Assembly (NCBI GenBank): GCA_963754945.1
Contig: CAVWIG010000035.1
Location: 1-48,259, forward strand
Direction: 5' to 3'
DNA length: 48,259 bases
From: Methanotrichaceae archaeon
GTDB lineage: Archaea; Halobacteriota; Methanosarcinia; Methanotrichales; Methanotrichaceae
This document shows positions 1 through 48,259 of this stretch, piece by piece. How positions within the stretch are numbered: position 1 is the stretch's first letter; every line of letters begins with the position of its first letter. The notes under the pieces were generated by a model. The model saw only the letters and a list, made by a program, of their open reading frames with translations, was not told the DNA's origin and made no database searches. Both the position numbers and the translations under genes were made by a program.

Positions 1-260
1 TGTAACAACTGTCGCAAGAGCTGGAGTAAAATTCATGATGAATTCGGTCGTTTACAACCTGGAACAGTTGAAATATTTAGTGCATAAACAAACAGCCTAG
101 CGGAAGCTCTTAAAAAAGCGCAAAAATTAGAAACAACAAGGTAAATTGAAATCTAATAAGCCAATTTAGGGGTGAAATATGCTAAAAAACCACTATAAAG
201 ATTGAAAATATTAACGCAAGAATTTAAGGCTTCATTAACCAACACTAAATCGAAACCCTC
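1..260 (+). mobile_element. IS5-family element, copy 1 (3' part only; window starts inside the transposase)
   Basis: 2-100 encodes VTTVARAGVKFMMNSVVYNLEQLKYLVHKQTA*, identical to the C-terminus of the transposases at 9279 and 40571. Ends in terminal repeat TCGAAACCCTC at 260. Lacks one C after the stop relative to copies 2 and 3. Confidence 0.95.
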
Positions 261-327
261 AGTTAAATATTATGGGGTTAAATGACGCTTGCGCTTACAA
301 TCAAAGATTAAGAAGATGATAAAAAGA

Positions 328-1143
328 ATGAAGATGATAAAATCTGTGTTCCTTTCAACTGCTATCTTTTTAGCCCTTGCATCGTTTGCCTTGGTGCCCG
401 CACTAGCTGCAGATAACACGGTCAACAAGACTCAGTCAAGTCCTGTTCCAGTTTACGGCTATAAAATAATCAACGTTTATCCACACGACAAGACAGCCTT
501 TACAGAAGGGTTGGTCTACAATGGCAAAACGCTGTACGAAAGTACAGGACTTTACGATAACTCAACCCTCCGTCAGGTTGATTTAACGACAGGGCAAATT
601 CTGAAACTGCACAGATTGCCAGATGATTTTTTTGGGGAGGGACTAACTCTCTGGAAAGATCAACTAATCCAGCTCACATGGCAATCGGGAATAGGATTCG
701 TCTATGATAGGAAAAGCTTCAACCAGACCAGATCTTTTAGTTATTCCAGGGAAGGCTGGGGAATAACCAGCGATGGCCAGCGGTTGATAATGAGCGATGG
801 CTCAGACACGCTTTACTTTCTGAACCCGGAAACTTTCGAGGACATAGGATCGATAAGAGTAAAGGATAACGGCAATACGGTCAATCGGCTCAACGATCTT
901 CAGTACATCAAAGGCAAGGTGTACGCTAACGTCTATTTGACCAGCAGGATCGTCATCATCTCGCCAGAGACCGGGGAGGTCACAGGCTGGATCGATCTCC
1001 AGGGGCTTGTGGATCGAGAGAATCAATTAGGCAATGTTGATGTCCTAAACGGCATAGCCTATGAAGAAGACAAGGATCTGCTTATAGTAACAGGAAAGTT
1101 CTGGCCGGAGCTGTTCGAGATCCAGATACAGTCAAAAGCGTAA
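328..1143 (+). CDS. Secreted glutaminyl-peptide cyclotransferase (type I, plant/bacterial-like glutamine cyclotransferase)
   Basis: Signal peptide; motifs YPHD..AFTEGL, LYESTG, FFGEGL, QLTW, EGWG, MSDGS, VLNGIA, TGK.WP. Start uncertain (ATG at 316, 328 or 334; track uses TTG 289). Confidence 0.88.
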   Translation: MKMIKSVFLSTAIFLALASFALVPALAADNTVNKTQSSPVPVYGYKIINVYPHDKTAFTEGLVYNGKTLYESTGLYDNSTLRQVDLTTGQILKLHRLPDDFFGEGLTLWKDQLIQLTWQSGIGFVYDRKSFNQTRSFSYSREGWGITSDGQRLIMSDGSDTLYFLNPETFEDIGSIRVKDNGNTVNRLNDLQYIKGKVYANVYLTSRIVIISPETGEVTGWIDLQGLVDRENQLGNVDVLNGIAYEEDKDLLIVTGKFWPELFEIQIQSKA

Positions 1144-1162
1144 AGAGTGCTAGGTTGCGAGA

Positions 1163-1507
1163 TTGCTGCATAGGGAAGCTCCTCGCCTCAACAGGAGATT
1201 GATCAGGTCCTGGCAGGTCTACAGGAGATACCAGGACGGGCTAGACGACGCTGATGTTAAGGAGCTGGCCATTCACCGAAGAGTAAGCCGGTTGAACTAT
1301 TCCCGGAGATGTGCAGAGGCCTCGGCTGTCCAGGCTCACATGAAGCAGGGCCTCCCTCTGGCACCAGGGATGGAGATCGGTTACGTTATTAGGGATGCCC
1401 GCAAATGGGAGGTTGATCCAGAGAGAATTGCATCGAAGTTCGATGCTGGCTATTACAGAGGATTGCTGGAAAAGGCTTGGTCAGAGGCGGCGTTTGTTTT
1501 AAGGTGA
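1163..1507 (+). pseudogene. C-terminal fragment of a family-B DNA polymerase (PolB2-like)
   Basis: ELAIHRRVSRLNY...PGMEIGYVIRDA...FDAGYYRGLLEKA resembles the PolB thumb/C-terminus. No catalytic N-terminal part; directly abuts the upstream gene. Confidence 0.7.
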
Positions 1508-1829
1508 TAAAGACGCTCTGAATTGTTGAGTTGACCGCCCCCGGCCGGGTTGATTTGGATCTATTGCACTCCGTTCGCTCTTGAGAACAAGCTCATCTAC
1601 CTCTGCGGAAAATTGATTTTAGAGTCATCGCTCATATATATTGGTGTTGGCAAATCTGAGTGTAGTTGGGACTATATCCCGGTATTTTCTTAATAGTCCT
1701 TTAAGCCTGCGAGATGTTGGCGAAAAGGATTCCTATGAGCATCTTTTTCCGAAAAGGCAAAAGAATTAGTACTTTCCCCCAAATGTACGTGTGAGGTTGC
1801 TTGTGCGCTATAGTGGTGCAGGAGTTCTT

Positions 1830-2466
1830 CATGAGCGATTTAGGTGTCCCGTCCAGCCAGCGGTATTATGGGCTGGGGCTGTGCTGGTGTTGGTCATCGG
1901 CTTCTCCATTTTCGCCTGATCGCTCTTTTCAGGCATAACTGGATGGACCGGTGGCTTGATCCAGCTAGTTGCACCTGGAACTATCGACTTGAACCCAAAC
2001 GAAGTTGGTGAATACACCATATTCTACGAGAACCAAAGCTATGATGACGGCAGATTTTTCCATAGCGGCGATAACATCCCGGTCTTCAAATAGAGGTTAT
2101 AGAGAAGTCCACAGGGAACAAGATTCTACCTATTCGCCGCCGGGCAGCCTCACATACAGCATGGGCAACCGATTTGGAAGGGCCATCCTGACTTTCCAGG
2201 TGAGTGGTCCAGGCATCTATCGGATCAAAGCGTCTTATCATCCGGGTCACGAGGGGCAGCAGGTGGTTCTGGCGGTTGGTCACGGTTTTATGGAGGGTAT
2301 ACTCCCTACTGTGGCAATATCGTTGGCTGCATTCTTCGGCTCGCTGATCATCGCAGCAGCTTTGGTAATCACGATCCATAAAAGGAGACATCAAGCACAG
2401 GAGCGGTTGCGTGAGGAGGAGCGACTAATTCGGGGTGAAAGGCCTCCGAATCGACGGAGATTCTGA
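1830..2466 (+). pseudogene. Degenerate two-TM membrane protein (N-terminal TM, extracellular beta domain, C-terminal TM)
   Basis: Reading can be stitched across several frameshifts and a TGA: MSDLGVP..RYYGL / AVLVLVIGFSIFA*SLFSG..QLVAPGTIDL..GEYTIFYEN.. / TYSMGNRFGRAILTF..PGIY..TM. Confidence 0.55.
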
Positions 2467-2762
2467 TAATGCGTCAAATTCGAAATCCGGGCACCCATCT
2501 GGGAGACTCTCTTTGAGAAGGCCCGAAGCATTGAGTTTGGCGCCTCTTTTCCTGTCAAACATGAAATATGAGTGCCCCTAAATTGTTAAATTAATCTTTG
2601 ATTTGAACTTAAATCAATATCTGCTTTGATCGACATCCTAGAACCTCATCCATTAAGCTTATCATTGAATACTCCATACCGAGAGTAGAGTGGCCTTGAA
2701 CCAATTCGTAACAAGGTTTGAGTTTATAGAGTGGGATGACCATAAACAGGAGGTTTAAAGTT

Positions 2763-3455
2763 ATGAAGATTAGAATATTAATCCTATCGTTTGTACTTAT
2801 TCTCGCTTTCTCTGCCATAGCTGTGTATGCAGTCAATTGGGACAATCCATCATCCCAATCAGTAGACCAAATGCTCTCCGGGTCCGAAACCGAGTACAAT
2901 AATACTCCCGCAGGAGAACACATGAACCCGGCTGCCGCCAGATCTGACGAGTCGGGACAAAAAGGAAGGGACATACTAAATGTACCCATGGGCGGGAAGC
3001 TCGGTACAGATAGTCTTACCGCCAAGGGTGCGCGAGATCAAGATTTGTCTCAGACAAGTACAGTCCAGAATGTAGCAGCCAATACAACCGCTGCGCCCAC
3101 ACCAGCCCAAGTAGCCTCCACTACTGAACCGACATCGGTTTCGGGCGGCTGGTCTCTGGAGCTTACCGATAGCGCCTCGCACACTGCAGCCCTTACCCTG
3201 TCCCAGAGCGGAGATGCCGTCTTCGGTACAGGTAACGTGAACTTGGATGACAACACAACCATGATGGCTGCTGCCAGCGGAACCCTAATTGGTAGAGAGC
3301 TCAACCTGGATATTGTAACACTAGGAAAAGTGAACTTATACAGGCTAACGCTGATGGTTAGCGGAGAGTCGGCAACAGGAAACTATACCGCCTACAGCCC
3401 AAGTTCATCTCCTTCGACAGGAACAGCCAAGGGTACCAGAACAGTAGCACCTTAA
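2763..3455 (+). CDS. Secreted hypothetical protein, paralog 1 of a tandem beta-rich domain family
   Basis: GGAGGT before ATG 2763, signal peptide, T/A/P-rich linker, C-terminal domain VSGGWSLELTD..SQSGDAVFGTG..NLYRLTL..GNY shared with 4793. Confidence 0.8.
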   Translation: MKIRILILSFVLILAFSAIAVYAVNWDNPSSQSVDQMLSGSETEYNNTPAGEHMNPAAARSDESGQKGRDILNVPMGGKLGTDSLTAKGARDQDLSQTSTVQNVAANTTAAPTPAQVASTTEPTSVSGGWSLELTDSASHTAALTLSQSGDAVFGTGNVNLDDNTTMMAAASGTLIGRELNLDIVTLGKVNLYRLTLMVSGESATGNYTAYSPSSSPSTGTAKGTRTVAP

Positions 3456-3559
3456 GATTGCACTTTAAGGCTTTTCGCCTGGCCTAATCATCATTAATTG
3501 CCAGGCTAGTGCACCATAACGCAAGTTTTAAATCTTATAAAAGGTCTAGAATATAGATC

Positions 3560-3994
3560 GTGGCAAGAAAAACAATATTCTGTGTGAAACTGGAAGAGAA
3601 AGAACGAGAAGAGTTGAACCAGTACATCCGTCGTGGGAAGTCGTCTGCAAGGAGTTTAACTCGCGCAAGAATACTGCTCCTGGCCGATGGAGGGCAATCC
3701 GATGCGGAGATCATTGATGCATTGAAGGCGAGCAGAACGACAATAGTGAGGATAAGAAAGAGATATTTCGAGGGTGGCCTGGAATCTGCATTGAATGAAA
3801 GATCTCGCAGTGGAGCGCCTCCGAAGATAGATGCACGAGTTGAGGCTAAACTGACCGGCATTGCTTGCTCAGATCCGCCTGAAGGCAGATCGAGATGGAC
3901 GCTGAATCTATTGGCCGACAAGCTTGTTGAGCTGGGGGAAGTGGACTCGATCTCAGGAATGAGCGTTTGCAGAGCGTTAAAAAAAATGAAATAA
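3560..3994 (+). CDS. IS630 transposase OrfA (HTH DNA-binding part)
   Basis: RARILLLAD..., RSGAPPK, ACSDPPEGRSRWTL.LLA; ends just after the A8 slippery run at 3979-3986. Confidence 0.9.
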   Translation: MARKTIFCVKLEEKEREELNQYIRRGKSSARSLTRARILLLADGGQSDAEIIDALKASRTTIVRIRKRYFEGGLESALNERSRSGAPPKIDARVEAKLTGIACSDPPEGRSRWTLNLLADKLVELGEVDSISGMSVCRALKKMK

Positions 3995-4608
3995 AGCCAT
4001 GGCTCAAACAGCGATGGTGCATAGGGAGCATGACGAGCGAATATATCTGGAACATGGAAAATGTATTAACTCTGTACGAGCAACCATATGATCCGAGGCA
4101 TCCTGTGGTTTGTTTCGACGAGAGGCCATGCCAACTGATAGGCGATGTCTTAGTGCCTATACCCATGAAACCAGGCAGTCCGAAGAAGGTGCATTATGAA
4201 TACGTCCGTAACGGGACATGTTGCATCCTTATTGCCTTTGACCTTCATGCAGGAAAAAGAATGATTCGTGTCATGGAGCACAGAACAAGGGTGGACTATG
4301 CCCATTTCATGAAAGAACTTACCCAGCAATATCCGAATGTAGAATCCATTCGACTGGTCCAGGATAATCTCAATACGCATACTTCAGGCTCATTTTATAA
4401 TGCTTTTGCGCCTGAAGAGGCGTTTGAGCTGGCTAAGGAGTTCGAATATTATTATACGCCAAAGAAAGGTAGCTGGCTCAACATGGCTGAGATAGAACTC
4501 TCAGCCCTATCGAAGCAATGCCTCGATCGTCGGATTGGAGACATCGATACTTTAACCAAAGAGGCTTCGGTGTGGCACAAGAACGTAACGCAAAAAAAAC
4601 TACTGTAA
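3967..4608 (+). CDS. IS630 transposase OrfB (DDE), reached by -1 frameshift; C-terminal tail out of frame
   Basis: KKNEIKPW, VCFDE, LVQDNLNTH, YTPKKGSWLNMAEIE. The tail ERNAKKTTVRWKFTKNDARLKL lies in another frame after about 4574. Confidence 0.88.
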   Translation: MQSVKKNEIKPWLKQRWCIGSMTSEYIWNMENVLTLYEQPYDPRHPVVCFDERPCQLIGDVLVPIPMKPGSPKKVHYEYVRNGTCCILIAFDLHAGKRMIRVMEHRTRVDYAHFMKELTQQYPNVESIRLVQDNLNTHTSGSFYNAFAPEEAFELAKEFEYYYTPKKGSWLNMAEIELSALSKQCLDRRIGDIDTLTKEASVWHKNVTQKKLL

Positions 4609-4792
4609 GATGGAAATTCACGAAGAATGATGCAAGATTAAAGCTAAACAGGCATTATATTAATTTGCAAAATTAATGTTATGATGCACTAGCCTCAATA
4701 TATTCTCTTTTTGACATTCATGTAGAGTTCATCAGAAGGATACATTTAAACCCTTGAAATGATGATGCACTTCTAAATGGGGAGGTTTATTA

Positions 4793-5416
4793 ATGGGATT
4801 CAGAAATTCGATACTGATCTTAGCAGTAATGATATGTTCGGCCTCACAAGTGTTGGCTCAGGATAGCTATAATATCGGCCCGATATCGGAAGATGTGAAA
4901 AAATCATTCCAGAACGAGGATTTATTCAATACGAGTGCAGCGACAGGCATGAGCCCTAATGCTACTGCTAATCTAGTGAAGTATCCGATCGTAGTAGTAC
5001 GTGGATCGGCCCTGGTAAGTGGCTCATGGTCGCTCAACCTAAGAGACACGGCGGCCAGCACCATGAGGTTAAACCTCAATCAGTACCAGGACGCGGTATT
5101 TGGTTCTGGAGACATTACCATAGGAGGCATAGTGACCAACGTATCCGTTGGCGGAACGATAGTAGGAAACAGGCTTAACCTTTACGCGACGACCGAGGGA
5201 AATAACAACCTTTACAGGATGACACTCACTGTGGCTCCAGGCTCTATGAACGGCAACTACTTGTTCACTGCACCAGGAATAACTCATCCTGGAATAGTAT
5301 ACGGCAGCCTTACAGCACCAGCGCAGACAATACCGGTACAAACGGGCGCCCCCGTATCATACAACCAGCCGATCCAGCCAACAACGATGCCTATTGGGCC
5401 AAAAAACCAATACTAA
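4793..5416 (+). CDS. Secreted hypothetical protein, paralog 2 of the tandem beta-rich family
   Basis: GGAGG RBS, signal peptide ending VLA-Q, domain VSGSWSLNLRD..QDAVFGSG..NLYRMTL..GNY. Confidence 0.8.
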   Translation: MGFRNSILILAVMICSASQVLAQDSYNIGPISEDVKKSFQNEDLFNTSAATGMSPNATANLVKYPIVVVRGSALVSGSWSLNLRDTAASTMRLNLNQYQDAVFGSGDITIGGIVTNVSVGGTIVGNRLNLYATTEGNNNLYRMTLTVAPGSMNGNYLFTAPGITHPGIVYGSLTAPAQTIPVQTGAPVSYNQPIQPTTMPIGPKNQY

Positions 5417-5590
5417 TTTAACAGGCCAGGATAAGGACGAACAGCCTGGCAAGTCTCCAATTTTTCTGCTCTGTCCTTGGTTGTTAAACGGCTTGATCTA
5501 GCTAATTTGACTCAAGGTGGGATAACCCTTCAAACCTGGCAAATCGAGGAGTGTTCGAGGGCTCCTATCAGGTACGAGTTCTTTATCACA

Positions 5591-6106
5591 ATGATGCTAT
5601 TATTCATTTTCTATGGGTTTTCCGACGCCAAGTGTGCTTGTGGACCTAGGGGGGGGCCGCAAGCTATGACTTTTTCGGGGATCCGGCTATAAATATGGAT
5701 ATATCGAACTTCGATGAGTTCGTAAGCGACAACTTTTAGATATGCAGAGCAAAGTATCCGCCAAAATGGTTTTTAACCGCAGGTAGAAATAATCGGTTTC
5801 ACCGTCAAGCCAAAGTCGATGAGAAATTATCGTTGAACCTCAACGATAGAAGTAATACGATCATGAACGTCTTCCAGGCGAGCGGCGAAGTCTTGGCATA
5901 GGTACTGTTACGTTTGGAAATAAGACAGAACGATTGAGGGCCTTTGGAAAAGAGGATGGGGATATGATGAGTATGAACCTGGTCGTCCTTGACAGCAATC
6001 TGTACCAGCTTGAGCTGGTGGTGAAGGTGGATCTGTTTCGGGAAATTATTGCAGATTAACCTCCGAAGGCAAAATACTGCCTGGGACCGCTGTCGTTATG
6101 GGATGA
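5591..6106 (+). pseudogene. Degenerate paralog 3 of the tandem secreted family
   Basis: Stitched across frameshifts: signal-like MMLLFIFYG.., then KLSLNLNDRSNTIMNVFQASGEV-GIGTVTFG..NLYQLELVVK-GSVSGNY..PGTAV, colinear with paralogs 1 and 2. Confidence 0.65.
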
Positions 6107-6157
6107 AAAGACGATTTGATCTGATCAAAGAAGGTGGAGCCTGACAGAGACAGAGGC

Positions 6158-7495
6158 TCACATCTTCGTTCCAGGCCCCATCTTTTTCATGAGCCGTTTC
6201 ATGTTCATCTTACCCATCCCGCCTCTCATGCCCTTGATGGCCTTCTGCATGGCCTGATGAGCCTTGAGGAGCTCCCTGACGATTTCGGGAGTTGTTCCAC
6301 TCCCAAGGTAGATTCTTTTCATCCTGGAAGCGGTTATTATCTTGGGATCTTCAAGCTCTGCCTCGGTCATGGAGTCCATTATCACCCTGTACTTGTCCAG
6401 ACGGTCCTTTGTTGCCTGGTACTCTTTATCGGATAGCTCAAGCCCGAGTCCTCCTATGGGAAGCATTTGCATTATCTGCTTCAGCGGGCCCAGCTTGTTC
6501 ATGGCCTCCATCTGCTTATACATGTCCTTGAGGGTGAACTTGCCGCGCATCATGGACTCGACGTCCACTTCCTCATCTGCTTGAATTTCCTGGGCCCTCT
6601 CCACAAGGGTTTTGATGTCTCCCATGCCTAACAGGCGAGATATGAACCTATCCGCCTCAAAGCGCTCCAAGTCGTTGGGAGTCTCGCCGACTCCTATGAA
6701 GGCAACAGAGGTCTTGGTCTCTGCAACAGCGCTCAAGGCACCCCCGCCCTTTGCAGTTCCGTCCAGTTTGGTTATTATAACGCCCGTTATCTGAACCGCT
6801 TCGTCGAATGCCTTGGCTTGCTCGCTGGCCTGCTGGCCTAGAGCTGCATCCATAACCAGAAGCTTGTGGTCCGCATTGGCGACGGCATGGATGTCCTTCA
6901 TCTCCTGGATCAGATTGGATTCCAGAGCGTGTCGGCCCGCTGTGTCCACTATACGCACGTCGTACTTCTTGGCGGCCTCGAGGCCGTTTCTGGCAACTGC
7001 AGCAGCATCCGGGTTTCCTTTCTCGCCGTAAAAGAACACCCCCTGCTTCTCGCAAAGGGCCTTGAGCTGGTCGTAGGCCCCGGCTCGGAAGGTGTCTGCG
7101 CAGATCACAGCGGAGCGCAACCCTTTTCTCTGGAAGAAGGTGGCAAGCTTAGCGGCGGTTGTGGTCTTACCTGAGCCCTGGAGACCTACCAGCATTATGG
7201 TCTGCTTCTTGAGGGCTATGTCCGAGCTTTTACCTACAAGGTTGATCAGCTCCTGGTAGACGATGTTTATTACGTGCTCCCTTGGGTTCATGCCAGCCGG
7301 TGGCTTTTCGTCTAGTGCCCTCTCCTTTATCCGGTTTGACAGGGTCATGACCAGTTTTACGTTCACATCCGCTTGTAACAGCGCACGCTGAATCTCCCTG
7401 ACGGCTTCATCCACCAGGGGCTTGTCAACCTTCGTTGCAGAAGCAATTCTCCTCAGCGCATTGCGCAGAGATCCACCCAAGTTGTCCAGCACCAT
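6158..7495 (-). CDS. srp54: Signal recognition particle protein SRP54
   Basis: NG domain ([24 protein letters not shown]), SRLLGMGD, Met-rich M domain; archaeal-type N-terminus. Confidence 0.98.
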
Positions 7496-7620
7496 AAAGC
7501 TCCAGCCTATAGAAAAAGCGCGCGGACCTTATAAATTGTTCCTCTTACTGAAACTCTGGCATGGGAACTGGTACATCTTTTCTGTTTTGATACGAAATAT
7601 TCATCGGCACTAAGATAGCC

Positions 7621-8232
7621 CTATTGAAGTCCGATCATAGCGCCGTACTTGGAATAAACTTCTTTGACCAGCTCGGCTGCTTTTGGATTGTTCCAATCGT
7701 GCATCCATTCCGATACCAATGACTCAAGTGTAATCGTGACGACTCCTGCCTGCAACATTCTCTTAACTCCATACTTGTGCGCATCTAGAGTCGAGTCACC
7801 AGCAGCATCAATCAGTCCATAAACATCATATTCCTCTTTTAAAGCGTGCAGTGCGGTGTATGCAAAACACATGCTGGTCCACAATCCAGAAATGACAACT
7901 TTTTTCCGTCCTAATTTCTTTACAGCATTCAGGGTTCTTTCGTCTTCGAAAGCGTCAAAACTCGGCACCTTTCGTGCAAATACTTCTTGATTTGGGAATA
8001 TCTTGGTGATTTCCGGAATAAACTCTCCCAACGATTTAGGATTAATTGACGACAAAACAACAGGAACGCCCAGGATGCTTGCAGCTTTTGCCGCTCCGAT
8101 AGCTGCACTCTTGATTATGGTTTTATCTCCTGAACTGACACTCTTAAACATCGAAGGCTGATAGTCAACTAAAACCAAAACACTATTCTTATCCGTTAAT
8201 AGCTCCAATTTTCCGTCTATTAAGTTTGCCAT
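7621..8232 (-). CDS. Isochorismatase-family (YcaC-like) cysteine hydrolase
   Basis: LVLVDYQP, GLWTSMC, DAAGD; GGAGG upstream of ATG 8232 (track start 8268). Confidence 0.88.
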   Translation of the reverse strand: MANLIDGKLELLTDKNSVLVLVDYQPSMFKSVSSGDKTIIKSAAIGAAKAASILGVPVVLSSINPKSLGEFIPEITKIFPNQEVFARKVPSFDAFEDERTLNAVKKLGRKKVVISGLWTSMCFAYTALHALKEEYDVYGLIDAAGDSTLDAHKYGVKRMLQAGVVTITLESLVSEWMHDWNNPKAAELVKEVYSKYGAMIGLQ

Positions 8233-9117
8233 TCTTGTCTCCTCCTTTAGCGATACACTTTTACACACTCAATCAAATTGCAGACTTATCTCCTTTAAAC
8301 TCATACCGATTCTTCCCGCTCTTGTTCGTTCTTATCCTTCGATATGGCAGCCGTCACAGAACGGTTTGTTCTACGATCTTCTGCACCGATGGCGGAGTGT
8401 GCCTTCGCCAGTTTGACTTAGTGCCTGACAAACGTCCCGTTATTGTACTCCTCAAAAGCGATACGCAATTCATCTTTCGTGTTCATAACAATAGGACCGT
8501 ACCAAGCGATCGGTTCACCGATGGGCTTTCCTGAAATTAGCAGGAACCGGACAGTATCTGCGTCGGTTGAAACCAGAACCTGATCCCCATCACCAAAAAG
8601 GACAAGATCTCCGTTGGCAAGGAAGGGATCTCGTTGCATATCGAAATAGTTAGCGCCTTCCATTTCATAGGAAAATGGTTTCTTCTCCTTGCAGAAGTAC
8701 CCCTTTCCACCTATGACGTAAGCCAGCACTATGTGTCCGCGTTTGGTAGGATGAGTGAACTTCGATCCAACGGGGACGGTCACATCGAGGTATTCTGGAT
8801 CGATTACGATGTCTCGAACGGGACCTTGTCTATTTCCTACGCTTCCACAAATGACTCTGATTTTTGTGCCATTCTCCAGCGATACCTCCGGGATTTGATC
8901 GCTTTTCACGTCCCTATAACGTGGACCCATCATTTTGTGAGATTTGGGGAGATTGGCCCAGAGCTGAAATCCGTACATCAAACCGTCTGTGTCTCCTTTG
9001 GGCATCTCTTGGTGTATAATTCCGCTTCCGGCAGTCATCCATTGAACGTCGCCTGATGAAATAATCCCTTTGTTTCCCATGCTGTCCCCGTGTTCTACGT
9101 CACCACGAAGAACATAG

Positions 9118-10402
9118 GAGGGTTTCGATTTAGTGTTGGTTAATGAAGCCTTAAATTCTTGCGTTAATATTTTCAATCTTTATAGTGGTTTTTTAGCATA
9201 TTTCACCCCTAAATTGGCTTATTAGATTTCAATTTACCTTGTTGTTTCTAATTTTTGCGCTTTTTTAGAGAGCTTCCGCTAGGCTGTTTGTTTATGCACT
9301 AAATATTTCAACTGTTCCAGGTTGTAAACGACCGAATTCATCATGAATTTTACTCCAGCTCTTGCGACAGTTGTTACATAAACATGTGCTCCCTTATGCC
9401 CCCGCTTCATAACAGCGAAGCATCTTTCGATGTGCGATCGCGTTTTACTGATTCTCTTATTCCTCAGAAGATCTATGATTCCAAGCTTGTGACCTCTTGT
9501 AGCTTTTTTCATGGCTGCATCATATCCTCGAGTTTTTGCACCATCATATCCCTTATCGGCGTAACGTGGTAGCCCTTCAATTCCAAGATCTACCTGACTA
9601 TCGTGTACAGAAGCAGTTGTAGTCTCAAAATATCTGATAAGGTGGTAATTGGTATCGATTGAGATATGACCTTTATATCCGAAAAAGGATTTGACACCCT
9701 TTTTTGCCCAACTTCCCTCATTTATTGGCTCTTCTTCGAGTCTCTGTGGTTTGGCCTTGTCATCAATAATATTATTTGAAATACCAATTAGCTCTTTATC
9801 AAACTCCTGATTCAGGCTCGTACTGGTGGCTTCGGAATCTTGACCTTCCTTTTTGTCCCCGCCTTGCTCGTCTTTCTTGTTCCTCTTCCGACCTGGGTCC
9901 GAAGTTATGAAGGTTGCATCCTGGATAGTGCCATTCTTTACAGTAAACCCCATCTCATCGAGCTGCCTTTGAAGCTCATTCCAAAGATCATCGTATACGT
10001 CGCACTTAATCAAACGTTCACGGAATAGCCAAACTGTGCTGAAATCAGGAATTACTTCAGTGGTGCCAAGGAAAATACGAAAAGAGATCCTATCCGCAAC
10101 CTGTCGCTCCAGTTCTGGATCTGTTAGACCAAACCAATGCTGAATTACGAGAGCTTTCACCATAATCACGATGTCAATGTTCGGACGACCTCCGCGGCTA
10201 GTTTTATTTTTGTATATCAATGGTTCCAAAAATCTGAAACGCTCCCAATTGATCAACGATCCGATCTCGGATAGATCATCTCCGAGGGCTTTTACTCGAG
10301 CATATTCTGCTCGAATGGCAAAATCAATGAGAGTCCTCATGCATTATATTATAGTATTAATAGTATATAAGTATTTCGATTGATTAGTTTTTCGAAACTC
10401 TC
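9118..10402 (-). mobile_element. IS5-family element, copy 2 (1285 bp)
   Basis: TIRs GAGGGTTTCGA / TCGAAACTCTC; 4-bp target duplication ATAG on both sides. Confidence 0.96.
9279..10340 (-). CDS. IS5-family DDE transposase
   Basis: GGRP, LTDPELE..DRISFR.F, PDFSTVWLFRE, IQDATFI, FFGYK.H, YADKGY, R..IER.F..MK. Confidence 0.95.
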   Translation of the reverse strand: MRTLIDFAIRAEYARVKALGDDLSEIGSLINWERFRFLEPLIYKNKTSRGGRPNIDIVIMVKALVIQHWFGLTDPELERQVADRISFRIFLGTTEVIPDFSTVWLFRERLIKCDVYDDLWNELQRQLDEMGFTVKNGTIQDATFITSDPGRKRNKKDEQGGDKKEGQDSEATSTSLNQEFDKELIGISNNIIDDKAKPQRLEEEPINEGSWAKKGVKSFFGYKGHISIDTNYHLIRYFETTTASVHDSQVDLGIEGLPRYADKGYDGAKTRGYDAAMKKATRGHKLGIIDLLRNKRISKTRSHIERCFAVMKRGHKGAHVYVTTVARAGVKFMMNSVVYNLEQLKYLVHKQTA

Positions 10403-10820
10403 ATAGGTGATCGTCTCTATACCACGATGAGGGTGCCAGGGAAACCCTTTGAGATAGTGCTCTGGAATATCGGACCGGAAATCATCCAGGAGCAAAAAGG
10501 GGTCGAACATGGGAACCTGGCTGTACCCAAACGCCCGTTTGAGGTGGACCCCGGCTCCCTCAATCGTGGGTTTGCTCTTCAGGACCTTGGCGATCTTTCT
10601 AGTTTTAATCACTCTTTATCCCCCGTGATATGAAATCAATATTTGATCCTCTGCTTCTTCTGAAAATAACGCCCTTTAATACACATCTACTTTAAGAGCT
10701 GCCTAGGAGGGGCTCGGCCTCTTAAAGGGGTTTAGGCAGGACCACGAGTTGCATTAGCCCTTCTTGGTGGCCGATCAATCGCGGAACTGCTTGTTCGCCG
10801 AAAACCCCGTGGTTCCTCTA

Positions 10821-11453
10821 CTAAGCAAGCCCAATCTGCTTCATGAACGTTAGATTGTCCCAGAACAACCACTCTTCGTTCATTACTCCGTCTTTCCAAT
10901 GCCCTACGGTGCACATCGTGATCTTGAACGGCTTTCCAGTCGGCTGGATCGTCTTGCCATCTGCCGAGGGCATTGGTTTAGTGAATGTCCCCTCCATTAT
11001 TCCAATAACGGCCGTCCAGTCTCCCGAACCGAACTTCACCGTGTGGACCTTTATCCGAGTATCCGGTGCGTAGACAAACATAGCCTTTAGATCCGCGATG
11101 TGTCTGTCGATACCCTCAGTTTGGTGTCCGTCGGGCCAGTGCACAACTACGTCCTTGGAGTGGCTCTCATGCAGCCGCTCCCACTGTTGCTGAGTGAAGA
11201 CAACGTAATCCAGTGTGTCGAACGTGGCGATGTTGGCGGCAACGGCTTTCGCATCTGCCTCGTATTGAGCCAACGTAGTATTGTTGCCTACAGTTTTGGT
11301 TGTATTGTTGCCTATAACGTAGGTTGTATTGTTCAACGGTGTTACCTTGCTTGTGTTGTTGAGAGCTACCGGTTTCTCTGCATAAGCCACTCCCAAAGAG
11401 ACAGCTATTAGCACGGAGAAAAGCACTAATCCGTATTTAATCGAACTCTTCAT
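10821..11453 (-). CDS. Secreted SnoaL-like ester cyclase / NTF2-fold protein
   Basis: Signal peptide; FDTLDY.VF..QQW..LHESH..DVVVHWPDG..TEGI..H, GTFTKPM, WKDG...EE.LFWDN. Confidence 0.85.
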   Translation of the reverse strand: MKSSIKYGLVLFSVLIAVSLGVAYAEKPVALNNTSKVTPLNNTTYVIGNNTTKTVGNNTTLAQYEADAKAVAANIATFDTLDYVVFTQQQWERLHESHSKDVVVHWPDGHQTEGIDRHIADLKAMFVYAPDTRIKVHTVKFGSGDWTAVIGIMEGTFTKPMPSADGKTIQPTGKPFKITMCTVGHWKDGVMNEEWLFWDNLTFMKQIGLA

Positions 11454-12111
11454 ATTACATCCCTTTTTTATCAATCTGTTTCCACGGCACGGGGATTCAC
11501 CCGTGCCCGCTCTACGCTCTTATTAGGTTACTTCAGTATACTACATTTCCATGAGCGGCACCATCTCGCCGCTTGTGTATGACCATTTCAATTACTTTGT
11601 AGACTATTCCTCACCTAAGTCTTTAAAATTTAATAAGGTCTTATTTCGATATAAGACTATCTCGGCAGGTGGCTGATGTCGCAGAAAGGCTTGCAGCAGC
11701 TTTTAGTGAATTGCAACAGGACCCCTATTCTGAGCCGACGAATTGTCCAGGATTGGGCAAGCCTCTACGATTCGGTTTTCTCATCGATCAAAAAGTGCTG
11801 CTGTAATTTATAGTCAAGCTCCAAAAGAGTGAAACTAATTAATCGCAATAGACAGTTTCATCGATTAGTACAGATCCTTGGTTTTCGACTATAGATCTTT
11901 CACGTAGATATTCCATAGTTCTGGCGATCAAGATGATCGAGACGGCATAGGATGCCAGCAACATAATCAGGTCCATCAGAATATAACCTTCGATTGATGG
12001 CTTGAGAAGCGGACCCAATCTGGAGATAACTTTAATTATCTCGCAGACGGCAAGTCTCCATCCTAATATCCTAGATAACCAGGTAGTTTAGAGGCCAGAG
12101 GAGAAACCAAG

Positions 12112-12660
12112 ATGCAGGAGACGCTTGAAGAGGTAGGCTCACGTCTTCGGGAGTTACGGGAGCTCTCGAAGGTCACTGTTGAGGATATGGCGGATTATCT
12201 CAAGATGCCCGTGGAGAAGTACAACTGCTACGAGGACGGAAAGCTGGACATCCCGGCCAGCTCCTTGATCGAGATCGCACGAAAGCTCGACGTAGACATG
12301 GGACTGCTGCTCACAGGTCGGGAACCCAAGATGAACATATTCACTGTGACCAGGGCTGGTGAAGGAGTGGAGATGGAGCGCCGTAAGCAGTACAATTACC
12401 AGAACTTGGCTGGCAAGTTCGTCCATAAAAAGGCCGAGCCATTCATTGTCACCATCAAGCCTCGTAAGGGGACCCTTTCCGATTATAGCCACCCAGGACA
12501 AGAGTTCGAGTACGTGCTCGAGGGAACTCTCAAGATTCACATCCATGACCACGAAATAGTACTGAACACTGGGGATTCCATCTTCTTCGACTCGTCATAC
12601 AAGCACGCTATGGAAGCCCTGAATGACAAACCGGTCAAGCTGCTGGCTGTTGTAATGTAG
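12112..12660 (+). CDS. XRE-family HTH regulator with C-terminal cupin sensor
   Basis: N-terminal HTH (RLRELRE..YEDG..DIP), [19 protein letters not shown]...H; heads the operon. Confidence 0.92.
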
Positions 12661-12680
12661 GATGCCAAAGAGGGATACAG

Positions 12681-14576
12681 ATGTCATTGCTGAATAGATT
12701 CGTCTCCCAGGTAGAATTTCAATCTTATGAAGATTTCAAGCAGAACTTCAAGATAATCGTTCCAGAGAACTTCAACTTTGCCTTTGACGTTGTGGACGTC
12801 TATGCAAAAGAAGACCCGAAAAAGATGGCCCTGGTTTGGTGCAACGACCGAGATGAAGAGAAGCTCCTGACTTTCAAGGACCTTAAAATCCTGAGCGATA
12901 AGGCTGCCAACCTCTTTCGTAAGTACGGGGTAAAGAAGGGCGACACCGTCATGCTCACCCTTAAAAGCAGGTGGGAATTCTGGGTCTGCATGGTGGGCCT
13001 TAACAAGCTCGGAGCAATATCCATCCCATCAACTCACATGCTGAAGAAGAAGGATTTTGTTTACCGCATCAAGAAAGCTGACCTGAAGATGATCGTCTGC
13101 ATCGGTGAGGACGGAGTTCCCGATGAGATTGACGGCGCCTACAAAGAGCTAGGCGATGTACGGTTGGTAAAGGCACTTGTTGGGAGCAAAGATCTCGAAA
13201 GAAAGGGCTGGGTCAACTTCGACAGAGAGCTTGAAGAGGCATCGTCGGAATTCGTCAGGCCAACTGGATCAGAGGCAACAAAGAACAGCGACATAATCCT
13301 TGCCTACTTCACCTCAGGGACCACCGGTTACCCCAAGATGGTCAAGCACGACCAGACCTATCCTCTTGGACACATCCTTACTGCGAAGTACTGGCAGAAC
13401 GTTGGAGATGACGGACTGCACTATACAGTTGCCGACACCGGCTGGGCCAAGTGCGCCTGGGGAAAGATCTATGGCCAGTGGCTGGCCGGATCGGCTGTCT
13501 TCGTCTACGATTACGACAGGTTCGACGCAGGAAGGATGATGGAGAAGATGATCAAGTACGGAGTCACCACCTTCTGCGCCCCGCCGACTATCTTCAGGTT
13601 CATGATTAAGAGCGACATGTCGAAGTACGACTTCTCTTCCATGAAATACGCAGTGACAGCCGGAGAGCCTCTGAACCCGACTGTTTACACCACATTCCTT
13701 GAGACCACCGGCCTCAAGCTGATGGAAGGATACGGACAGACGGAAACGGTTGTGTGTATTGCCAACTATTACTGGATGAACCCAAAGCCCGGGTCGATGG
13801 GTAAGCCTGCGCCCGGATACGATGTTGTGCTCGTAGGCAAGAACGACAAGGTCTGCGAGGTGGGCGAAGAAGGGGAGCTTGTCATCAAGACCGATAAGGG
13901 CAAGCCGGTTGGCCTCTTCACAGACTACCATCTGGACCCCGACAAGACGAAGAATACCTGGCACGACGATTACTACCACACAGGCGACACCGCCTGGATG
14001 GACGAAGACGGATTCTTCTGGTTCGTTGGACGAACGGACGACATGATCAAGAGCTCAGGCTACAGAGTTGGACCCTTCGAGGTTGAGAGCGCCCTGATGT
14101 CTCACGCGGCGGTCCTTGAGTGCGCCATCACCGGAGTTCCAGATCCTGTAAGAGGACAGGTTGTTAAGGCTACCATCGTTCTTACCAAGGGTTACACGCC
14201 TTCGGAGGAGCTCAAGAAGGAGCTGCAAAACCACGTTAAGACTGTGACAGCGCCGTACAAGTACCCCCGAATCATCGAGTTCGTGGACGAGCTTCCAAAG
14301 ACCATCAGCGGCAAGATCAGGCGTGTGGAGATCAGGGAGAAGGACAGGCCCTATCCGATCATAAACGCCAAGGAGTGCAAGGCCTGTGAGCGGTGTGTCA
14401 TCGATTGTCCGGCCAATGTCCTGAAGCTCGGGGAGGAGTTCAACGAGCGCGGGTACAGATCCGTGGTTTATGCAGGAGACGGGTGCATCGGTTGCGGGGC
14501 TTGCTATTACACCTGCCCAGAGCCGAATGCATTGGCGGTTCACATTCCATCCAAGGAAAAGGTAGAGGAGAATTAA
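12681..14576 (+). CDS. AMP-forming acyl-CoA synthetase fused to a C-terminal 2[4Fe-4S] ferredoxin (VorC-like)
   Basis: [44 protein letters not shown], then in frame CKACERC...CP and CIGCGAC...CP. Confidence 0.9.
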
Positions 14577-14577
14577 A

Positions 14578-15618
14578 ATGCCGGCTCAGTTAGTTGCAGG
14601 AAACAGCGCAGTCATCGTCGGTGCAATGTACGCTGGCTGCGACTGCTTCTTCGGTTACCCAATAACGCCCGCCAGCGAGATCCTTCACGAAGCCTCCAGT
14701 AACTTTCCAAAGGTCGGCCGAAAGTTCGTTCAGGCCGAGTCCGAGGAGGCAGCTATAAACATGGTCTACGGCGCTGCATCCGCAGGTCACCGGGTCCTTG
14801 CGGCATCCTCCGGCCCAGGAATGAGCCTGAAGCAGGAGGGAATAACCTACCTGGCAGGTGCAGAGCTGCCCTGCGTCATTGTGGACATCAACAGGGCCGG
14901 GCCGGGCTTGGGCAACATCGGGCCTGAGCAGTCGGACTACAACCAGGCCGTCAAGGGCGGAGGGCACGGCTGCTACAACAACATCGTCCTGGCACCGAAC
15001 TCCGTGCAGGAGATGTGCGATTTCACTGCAAGGGCCTTCGACCTTGCCTTCAAGTATCGAAACCCCGCGGTTGTCCTGGCCGACGGCGTGCTCGGCCACA
15101 TGGTCGAGCCCTTGAAGTTCCCGGAGAAGGCCGTCATGCCCGATAAGCCCGCGTGGGCCGTCTCGGGCAACGCCCAGACGAGGCACAACCTGATCACATC
15201 GATTGCACTGGACTTCAGCGAGCTGGAGAGGCACAACCTCAAGCTCCAGGAGAAGTACGAGCGTGTAAAACAGGACGATGTTGCCTACGAAGGCTACAAG
15301 CTCGACGACGCTGAGGTTGTCCTGGTCTCCTACGGCATAAGCAGCAGGATTTCCAAGTCTGCTGTGGACAAGGCCAGAAAAGAGGGCATAAAGGCAGGGC
15401 TGTTCAGACCGGTTACTCTATTCCCATTCCCTGCCGAGGCGCTACGGGCCCTGGCCGGTAAAGGCTGCAGGTTCATCTCAGTGGAGATGAGCAACGGTCA
15501 GATGCGTGAGGACATCCGTCTGGCAACTCTATGCGCCGACGTGGACCTGGTGTGCCGTTACGGCGGGAACCTGATTCAGCTCGACCAGATCATGGAGAAG
15601 ATAAGGGAGGTGGCTTAG
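14578..15618 (+). CDS. vorB: 2-oxoisovalerate:ferredoxin oxidoreductase subunit VorB (alpha-type)
   Basis: [37 protein letters not shown]. Confidence 0.9.
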
Positions 15619-15619
15619 T

Positions 15620-17068
15620 ATGGCGGCAAAGGAAAAGATTATCGGAGGACACCTTGGGATGTACGAAGAGTTCCCAAGGAAAGGAGGAGCTGCGCCCACG
15701 GCCACCCATTACTGTCCGGGCTGCGGGCACGGAATACTTCACAAGCTCATCGGCGAGGCCATGGCCGATCTGGGAATCCAGGATCGGTGTGTGGTCTTGA
15801 GCCCCGTGGGCTGCTCCGTCTTCGCTTACTACTACCTTGACTGTGGAAACATCCAGGCAGCTCACGGAAGGGCGCCGGCTATCGCCACGGGCCTTTCCAG
15901 GGCGGAGGACAACGCCATCATGATCTCCTACCAGGGAGACGGCGACCTGGCCTCCATCGGCCTGAACGAGACCATCCAGGCAGCAAATCGCGGCGAGAAG
16001 ATGGCGGTCTTCTTCGTGAACAACACTGTCTACGGCATGACAGGCGGACAGATGGCACCCACGACCCTGATTGGAGAGGTGACTGCCACCTCACCAGGCG
16101 GGCGGGACCCTAGAGACGCTGGATACCCGATCCACATCTGTGAGCTTCTTGATACCCTGAAGGCGCCTGTCTACATAGAGCGTGTCTCCTTATCGGATAT
16201 AGATCACGTCCGCAAGGCACGCCGGGCTGTTAAGAAGGCCCTGGAGATCCAGAAGGATAAGTTAGGCTATGCGTTCGTAGAGTTCCTCTCACCATGTCCC
16301 ACCATCCTCCGGATGGATGCCCAGAGCGTGATGAAGTTCGTAAATGAGCAGATGGAGAAAGAGTTCCCGTTGAAGAAGTTCCGGGAAAGATCAGGAGAAG
16401 TTCAGCCCATAATCCGCCAAGAGAACGATTTCACCAAAGAGGCCCTTGACGATATCTTCGGCTGCGCTTCTGGTGTATGCGTGGAGTTCGTCCAGGACCC
16501 TGAGTTCCAGCCAAAGGGTGTTAAGATCGCAGGCTTTGGAGGACAGGGCGTCCTTTCTATGGGCCTGGCCCTTGCCCAGGCGGCCTTCGGATCGGGACGG
16601 TTCGTGTCCTGGTACCCTGACTACGGACCTGAGCAGCGCGGAGGCACATCGAACTGCTCTGTCATCGTGTCAGGAGAGCCCATCGGCTCGCCTGTCCTGG
16701 ACCATCCGGATGTTCTCGTGGCCTTCAACCGGCCGTCGCTGGAAAAGTTCGCCTCTACGGTCAAAGAGGGTGGAGTTATCATCTACGACTCTCTGGCTGG
16801 CGATTTCATGCCGCCAAAGGGCGTTAAGGCAATATCCGTTCCTGCGACCCAGATAGCCGGGGAGAAGGGAGCACATCAGGCTGCCAACACCGCCATGTTC
16901 GGCGCGCTGATGCAGGCAGGAAACCTGGGGCTTCCAAAAGAGGCATATGGAAATGCCTTCAAGGTGACCTTCGCCAAGAAGCCCAAGCTCATACCGCTGA
17001 ACCTGGAGATTCTTGAGGCTGGAGCCCAGGCTGTTAGGGTGCTGGAGATGGTGGCGACGAAAAAGTAG
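15620..17068 (+). CDS. vorA: 2-oxoisovalerate:ferredoxin oxidoreductase VorA (beta-gamma fusion)
   Basis: [11 protein letters not shown] motif GDGD..NN..YGMTGGQ, then gamma domain [15 protein letters not shown]. Confidence 0.9.
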
Positions 17069-17092
17069 TGAGGGGTGTTTTCGCATTTTTTT

Positions 17093-17329
17093 TTATTTTT
17101 CACGCCTCTTTTTTGCATTCAAGAATGTGATGCCGACTACCTGACCCTTTTCGTACCTGATAACAGTATCATCATCGGTTAGCTCAGAGTCATCAGCGTG
17201 ACTGGGCTACTTGAAATTCAAGTATAGTACATCCGCCTCTTCATCGTAATCTATCCATATCTTCTTATAAGGAATGTCCAGCAGATGCGGCACCAATGCC
17301 GATATCCTTTCTACTTCTGCCTCAGCCAT
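17093..17329 (-). pseudogene. DUF2283-family small protein (putative antitoxin) with an in-frame TAG
   Basis: MAEAEVER..IWIDYDEEADVLYLNFK*PSHADDSELTDDD..GQVVGITFLNA; TAG at 17207-17209. Not in the ORF track. Confidence 0.75.
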
Positions 17330-17369
17330 ACTCTTTTTCTCCTCTCTATTGCTTTCATTCCCTTCTTCT

Positions 17370-18571
17370 TTATTCTTCTTTATAACCGATGAAGCCCACT
17401 ATGTACTCCCGGCCATCGCTTCCCTTGGTCAGCCTGTAATAGGCAGCTTTGTAGTAGAGTCCGGTCTTGTTTGGGTCAGAGTAGATATAATCCTCCTCGC
17501 CGACTCCATTCTTCAGGGCTCCTGCGACCATTGCCTCAACGAACCTCTTTCCGCTCACATCAGACCTGTTCATCTCGTTTGTTCCAACCAGCTCAGGACG
17601 GTCGGAGTGGGCCATAACGTTTGCTTTGGTATCGATGACATATAGGGCGATATCGGGATTATCTTTATAGCTGCGGGCACCTGCGGTTATATTGGCAAAA
17701 GCGCTGGATGCATTTCTCTCGATGTCCGCGGAGGTCCTGTTTACGAGGTCCATGATCTGATGAGAGGTCAAATTGCTCTTGCCGTACAACACTGGCAGGT
17801 ATCTGTAAAGAATCATTTCGAAGTCGCTAATGCCACTGACCTCTTTTCCCCTCTTCGACTGGTTTAAAGCCTCCTGGAAAGCCTGCATCGTAGAGTCTGA
17901 GGTATTCCTGTTAAACGCATAATAGAGAGGCGTTTCCTTCGTTAGCTGGTAGACGACCTCGTACTTGCTGGCATTCAGGCCAGCTTTATCTGCCAGCCAT
18001 ACGCCTACAAGATCGGGATAAGCCCAGGCATCGATGGTTCCGGCCTTCAGCAAATCTATAACCTGGGTGGTATTATTCCTCTCCACAAGATTGCCTGGGG
18101 TTGCGCCAGCTTTGATCACAAGAGGCCCCTCGGCTGAATCCTTGGTGACGCCTATCTTCAGCGTCCTCAAATCTCCCGGTGAATTGATTTTGATATGTTT
18201 ATCATTCAGAGCAAGAGAACGACCTTTATGGAGCTGATCGGTCCTACCCATTTGAATAATGCCTCTCTCTCGGGAATACGTCCTGTTGAGAAGATGACTG
18301 TGTTGTTATCCTGCAGCGCCATCTGATATCCCTGATCCCAAGGCAGAAGCTTGATTTCGCTTCTATTCGAGGTCGTATTCATGTGTTCGAGCATCTTCTC
18401 CAGCAGATCCACGAAGATGCCCTGCAGCTTCCCATCTTCTTGGTAACTGAAGGGAGGAAACTGCTCGGTGATATAGACTGGATCTTTCGCTAATGTGGCC
18501 CTGTCCGCGGCCGTGGCAGATGGAATAAGCAGTGAAAGCAGAACGATGCATAAAATAGCTTCTGGCCTCAT
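17370..18571 (-). pseudogene. Family-3 ABC substrate-binding domain fused to a Cache domain, frameshifted near 18215
   Basis: TEQFPPFSY..G...DLL..PW..R.PERE..FKWVGP (18206-18571) continues in another frame (ALNDKHIKI..LYYAFN..; then YVID..AH..LVG..DVSGK.FV..Y.Y..P...K). Confidence 0.8.
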
Positions 18572-18846
18572 TAAATCCCTCAGAAGGTTTAAGGATTTAT
18601 CGTATAAACGTTTTCTGTTCAGGGTTTAAGTATTTCTATTTCTCACTACTTGTTTTATATTTAAATTATGATACGGATAATTTAAAAACTCTAAGGCTAT
18701 ATTTAATCCAAAGTCTCACTTGGTAGTCGCGGTTCGGATCTTGTCTCTACATGAACGCAGTTCCAGCCAACGTAGTGAAACTTGTTTACACTCTACAGTA
18801 ATATTTAAGCCAGCAGACCATCAAATGAGCATGAAGGGAGCTGTCC

Positions 18847-19665
18847 ATGTATATAGATCACCCAGCCTTTGAAAAACCAGAAGATAAAAATGCCAAGATA
18901 TGGCGCTATATGGATTTCACTAAATTTGCATCTCTTCTAGACACGAATGCACTATATTTTAGTCGATTAGATTACCTATCAGATCCCTATGAAGGCTCAT
19001 TTCCCCTTGCCAACATAACCAAGCGAAATAAAGGATTCACCGATGAGACCATAAAAATATATAAATCAATTTTTCCTGCCTTTGACTACGATGAATATGT
19101 AAAGCAATATATAAAACAATCCTCATGGATTAAACAGGAAGAAAGAAAGCTATTCTTTATAAATTGTTGGCATCTCAATGAATATGAGTCTCAAGCTATG
19201 TGGAATCAATATTCTAAGAATGAAGGAATAGCAATTCAATCTACATTTGATCGGTTATGCAATAGCCTCAGTAAAATCGACAGGACAATTTGGATTGGCA
19301 AAGTTAAATACATTGATTACAGGACGGAAGCTATCCCTGAAGATAATGGTCTTAAGCCCCTCTTACATAAAAGGAAAAGCTTCGAACATGAGAGAGAACT
19401 TAGGGCTATTGTCCAGCCACTTGATCCAGGACTTAAAATACCATATCATATCACCGAGGCCATAGAAGAAATACTAAAAAGACAGGGACCATCAACACGT
19501 GGAATATATTTAGGTGTTGATTTGGAGACCTTAATTGAGAGAATATACATATCTCCTCTTGCTGAAGACTGGCTTGTTAATCTGGTTAAATCAATAGCTA
19601 GTAAGTATAGCCTAGATAGAGAAGTTGAATTCTCAAGTCTTGCCGATAACAGCCCTTTGTTTTAA
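18847..19665 (+). CDS. DUF2971-like hypothetical protein (AT-rich)
   Basis: IWRYMDF.KF, LYF.R.D...DPYEG, INCWH..E.ES.AMW..Y, V.YID, KRK.FEHE.E.R. Family call from motif recall. Confidence 0.6.
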   Translation: MYIDHPAFEKPEDKNAKIWRYMDFTKFASLLDTNALYFSRLDYLSDPYEGSFPLANITKRNKGFTDETIKIYKSIFPAFDYDEYVKQYIKQSSWIKQEERKLFFINCWHLNEYESQAMWNQYSKNEGIAIQSTFDRLCNSLSKIDRTIWIGKVKYIDYRTEAIPEDNGLKPLLHKRKSFEHERELRAIVQPLDPGLKIPYHITEAIEEILKRQGPSTRGIYLGVDLETLIERIYISPLAEDWLVNLVKSIASKYSLDREVEFSSLADNSPLF

Positions 19666-19839
19666 GAATTAGGCAATTTCTGTATCTCCGACGTTTGGTG
19701 CTCGCATCGGCTGCTTCACCTTGTAATCCCAAAACCAAATTATTCCAATCTCTAACCGGACCCATGTCCGAATAAATCGTCTCTACATTCATGGCTTGTA
19801 TCCCCCCGCCAGCCCGTCTCGACCTCTACATCGTAATCT

Positions 19840-20310
19840 GTTCCCCAGTACGGACCGGCCAGGTCGCCCGTTAAGCCGTGCCATCATCCAGGATCAGGCT
19901 GGCATGTCATCCGAGTGCCCAGGCGTGGGATGATCTCGCTCTCTAAGCCCAAATGCGACAGGAGCCCTCGGCTGTCTTGAAATCTTAGTTTGAGATTATC
20001 TTCAAGGCCGATTTTCGAAGTCAGGATTCGTCCGGCTTCATTTACGGAACGCTGCTTCGGGATAGAGGATTGCTGGCTTTCCATTTACGACGGGCACAAC
20101 GCCCTTTTGTTTCATCTCCTTGGCCAGACCTGCATGGTCCGGATGGTAGTGCGTCACCAGCAGGTGCATGACATCCCTGGAGCTGCACGCGGCCTCTCTT
20201 GAGGGTGCTCTGGAATTCTGTGGAGCGTCGGGCCAGCCAGCGTCGATCAAGGGCCGGGCGGAGTCCTGGTCGACAAGGCGGTGCTTCGTTCGGTTGAGTT
20301 CATTTCACTG
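19840..20310 (-). pseudogene. Degenerate MBL-fold metallo-hydrolase
   Basis: LIDAGWP, HLLVTHYHPDHAGL, TPGHSDD-like and GDL segments in different frames. Boundaries approximate. Confidence 0.7.
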
Positions 20311-20369
20311 GCCATGAAGCTCGATATCCCCAATCCTTACATACTCAAAAGCAAATAGAATTAGAAGCC

Positions 20370-20636
20370 TTGAGGACGAAAAAGATGATGGAACTAAATG
20401 AGGAAGAGCGAAGGCTTATTGAACGTATTGCTCCTGTGCTTGAAGACAGCCTTAGATATAAGATAGTGCGCAGCATAATTGATGCTCTTCTGGAGAAGTC
20501 CTTTCCACCAGAGGAGATGCTGCATGAGGATTTAATTAAAAAGGTCGAAGAAGCTGAAAAAGATATCAAAAGCGGAAAGGGCAAGAGATACACCTATGAT
20601 GAATTCAAGAGGCAATTCTCTGCCAAGGCTGATTGA
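20370..20636 (+). CDS. Putative type II antitoxin
   Basis: Small; ends EEAEKDIKSGKGKRYTYDEF; overlaps the downstream RelE-like gene by 4 bp. Start may be ATG 20385. Confidence 0.7.
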   Translation: MRTKKMMELNEEERRLIERIAPVLEDSLRYKIVRSIIDALLEKSFPPEEMLHEDLIKKVEEAEKDIKSGKGKRYTYDEFKRQFSAKAD

Positions 20637-20920
20637 ACGAACCTCTCATGCAAGAACCCTACGATATCAAGATTGGAGACAAGCTGCGTAAGAAGATTGA
20701 AAAACTCCAGAACAAGGATACCCAATATTATAACGCTGTTATTGACAAAATATTTCAGATAGCCGAAGTTCCTCAATTGGGAAAGCCACTTCGTGGAATC
20801 CTAAAAGGAAAGAGAAGAGTGCACGTTGGCCCTTTTGTTATCATTTACGAAGTCAATGATAATTTACATGTAGTGACTCTTCTGGAATTTGCACATCACG
20901 ATGATGCTTATAAACACTAA
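20633..20920 (+). CDS. RelE/ParE-family toxin
   Basis: P.LGKPLRG.LKG.RRVHVGPFVIIYEV....V.LL...HHDDAY. Confidence 0.85.
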   Translation: MNEPLMQEPYDIKIGDKLRKKIEKLQNKDTQYYNAVIDKIFQIAEVPQLGKPLRGILKGKRRVHVGPFVIIYEVNDNLHVVTLLEFAHHDDAYKH

Positions 20921-20938
20921 TCTGCATAATTTTGGAGC

Positions 20939-21124
20939 ATGCGTTTTGATGTAGTGGTCAGAAGAGACGAGGATGGCTATTACATTGCCACTGTTCCCGA
21001 ACTACCTGGCTGTCACACTCAGGCCAAGAGCCTTGACGAGCTGATGAGCAGGATTAGAGAGGCTATTTTGCTTTATCTGGAAACGGAAGGATTCAGCACA
21101 TCAAGCAGCTTCGTAGGAGTGTAA
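20939..21124 (+). CDS. hicB: HicB-family antitoxin (short; stop may be a few codons premature)
   Basis: RDEDGYY.A.VPELPGCHTQAKSLDEL...IREAI.LYLE; GV*VVEV suggests a nonsense change near the end. Confidence 0.8.
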   Translation: MRFDVVVRRDEDGYYIATVPELPGCHTQAKSLDELMSRIREAILLYLETEGFSTSSSFVGV

Positions 21125-21128
21125 GTCG

Positions 21129-21364
21129 TTGAAGTTGAGACCTGTTGAAGCCGAGATTTTGATCAAGGCTCTTGCCAGGATCGGCGCTTTCAGCCTGTTA
21201 GGCAGAGAGGCAGCCATCTCATTATGAAACACCCCGATGGTAGGAATACAGTAAGCCCTGTGCATCCTGGAGAAGAGCTCGGACGGGGAATACTGATGGA
21301 GATAATGATAATGAGCGATGTGGGGCTTAGCAAGAAAGAGTTTTTGGAGCTGTTAGAGCGCTAA
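21129..21364 (+). pseudogene. hicA: HicA-family toxin, frameshifted
   Basis: LKLRPV.AE.LIKALARIG [2 extra nt] FQPVRQRGSHLIMKHPDGRNTV.PVHPGEELGRGIL..I....GLSKKEF. Confidence 0.8.
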
Positions 21365-21499
21365 TGGATCAAACGTAGAAGCTGGCTCTTGACTGGACAG
21401 GGCGGTTGGATGATACCGGGATGTACGGTGCATGCAAGAAATTCAGCAAGGATTGAAAGAGTCACGAAATCCGGATTGCAATAACTGTCACCTCATTGA

Positions 21500-21835
21500 C
21501 TATTTTTGCTGCGTTGCAATATCATCTGGAAATTTTAAGCTCGTATCCTCCACCAGCTCATTTCGACCTGGTGAATTGGATCTGCGCCCCAATTTCGACC
21601 GGCCAAGTCGCCCGTAAAAGCCGTGCCCTCATCCAGGATCTGGCTGCCACTGTCATCCGAGTGCCCAGGCGTGGGGATGGTCTCGTCCTCCATGCCCAAA
21701 CGCGACAGGAACCCTCGGCTGTCTTGAATGCTGAGGTTGAGATTATCATCGAGAGTGATTTCAAGGAAAGGATTGCTCGGTTTCATGTACGCGCGCAGCT
21801 TCGGGATAGAGGGAAGCTGGTTTTCCATGATTCAC
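21500..21835 (-). pseudogene. Second MBL-fold hydrolase fragment (C-terminal half)
   Basis: TPGHSDDS...ILDEG.AFTGDL; shares nucleotide blocks such as TGTCATCCGAGTGCCCAGGCGTGGG with the relic at 19840-20310. Confidence 0.65.
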
Positions 21836-21921
21836 CGATGTTCTGAAGGTTGTAGGATGTTGGATTATGAACAATGCTTATATGCTTTAATGCTCATTCA
21901 ACGTGTATTCAGTGATAGGCC

Positions 21922-22158
21922 ATGAACATCAATCTGGGTGCGCCCTACGAGGCAGCCATAAAGAGCATTATTGAGAAAGGCTATGCAGGAAGCCAGACTG
22001 AGGTTATACGCCAGGCCGTCCTTGCCTACGAGCGTCTAATCGAAGAAGAAGAGCGGGCCCTTGTGCACAAAGCAGTCGAGATAGAGATGGAAGATATCGC
22101 GGCCGGGAAGGGCAAAACCTGTTCTTTTGAGGACATAAAGAAGATCGCCAAGAGTTAG
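21922..22158 (+). CDS. ParD/RHH-like antitoxin
   Basis: MNINLG..YE..I...IEKG.AGS.TEVIRQA; directly upstream of a RelE-like gene. Confidence 0.75.
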   Translation: MNINLGAPYEAAIKSIIEKGYAGSQTEVIRQAVLAYERLIEEEERALVHKAVEIEMEDIAAGKGKTCSFEDIKKIAKS

Positions 22159-22169
22159 CCCTGAGGACT

Positions 22170-22430
22170 ATGGAGCTCATTTTTTCAGACTCTGCCCGAA
22201 AGGAGATGGAGAATCTAGAGCAAGAGCTGAAATCTCTATTCATTAAGCACCTTGAGAAGATGCAAGAGACGCCTCCTCGCAAGCACATGAAGTACGGTAT
22301 ACCCTGCCATGTAGAAAAGGTAACCAAGCAAGCAAGAATAGTCTACGACATAAAAGGAAAACAAATCTATATACTTCACTTCTTCTCCAACCACAAGGAG
22401 TATGAGCGGTGGTATAAATCGTATAAGTAG
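22170..22430 (+). CDS. RelE-like toxin
   Basis: MELIFSDSARKE...L, ARIVYDI....IYILH...HKEY. Confidence 0.7.
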   Translation: MELIFSDSARKEMENLEQELKSLFIKHLEKMQETPPRKHMKYGIPCHVEKVTKQARIVYDIKGKQIYILHFFSNHKEYERWYKSYK

Positions 22431-22495
22431 AGCAGAGTTGCCTTTTGCAAAATGGTATTTGATCGTCCCGACTTCCAAACTAACAACTCCTGTAT

Positions 22496-22861
22496 TTAGC
22501 CGGATCGTTCATAAATCCATTCGGTCTCCTTCATCAAAGTCCTGCCAAGCCTTCCCGTATCGTATCTTTTATCTTCTGCCATTCTTCAGCCGTGTAAATC
22601 AATAGATCAGAAGACACTGGAAGCTCTGATATATCCCAATCCTCTGCCCTTCGCTCTATGGGTTTTCGGAGCTATCCAGAATTGCGATTACATCCAGATC
22701 GCTTCCCACGCCCAGTCGTCCCTCGCGTAGGAACCGAAATAGCTTATCTTCTGGACGTCTTCTCTCCCGGAGCCCTTCTCTATCTAGAGCCGCACTGCCG
22801 AATCCACAACTTGCTTATTGGGCCATTTGAGAACCGACGAACTCAAGGATCGAACGGGCAT
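22496..22861 (-). pseudogene. Minimal nucleotidyltransferase (MNT) relic, overlapped by the C-terminal remnant of a HEPN partner
   Basis: MPVRSLSSSVLKWP..*..YFGSYARDDW-VGSDLDVI..LPV..DLLIYT.EEW with stop and frameshifts. An overlapping frame reads YARSILEFVGSQMAQ*, typical of a HEPN tail. Confidence 0.7.
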
Positions 22862-22965
22862 ACTTATGGCCTTCTCAGATGCGAGCATTTTACGACTTGC
22901 GAATCTATATGCGTTTATATTAGCCATTTAAAAAGAAAATAAAAATAGGTGGAAAGGCAGGCGGC

Positions 22966-23103
22966 TCACTTGATCTTTTTCTCGAGCTTCTTGAGCTTCT
23001 TCTTGGCGGATTCGCTACCCAAAGCTGCCTGCTTCGATAGCTCTTCTGCCTTGGCCTTCTTCGCTTTGTTCAGCTTCTCCATCTGTTTCTTACTCGTTGG
23101 CAT
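22966..23103 (-). CDS. 45-aa lysine-rich small protein
   Basis: MPTSKKQMEKLNKAKKAKAEELSKQAALGSESAKKKLKKLEKKIK*, preceded by GAGGTGA RBS, followed by a T-rich tract. Confidence 0.7.
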   Translation of the reverse strand: MPTSKKQMEKLNKAKKAKAEELSKQAALGSESAKKKLKKLEKKIK

Positions 23104-23430
23104 ACAGTCACCTCGCTACGCCTTTGGCTGATTTCTCTTTAGCTTTTTCCGTCTTAAAAATATCCCTGTATCGTTGTACCAGCCTAACGTGGTCGGTTTT
23201 TTCATCGATGACATAAGGTGGCCCACATTACCAGGATGGCAGGCCATAATGTGACACTACTATTTTACTTGATGGGTACTTGATGGAGCGAGAGGAGAGA
23301 GAAGACCAGGACTCTTAAAATAGGAAAAACTCCAAAAATTGCATGGCTTAAAGGCGCCCATGCATTTTCTTTCCGCGGTCGCGGACTATATGTCAGATTG
23401 AATCGGATCTATTAAGGAATAAATCAATCG

Positions 23431-23616
23431 TTAGTATCTTCTGGGCGGCTTCGCTGGCCTGTGCTTCTGGTAGCACTCGCTGCAGTATACCGGCCTTGAT
23501 CCATCTGGCTTGAAGGGGACCTGGGTTTGCTTACCGCATTCTGAACAAGTTACGTCGGTCATTTCTCTCGGGCCTCTGTTGAAGCCACCTCTGCTGCTTC
23601 CGTAATTTCCTTCCAT
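23431..23616 (-). CDS. CxxC-x17-CxxC zinc-ribbon protein
   Basis: PREM..V.CSECG....VPFKP...RPVYCSECY; Gly/Arg-rich N-terminus. Confidence 0.92.
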   Translation of the reverse strand: MEGNYGSSRGGFNRGPREMTDVTCSECGKQTQVPFKPDGSRPVYCSECYQKHRPAKPPRRY

Positions 23617-23799
23617 TTATTTCACTTACCTTTTGTATCGATTCAAAGAATCGACCATGCTACAAAAACATCTCAACAACCTGAATCGACGCTATGCAGC
23701 TTTTTATAAAATGTGTTGGTAGATGATATACTTTACGGTCTAATCCAGGATCCGCCAAATCCGAAGGCAGGTACACCAATGAATCGATAAACGCGGCTC

Positions 23800-24660
23800 T
23801 TATCTGTCCTTGAACATTAAGACTGCTTTCCTGGTGTGCTCGATGAAGATGTCAATAACACCATCGTTCTCTCCCAGTCCTTTCAAGATCACTTCTGTAT
23901 GGAATCCCTCTCGATCAAAGACGCCCATCCAGGATTTGGCCGAGTCTCCGGCAAGATCCTCCAGTGCATGTCCTCCGGCCACCAGGAGGAAGGGCATCAA
24001 TACGACCTTCTTGGCCCCGGATTTCTTCGTCTGCGAGAGAACCTCATCGATCCCAGGAAAGCCCTCCAGTGTGCCTAGAAAGACGTTCTTGTGATCGTTT
24101 TCCAGAACTCTTGCCATCAGAGAGTAAAATCTGTCCGCTGGGCCGGTGGTTCCATGTCCCATAAGAACAAAGGCCACATCGCTCGGATATGCTGAATTCT
24201 CAGTATCATGATCCTGTCCTCCGATTTTTGTTACTTGGAATTCAGGCTGAAGGGCTTTGGAGACTTTCATGCAATCTTCCAAACTGAAGAGCAGCGGCAT
24301 TCCTATCTCAAGGTTCCCGGACAATGACTTTTCCAGTAAGTTCTTTGGTCCATGGACTTGGACCAAGCTGGCCATCCGTTGGAACTCGCTGCCCGGGATC
24401 AAATGAAGGAACTGAGCAACTACGTTTCTGCATCCCTGATTACGTAGCTCAGCCAGGACGCTGAGTGTATCATGAAAGAAGATCCCTTGTTTTTCCGATA
24501 GCACTCGCTTTATGAAGTCGGACGTGAAGGCAAGCCGCACATCGGCACCTGGAAAAGCCTTGACGTAGTCGGATCTGATCTTTTCGTAGGTATTCCACGC
24601 TTGCGAGTTGAGGGTACCGTAGGTTACGAGGGCAATCCCTATCTTTTCATCAGGCGACAT
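23800..24660 (-). CDS. cbiK: Sirohydrochlorin cobaltochelatase (CbiK type)
   Basis: LVTYGT, AFTS, HLIPG.EF, LMGHGT, GTLEG.P, PFLLVAG.H..ED.AG, GLGE. Confidence 0.9.
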   Translation of the reverse strand: MSPDEKIGIALVTYGTLNSQAWNTYEKIRSDYVKAFPGADVRLAFTSDFIKRVLSEKQGIFFHDTLSVLAELRNQGCRNVVAQFLHLIPGSEFQRMASLVQVHGPKNLLEKSLSGNLEIGMPLLFSLEDCMKVSKALQPEFQVTKIGGQDHDTENSAYPSDVAFVLMGHGTTGPADRFYSLMARVLENDHKNVFLGTLEGFPGIDEVLSQTKKSGAKKVVLMPFLLVAGGHALEDLAGDSAKSWMGVFDREGFHTEVILKGLGENDGVIDIFIEHTRKAVLMFKDR

Positions 24661-25029
24661 TCATGCTCCTGTCAATGACATCAAGAGAACACCAATAGAG
24701 AATAAGCATACTTAAGACTCAAAGTCATTTATCTCTTTGATATGATTCGCCTGTGAATCGTACCAAATTGCCGAAACGTAGGTTGCATAATAAGAAAGCT
24801 TTTGTTCATCATACTCCTGGCCCGACCTCTGAATATGAGATTGCTCCTTTCAGTCAAAGATATAAATCAGTAATGCCGAGTTCTCCACCATGCCAATTAG
24901 TTCCATAATCCTCTACGCGGTTCTATTCCTGATTGCGTTCTTGATCTCCCGAATGATTATGAAGATCATGCGCGGATACTGACATCCAGCGACAGGCTTA
25001 ATATTTATGATATTGTAAATACTATTATT

Positions 25030-26298
25030 ATGTGCCCCCAAGTACTGGCGACCGTCGGCGGAAGCGGAACAAGGCTATACCCGCTCACACTGAACCAGCC
25101 TAAACCGTTGGTTGAATTATGCGACACTGCCATAATAGCCGTCCTGTTCAGGCTGCTGGCGGTTCAGGGCTGCCGCAGATTCATTCTAGGAAGCAGAGGC
25201 GCGAACAACACCCTGGAGCTCTCCAACTACTTCAAAGCAGGGGAAGGTTTCTTCAAGCGGTTGGGCATAAGCGATCCGGATGGATTCTGCTACCAACCCC
25301 AGTACGATGATAGAGGAAGCGCAGACTCCCTTCGGTATAACATCAACTACTTCGATATAAACGACGATATCCTGGTCGTCTCTGGGGACAACCTGATCGA
25401 TATAGATCTTAAAAAGTTCATCGAGTTCCACCACCAGCATAAACCAGTCCTGACTGTAGCAGTAAAGCAGATGGGGCCAGGAGAAAACTTCTCCCAGTAC
25501 GGAGTTGCAGATATCGATGATGACCTCCGCATAAAGAGTTTTGTCGAGAAGCCCAAGAGCGGCACCGAGCCTTCCAGGATGATCAACACCGCGTTCTATC
25601 TATTCTCGCCGGAGATCCGAAAAGTGCTGCACGATATGGGCGATGCTGCCAGGGACATCGGCGGTGACCTGATTCCATACCTGACCGAGCACGGATATGA
25701 TGTCTACGGCTATCCGATCACTGGTTACTGGATAGACATAGGCACTCCTGAACGGTTGCACCAGGCGGCCATGGACGTCCTGGCAGGCGATGTAAAGCAC
25801 TTCACTCTTCGCCATGAGTATAAGCCCCATCAATGGATACATCCAAGCACTCTATCCAAGATCCAAAAGGATCTGGACACAGGAGAAATCGAGCTTCTAG
25901 GCAACGTATCCATCGGCAGGAACTGCCGCATCGAGCGGGGCACTGTCATAGAGGACTCCCACATCGGCCACACGAGCATGATCGAGAGGGACGTGGAGAT
26001 CAGAAAGAGCATGGTAATGAGCTTCTCCAACATCAAGCGTGGCGTGATCGCAAAAAGGACCATCGTGGGAAGGCATTCCACCATCGGGACCAACTGCGTG
26101 CTGGACGCAGATCAGCCCCACGCCAACGGCAGGATACCGGTTATCGGGGAGGATGTGATTCTGCCGGCTGAGTCCACAGTGCTGCCTGGGACAAGGGTTG
26201 CACCGCTGAAGTACAGCCATAGAGTCCTCGCTACGGGAAGGTTCGCCGAGCTAGGAATTGACGATCGGAATATCTATTTCACAGAAAAGATTCGCTGA
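25030..26298 (+). CDS. NDP-sugar synthase (sugar-1-phosphate nucleotidyltransferase with hexapeptide C-terminus)
   Basis: GGSGTRLYPLT...PKPL, GSAD, SGD, YGV, FVEKP, YWIDIGT, left-handed beta-helix repeats. Confidence 0.88.
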   Translation: MCPQVLATVGGSGTRLYPLTLNQPKPLVELCDTAIIAVLFRLLAVQGCRRFILGSRGANNTLELSNYFKAGEGFFKRLGISDPDGFCYQPQYDDRGSADSLRYNINYFDINDDILVVSGDNLIDIDLKKFIEFHHQHKPVLTVAVKQMGPGENFSQYGVADIDDDLRIKSFVEKPKSGTEPSRMINTAFYLFSPEIRKVLHDMGDAARDIGGDLIPYLTEHGYDVYGYPITGYWIDIGTPERLHQAAMDVLAGDVKHFTLRHEYKPHQWIHPSTLSKIQKDLDTGEIELLGNVSIGRNCRIERGTVIEDSHIGHTSMIERDVEIRKSMVMSFSNIKRGVIAKRTIVGRHSTIGTNCVLDADQPHANGRIPVIGEDVILPAESTVLPGTRVAPLKYSHRVLATGRFAELGIDDRNIYFTEKIR

Positions 26299-26311
26299 GG
26301 GATATTGGGCG

Positions 26312-26557
26312 CTACCAGTAGCGCTCCCAACCACCGTTCGCCTTTCTTATCTTGAACTTCTTGTCGTTCTCTAACAGGAATCTGTTGAGATCTTGGGCAT
26401 CCTTGAAGAGACGCTTATCCCTAAGGTTGCTATAGATATCCTCGGAAGTAAAGCCCTTGAGGTTCCCTCGGCCATAGACTATCCGTTCTATTGTATAATA
26501 GAGGTCGTCAAACTTTCTCATGGGATAGGTAATCTCCGTGAATCTCATCTGCGCCAC
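26312..26557 (-). CDS. Hypothetical small protein
   Basis: Fills the gap between flanking genes; plausible composition. Confidence 0.55.
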   Translation of the reverse strand: MAQMRFTEITYPMRKFDDLYYTIERIVYGRGNLKGFTSEDIYSNLRDKRLFKDAQDLNRFLLENDKKFKIRKANGGWERYW

Positions 26558-26635
26558 CTATTACCCTTCAAGGCTTCGCCGGTTAAGAATCTTTCGTTTG
26601 ACGAGAAAGATTTTCATCGATAAGGTCAACCCTCT

Positions 26636-27178
26636 TTGATGAATCTCGATATAATTCACTCCAAAATATTGTCGTGCCAGCTTTGCGATCTCGCTCTTGG
26701 TAGGACCAAGGCCGTCCCTGGCGAGGGCCCCTGTCCCGCAGGAATCATGCTTGTGGGGGAGGCTCCAGGAGCCGATGAAGACGTCACCGGTCGGCCCTTC
26801 GTGGGCAGGGCTGGGCGCTTGTTAGATCGATCATTGGGTCTTGCGGGCATCAATAGGTCAGAGGTCTTCATAACCAGTGTAGTTAAATGTCGCCCGCCGC
26901 TCAACAGAAAGCCCAAGAGAATCGAGATAGAGTCCTGTCACAACTACCTTCAATCTCAGATCGATCTGGTGCACCCAAGAGTCATCGGACTGATGGGAAA
27001 TGTGGCAGTTGGGGCACTGCTGAATCTTCAGGGTGTAACCGCTCTTCGCGGTCGTATCCTTCAAGGTCGGTTTCTCGTCACATTTCATCCGGCAGCGGTC
27101 CTCAGGAATAATAACCTTCAGGAAGCTTTTGTCTCTGACCTGAAAAAGATCAAGGAAATGGGATTTGGCGACCAATAG
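26636..27178 (+). CDS. udg: Uracil-DNA glycosylase, family 4 (Fe-S)
   Basis: C..C.L, VGEAPG..ED..GRPFVG.AG, VKCRPP.NR.P, TFHPAA.LR. Confidence 0.95.
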   Translation: MMNLDIIHSKILSCQLCDLALGRTKAVPGEGPCPAGIMLVGEAPGADEDVTGRPFVGRAGRLLDRSLGLAGINRSEVFITSVVKCRPPLNRKPKRIEIESCHNYLQSQIDLVHPRVIGLMGNVAVGALLNLQGVTALRGRILQGRFLVTFHPAAVLRNNNLQEAFVSDLKKIKEMGFGDQ

Positions 27179-27336
27179 ATTTTTCCTTTTTTGAGCCAGC
27201 GGGACAAAAGTTATATCATAATTTTCGTCGATCCTCGATCCGTATGATGTGTTATCAGTTAGCAACTGCATAGCCAAAAAACCATAATCTCATTTTTTAT
27301 AGATCCAGACTACATTCAACAGCGAAGGTATCTCCC

Positions 27337-27831
27337 TTGTACAGCCTGACCTACGACCTCTGGAACATCATAGTCGATGAGGCAGTAGATGCCTATTCAC
27401 CCCTCTTCGAGGAAATGCAACGTACAGCGAACGGCATCAGCCTTTCTAAGTCCTTGGTGGACAAGCTCAAGCAGGAAGGCGCAATGGACGTCGTAGACGA
27501 AACCCTGCATTTTCTGCTAGCCATCGAGCTCTACGATGACGGGATTGGAGGCTTCAAGATTTCCTTAATGATCTCTGAGAACCTGGAAGCCTTTGAGGAG
27601 ATTAAAGAGAGAGCAGCAGCAGCCCATGATGTCACCTTTGAGGATATCAGAAATTTCGAGGCAGAGCACGGAATGAATATGGCCGAGGAGATATTGGATA
27701 GGATTGAAGAGAGGTACTCAGTCTACACCGAGGAGACCGGCGAAGATGTTATTTTTGAGCTGGTGGTCTTCGACAGCGAGGACATCGATAGTAACAACCT
27801 GATAGGCAATGGAGCCTGGACTAGCGAATAG
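27337..27831 (+). CDS. Acidic hypothetical protein
   Basis: 164-aa D/E-rich ORF filling the gap; no motif recognised. Confidence 0.6.
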   Translation: MYSLTYDLWNIIVDEAVDAYSPLFEEMQRTANGISLSKSLVDKLKQEGAMDVVDETLHFLLAIELYDDGIGGFKISLMISENLEAFEEIKERAAAAHDVTFEDIRNFEAEHGMNMAEEILDRIEERYSVYTEETGEDVIFELVVFDSEDIDSNNLIGNGAWTSE

Positions 27832-27925
27832 CTGAAGGTTCAAACTCTTGTTTTGCGCCTTACATATTATAAAATATGGACTGGTTCGCCATCATGGGCG
27901 TCCAATCAGAACTTAGCGGTTTAAA

Positions 27926-29389
27926 CTATGGACTTCGTCTTGGGTCCGATCTAGCACATCTGCCGGTGGCCAACACCGCCGATGCTCCGGGCCTGGCCAG
28001 CTCTTCCTCCAGAAGACACCGAATCTCGTCTTCCGAAAGAGGGAGCTGTATCGAGCGAGTTGGCACCAGAGCCTCCAGAAGACCGGTTAGATCCGGCGCT
28101 TCCTGGCCGCCGGTGGTAGCTGCTACGCCGTTCTGGAGCAAGACCACTAGAACGTTTCTCTTCTGCCAGACTGCATTCACGAGGCCAGCTAGGCCGGTGT
28201 GGGCAAAGGCAAAGTCGCCGATCACGGCAACTCCTTTTTTCCTGAAGCCTGAAGCCACCCCAATGGACGAACCGAGGCCGTAGACAACGTCCACGAAACT
28301 GTACGGCTCACGGGTCGCGCGGATGGCACAGCCTGCATCACCCGCAACCGGAACATCCAACTTCTTCAGAGCCTTGTATAGGGGAATAAAAGGACAGTCG
28401 TCACAGATCCCCTTGAAGCCGCGTTCCGCAACGCTTTCATAGACCGGAGGCTTGCCTTCTGCTCTATCCTTTCCGAGGTCTTCTAGCGCTTTGATCAAGT
28501 CGGATCTCTCTAGCGAACCGAACGGCAGATGACCGGTTAGCTTTCCTCTGACTTTAGGGCTCAAACTTAACTGGGACTCAATGAAAGGCTCCGGCTCCTC
28601 CGCAACCAGGACCTGGCTGTGACCATCGATGAAGCGTCGGATCAAATTACAGGGCAATGGATGCGCATAACCCAGAGATAAAAGAGAGACTCCCAACCCC
28701 TCCCCCAGAGCGGCAGGAAAACCACTGGCGATTATCCCCACGTCACCTGATGTCTGTAGAAGGTTGAGATCAGTGACCTCAGAAGCTTCTTGTGCCAAAG
28801 GCTGGACTTCAAGATGCTGCTTCTGATGCCTACCACGAGCGGTCAGATCCCAGGCAGCCTTATCGAATACCTGGCCAGTGCCCTTCAGGGGTGTTGAAGT
28901 AGGAGCCCGACCCCTCGCAGACATCAGGCGGTGAGTAATCCTGACTATCACGGGAATCCTCAAGCTTTCCGATAGACGATATGCCTCCTGAATAGAACTG
29001 TAGAGTGCTGCAGGATCTTTAGGGTCCAGGACCGGCAGCACAGTCAGGGGACCATAGAACCGACTATCCATCTCCGATTGTGATTTTCTGGGGCCCAGGT
29101 CGTCTCCGACGAGTACTACTAGGCCTGATCCAATTGAATGAGTGGCTGAGATAACCAGAGGGTCTGCTAAAACGTTCATGCCCACTTGTTTAACCACAAC
29201 CAAAGAGCGCGCGCCGGTGGCCGAGGCTCCAAGGGCAATCTCCAGAGCAACTTTCTCGTTGACGACGATCTCGGCTCCTAAAGCATCTGCCAATTCGGTT
29301 ATGGGATAACCAGGAACATAAGTGACGACCTCAACCTCGGCATCCCGCACTGCAAGCCTGGCGGCATCAAGGCCGGTAGATCCTTCCAT
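27926..29389 (-). CDS. TPP-dependent IorA-like protein (indolepyruvate oxidoreductase alpha-like, no C-terminal ferredoxin)
   Basis: PGYPITE, VNEKVALE.A.GA, KQVGMNV.ADP, SQSEMDSR, C..CP, GDAGC, IGD..F.HTG, N...ATTGGQ. Confidence 0.85.
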   Translation of the reverse strand: MEGSTGLDAARLAVRDAEVEVVTYVPGYPITELADALGAEIVVNEKVALEIALGASATGARSLVVVKQVGMNVLADPLVISATHSIGSGLVVLVGDDLGPRKSQSEMDSRFYGPLTVLPVLDPKDPAALYSSIQEAYRLSESLRIPVIVRITHRLMSARGRAPTSTPLKGTGQVFDKAAWDLTARGRHQKQHLEVQPLAQEASEVTDLNLLQTSGDVGIIASGFPAALGEGLGVSLLSLGYAHPLPCNLIRRFIDGHSQVLVAEEPEPFIESQLSLSPKVRGKLTGHLPFGSLERSDLIKALEDLGKDRAEGKPPVYESVAERGFKGICDDCPFIPLYKALKKLDVPVAGDAGCAIRATREPYSFVDVVYGLGSSIGVASGFRKKGVAVIGDFAFAHTGLAGLVNAVWQKRNVLVVLLQNGVAATTGGQEAPDLTGLLEALVPTRSIQLPLSEDEIRCLLEEELARPGASAVLATGRCARSDPRRSP

Positions 29390-30300
29390 CAGACACCTGG
29401 AATCACTGACTCATCAGACCTGGAAAAGTAAGGCAGAGCAGCAACAGCTCCGATCAGGCCACGGCCGTTTACGGCTATCTCCACGCCCGCAGCCTTGGCA
29501 GCGGACAATGCATCTTCGTATGTCAATCGCTCCTTTTTGCACCGGAGAGCATAAGGCATCAGGGCCGAAGGGTCAAAGCCCCGATAAACGGCCATGCCGG
29601 TATTCTCAGATACGCTGTACTCCTGAAGAAGGGCCTTGAAGTCCTTCAGAAAGCCGTCTGTTCTGCCAGGCATACAGGCGAACTCCACTGCCGTCGATAC
29701 GCAGTTCTGGGTCTTGGTGGGCACAGGAAAGAGCTGGACCAACGAGTGAGAGAGATATCTCGCCTCATGCCTGTCCACCTCGGAGGCTATGTTGTGGATG
29801 AGACACCACGTGGCTCCCGTGGTCTTATTGTCAGTATCATCCACGCCGATGACAACTCGTTCCCTTCTTGGAACGACTATGGTGCCCCTGGCCACCTTTC
29901 CGCCGCCGCTCTCAGTCACTTCGTAGCGTCTCACATCCCCTGCCCTGGCCCGTGTGAGGGTAGCTCCCACGCCACCACCGCCAAGCCCGGCATAGGTTAT
30001 CTCTATCTCGTCGCCCTTGACCTGAACGGACTCTATTCCTGCCGACCTCTTGGAGGATACAAGATCCAGATCCGCTGTTCCCGGCCGGACTATGTAGCGG
30101 AACCACTCGCCCAGAGCCCGCGAGCTTTGAATCAGGGCTCCCTTGGTGTAATGGTACCTGGCCCAGGCCGATCCACCGTAGCAGGTGGACCGCTCCAGGA
30201 TCTCAACCAGATCTCCGTCAGGGTCTGCTATGGCGTGAATTTGCTTATAGACAACGACGTAGGGGTCCTTCAGGTTCTGCACAGTCACTCCTCTTAACAC
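29389..30300 (-). CDS. mmp11: Methanogenesis marker protein 11 (TiaS-like domain)
   Basis: DPY.V.Y..I, C.GG..W...HY, AGIESV, YAGLGGGGVGA, VIGVDDTD...GATW, VQLFP..KTQNC, GLIGAVAAL. Confidence 0.85.
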   Translation of the reverse strand: MLRGVTVQNLKDPYVVVYKQIHAIADPDGDLVEILERSTCYGGSAWARYHYTKGALIQSSRALGEWFRYIVRPGTADLDLVSSKRSAGIESVQVKGDEIEITYAGLGGGGVGATLTRARAGDVRRYEVTESGGGKVARGTIVVPRRERVVIGVDDTDNKTTGATWCLIHNIASEVDRHEARYLSHSLVQLFPVPTKTQNCVSTAVEFACMPGRTDGFLKDFKALLQEYSVSENTGMAVYRGFDPSALMPYALRCKKERLTYEDALSAAKAAGVEIAVNGRGLIGAVAALPYFSRSDESVIPGV

Positions 30301-30332
30301 CTCGAGTTAGGCCAATGTTCTGTCTTGGATGA

Positions 30333-31625
30333 CTACTGCTCTTCCATAAGGCTACCGGTTTTCGTGTACTCACGGAGGACGACTGTGGCGTAGCTCCCTT
30401 TGGGCAGGAAGAACTCAAGCTCGGCACAGTTTCCGTCGACCATCACGCTTGGAGCAACCTGTAGCAATGCCGTACGCCTGTTTCCCCTGGAACCGAGGTC
30501 CGGGTTGTCAGGTATCCTGAAGCCCTCCTGAGTGACACCTTCTTCCCCAAGGACCTCTTCCTCGATCCGGCCCTCCTCGCCCTCGGCAAGGCTGGACTCA
30601 AAGCCGAAGAGAGGCAGGGTCACCCAGGCTCTCCCCCGATCGATCAGCCTATTAACTGCATCCAGGTTGTCCTGAGTAACCGCCTGGGCTTTTTCATGGT
30701 CTGGGAGGCCTCCCTTGGCAAAGCACACAACATCTCCATCGATTGCCCTGTCCAGCGGCAGGCCTTCTGCCATCCTGCGGCTCAGGATGCGGTTGAAGAT
30801 ATAGGACTGATAGGCATGGACGAACATGTGTCGCAGATTGGGCGAGAGCACATTAAAAGAGCCTGCATAATCCTCAGGCCTCTCGACAAGGTAGTTGAGC
30901 ATGGCCAGCTCATAGCGCAGGTAGCCTGGATAAGTTTTTAGAGCCTTCCTTACATCCCTTTCATCCCAGAGAATCTGTCTCGTGTTTCGAGTGGCTACGG
31001 GCTCGTCTGAAAAAGGCATAGCCAGGTAGGTGAAGACAGCCTCTTCCGTCTTCCCGCGAACCAGGGCTTCGCCCACTTTGTGGGTGACTGGCCGAATTTC
31101 TCCAAACCGCTGAGTGCCGAAATAATTGGGTACGCCCAACAGATTCCGGATCTCCTCTGTTATTCTTGCGAGTCTAGATGGCAAATCCCGACAGTTCATC
31201 TCTTTAATCTTGATTTTGAACCTATTCCCAAGGAGATCCCCAAGACCCACGCCCCGGTTTGTCCTTCCAAGGACTCGTATTTTGATGTCGGGAAGAGTTA
31301 TCCTTGCCAGCTCGGACTCGTCCAAGTTCATTATGCTTATTCGTTGCCTCGTTACAGCATGTTTGTCCTTGGTACCCGCCCAGCCGAACCGTTTCTGGCT
31401 GATTCGAAGTTGACCTGACAGCTCCCTTATAAGGTGGTGTGTGTCCCAGTCTTTCTTCTCGACCTCAAGGACTAGATACCTTCCACCTTCATAGTTGAAG
31501 TCCGGATAGACCTCATCCACCTGAAAGTCCTCAGCGCTTGAACGCAGAATGCCCCCACAACCACCTGCATCCGTAGCGTAAAAATCCATTCCCAGGTTTC
31601 TATCTTGCTCCGACGCGGTTATCAT
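30333..31625 (-). CDS. truD: tRNA pseudouridine(13) synthase
   Basis: EDF.V.E, AGTKDK.AVT.Q, GNRF.I, PNYFG.QRFG, HAYQS..FN, F.LPKGSYAT.VLRE. Confidence 0.97.
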   Translation of the reverse strand: MITASEQDRNLGMDFYATDAGGCGGILRSSAEDFQVDEVYPDFNYEGGRYLVLEVEKKDWDTHHLIRELSGQLRISQKRFGWAGTKDKHAVTRQRISIMNLDESELARITLPDIKIRVLGRTNRGVGLGDLLGNRFKIKIKEMNCRDLPSRLARITEEIRNLLGVPNYFGTQRFGEIRPVTHKVGEALVRGKTEEAVFTYLAMPFSDEPVATRNTRQILWDERDVRKALKTYPGYLRYELAMLNYLVERPEDYAGSFNVLSPNLRHMFVHAYQSYIFNRILSRRMAEGLPLDRAIDGDVVCFAKGGLPDHEKAQAVTQDNLDAVNRLIDRGRAWVTLPLFGFESSLAEGEEGRIEEEVLGEEGVTQEGFRIPDNPDLGSRGNRRTALLQVAPSVMVDGNCAELEFFLPKGSYATVVLREYTKTGSLMEEQ

Positions 31626-31631
31626 CTTGCC

Positions 31632-31976
31632 TCAGAGAAGGCTGAGTTTGCCCGTAACCTTGTCCATCATCTTGTTAGGAGCCGGCCCAATGCCTAGCGC
31701 GGTTATGGTGCCCGGTGGAATTTCAGTAAGCCCAGCATCGGCCACTATGGCGCAGGGAAGACCAGCACGATCGGCCTCCTCTCGAAGTCTGAAAAGCCCC
31801 TGGACATTGGCCACCCTCAGAACCACCTTTTTCTGTCCCTCTGATCGCCATTGGCCTGCGGTAGACTTGTCTGTTCTCTCAAGAGCCATGACTGCTGCAT
31901 GGGCCACTTGAACCGAAAGCTTACCGCAAGAGAGCTTGAGATCGTCCCTGATCACAATACACTGTTTGAACTCCAT
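31632..31976 (-). CDS. pth2: Peptidyl-tRNA hydrolase Pth2
   Basis: KQ.IV.R.DL..S.GK...QVAHA, GQKKVVL, DAGLTEI.PGT.T.LGIGP. Confidence 0.97.
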   Translation of the reverse strand: MEFKQCIVIRDDLKLSCGKLSVQVAHAAVMALERTDKSTAGQWRSEGQKKVVLRVANVQGLFRLREEADRAGLPCAIVADAGLTEIPPGTITALGIGPAPNKMMDKVTGKLSLL

Positions 31977-32046
31977 TATGCTTGCTCCACAGTAACAGGC
32001 GAAAGAACCGGGCTAAAAGGATGTTGGATAAAGAAGAAAAGAGGCT

Positions 32047-33384
32047 TTACGCCTCTTTTGTCAGGACCTTTACGCAGACCGGGCTTTTTGCTATGTTGCC
32101 CATCTTGGCTCCAATCAGGTACTCCAGGCCCTTCTCTGCAGCGATGTCCACGATGCGCTGGGTAACCACTCCATCGAAGATAACGCCGTTAACACCGCCA
32201 TTAGCCTCCTTCAGCTCCCTGGCCAGGTCTCGGACGGCAACCTCCTTCAAGACGTTCTGGCTCCTGTCGAACAGCCTGGCAGATAGGGTGCCGTTGAGCT
32301 CGTCAACGTGTTGCTTGAACCACTCAGTCTTGGGCTCGGGTTCTATAATTGGAGCGACCTTAGTAGCTACTGCAACCGTCTCTTCTGCTGGAACCACCTC
32401 ACGGGAGCCAACCTCCCGCGGCAGGATCCTTCTCGGAGCAATTGCCTCGGCCCTCTCAGCCACCTTCTCGGACATGTTCCTGACACAGAGTGGACTCTCA
32501 CGAATCAGGCTCTTCCTCTTGGCAGAGATCTCTCTCCTCCTCTTGGGCTGGTTCCTGATCTTGTACTGGTCCAGCACCTGCTCTACCGGGATCTTCTGCC
32601 TCAAAGCCCGCACTATTTCCTTCTGGGTGAGGTCCTCAACACTCTTGCCTTCAGGAGCCCTGGCTATGAAATCAATATCCGCAACCTGGAGGAGCTCTTT
32701 GATTATGAGCTCGCCGCCACGATCCCCGTCCGTGAAGGCGGTGACCACCTTTTTGGCGCAGAGTTCGGCTATGTTCGGAGGGACGTTTGTCCCGCCAACG
32801 GCTACGGCATTTTTAATTCCGTACTTGAGGAGGTTGAGAACGTCGGCCCTGCCCTCGACTACCAGGATAGCATCCGAGTCCACGACGTTGGGGCCAGCAG
32901 GCAGGTTGTCCTTTCCCAGATGGGTTATCTCCTCTACACGTACGGACTGTTTGATCTCCTCGGTTATCTCCTCAGTCTCCAAGATGTTCTCGTCGAACAT
33001 CTCAACGAGGATGCGCTTGGCTCTATCTATTACGTACCTTCTTTTGGCGGCCCTAACGTCCTCTATTTTTTTTACCCCTATTCGGGCAATGCACGGGCCG
33101 ACCCTGTCTATAGTCTCAAGAGCCGCGGCCAGAATGGCCGTCTCAACTTTGTCAAAGCTGGAGGGGATAGAGATGGTGCCGCTGGACTTTCCACCGCTGG
33201 AGGTGATCTGGACATCGATGCGCCCTAATCTGCCGGTCTTCTGGAGGTCCCTGAGATCAAGATCACTGCCTAAGAGCCCCTCGGTTTGGCCAAAAATAGC
33301 CCCAACAACATCAGGCCTTTCCACTATCCCGTCAGCGCCAATATCCGCATAAATAACATACTTGGTTGTATCAACATTTTGCAT
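32047..33384 (-). CDS. dnaG: Archaeal DnaG (TOPRIM primase-like, exosome-associated)
   Basis: [43 protein letters not shown]. Confidence 0.97.
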
Positions 33385-33799
33385 ATTAAGACACCCCTAA
33401 ATTTTAAAATAGTCAGATAAAAGTCACGCCCTTAATATCTTCCGCTGGCGTTCCATGGTGTCTACTAACGTCCCTTCGCTGCGCGAAGCAATCCTGCCCA
33501 AACTTGCAGGTGATTAAGTGAGCGGTGAGTGATCGTGAATCTGCATTCATCTAACTATTTCAGTGTCCATTATCAATTTCATGGATCAACTGATAGAACT
33601 ACCCACACATGAGCATTTTTCTTCTGCTAAGCCGAACTCTTTTATGCTGCACATTCATCACCCCAACTTCGCTGGGGTTTAATCATCATGAGATTCGAAG
33701 CTCAAATGCGTGCTTCTACCATAGAAACATGCTCAAAACTAGTTTAATAACTTTGTGGTAGTGACCGCCGCTGCCCGACATGGTCGGGATATATAAAAA

Positions 33800-34837
33800 T
33801 TATCCCAATACGATAAATCCCTCTCCAGTTCTCACCACCACTACCTCGTCACCTTCCTCAACGACCAAGCCTCTTGGCCTAGACGCGACGGCTGTTTTGT
33901 AGCTTTCCGGGTCAAGGATCTCCAGAACTCTTTCATCTTTTGCCACAACCACTGCCTTCTGGGCATCAGCCCGGTTTCCAAGAACCTCGAGCCCCTCGAC
34001 GTCTTCCTCCTTAAGGGAAGTTCTGCGGTCCCCCTCCAGTGAAGTCAGAAGCGTCTTTCTACAGTCGAACCCTGTTACCTCAAATAATGTTCCTCGGCTG
34101 GATATTATATCCCCTCTCTTGAGATTGGGGAATCGCACGAGGATTGTCGTCCTATAAATGTCGTTTCCATCCTTCCTCCCGACGAGCTTGGCTGACTCTT
34201 GGGTCCTGCCGCCATATCGCTCAAATATGGCTCGGGCGATTTGACGTGCTAGCTGAGTCGATCCGATGACCAGATCCAGACCACCTTTCGTCTCCTGGAT
34301 GTCCTGAATAAAAGCGAGCTGGTCACCGCTGCGATAGCAAGCTTCTGTCATGGAGAAGGCAATATCTCTGCAAGTATCAAGCTCCACTATAGTGGGAGGC
34401 CTGGAGCTTCCTCTTATCTGTATTGTGGACTCGAAGTACTTCCCGGCTATCCTGCAGCATCTGTCGCAAGCAGTGAGGATGATCTTAACTGGGATATCGC
34501 AGCCTTCTTCAACAGATATTCCTCTGAAAGATCCCTTCATGCCGACCCGAGCTAGATATCTGGTGGCACCCCGTTTCATTAACTGGATGTCGACATCAGG
34601 GTCCTGAATGTCGCTGTGAACTAGCACAGAATCATTAGTTGCCTCATAGGCCAGCTCTTCGGCTGTCCTCTCAGTGATCTGCCACCTGCCTTTGACCAAC
34701 TTGGCACCGCATACTGGGCACACAGTAACCTCAACGCGATCGGGAAAGCTGAGAATCTTGGTTGATTTAAGAATACAAGCAGGACAGAGTCCCTCGGTTG
34801 AAGGTTGCCCGCACTTTGGACATATAGATTGCTTCAC
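33800..34837 (-). CDS. nmd3: NMD3-family ribosome biogenesis protein
   Basis: Four CxxC pairs, YFES.IQ.RG, GLDL.IGS, LVG.KDG...YR.TI..R. Confidence 0.92.
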   Translation of the reverse strand: MKQSICPKCGQPSTEGLCPACILKSTKILSFPDRVEVTVCPVCGAKLVKGRWQITERTAEELAYEATNDSVLVHSDIQDPDVDIQLMKRGATRYLARVGMKGSFRGISVEEGCDIPVKIILTACDRCCRIAGKYFESTIQIRGSSRPPTIVELDTCRDIAFSMTEACYRSGDQLAFIQDIQETKGGLDLVIGSTQLARQIARAIFERYGGRTQESAKLVGRKDGNDIYRTTILVRFPNLKRGDIISSRGTLFEVTGFDCRKTLLTSLEGDRRTSLKEEDVEGLEVLGNRADAQKAVVVAKDERVLEILDPESYKTAVASRPRGLVVEEGDEVVVVRTGEGFIVLG

Positions 34838-35187
34838 ATTAACACCATTTGGGCACAGGGGACGCCGTTTATTATCAGAACGTTCTCCCTGGCCACGTAC
34901 CCTAGTCTTATTGCATGGCCAACGGCCAGCTCTCCCACGAGATTGGCCATGGTCGCTGCGGCCAAAGCTTGCTCTACATCTTGGACCGTAGCTTTTTCTT
35001 CTCCAAAAAAGTCTGGCAGAATCTCGACCTGCAGATGACCCTCAACGAATTTCTTTCCCATGAGATCGCAGTCGCAGACTGCTATCAGAACCTCTCTCCC
35101 AGAACGGTGGGACTTCAGGTACAACTGCGGCTCATTCATCTGTTGTTCCTCCGTCCGGGGTTCATTTTCTTCCACGGGCCACCTCAC
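34834..35187 (-). CDS. DUF424-family protein
   Basis: LIAVCD..L.GK.F.EG, FFG, A...NLVG..AV..A...G; start may be ATG 35139. Confidence 0.9.
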   Translation of the reverse strand: MRWPVEENEPRTEEQQMNEPQLYLKSHRSGREVLIAVCDCDLMGKKFVEGHLQVEILPDFFGEEKATVQDVEQALAAATMANLVGELAVGHAIRLGYVARENVLIINGVPCAQMVLM

Positions 35188-37268
35188 ACCAGTCTTAGCA
35201 TCTTATGCTTTGGCTCCATGATGGAGCCGTCCCGCTTCAGCCGGGTGATGATCTCTTCTGCTCTGCTTCGCTCTATTCCCTGTTCCTCAGCCTTATCGAG
35301 GACTATTTCAAGAGGCGCAGAGCCTTGTTGTTCTTTGCTCACATCCCTTATTATGTCCAGCATCAATTTAGTCTTATCTCTGGTGGTCTTGCTAACTCCT
35401 GTGGCGATGATATCCACATCCAAAAGGCCGGTGTCCGGGTCCACGCCCACCTTTCGGAGACACGCTTCCATAATCTTGGTCACCCTCTGAGCATCCTCGA
35501 TGGTGACCGTGCTGCAAAGCCTGAGCCTGGCGTTGGCCTCGCCCAAACGGATAAGCGCCTCCAGCATTCTAGCGGTAACCGGAACGGGCTTGTTGGAATC
35601 GTGGCCCTGGGTCCTAAGACTTACATAGTAGTTTGCAAAATATTCTCTGGCCTCTTCGGTGAGGGTGGGAAAGATTTTCTTCCTGGCATAGGCCACGTAC
35701 TTTCGGAGCTGCTCCGGCTCAATTTCAGGCATTATGACCGTCATGGCGGCATCAATGTCCTGCTGTGAAATCTTAGGGTTCCACTCAACCTGGGTGGATA
35801 GCTCACCGGCATAGTTGCTCTTCAGGATGTGCTGTGCTATCTGAGAGTCTCTATTGGCGTCAGGGTCGTCCGTTAAAACGAAGATCAGGTCGAACCGGGA
35901 CATGAGTGCTGGTGTAAGATTGATCTGGGGAGCTATGGGCTCGTACTTGTCGAACCTTCCCAGTTTTGGGTTGGCAGCGGCCAGCAGTGAACACCTGGAT
36001 TTTAGGGTGGCCATGACTCCTGCCTTGGCGACGCTTATCGTTTGTTGCTCCATCGCCTCGTGCAGCGCGCTCTTGTCCTCGTTATCCATCTTGTCCATCT
36101 CGTCCACGGCGGCGATGCCCTTGTCTGCAAGGACTAGGGCCCCTGCCTCTATAGTCCAGCGGCCGTCGCCCAGCTCGTCCTTGACTGCCGTTGCAGTCAG
36201 GCCCGCTGACGTGGAACTCTTTCCCGAAGTGTATATCCCACGGGGAGAGATCTTGATCATGTACCTCAAAAGCTGGCTTTTGGCTATGCCAGGGTCGCCG
36301 ACGAGAAGGATATGAATGTCGCCCCGGATTCTAGCTCCGTCCGGGAGCCTCTTAGAGAATCCGGAGACCAGTTGGAGGGCCAGGGCCTCCTTTACGTCCT
36401 CATAGCCGTAGATGGAAGGGGCGATCGACTTTCTTATCTTCTCGTAGATCTCCGGATCCTTGGCCATGTCCTTGATGATCTTCTCGTCTTCGGGCGAGAT
36501 ATCGACCTCTTCGAACTCCTGCTCCTTCAGCTCAATGGAGTTTCCTTTGTGGAATAGGTCGAAGTAGGTGCTTTTGCCTGCCTGGGGGGTTGATCGTTGG
36601 TAGGACTTGAGAATGCCGTTGATTATCACACGGTCCCCAGGAAAGATCCTTCCAGCCAGGTCGTCTTCCAGCTCAACGTCTAGGGTCTGAGGCTGCTCGC
36701 CTCCCCGGAGCTCTTCGGGCGACTCCTGCACTCTTATCTTCTGGGCGTCTACGAACTTGGACTTGGACAGAATTAACTTGAAAGGCCCGCCTCGGTCGCA
36801 GGCCTGGTTCTGGCACTTCAGGTTCTGGTCCTCGAACTTCGTGCCTGTCTGCTCCCTGTAGAATGTGTAGCCACACCTCTGGCACTCGAAGGCTGCTGAG
36901 ACTATCTTGGGACGGACCTCCGTGGCCGTCCTGACCAGGCCATCGATGGAGATCAGCTTGCCGATGTGATCCGCCCGCAGCTCACGGGTCTTGTAGTGTT
37001 CGGATAGCTCCACAACTCGGACGTGGGCCTTGTCCAGGACAACATCCATGGGCAGGTCGAGCTCCAGGAGGGCAGATTGCGCTGCCTCCAGGAGCTGCTC
37101 CGGCTCTTCCAGGAGCTGGTCTGCAAAGTCGGGATCGTACCTGGTCAGATCAGGGAAGGTTACAACAAGGCTGCGCTTGTCGGGGTAGGAGTCCGCCAGC
37201 TCCAGAATCTCCTTCTCGTACCTCGAACTCAGGAACTCTTCCCACTTTGCGACAGGATCAGCGCTCAT
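35184..37268 (-). CDS. mcm: MCM replicative helicase
   Basis: Zn finger, GDPGIAKSQ (Walker A), GKSSTSAGLTA, AVDEMDKM, SRFD Arg finger; normal length, no intein. Confidence 0.98.
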   Translation of the reverse strand: MSADPVAKWEEFLSSRYEKEILELADSYPDKRSLVVTFPDLTRYDPDFADQLLEEPEQLLEAAQSALLELDLPMDVVLDKAHVRVVELSEHYKTRELRADHIGKLISIDGLVRTATEVRPKIVSAAFECQRCGYTFYREQTGTKFEDQNLKCQNQACDRGGPFKLILSKSKFVDAQKIRVQESPEELRGGEQPQTLDVELEDDLAGRIFPGDRVIINGILKSYQRSTPQAGKSTYFDLFHKGNSIELKEQEFEEVDISPEDEKIIKDMAKDPEIYEKIRKSIAPSIYGYEDVKEALALQLVSGFSKRLPDGARIRGDIHILLVGDPGIAKSQLLRYMIKISPRGIYTSGKSSTSAGLTATAVKDELGDGRWTIEAGALVLADKGIAAVDEMDKMDNEDKSALHEAMEQQTISVAKAGVMATLKSRCSLLAAANPKLGRFDKYEPIAPQINLTPALMSRFDLIFVLTDDPDANRDSQIAQHILKSNYAGELSTQVEWNPKISQQDIDAAMTVIMPEIEPEQLRKYVAYARKKIFPTLTEEAREYFANYYVSLRTQGHDSNKPVPVTARMLEALIRLGEANARLRLCSTVTIEDAQRVTKIMEACLRKVGVDPDTGLLDVDIIATGVSKTTRDKTKLMLDIIRDVSKEQQGSAPLEIVLDKAEEQGIERSRAEEIITRLKRDGSIMEPKHKMLRLV

Positions 37269-37479
37269 TATCGAAGGAGAATAAGATCGGTATAGTATCT
37301 AAATCTAATCGAAGCAGGGAGAAGATATTCTCGATCCAGCGAAACTCAGTTGGGTATAGTTGATGCTACTGGGAAAGCGTATATTCTTTCCAATCCTAAC
37401 ATGTACTGAATGATCCACGAGGACGGAAGCTCAAGACAAATCAGGTAAGATTAGGATTCTAATTTCCAGAGAGCTGATT

Positions 37480-38730
37480 ATGAAGATCATCTGCGCCTAT
37501 ACAGTAAATCTCGATGCAGTTTACAACGTGAATGGCATAGAATTAGCCAAGCTTTCCGGCGATCTCAAGCCAGTGGCCCAAGAGAAGATAACCGGGCTGG
37601 AGGATCTTCTTTCCGCTCTGCTGTTCTGCATGAAGGAAGGATCAGGAGATGAGCTGCCAATCGAGCGAGAAGAGGTCGCCGGAGTCATCGAAGGGTCTTT
37701 TCACTGGGAGTACCGCCTGGGCGGAAACGCCGGGATAATGGCAGGTGTCCTGGCAACATTAGGAGCCCAGCCGGTTCTGAATGCTTCGGCCATCGGCAGC
37801 AGAATGGCAGGGATGCTTCATCCCGGCGTCCGAATACCCGTCTCCGGGACCCTGAGAATGCCGCTTCAGGCCGCTAGAGAAAAAGAGATGATCCACTTTG
37901 TTTTCCAGTTCACAGAAGGCCAGACGGTCACGACTTCCGGAGGGCCCATAGTCTCTTCAAAGGCTAACCGGCTCATAGCCACCTTCGATCCCTTGAACTC
38001 CCGCCTTTACTCCAGTCCGGATTTCGATACCTATTGTCAGGAGATGATCGAGGACTTCGACGGTGCTATTGTCTCCGGATTTCATCTGGTTCCGGTTTCC
38101 GGTTTTAAGGAGATCTTCGACCGGAAGATCGAGCAGATAAGCTCCTGGAAAAAAGCCAACCCTGAACTGTATGTTCACGCAGAGATGGGCGCCTTTCATA
38201 AGCCGGAGATTATGGAATACCTTCTGGAACGCCTGCCTGTGGACAGCCTTGGCATGAACGAAGACGAGCTGGCGAGAGTTATGAGTTTGAAGCCCGGCTG
38301 GCAGAATACGATGAAAGCCGTACAGCAACTCAGAGAGCGGCTGGGATTGTCCAGGGTGGCAGTGCACACGAGCGATTACATCATGAGCGTTATGAGGGGA
38401 CTGATACCCCCGGAAAAAGAAGTTGAGGCTTTGACCAGAGGGGCTGATGCCGCTGCTGCTCTGGCGGCCACGGGATCGATAACGGGAATGCCTCCAGATG
38501 AGGTGAATCCGGCGGGGCTTGACGCCAGAGACGAGTTCTTACGGATTGGAGCCGTACCGAACGGACGTGGGGCTTACATGAGTTTGGGAGAGGAGGCGGT
38601 ATGCTTAGTGCCATCTCTATTGGCTAGGCGGCCCAAATTCACGGTGGGGCTAGGGGATACTACTACAGCAGCGATTTTTTACGAGGAACAGATGACTAAA
38701 AGAGGTCACTACCAATCTGAGCCACTCTAG
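37480..38730 (+). CDS. ADP-dependent glucokinase/phosphofructokinase
   Basis: AY..NLDA, RLGGNAGIMA, IHFVF.F, NR.I, SGFH, H.E, SLGMNE.EL, TVGLGD. Confidence 0.93.
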   Translation: MKIICAYTVNLDAVYNVNGIELAKLSGDLKPVAQEKITGLEDLLSALLFCMKEGSGDELPIEREEVAGVIEGSFHWEYRLGGNAGIMAGVLATLGAQPVLNASAIGSRMAGMLHPGVRIPVSGTLRMPLQAAREKEMIHFVFQFTEGQTVTTSGGPIVSSKANRLIATFDPLNSRLYSSPDFDTYCQEMIEDFDGAIVSGFHLVPVSGFKEIFDRKIEQISSWKKANPELYVHAEMGAFHKPEIMEYLLERLPVDSLGMNEDELARVMSLKPGWQNTMKAVQQLRERLGLSRVAVHTSDYIMSVMRGLIPPEKEVEALTRGADAAAALAATGSITGMPPDEVNPAGLDARDEFLRIGAVPNGRGAYMSLGEEAVCLVPSLLARRPKFTVGLGDTTTAAIFYEEQMTKRGHYQSEPL

Positions 38731-38798
38731 TTCACAAGGCCCACGGTTAATTCTTTAGGCACCGGATCAACTTTACGACCCACAAGAGCACAATCGCA

Positions 38799-40409
38799 TT
38801 ATATTGATTTCGCGGTGATTACTACTCCTATCAGCCCAACCAACAATCCAGCGATTGATGAAATATCGCCCGTAATTCCCAATAGGTTTCTTTTCCTCGA
38901 TTGTTTTAGGCTTTGAATTTCTTTTAGTATTTTCTCGTTCTCATCAGAACTGGGAAGATTTTATGCCATCTCTTCCACGGACAGAAGCCACACCTCCTTC
39001 ATTTTCTGCAGCCTTTCAATTATTACATTGTCCCTTTCGCTTAGGGCCTTGTTTATTTCCTCCATGCTTAGTTCTTGTGCATTGATTTTATCCTGAAATT
39101 TTTTGATGAGGGTCTTAACTTCAAAAAGATCCTGTCTTGCCGAACCTGAACTTAGGTTCAACTTAGCCATGCTAAATTCAATGTTTTTCAGTCGATCAAG
39201 CATCTCTTTGCGCTGGGCCTCGACCTCGGGAAGAGCATACGCCATTGCAAGTTCTATCTTTCCAAGAACCACAGAAAGCTCCTCATCTTTTTCAATATCT
39301 ATAAGGATACCGCAAGTTAACACTCTTTTTCCATCAGGGAACCCCTTGCATGAGTCTCTCAAGGCTGATACCATTCTCATGCAGCACTGATGAACCTTGA
39401 CTGGGTTGCTTTGAGATAAGCATCTAGCGGCTCTATCCACGTCAGAGCTGATTCGTCTGGCTTTCTCCTGGATACCGGCTATGGTAGCTTGTATTCGGTA
39501 TTCGAGAAGTGGGTTACATCTTCTCATTAGCTTTACAGCTCCGGGCGCTTCATCTTCAGCCGCAGCCATATATTCTGCGGCCTTTTCGCAGTATAACCTG
39601 TAAGTGTTTAGTTCGCTGGCAACTTCCTGAACAGATCTATACTTCAGACGTTGAGACTCTTGAAGTGCCTCAGCCAGGTTTTCTACAGCCTTTAGAAGCT
39701 CTTTTTTGCTCTCAGATCTGCCTACCGCTTCTTTCGCTTCGGAAAGATACCAATGAACCTCATCACCGCTAGTGTCCCGAAAAATTATAGCGAAGTATGC
39801 GCGGTAAAATGAACGACAGAACTTAGCTGGACTTACATCTCCCTTATTCGACGATTTTTCGAAAAAGACTATCGCTCCTTCTAGCTCATTTTTCAATGTA
39901 TCCTCATCATTTGTTATTGCGGCTTTCAATACTGAGGCCTTTCCCAAAGAATAATAGGCATACATTCGTACATCTCTGTCTTTATCCTTTGTTAGGCTGT
40001 GGAGATCCTGCCATGCTTGATCTTTGTCAGGAACTTGGCTGAAAGCTGATCCCAAAGCTACAGCAGCCCCCTCTCGCGCCTTGCTCTCCTCATCCATTGT
40101 AAGGCTGTGGAGATCCTGCCAAGCCAGATTTTTGTCGGGGACTTGCCCAAAAACTAATCCCAAAGAGATTGCAGCAAAAAATCGTACGTCGTGGTCTTTA
40201 TCCTTGGTAAGCCTGTGTAGATCCTGCCATGCTTGATCTTTGTCAGGGACTTGGTTAAAAACTAATCCCAAAGTGCTTGCAGTATCACATCGCACACCTT
40301 TGTATTCATCCTTGGTAAGCCTGTGTAGATCCTGCCATGCTTGATCTTTGTCAGGAACTTGGTTAAAGACTAATTCCAGAGCACTTGCAGCATAACTTCG
40401 TACTCCTTT
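38799..40409 (-). pseudogene. HEAT-repeat protein with coiled coil and C-terminal TM; 5'-truncated by IS5 and with an internal TAA
   Basis: Frame open right up to the IS end at 40409 (KGVRSYAASALELVFNQVPDK..). After TAA at 38961-38963 the frame continues 53 codons ending in a hydrophobic helix (ISSIAGLLVGLIGVVITA). Confidence 0.85.
39950..40409 (-). repeat. About four tandem 117-bp (39-aa) HEAT-like coding repeats
   Basis: Unit VFNQVPDKDQAWQDLHRLTKD....VR..AA..LG recurs; AGATCCTGCCA recurs at 117-bp spacing. Confidence 0.9.
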
Positions 40410-41694
40410 GAGGGTTTCGATTTAGTGTTGGTTAATGAAGCCTTAAATTCTTGCGTTAATATTTTCAATCTTTATAGTGGTTTTTTAGCATATTTCACCC
40501 CTAAATTGGCTTATTAGATTTCAATTTACCTTGTTGTTTCTAATTTTTGCGCTTTTTTAGAGAGCTTCCGCTAGGCTGTTTGTTTATGCACTAAATATTT
40601 CAACTGTTCCAGGTTGTAAACGACCGAATTCATCATGAATTTTACTCCAGCTCTTGCGACAGTTGTTACATAAACATGTGCTCCCTTATGCCCCCGCTTC
40701 ATAACAGCGAAGCATCTTTCGATGTGCGATCGCGTTTTACTGATTCTCTTATTCCTCAGAAGATCTATGATTCCAAGCTTGTGACCTCTTGTAGCTTTTT
40801 TCATGGCTGCATCATATCCTCGAGTTTTTGCACCATCATATCCCTTATCGGCGTAACGTGGTAGCCCTTCAATTCCAAGATCTACCTGACTATCGTGTAC
40901 AGAAGCAGTTGTAGTCTCAAAATATCTGATAAGGTGGTAATTGGTATCGATTGAGATATGACCTTTATATCCGAAAAAGGATTTGACACCCTTTTTTGCC
41001 CAACTTCCCTCATTTATTGGCTCTTCTTCGAGTCTCTGTGGTTTGGCCTTGTCATCAATAATATTATTTGAAATACCAATTAGCTCTTTATCAAACTCCT
41101 GATTCAGGCTCGTACTGGTGGCTTCGGAATCTTGACCTTCCTTTTTGTCCCCGCCTTGCTCGTCTTTCTTGTTCCTCTTCCGACCTGGGTCCGAAGTTAT
41201 GAAGGTTGCATCCTGGATAGTGCCATTCTTTACAGTAAACCCCATCTCATCGAGCTGCCTTTGAAGCTCATTCCAAAGATCATCGTATACGTCGCACTTA
41301 ATCAAACGTTCACGGAATAGCCAAACTGTGCTGAAATCAGGAATTACTTCAGTGGTGCCAAGGAAAATACGAAAAGAGATCCTATCCGCAACCTGTCGCT
41401 CCAGTTCTGGATCTGTTAGACCAAACCAATGCTGAATTACGAGAGCTTTCACCATAATCACGATGTCAATGTTCGGACGACCTCCGCGGCTAGTTTTATT
41501 TTTGTATATCAATGGTTCCAAAAATCTGAAACGCTCCCAATTGATCAACGATCCGATCTCGGATAGATCATCTCCGAGGGCTTTTACTCGAGCATATTCT
41601 GCTCGAATGGCAAAATCAATGAGAGTCCTCATGCATTATATTATAGTATTAATAGTATATAAGTATTTCGATTGATTAGTTTTTCGAAACTCTC
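40410..41694 (-). mobile_element. IS5-family element, copy 3 (1285 bp), no target duplication
   Basis: Same TIRs and length as copy 2; flanks are CTTT and CTAG. Confidence 0.96.
40571..41632 (-). CDS. IS5-family DDE transposase
   Basis: Translation identical to 9279-10340. Confidence 0.95.
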   Translation of the reverse strand: MRTLIDFAIRAEYARVKALGDDLSEIGSLINWERFRFLEPLIYKNKTSRGGRPNIDIVIMVKALVIQHWFGLTDPELERQVADRISFRIFLGTTEVIPDFSTVWLFRERLIKCDVYDDLWNELQRQLDEMGFTVKNGTIQDATFITSDPGRKRNKKDEQGGDKKEGQDSEATSTSLNQEFDKELIGISNNIIDDKAKPQRLEEEPINEGSWAKKGVKSFFGYKGHISIDTNYHLIRYFETTTASVHDSQVDLGIEGLPRYADKGYDGAKTRGYDAAMKKATRGHKLGIIDLLRNKRISKTRSHIERCFAVMKRGHKGAHVYVTTVARAGVKFMMNSVVYNLEQLKYLVHKQTA

Positions 41695-42519
41695 CTAGGA
41701 TGGTATGAAGATGTTATTGGTTGTTTAGGAAATTTTCTAACATTAGCCATAGGTAGGCCTACATACCCTCGATCTATGACAGCATATTTATCGAATCGTC
41801 ATGAAATCAAGATCTTTTTTTCGATATCCAATATGCTGTATATTAAGGATATCCACTTTTCACAGATGATGATCCCATATAAAGATTTAACAAGCTATTT
41901 AGATAAATTTATGAATAATTGGTTCAACTACTCTGACACACTAGAACCGGTATATGAATTATTTTTTGGTACATATTACGCTCAGCTTTATCCACGTTTT
42001 TACTTTTTGAGCTTAATACAGGCTATTGAGGCATTCCATAGAAGGATTTACGGTGACAAACGTGAATACCTATCCAAGGACGATTATGAACCACTTAGAA
42101 ACGACCTTACTCGTTCTATTCCCACCAAATTTCCAGATGGTAGGGACTACCCCCCCGGTTTTAGGGATGCTTTAAAGGCAAAGATAAAATTTGGAAACGA
42201 ATATTCTTTGAGGACACGACTTAACCAATTGTCAAATATTTGGGGAGCTTTGGATTCATTGTTTTATGAAAATACAATAAAATTTAATCATGGTATTGTA
42301 TGTACTCGAAATTATCTAACACACTATGAAAAAGCCCCTGGTTGTCCGGTTTTTGAAGGAACAGCTTTAGATTCAATTAATATCATACTGAACTCGCTTT
42401 GTTTAATAGTTTTGATAACTCATATGGGTATACCAAAGCTAGACGCGTTTAGGATAGTTCGTAGACACAATGGTAGCACTCTAACCAATGCAATAAATGA
42501 GATCTTCCAAGAATTATAA
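41695..42519 (+). pseudogene. ApeA-like HEPN protein, 5'-truncated at the IS end
   Basis: Frame open from the IS boundary (LGWYEDVIGCLGNFLTLAIGRPTYP..); FLSL.QAIEAFHR, NE.SLR.RL, and HEPN Rx4H motif RNYLTH; AT-rich. Confidence 0.75.
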
Positions 42520-42679
42520 TAATTATTAACATGAAGCGCAGTGGATAAACTGCCTTATATGTCCTTATTCTCCACCCCTTAGCCAAGAGTATGCATAAAA
42601 GTCCCGAAGGTACGCGCAATCTTCAAGTTCAAGGCATCAATCTCTATTTTGTTGATCTCCAAGTATATCAAGAGCCCTT

Positions 42680-42769
42680 CATGGTCCCTACTGGTATTTG
42701 TTCATCAAGAAGAACGGAAAAACCAGATCCAAGTACATAGGAAAAAACCTCCCCAACGAAACCAATTGA
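42680..42769 (+). pseudogene. Fragment of a small HGPYWY-motif protein (DUF6788-like)
   Basis: HGPYWYLFIKKNGKTRSKYIGKNLP..*; the N-terminal Cys-rich part is absent. Confidence 0.5.
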
Positions 42770-42929
42770 GTGATTGCGTTAGACGAACAAGATTAGCATT
42801 TGAAATAGGCACTTTAGAATATCGCTTTAGATAGAGCCATCGCGAAGATGGAATTAAAGATCTACGAATAGCATCAGAAATGCATAGTAGTGAACCCCAT
42901 TACTAAGTAAATTAGCGCCGGGGTTGGGA

Positions 42930-42960
42930 TTTTCATGGCAAGTCTTTGGCGGCCTGCCAA
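42930..42960 (-). other. tRNA intron 2 (31 nt, T-loop 59/60)
   Basis: Strict BHB: T-stem, central helix UUCA/UGAA, two AAU bulges, intron stem UGGCAGG/CUUGCCA. Confidence 0.92.
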
Positions 42961-43011
42961 TTTGAACCCAAGCGTCCCTGGAAGGGACAACAGGTCTCGA
43001 GCCTGCCGCGT

Positions 43012-43042
43012 ATGAACTCCCGCCTGCCAAAACAGACGAGAA
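43012..43042 (-). other. tRNA intron 1 (31 nt, D-loop 21/22)
   Basis: Central helix GGAC/GUUC, 3-nt bulges UAU and AUA, long intron hairpin with G-U pairs; the exon-side helix is not immediately paired (relaxed motif). Confidence 0.8.
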
Positions 43043-43088
43043 TAGTCCGCTCTGCCACCCCGGCTCGCTTTACCAAGAGTAGGGCATA

Positions 43089-43098
43089 CTTTATATCT
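43089..43098. promoter_or_regulatory. TATA-box candidate for the tRNA (possibly shared with the divergent malic enzyme gene)
   Basis: CTTTATATCT lies about 25-34 nt upstream of the tRNA 5' end. Confidence 0.55.
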
Positions 43099-43182
43099 GT
43101 TGCTACTCTGACGAACGGCCCTTCCCCTGAACAAGCTCTCTACTGGACAAGGTTTATCTCTGAATCGGCCAACGGAGCAAAG

Positions 43183-44442
43183 ATGTCTCTTCGAGAGGAA
43201 GCCCTTGAATTTCACCGACTGGCCCACGGCAAGATCGCCATCCACAGCAAAGTCCCATGCCAAACGCAGCACGACCTGAGCCTTGCATACACACCGGGAG
43301 TGGCCGAGCCCTGTCGTGAGATAGAGAAGAATCCGGATGACGTCTACCAGTACACCTCCAAAGGGAACATAGTGGCGGTTGTGACTGATGGAACTGCAGT
43401 GCTTGGCCTTGGAGATATCGGCCCCCTGGCAGCAATACCCGTGATGGAAGGCAAGGCGATACTATTCAAGAACTTCGCCGGAATAGACGCGTTTCCGATC
43501 TCCGTTACCTCCAAAGACCCTTCGGTCATCGTGGACACTGTAGCGAGGATTGAGCCCGTCTTTGGCGGAATCAACCTGGAAGACATAAGCGCCCCAAGAT
43601 GCTTCGAGGTTGAAGAGAGGCTGAAAAAGATCCTAAACATACCGGTCTTTCACGACGACCAGCACGGCACTGCCGTGGTAACCCTGGCCGCGTTGATCAA
43701 CGCCCTAAAGGTGGTGGGCAAGGACTTCGGCGACATAAGAGTAGCCGTCAGCGGTGCAGGGGCAGCGGGAATAGCGGTCACGAAGTTCCTGCTCAGCTTC
43801 GGAGCCAAAGACGTTGTCCTCTGCGACAGCAAGGGCGTGATACACACCGGTCGGACTGACCTCAACCCGGCCAAGCAGGAGATTGCCCGGATCACCAACC
43901 CACGAAAAATCACAGGAAGCCTGGCAGATGCCATCAATGGAGCTGACGTCTTCATAGGCCTATCCGTGGCGGGCATTGTAAGCCAGGAGATGGTTCGCAG
44001 CATGGCCAAGGGCTCAATAGTCTTCGCCATGGCCAACCCCGTCCCTGAGATTATGCCAGACCTGGCTAAAGACGCTGGGGCTAAGGTGGTGGCCACCGGC
44101 CGGTCCGACTTTCCCAATCAGGTCAACAACGTCCTTGGCTTCCCGGGAATCTTCCGCGGCGCATTAGACGTTAGGGCCAGCGACATAAATGAGTCGATGA
44201 AGAAAGCTGCCTCTCTGGCCATATCCAGTCTGATCGAGTCAGTCTCAGAGACCTGCATAATACCCTCCCCCTTCGACAGGAGGGTGGTTCCCTTCGTGGC
44301 TGAAGCTGTAGCAAGGGCTGCTATAGAAACGGGTGTGGCAAAGATACCCACAGACCCGAAAGAGGTCGGCAGAAAAGCTGAAGCTATGATCCGACAGTTG
44401 GAGAAGGACCAATTAACGAATTCAGGTCGTGCATCTGATTAG
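43183..44442 (+). CDS. NAD(P)-dependent malic enzyme
   Basis: LSLAYTPGVA, VTDGTAVLGLG, PVMEGK, INLEDI.APRCF, FHDDQHGT, GAGAAG, MANP.PE, ATGRSD.PNQ.NN. Start is ATG 43183, not 42946. Confidence 0.96.
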   Translation: MSLREEALEFHRLAHGKIAIHSKVPCQTQHDLSLAYTPGVAEPCREIEKNPDDVYQYTSKGNIVAVVTDGTAVLGLGDIGPLAAIPVMEGKAILFKNFAGIDAFPISVTSKDPSVIVDTVARIEPVFGGINLEDISAPRCFEVEERLKKILNIPVFHDDQHGTAVVTLAALINALKVVGKDFGDIRVAVSGAGAAGIAVTKFLLSFGAKDVVLCDSKGVIHTGRTDLNPAKQEIARITNPRKITGSLADAINGADVFIGLSVAGIVSQEMVRSMAKGSIVFAMANPVPEIMPDLAKDAGAKVVATGRSDFPNQVNNVLGFPGIFRGALDVRASDINESMKKAASLAISSLIESVSETCIIPSPFDRRVVPFVAEAVARAAIETGVAKIPTDPKEVGRKAEAMIRQLEKDQLTNSGRASD

Positions 44443-44580
44443 CTGAATGCCTATTCGAAAATCTGCATTCGGCGAGTAAAATCAAAAAGGGCCGGAATCT
44501 GGCCCCCTATTTTTCGGCTTACGGCTACATGGTTAGGGTCATGGTATTTTTTTATATTCAAACAAAGAGAGCATCGATTT

Positions 44581-44636
44581 CATTGATAACTATCATTGGT
44601 ACTTATTATAGATACTTATCATTGATACTTATCATT
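44581..44636. repeat. Four tandem imperfect 13-bp repeats (consensus CATTGATACTTAT)
   Basis: cattgataactat-cattggtacttat-tatagatacttat-cattgatacttat-catt in AT-rich intergenic DNA. Confidence 0.85.
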
Positions 44637-44952
44637 ATTTCTAATATGAATTTCCGTGCCGTATTTGAGCTTGTAAAGTCAATTTCTTTTGGAGGGATTG
44701 TGCAATGAGAATGAATGTGAAGCTGTTCACTCTTCAGATGTTTTTCTTCAAGGCAGAAGTGCCGTGCAGAAATTCATTCGCAAAATGGAACCGCCAATGC
44801 TACATCCCGAAGTTCACAGAAGATGAATCAGGACTAAAATATTCGTCTTCAAGCAAAACTGCCGTGAAGCAAGTGGAGCCTTAGCATCACAATTCACGAT
44901 TCCCCACCTTCTAGCACAGAAGAGGCCTTTAAAATAGTGATGTCGTGTTTCA

Positions 44953-45114
44953 TCACACCCTCCAGGGCCTCTTCTTGAGGTCGGAGCTGGCAGGAAGCTC
45001 TCCTTGGAACCCGCACAGGTGGCACTTCACCTTTACGATAATTCCTCCCTCTGTCCAAGCCTCGGCGATATAGCCGCACCTCGGGCAGTTGGTTAGAAAG
45101 CCTGTTTGGAACAT
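44953..45114 (-). CDS. Small zinc-ribbon protein (CxxC..CxxC)
   Basis: MFQTGFLTNCPRCG...KVKCHLCGF; 53 aa from ATG 45114. Confidence 0.55.
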   Translation of the reverse strand: MFQTGFLTNCPRCGYIAEAWTEGGIIVKVKCHLCGFQGELPASSDLKKRPWRV

Positions 45115-45460
45115 AACGATTATTGTGAAGCTTAAGAATATAATCTTGGCGAATAATACAGGCATGTAACAGATGATAAAATACATTTTATTTCCTTCAG
45201 AAGTTCTAAATTCGCGAACTGGTCACTATCGTACGAGTGCTAGAAAAACAATCAATCCAGAGGTTTCCAAATTGTCTAGCTACGTTTTTAGACTCTGTTC
45301 TATTCAGTCAGCCTGAGAACTAGAATTCGAACTCGCGGAAAGTTCGCGAGAGAAGCTAATGGCAGGCGGAAACAAACAAAATTAGATATATCATAACCAA
45401 TCATTGCCACTATCAGTGGAAGAGCGAAAGCTATAGCTAATGGCTGGAGATATGAATTGA

Positions 45461-46007
45461 ATGGCGGAGGGTATTTCTAGGCCGTGGTATGAAAATGCTT
45501 TATTGCTTGCAGCGGCAGGATCAGTTATTGCAGTTATAGGACAGTTGGCGGTACCGTAATACCGATAATGTATGGCCCACAAGATGTAAGTGATTTTTCA
45601 ATTGGTGTAGATCCCGTAGAAGGTACGTTGCTTTTATTTCCAGATAACAACCACCCTGAGAACAACTCATATGCTCTTGACCCACCTGACTGGTACGTTA
45701 AGGTTGAGGATTCTCATGCCCATTTAAGACCGTATAGATTTGGCGTTCTTTTGAAAGTTTTGAAAAGCCGGAAGGAGTATCTCTCGCATTTCATCTTCCC
45801 GAGATTCATCCGGGGGACGTTTCAAGAATGAATTTTACTCTATCAAGTTCCGCCATATCTTTAAATGATGGCGGGTATCCAATAACTATTCAGGGAGTCG
45901 GAGGAGATAGCAGAAGACGAAATACGACATTCTTCTTGAATGTGCGTCAAGGCAACCTAAAGGCATACCAACTACAACATCCTACGTCGATGAATCGTAG
46001 CACCTAG
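45461..46007 (+). pseudogene. Membrane-anchored beta-sandwich-like protein, two frameshifts
   Basis: MAEGISRPWYENALLLAAAGSVIAVIGQL / TVIPIMYGPQDVSDFSIGVDP.. / PEGVSLAF..GGYPITIQGVGGD.RRRNTTFFL stitched across frames. Confidence 0.6.
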
Positions 46008-46729
46008 CCATAGAACGCTATAAGGCAGCGAGATGATCGTTAGGAATCTATCGCGAGTGCGCAGAGGTGTAACATGTAATGCGTTATTATAATGCCTCTG
46101 CCATTATATGACGTTTATGTGTATACGTGCTTTTGGATGATTTCATGCATATGTCTTCACTGCTATCGGTTCGTCAACCCGAAGGAAGGCAGCGTTTGCT
46201 GAGCTTCGCCCTCTGAAGCCAGCAAGGATTAGAAGGAATGGCCGGGTCAGTCATGAAGGGGGTATGGGGTAAGACTTCCTCCCAGCCCGATCCCTACACA
46301 ATAGTAATAGTTTAAAAGGAGCATCTATGCATTGCGCAAGTGATTTCAGGCCCCCTCAAAGGGATAACTGGAGCCAGCCATAAAGGGAGTATGAAAGGGG
46401 AAGCTGACTCCATAGACCTAATAGGATACTATTGAATAAAAAGCTTTTGGTATCAAAATATTAAAACTTCTTAAGCTATACGTATATAAAGTTTAATAAA
46501 TTAAAGCGCAAGCTGTGCCTAAAGAATAAATCCGGCCAGGCAAAGGATTAGTATGATCGCTTCGAATATGATATAGTGCTACTAATCCGGCGCAAAAAGA
46601 AGGTTTCACCGTCATATCTTCGGTTTTCCTAGCTGCCACGCCTCCAGCTCTTGCAAGCCCTCATGACTTTAACGGCCTTCAACTATTCGAGTCTGCGCTT
46701 ACGTTTCATTTTTTAATCTCTGGCTTCTC

Positions 46730-46816
46730 CTATGATTTCACTTTCTTCTTTTTTAGCCTTGCCTTTTTGGTCATCGCTTTTTTGCTTTTGCCTTGGGCTC
46801 GGTTTTTGTCAGCCAT
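46730..46816 (-). CDS. Candidate 28-aa basic micro-protein
   Basis: MADKNRAQGKSKKAMTKKARLKKKKVKS*, preceded by AGGTGA. Confidence 0.4.
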   Translation of the reverse strand: MADKNRAQGKSKKAMTKKARLKKKKVKS

Positions 46817-46820
46817 ATCA

Positions 46821-46901
46821 TCACCTGCCGCGAGCCAAGGGTTCGATATCTCGGGCCGTCCGAACCTCCTTATGCATGCTGTTTGATGCTTTCTTTGTCA
46901 T
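46821..46901 (-). CDS. Candidate 26-aa micro-protein
   Basis: MTKKASNSMHKEVRTARDIEPLARGR*, with GGAGGT immediately upstream (unusually close). Confidence 0.28.
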   Translation of the reverse strand: MTKKASNSMHKEVRTARDIEPLARGR

Positions 46902-47079
46902 ACCTCCACATATAGGATCGCCTCACTAAAAAGAGATTGGCCAGGATAGCCGCCGGTCTCCATCCGCTCGCCACCTTGCGGCCTGGCACATAAGGGGCTA
47001 TAAAGTTTAGTCAATAGATCACTGATAGCGGTTGGGCCAATGCCGGACTTTATAAAGAGTGGCCTGGAGATACTTGCGT

Positions 47080-47631
47080 ATGGAGTCCACAATAAATATA
47101 GAGAACGTAGTCGCATCCACAAAGCTGGCTGACGAGTTCGATCTTATCAAAATTGAAGCTGAGCTGGAGGGTGCGGAGTACAACAAGAAGAAGTTCCCCG
47201 GTCTCGTCTACAGAGTCAAGGCCCCTAAAGCTGCTTTTCTCATATTCACTTCCGGCAAGGTAGTATGTACCGGAGCCAAGAACGTCGAGGATGTTCGCAC
47301 GGTCATCACCAACATGGCCAAGACGCTCAAGTCCATCGGCTTCGAGAAGATCGATCTGGAGCCCGAGATCTACGTTCAGAATGTTGTGGCCAGTGCTGAT
47401 CTAAAGACCGACTTGAACTTAAACGCCATTGCTCTAGGCCTAGGCCTGGAGAACATCGAGTACGAGCCCGAGCAGTTTCCGGGGCTAGTTTACAGGATCA
47501 AGCAGCCTAAGGTAGTAGTACTCATATTCAGCTCCGGCAAACTGGTGATCACCGGCGGCAAATCGCCGGAGGAGTGCGAAGAAGGCGTACGGATCGTCAG
47601 GATGCAGCTTGAGAACATGGGACTACTTTAA
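47080..47631 (+). CDS. tbp: TATA-box binding protein
   Basis: Two repeats IENVVAS..FPGLVYR..LIF.SGK.V.TG and [13 protein letters not shown]; ATG 47080, TTTATAAA about 25-30 nt upstream. Confidence 0.98.
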
Positions 47632-48259
47632 AGTGCCAAAACGTAGTTTTTTTGCTTCGTCGATCTTCAGAGCATACATGCCAGGAAACGGCAAATTGAT
47701 AACTTGAAGAGGGGCAATATTGACACGTTCCCGTTACTCCACGTGTCCACGAACGAGGGGGTGCTGTCCACATCTCGGGATCGTAAGTCACAGATAAGCC
47801 ATCTCTCGGCCATCAAGTGATCTGTGATCACGTCCTATGATTCATCGAGGGAGGAGATCACGGCCTTAAAGGTCATTGTAAAATTAATTTTTGATGCTTT
47901 ATGATAATAGATCGATTGATTATTACGATGGCCTCCATAATCTAAAAGACGAAAGCAGATATCTAAGTCACGACGATAGATACACGGCGAAGAGATGGCC
48001 TCAACTTGCTTGAAAATACTTCTATCATCTCTTCGCTCTTCTTCCATCAACTCGAAAGGCTCATTCTGGCAAGAAACGTAAAGATAGGATGAAATACATT
48101 AAGCGTTAATGATTATAATTTGGTGAAGGGACGGCACACACTCTGTCTTTCATATTTCATCCTCCGTTCCTTTGCCTTCAAGCGAAGGGAACCTCCAATA
48201 AGGACTCTGGCCAAGAGCTTATCCCTTCGCTCTCACCTACTAAATCTCATTTCCAGAAT

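What the first reader, a model, noticed from the sequence alone, without database searches (positions are those of the whole stretch)
42916..43064. Hidden tRNA-Ser(CGA) split by two non-canonical introns in a euryarchaeal methanogen
Seen: the minus strand upstream of malic enzyme carries a full class-II tRNA cloverleaf (anticodon CGA, G discriminator, long variable arm). It only forms after removing two 31-nt inserts, 43042-43012 in the D-loop (21/22) and 42960-42930 in the T-loop (59/60), each closed by a bulge-helix-bulge-type motif. There is no intron at the canonical 37/38 site. Established: euryarchaeal tRNA introns are mostly single and at 37/38, while multiple non-canonical introns are best known from Thermoproteales. 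Inference: standard tRNA callers probably miss this gene (the ORF track runs malic enzyme across it), and the lineage may hold more cryptic multi-intron tRNAs. A few euryarchaeal non-canonical introns may already be catalogued, so novelty needs checking.
Basis: partly seen in the sequence, partly recalled or inferred. Interest (0 to 1): 0.85.

Follow-up and report, generated by a model that had tools for sequence, protein, structure and literature searches.

The report
Serine tRNA gene with two introns
This is a real serine tRNA gene of an acetate-using methanogen family, hidden from ordinary gene finders by two short introns in unusual places; one of the introns is ancient and shared with many related methane archaea.

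Summary
Window 42916-43064 (minus strand) encodes a class II tRNA-Ser(CGA) interrupted by two 31-nt inserts, one in the D-loop (43042-43012, 21/22) and one in the T-loop (42960-42930, 59/60). ARAGORN and Rfam find no tRNA in the window. ARAGORN calls tRNA-Ser(cga) only after both inserts are removed.

The decisive evidence is comparative:
- All 22 full-length homologues from the same family carry both inserts.
- Exons are almost invariant. Insert sequences drift, but their helices are kept by compensatory changes.
- A sister family has an intron-less gene that matches the predicted spliced product across both junctions (78 of 87 identical; Rfam tRNA 47.7 bits).

The D-loop intron is old. It occurs in records labelled Methanosarcinaceae, ANME-2 and GoM-Arc1. 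The T-loop intron is confined to Methanotrichaceae-type genomes.

The T-loop intron has a strict bulge-helix-bulge motif. The D-loop intron lacks the outer helix, yet the genome's only splicing endonuclease is the two-unit alpha'2 type, which the literature describes as strict.

No further hidden tRNAs were found. Splicing itself was not observed. I rate it a new member of a known kind, of moderate interest. It may already be catalogued in tRNA databases that I could not consult.

The parts
42916..43064 (-). Whole tRNA-Ser(CGA) gene (149 nt precursor body, 87 nt after removal of both introns); no encoded CCA
   Evidence: homologues
43043..43064 (-). Exon 1: acceptor 5' strand, D-stem 5' strand, D-loop up to A21
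   Evidence: invariant in 21 of 21 aligned homologues except position 21
43012..43042 (-). Intron 1 (31 nt, D-loop 21/22): relaxed motif with central helix GGAC/GTTC, 3-nt bulges, 10-bp inner helix and no outer helix
   Evidence: H 4/4, h=10, h'=0; compensatory changes in inner helix; absent from intron-less orthologue L042
42961..43011 (-). Exon 2: D-stem 3' strand, anticodon arm (anticodon CGA at 42999-42997), variable arm, T-stem 5' strand and T-loop up to A59
42930..42960 (-). Intron 2 (31 nt, T-loop 59/60): strict hBHBh' motif with central helix TTCA/TGAA, 3-nt bulges, 7-bp inner helix, and the T-stem as 5-bp outer helix
   Evidence: H 4/4, h=7, h'=5; compensatory changes; present in 55 of 59 Methanotrichaceae-labelled records (the other 4 are cut by contig ends) and absent from 21 of 22 Methanosarcinaceae-labelled records
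42916..42929 (-). Exon 3: U60, T-stem 3' strand, acceptor 3' strand, discriminator G
43090..43096 (-). TATA-like box (ATATAAA) about 29 nt upstream of the mature 5' end; putative archaeal promoter (read by eye, not tested)
   Evidence: sequence
43183..44442 (+). Divergent neighbour: NADP-dependent malic enzyme, likely true start. The ORF extension back to TTG 42946 that overlaps the tRNA has no homology support

Best explanation
This is the genome's functional tRNA-Ser(CGA) gene. It is transcribed from the minus strand as a roughly 149-nt precursor. In that precursor, the D-loop nucleotides G18 G19 A20 C20a and the T-loop nucleotides U54 U55 C56 A57 each pair with the 3' end of an inserted 31-nt sequence. 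This pairing forms the 4-bp central helix of an archaeal bulge-helix-bulge splice motif. The genome's single splicing endonuclease (a two-unit, alpha'2-type EndA) cuts two nucleotides into each 3-nt bulge. RtcB ligase then joins the exons, giving an 87-nt class II tRNA, and CCA is added afterwards. The D-loop intron is old, shared across the class and beyond. The T-loop intron was gained in the ancestor of the Methanotrichaceae-type family and has been kept since. Shown here: the gene, the exon boundaries, the motifs, their conservation, and the presence of the enzymes. Inferred: transcription, the cuts themselves, and which enzyme makes them.
For: (1) ARAGORN calls tRNA-Ser(cga) only after both inserts are removed. 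(2) Intron-less orthologues in a sister family (L042, L053) match the predicted spliced product in 78 of 87 positions and are identical across both junctions. The differences are paired changes in stems. That orthologue scores 47.7 bits on Rfam tRNA, against a cut-off of 29. (3) 22 of 22 full-length family homologues carry both inserts. Exons are nearly invariant, while inserts vary in sequence and length (30-47 nt and 30-44 nt) and keep the motif. For intron 1, the central helix is 4/4 paired in 28 of 28 homologues and the inner helix has at least 3 pairs in 27 of 28. For intron 2, the outer helix is 5 bp in 22 of 22 and the central helix is 4/4 in 9 and 3/4 in 13. (4) RNAalifold finds changes on both sides in 16 of 43 predicted pairs, concentrated in the intron inner helices. 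(5) The same motif geometry recovers this genome's canonical 37/38 introns in Arg-TCG, Lys-UUU, Gly-UCC and Met. (6) ARAGORN finds no other Ser-CGA in the genome. No intron-less copy was found in 5 near-complete relatives. (7) One EndA gene is present, 353 aa with two N+C units, and its best solved relative is the A. fulgidus homodimer. RtcB is present. (8) The class-wide scan matched 92 of 104 family genomes. In named records, 55 of 59 labelled Methanotrichaceae have the T-loop insert and the other 4 are cut by contig ends.
Against: No spliced RNA was seen. Contigs from three metatranscriptome runs cover the locus only in the unspliced form, and no joint was reported. Contigs are poor at capturing tRNAs, and DNA carry-over is possible. 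Intron 1 lacks the outer helix in 28 of 28 homologues. The literature read here says that alpha4 and alpha'2 endonucleases cut only strict motifs, and that the A. fulgidus enzyme failed on a relaxed D-loop intron of M. kandleri (PMC5829648 passages; PMC4033280 passages). The minimum-energy fold of this one sequence does not form intron 1's central helix, although the family consensus fold does. The D-stem has an A12.C23 mismatch, but this is conserved in all homologues, including the intron-less ones. ARAGORN acceptance after in-silico splicing is not specific by itself: relaxed scans gave 28 other spurious groups genome-wide.
Confidence: 0.88

Rival explanations
1. The gene is real and both inserts are removed, but the D-loop insert is not a normal substrate of the alpha'2 endonuclease acting alone. 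Its 3' cut might need the folded tRNA body (the D-stem acting as a displaced outer helix), an alternative 2-bp pairing G15-C25/C16-G24 with a 4-nt bulge, prior removal of the T-loop intron, or a helper factor.
For: The outer helix is absent in 28 of 28 homologues, whereas this genome's canonical introns and the T-loop intron have 5-6 bp outer helices. Published assays show an alpha'2 enzyme cutting only the intact bulge of a relaxed D-loop intron (PMC5829648, passages read). Two-domain single-ORF EndA genes are also the only ones found in four other carriers of the intron.
Against: Nothing tested here discriminates between this and the main explanation. All nucleotides that could form the alternative pairing are invariant, so covariation is silent. 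The intron is kept in many lineages with ordinary-looking alpha'2 genes, which suggests the standard enzyme suffices.
Confidence: 0.3
2. The locus is a decaying tRNA pseudogene disrupted by two insertions, and TCG codons are read by tRNA-Ser(UGA).
For: Standard finders do not call it. The D-stem has an A.C mismatch. No spliced RNA was seen.
Against: Exons are invariant or change only by compensatory pairs across dozens of genera, while the inserts drift freely yet keep their helices. The mismatch is also present in intron-less orthologues that score 47.7 bits. The arrangement is present in 92 of 104 sampled family genomes.
Confidence: 0.03
3. The inserts are retained in the mature RNA as expansion segments, or the match to a cloverleaf is a chance product of choosing two deletions.
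For: ARAGORN accepts many arbitrary double deletions elsewhere: 28 spurious groups in the relaxed scan and many alternative calls on a related gene.
Against: The inserts sequester G18 G19 and U54 U55 C56, which a working tRNA elbow needs. The deletions chosen are exactly those that reproduce a natural intron-less orthologue. The locus was hit by 19 candidate pairs, against 1-7 for the spurious groups.
Confidence: 0.02

Closest known systems
Non-canonical bulge-helix-bulge tRNA introns of Thermoproteales and other Crenarchaeota (multiple introns per gene, including in the D- and T-loops)
   Same: Short protein-spliced introns outside 37/38, two per gene, each defined by a 4-bp helix flanked by 3-nt bulges. 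The gene is invisible to intron-naive finders. One motif is strict and one is relaxed.
   Different: The host is a euryarchaeal (Halobacteriota) methanogen with a single two-unit alpha'2 EndA, not the heterotetrameric enzyme with the Crenarchaea-specific loop that the literature links to relaxed motifs (PMC5829648, PMC4033280). Only one gene per genome is affected, not most of them.
Multi-intron tRNAs of the euryarchaea Methanopyrus kandleri and Methanothermobacter thermautotrophicus (the only Euryarchaeota listed for multiple introns in the review PMC4033280, table passage read)
   Same: Euryarchaeal tRNA genes with more than one intron. M. kandleri tRNA-Glu(UUC) also has a relaxed intron in the D-loop (PMC5829648).
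   Different: Those genes combine a canonical 37/38 intron with one other; here neither intron is at 37/38. M. kandleri has an (alpha-beta)2 enzyme, whereas this one is alpha'2. The lineage (Methanotrichaceae-type family) is not in that list.
The same tRNA-Ser(CGA) gene with only the D-loop intron in records labelled Methanococcoides, Methanohalophilus, Methanohalobium, Methanosalsum, ANME-2 and Ca. Argoarchaeum
   Same: Orthologous gene with the same exon sequences, the same D-loop position and the same GGAC/GTCY central helix.
   Different: No T-loop intron: 21 of 22 Methanosarcinaceae-labelled and 5 of 6 ANME-2/GoM-Arc1-labelled loci lack it, and the remaining two are cut by contig ends.

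Membership tests
Archaeal endonuclease-spliced (bulge-helix-bulge) tRNA intron | Central 4-bp helix flanked on opposite strands by two 3-nt bulges, with cuts two nucleotides into each bulge | tested here: met
   Intron 1: GGAC/GTTC, bulges TA|T and AT|A, paired 4/4 in 28 of 28 homologues. Intron 2: TTCA/TGAA, bulges AA|T and AA|T, paired 4/4 in 9 and 3/4 in 13 of 22. The same geometry recovers four canonical introns of this genome.
Archaeal endonuclease-spliced (bulge-helix-bulge) tRNA intron | Removal at the predicted sites restores a canonical tRNA | tested here: met
   ARAGORN calls tRNA-Ser(cga), 87 nt. The product matches a natural intron-less orthologue across both junctions, and that orthologue scores 47.7 bits on Rfam RF00005.
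Archaeal endonuclease-spliced (bulge-helix-bulge) tRNA intron | Splicing endonuclease and RNA ligase encoded in the genome | tested here: met
   One EndA gene with two PF02778+PF01974 units in a 353-aa ORF (NCBIfam NF006795 503.6 bits). RtcB 595.9 bits.
Archaeal endonuclease-spliced (bulge-helix-bulge) tRNA intron | Spliced exons and excised or circular intron detectable in RNA | tested here: inconclusive
   Contigs from 4 metatranscriptome runs were laid. Contigs from three of them (X1, X3, X4) cover the locus in its unspliced form, and no joints were reported. Assembled contigs of total RNA are not suited to tRNAs.
Strict hBHBh' motif (substrate class ascribed to alpha4 and alpha'2 endonucleases) | Both bulges closed by a helix on each side (inner h and outer h') | tested here: not met
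   Intron 1 has h'=0 in 28 of 28 homologues. Intron 2 meets the criterion (h=7, h'=5 here; h'=5 in 22 of 22).
Class II tRNA-Ser | Long variable arm, anticodon for a serine codon, G73 discriminator, 3-bp D-stem region | tested here: met
   ARAGORN drawing and Rfam alignment of the orthologue. The D-stem pair 12-23 is A.C, conserved in all homologues.

The most novel reading that the evidence does not exclude
In methane archaea of the Halobacteriota, tRNA-Ser(CGA) is a long-lived intron hot spot. A relaxed D-loop intron without an outer helix has been kept since before the families diverged. At least two lineages have each added a second intron at a different site: the T-loop 59/60 in the Methanotrichaceae-type family, and the variable loop in a peat/fen lineage. 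All of these lineages have only an alpha'2 endonuclease. This would mean the accepted rule (alpha'2 enzymes, strict motif, one intron at 37/38) is wrong for a whole class, and that these alpha'2 enzymes or their cellular context handle relaxed motifs.
Probability: 0.3. Interest if true: 0.6.

Novelty: new member of a known kind. Interest (0 to 1): 0.45.

Why it matters
The finding corrects the tRNA inventory of Methanothrix-type methanogens. A decoder for the TCG codon that ARAGORN and Rfam report as absent is in fact present, so 'missing tRNA-CNN' counts for this group can be artefacts.

It also gives a clean natural series for studying how archaeal tRNA introns are gained and kept. The same gene occurs with no intron, with one, or with two, and the second intron sits at different sites in different lineages.

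Finally, it offers a test case for endonuclease specificity. A conserved relaxed D-loop motif occurs in lineages that have only the two-unit alpha'2 enzyme. Reviews and in-vitro work describe that enzyme as unable to process such motifs.

Tried and rejected
Spliced RNA. One search of sequencing runs and one laying of four metatranscriptome runs showed contigs that bridge the introns in unspliced form, for example one 797-nt contig at depth 37 spanning 42913-43067. No joints were reported. This neither shows nor excludes splicing. The runs hold small shares of the query and are contigs, so I draw no conclusion on habitat or expression.

More hidden tRNAs. I took blastn-short of the 43 ARAGORN tRNAs against the genome. 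I then ran a strict BHB scan (203,661 candidates; singles and 529,676 pairs) and a relaxed one (616,577 candidates; 4,498,360 pairs), with ARAGORN on every spliced variant. Only the C35 Ser-CGA is convincing. The other new calls duplicate existing anticodons or give class I tRNAs of 90 nt or more (Arg-ccg, Gly-ccc, Pro-ggg), and I rejected them as false. My first single-intron run used a wrong ARAGORN option that set a minimum intron length of 10. It was repeated correctly. The anticodons missing from this 87.7%-complete assembly (Arg-CCG, Gly-CCC, Leu-TAA, Pro-GGG, Ser-GCT) remain unexplained and may lie in unassembled parts.

Literature. Seven searches found no paper in the held library that describes non-canonical tRNA introns in Methanosaeta/Methanothrix, Methanosarcinales, Methanococcoides or ANME-2. 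The most relevant primary catalogues are not held: Marck and Grosjean 2003, Sugahara 2007 and Sugahara 2008. PMC2237900 shows that SPLITS was run in 2008 on Methanosaeta thermophila PT and Methanococcoides burtonii (passages), so the gene may sit in that database. Supplements were not consulted. tRNAscan-SE and GtRNAdb were not available.

Box C/D guide in the introns: I saw no conserved motif by eye in the alignment and did not pursue it.

Relation between the two introns: they share a 9-nt word in this genome but not in relatives. I rejected this as evidence of common origin.

Full report
**What is there.** The minus strand of window 43064-42916 reads as five consecutive pieces:
- 22 nt of tRNA 5' sequence
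- a 31-nt insert (43042-43012)
- 51 nt containing an anticodon arm with CGA (42999-42997), a long variable arm and the first half of a T-arm
- a second 31-nt insert (42960-42930)
- 14 nt completing the T-stem and acceptor stem, ending in a G discriminator

ARAGORN finds no tRNA in the 48-kb window. Rfam finds nothing at its gathering thresholds. Even at E up to 1, the tRNA model does not match the locus (L001). When both inserts are removed inside a script, ARAGORN calls an 87-nt tRNA-Ser(cga). Removing either insert alone gives nothing with default settings.

**Is it more than chance?** ARAGORN acceptance after in-silico splicing is weak evidence on its own. My relaxed genome-wide scan produced 28 other groups of spurious calls. 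The decisive evidence is comparative.
- A BLAST of the 149 nt against 41 related genomes matched 39. In the same family (f1), 23 of 24 genomes matched.
- I extracted 22 full-length family homologues. I left out L005 and L023, which are cut by contig ends. All 22 have both inserts.
- In a 21-sequence alignment the exons are almost entirely invariant. The inserts differ in sequence and length: 30-47 nt for the first and 30-44 nt for the second.
- RNAalifold found 43 consensus pairs, and 16 of them carry changes on both sides. These are concentrated in the inner helices of the two inserts.
- A wider draw of 301 genomes of the class matched in 228. Of the family genomes, 92 of 104 matched, most over the full 1-149.

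**The splice junctions.** A sister family (f4; L042, L053) has the same gene with no inserts. It is identical to the predicted spliced product across both junctions and at 78 of 87 positions overall. The differences are paired changes in the acceptor, T and variable stems. That natural intron-less gene scores 47.7 bits on Rfam tRNA (cut-off 29) over the full model. I use this score as a proxy for the covariance score of the spliced product, which I could not score directly. The A12.C23 mismatch in the D-stem, which might suggest a defect, is present in every homologue, including the intron-less ones.

**Motif anatomy.** I scored each homologue for four features: the 4-bp central helix (H), the 3-nt bulges with the cut after the second bulge nucleotide, the inner helix (h) and the outer helix (h'). 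The same geometry recovered this genome's canonical 37/38 introns in Arg-TCG, Lys-UUU, Gly-UCC and Met, each with an outer helix of 5-6 bp.
- The T-loop intron here is a strict hBHBh'. H is TTCA/TGAA, h is 7 bp, and h' is the 5-bp T-stem. Across 22 homologues h' is always 5 bp. H is fully paired in 9 and has one mismatch in 13.
- The D-loop intron has H GGAC/GTTC (4/4 in 28 of 28). Its inner helix has at least 3 contiguous pairs in 27 of 28. It has no outer helix in any of the 28.
- At best, G15-C25 and C16-G24 could pair if the 3' bulge were 4 nt. All these positions are invariant, so covariation cannot test the idea.
- The minimum-energy fold of this one sequence extends the inner helix instead of forming H. 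The family consensus fold does form H.
- In both motifs the exon strand of H consists of elbow nucleotides: G18 G19 in the D-loop, and U54 U55 C56 in the T-loop.

**The enzymes.** The genome has one splicing-endonuclease gene. It is a 353-aa ORF with two tandem N-terminal plus catalytic units. Its best match among solved structures is the homodimeric A. fulgidus enzyme (1R0V/2GJW, E 3e-41), and it matches NCBIfam NF006795 above cut-off. This is the alpha'2 type. RtcB ligase is present. Four other genomes that carry the D-loop intron also show two catalytic domains in a single 351-403-aa ORF.

The papers I read in passages state that alpha4 and alpha'2 enzymes cut only strict motifs (PMC4033280; PMC4090602). 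They also report that the A. fulgidus enzyme did not efficiently remove a relaxed D-loop intron of M. kandleri (PMC5829648). The conserved relaxed D-loop intron in alpha'2 lineages is therefore the one feature that does not fit the textbook picture.

**Distribution.** Six loci from sister family f3 have only the D-loop intron. Representatives of families f2, f5 and f6 also have a D-loop insert of 17-35 nt. Family f4 has none. Two large-genome genera of f3 (g21 and g25; 0 of 40 and 0 of 6 matched) carry a different, intron-less Ser-CGA gene.

Sorted by the label of the record:

| Record label | Loci | T-loop insert present | T-loop insert absent | Cut by contig end |
|---|---|---|---|---|
| Methanothrix, Methanosaeta, Methanocrinis or Methanotrichaceae | 59 | 55 | 0 | 4 |
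| Methanosarcinaceae | 22 | 0 | 21 | 1 |
| ANME-2 / GoM-Arc1 | 6 | 0 | 5 | 1 |
| Unspecific labels (Methanosarcinales without a family, or generic archaeon) | 29 | 8 | 21 | 0 |
| Bacterial, Bathyarchaeia or Nanoarchaeia (probably mis-binned contigs) | 3 | 0 | 3 | 0 |

The T-loop inserts found are 30-34 nt long. So the D-loop intron predates the family, and the T-loop intron is a family-level gain that has been kept.

**A second independent double-intron form.** Twelve of those named loci carry a 17-nt D-loop insert and a 51-nt variable region in place of 18-19 nt. Eleven bear generic archaeon labels, several from peat or fen bins, and one is labelled Bathyarchaeia. The extra length corresponds to an insert of about 32 nt in the variable loop. 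Its best candidate motif uses the variable-arm stem as a 5-bp outer helix. I followed this up only partly.

**Is this the only hidden tRNA?**
- ARAGORN with the intron option finds 43 tRNAs in the 54-contig, 87.7%-complete genome, and none is Ser-CGA.
- Its 'tRNA-SeC' at C17:216900-216990 is in fact Arg-TCG with a canonical 16-nt intron.
- Two BHB-aware scans, strict and relaxed, covering single introns and pairs, recovered the C35 gene and nothing else convincing.
- In two complete genomes of the family, Rfam finds 46 tRNAs each, none at the Ser-CGA locus. A complement of about 46 is my recollection of the usual archaeal set, so little room is left for further hidden genes.
- No intron-less Ser-CGA of this type exists in five near-complete relatives. 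The intron-less query matches them only in pieces about 31 nt apart.

**Surroundings.** A TATA-like ATATAAA lies about 29 nt upstream of the mature 5' end (43096-43090, read by eye). No CCA is encoded. The divergent neighbour is an NADP-malic enzyme. Its long ORF from TTG 42946 overlaps the tRNA, but homology starts at the ATG at 43183.

**Expression.** Contigs from three metatranscriptome runs cover the locus in unspliced form, and no skipping joints were reported. This neither shows nor excludes splicing.

**Novelty.** Introns of this kind, at these positions and two to a gene, are well known in Crenarchaeota. The review PMC4033280 lists only M. kandleri and M. thermautotrophicus among Euryarchaeota for multiple introns. 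PMC4090602 says that Euryarchaeota have only one intron, at the canonical position. Seven literature searches found no description for this lineage.

The primary catalogues are not held, supplements are closed, and tRNAscan-SE and GtRNAdb were not available. SPLITS was run on a Methanosaeta and a Methanococcoides genome in 2008 (PMC2237900). I therefore rate this a new member of a known kind that may already sit unremarked in a database.

**Verdict.** The mechanism (EndA and RtcB splicing of two introns) is very likely but was not observed directly. Interest is moderate, and it rests on the relaxed D-loop motif in an alpha'2-only lineage and on the clean evolutionary series.

Noticed in passing
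L055, L069, L070, L072, L073, L076, L077, L086, L103, L115, L126, L138 (gene found by pattern in each; e.g. L073:3847-3895 is the D-loop part): A different lineage (generic archaeon labels, several from peat/fen bins) has the same tRNA-Ser(CGA) with a short 17-nt D-loop insert plus an insert of about 32 nt in the variable loop (variable region 51 nt instead of 18-19). This looks like a second, independent double-intron form. The candidate motif uses the variable-arm stem as outer helix.
   Followed up: partly
L042:136-221, L053:130-215; L038:1479-1562, L039, L041: One sister family has the orthologous Ser-CGA gene with no intron at all. Two large-genome genera of another family carry a quite different, intron-less Ser-CGA (55 of 87 positions identical to this one). 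So the intron was lost, or the gene replaced, more than once.
   Followed up: partly
G000:C17:216900-216990: ARAGORN's 'tRNA-SeC(tca)' is a miscall. Removing a canonical 16-nt intron (216937-216952) with a good bulge-helix-bulge motif gives a 75-nt tRNA-Arg(TCG).
   Followed up: yes
G000:C15:23493-23550, C22:9043-9096, C21:33210-33265; C10:5732-5764 and 16445-16466; C29:24375-24412: There are exact copies of the 3' parts of tRNA-Leu(CAA) and tRNA-Leu(TAG) away from the full genes, and degenerate Leu-like fragments inside a repeated context on C10. These look like attachment-site duplications left by integrated elements. C29 holds a 3' part of a Leu(TAA)-like tRNA without a recognisable 5' half.
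   Followed up: no
G000:C12:4557-4664, C15:21572-21679, C19:15590-15697, C23:11173-11280, C28:79681-79788, C4:1824-1931, C47:24116-24223, C53:10669-10776: The same false 'tRNA-Ala(cgc)' call with identical geometry recurs at eight loci. A repeated element of unknown kind is therefore present in at least eight copies.
   Followed up: no
window 42916-43064 and all homologues: The D-stem pair 12-23 is an A.C mismatch, conserved in every homologue across families, with or without introns. Both introns in this genome, and exon 2, share the word GGCAGGC, which relatives' introns do not.
   Followed up: partly
window 42946-43182: The 498-aa ORF from TTG 42946 is about 79 codons longer than the region homologous to malic enzyme, and it overlaps the tRNA on the other strand. 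An annotation using the longest ORF would mask the tRNA.
   Followed up: yes
G000:C7:107794-108002: tRNA-Trp carries a long (134-nt) canonical intron, the largest in the genome. From recollection, archaeal Trp introns often hold a box C/D guide; I did not check this.
   Followed up: no
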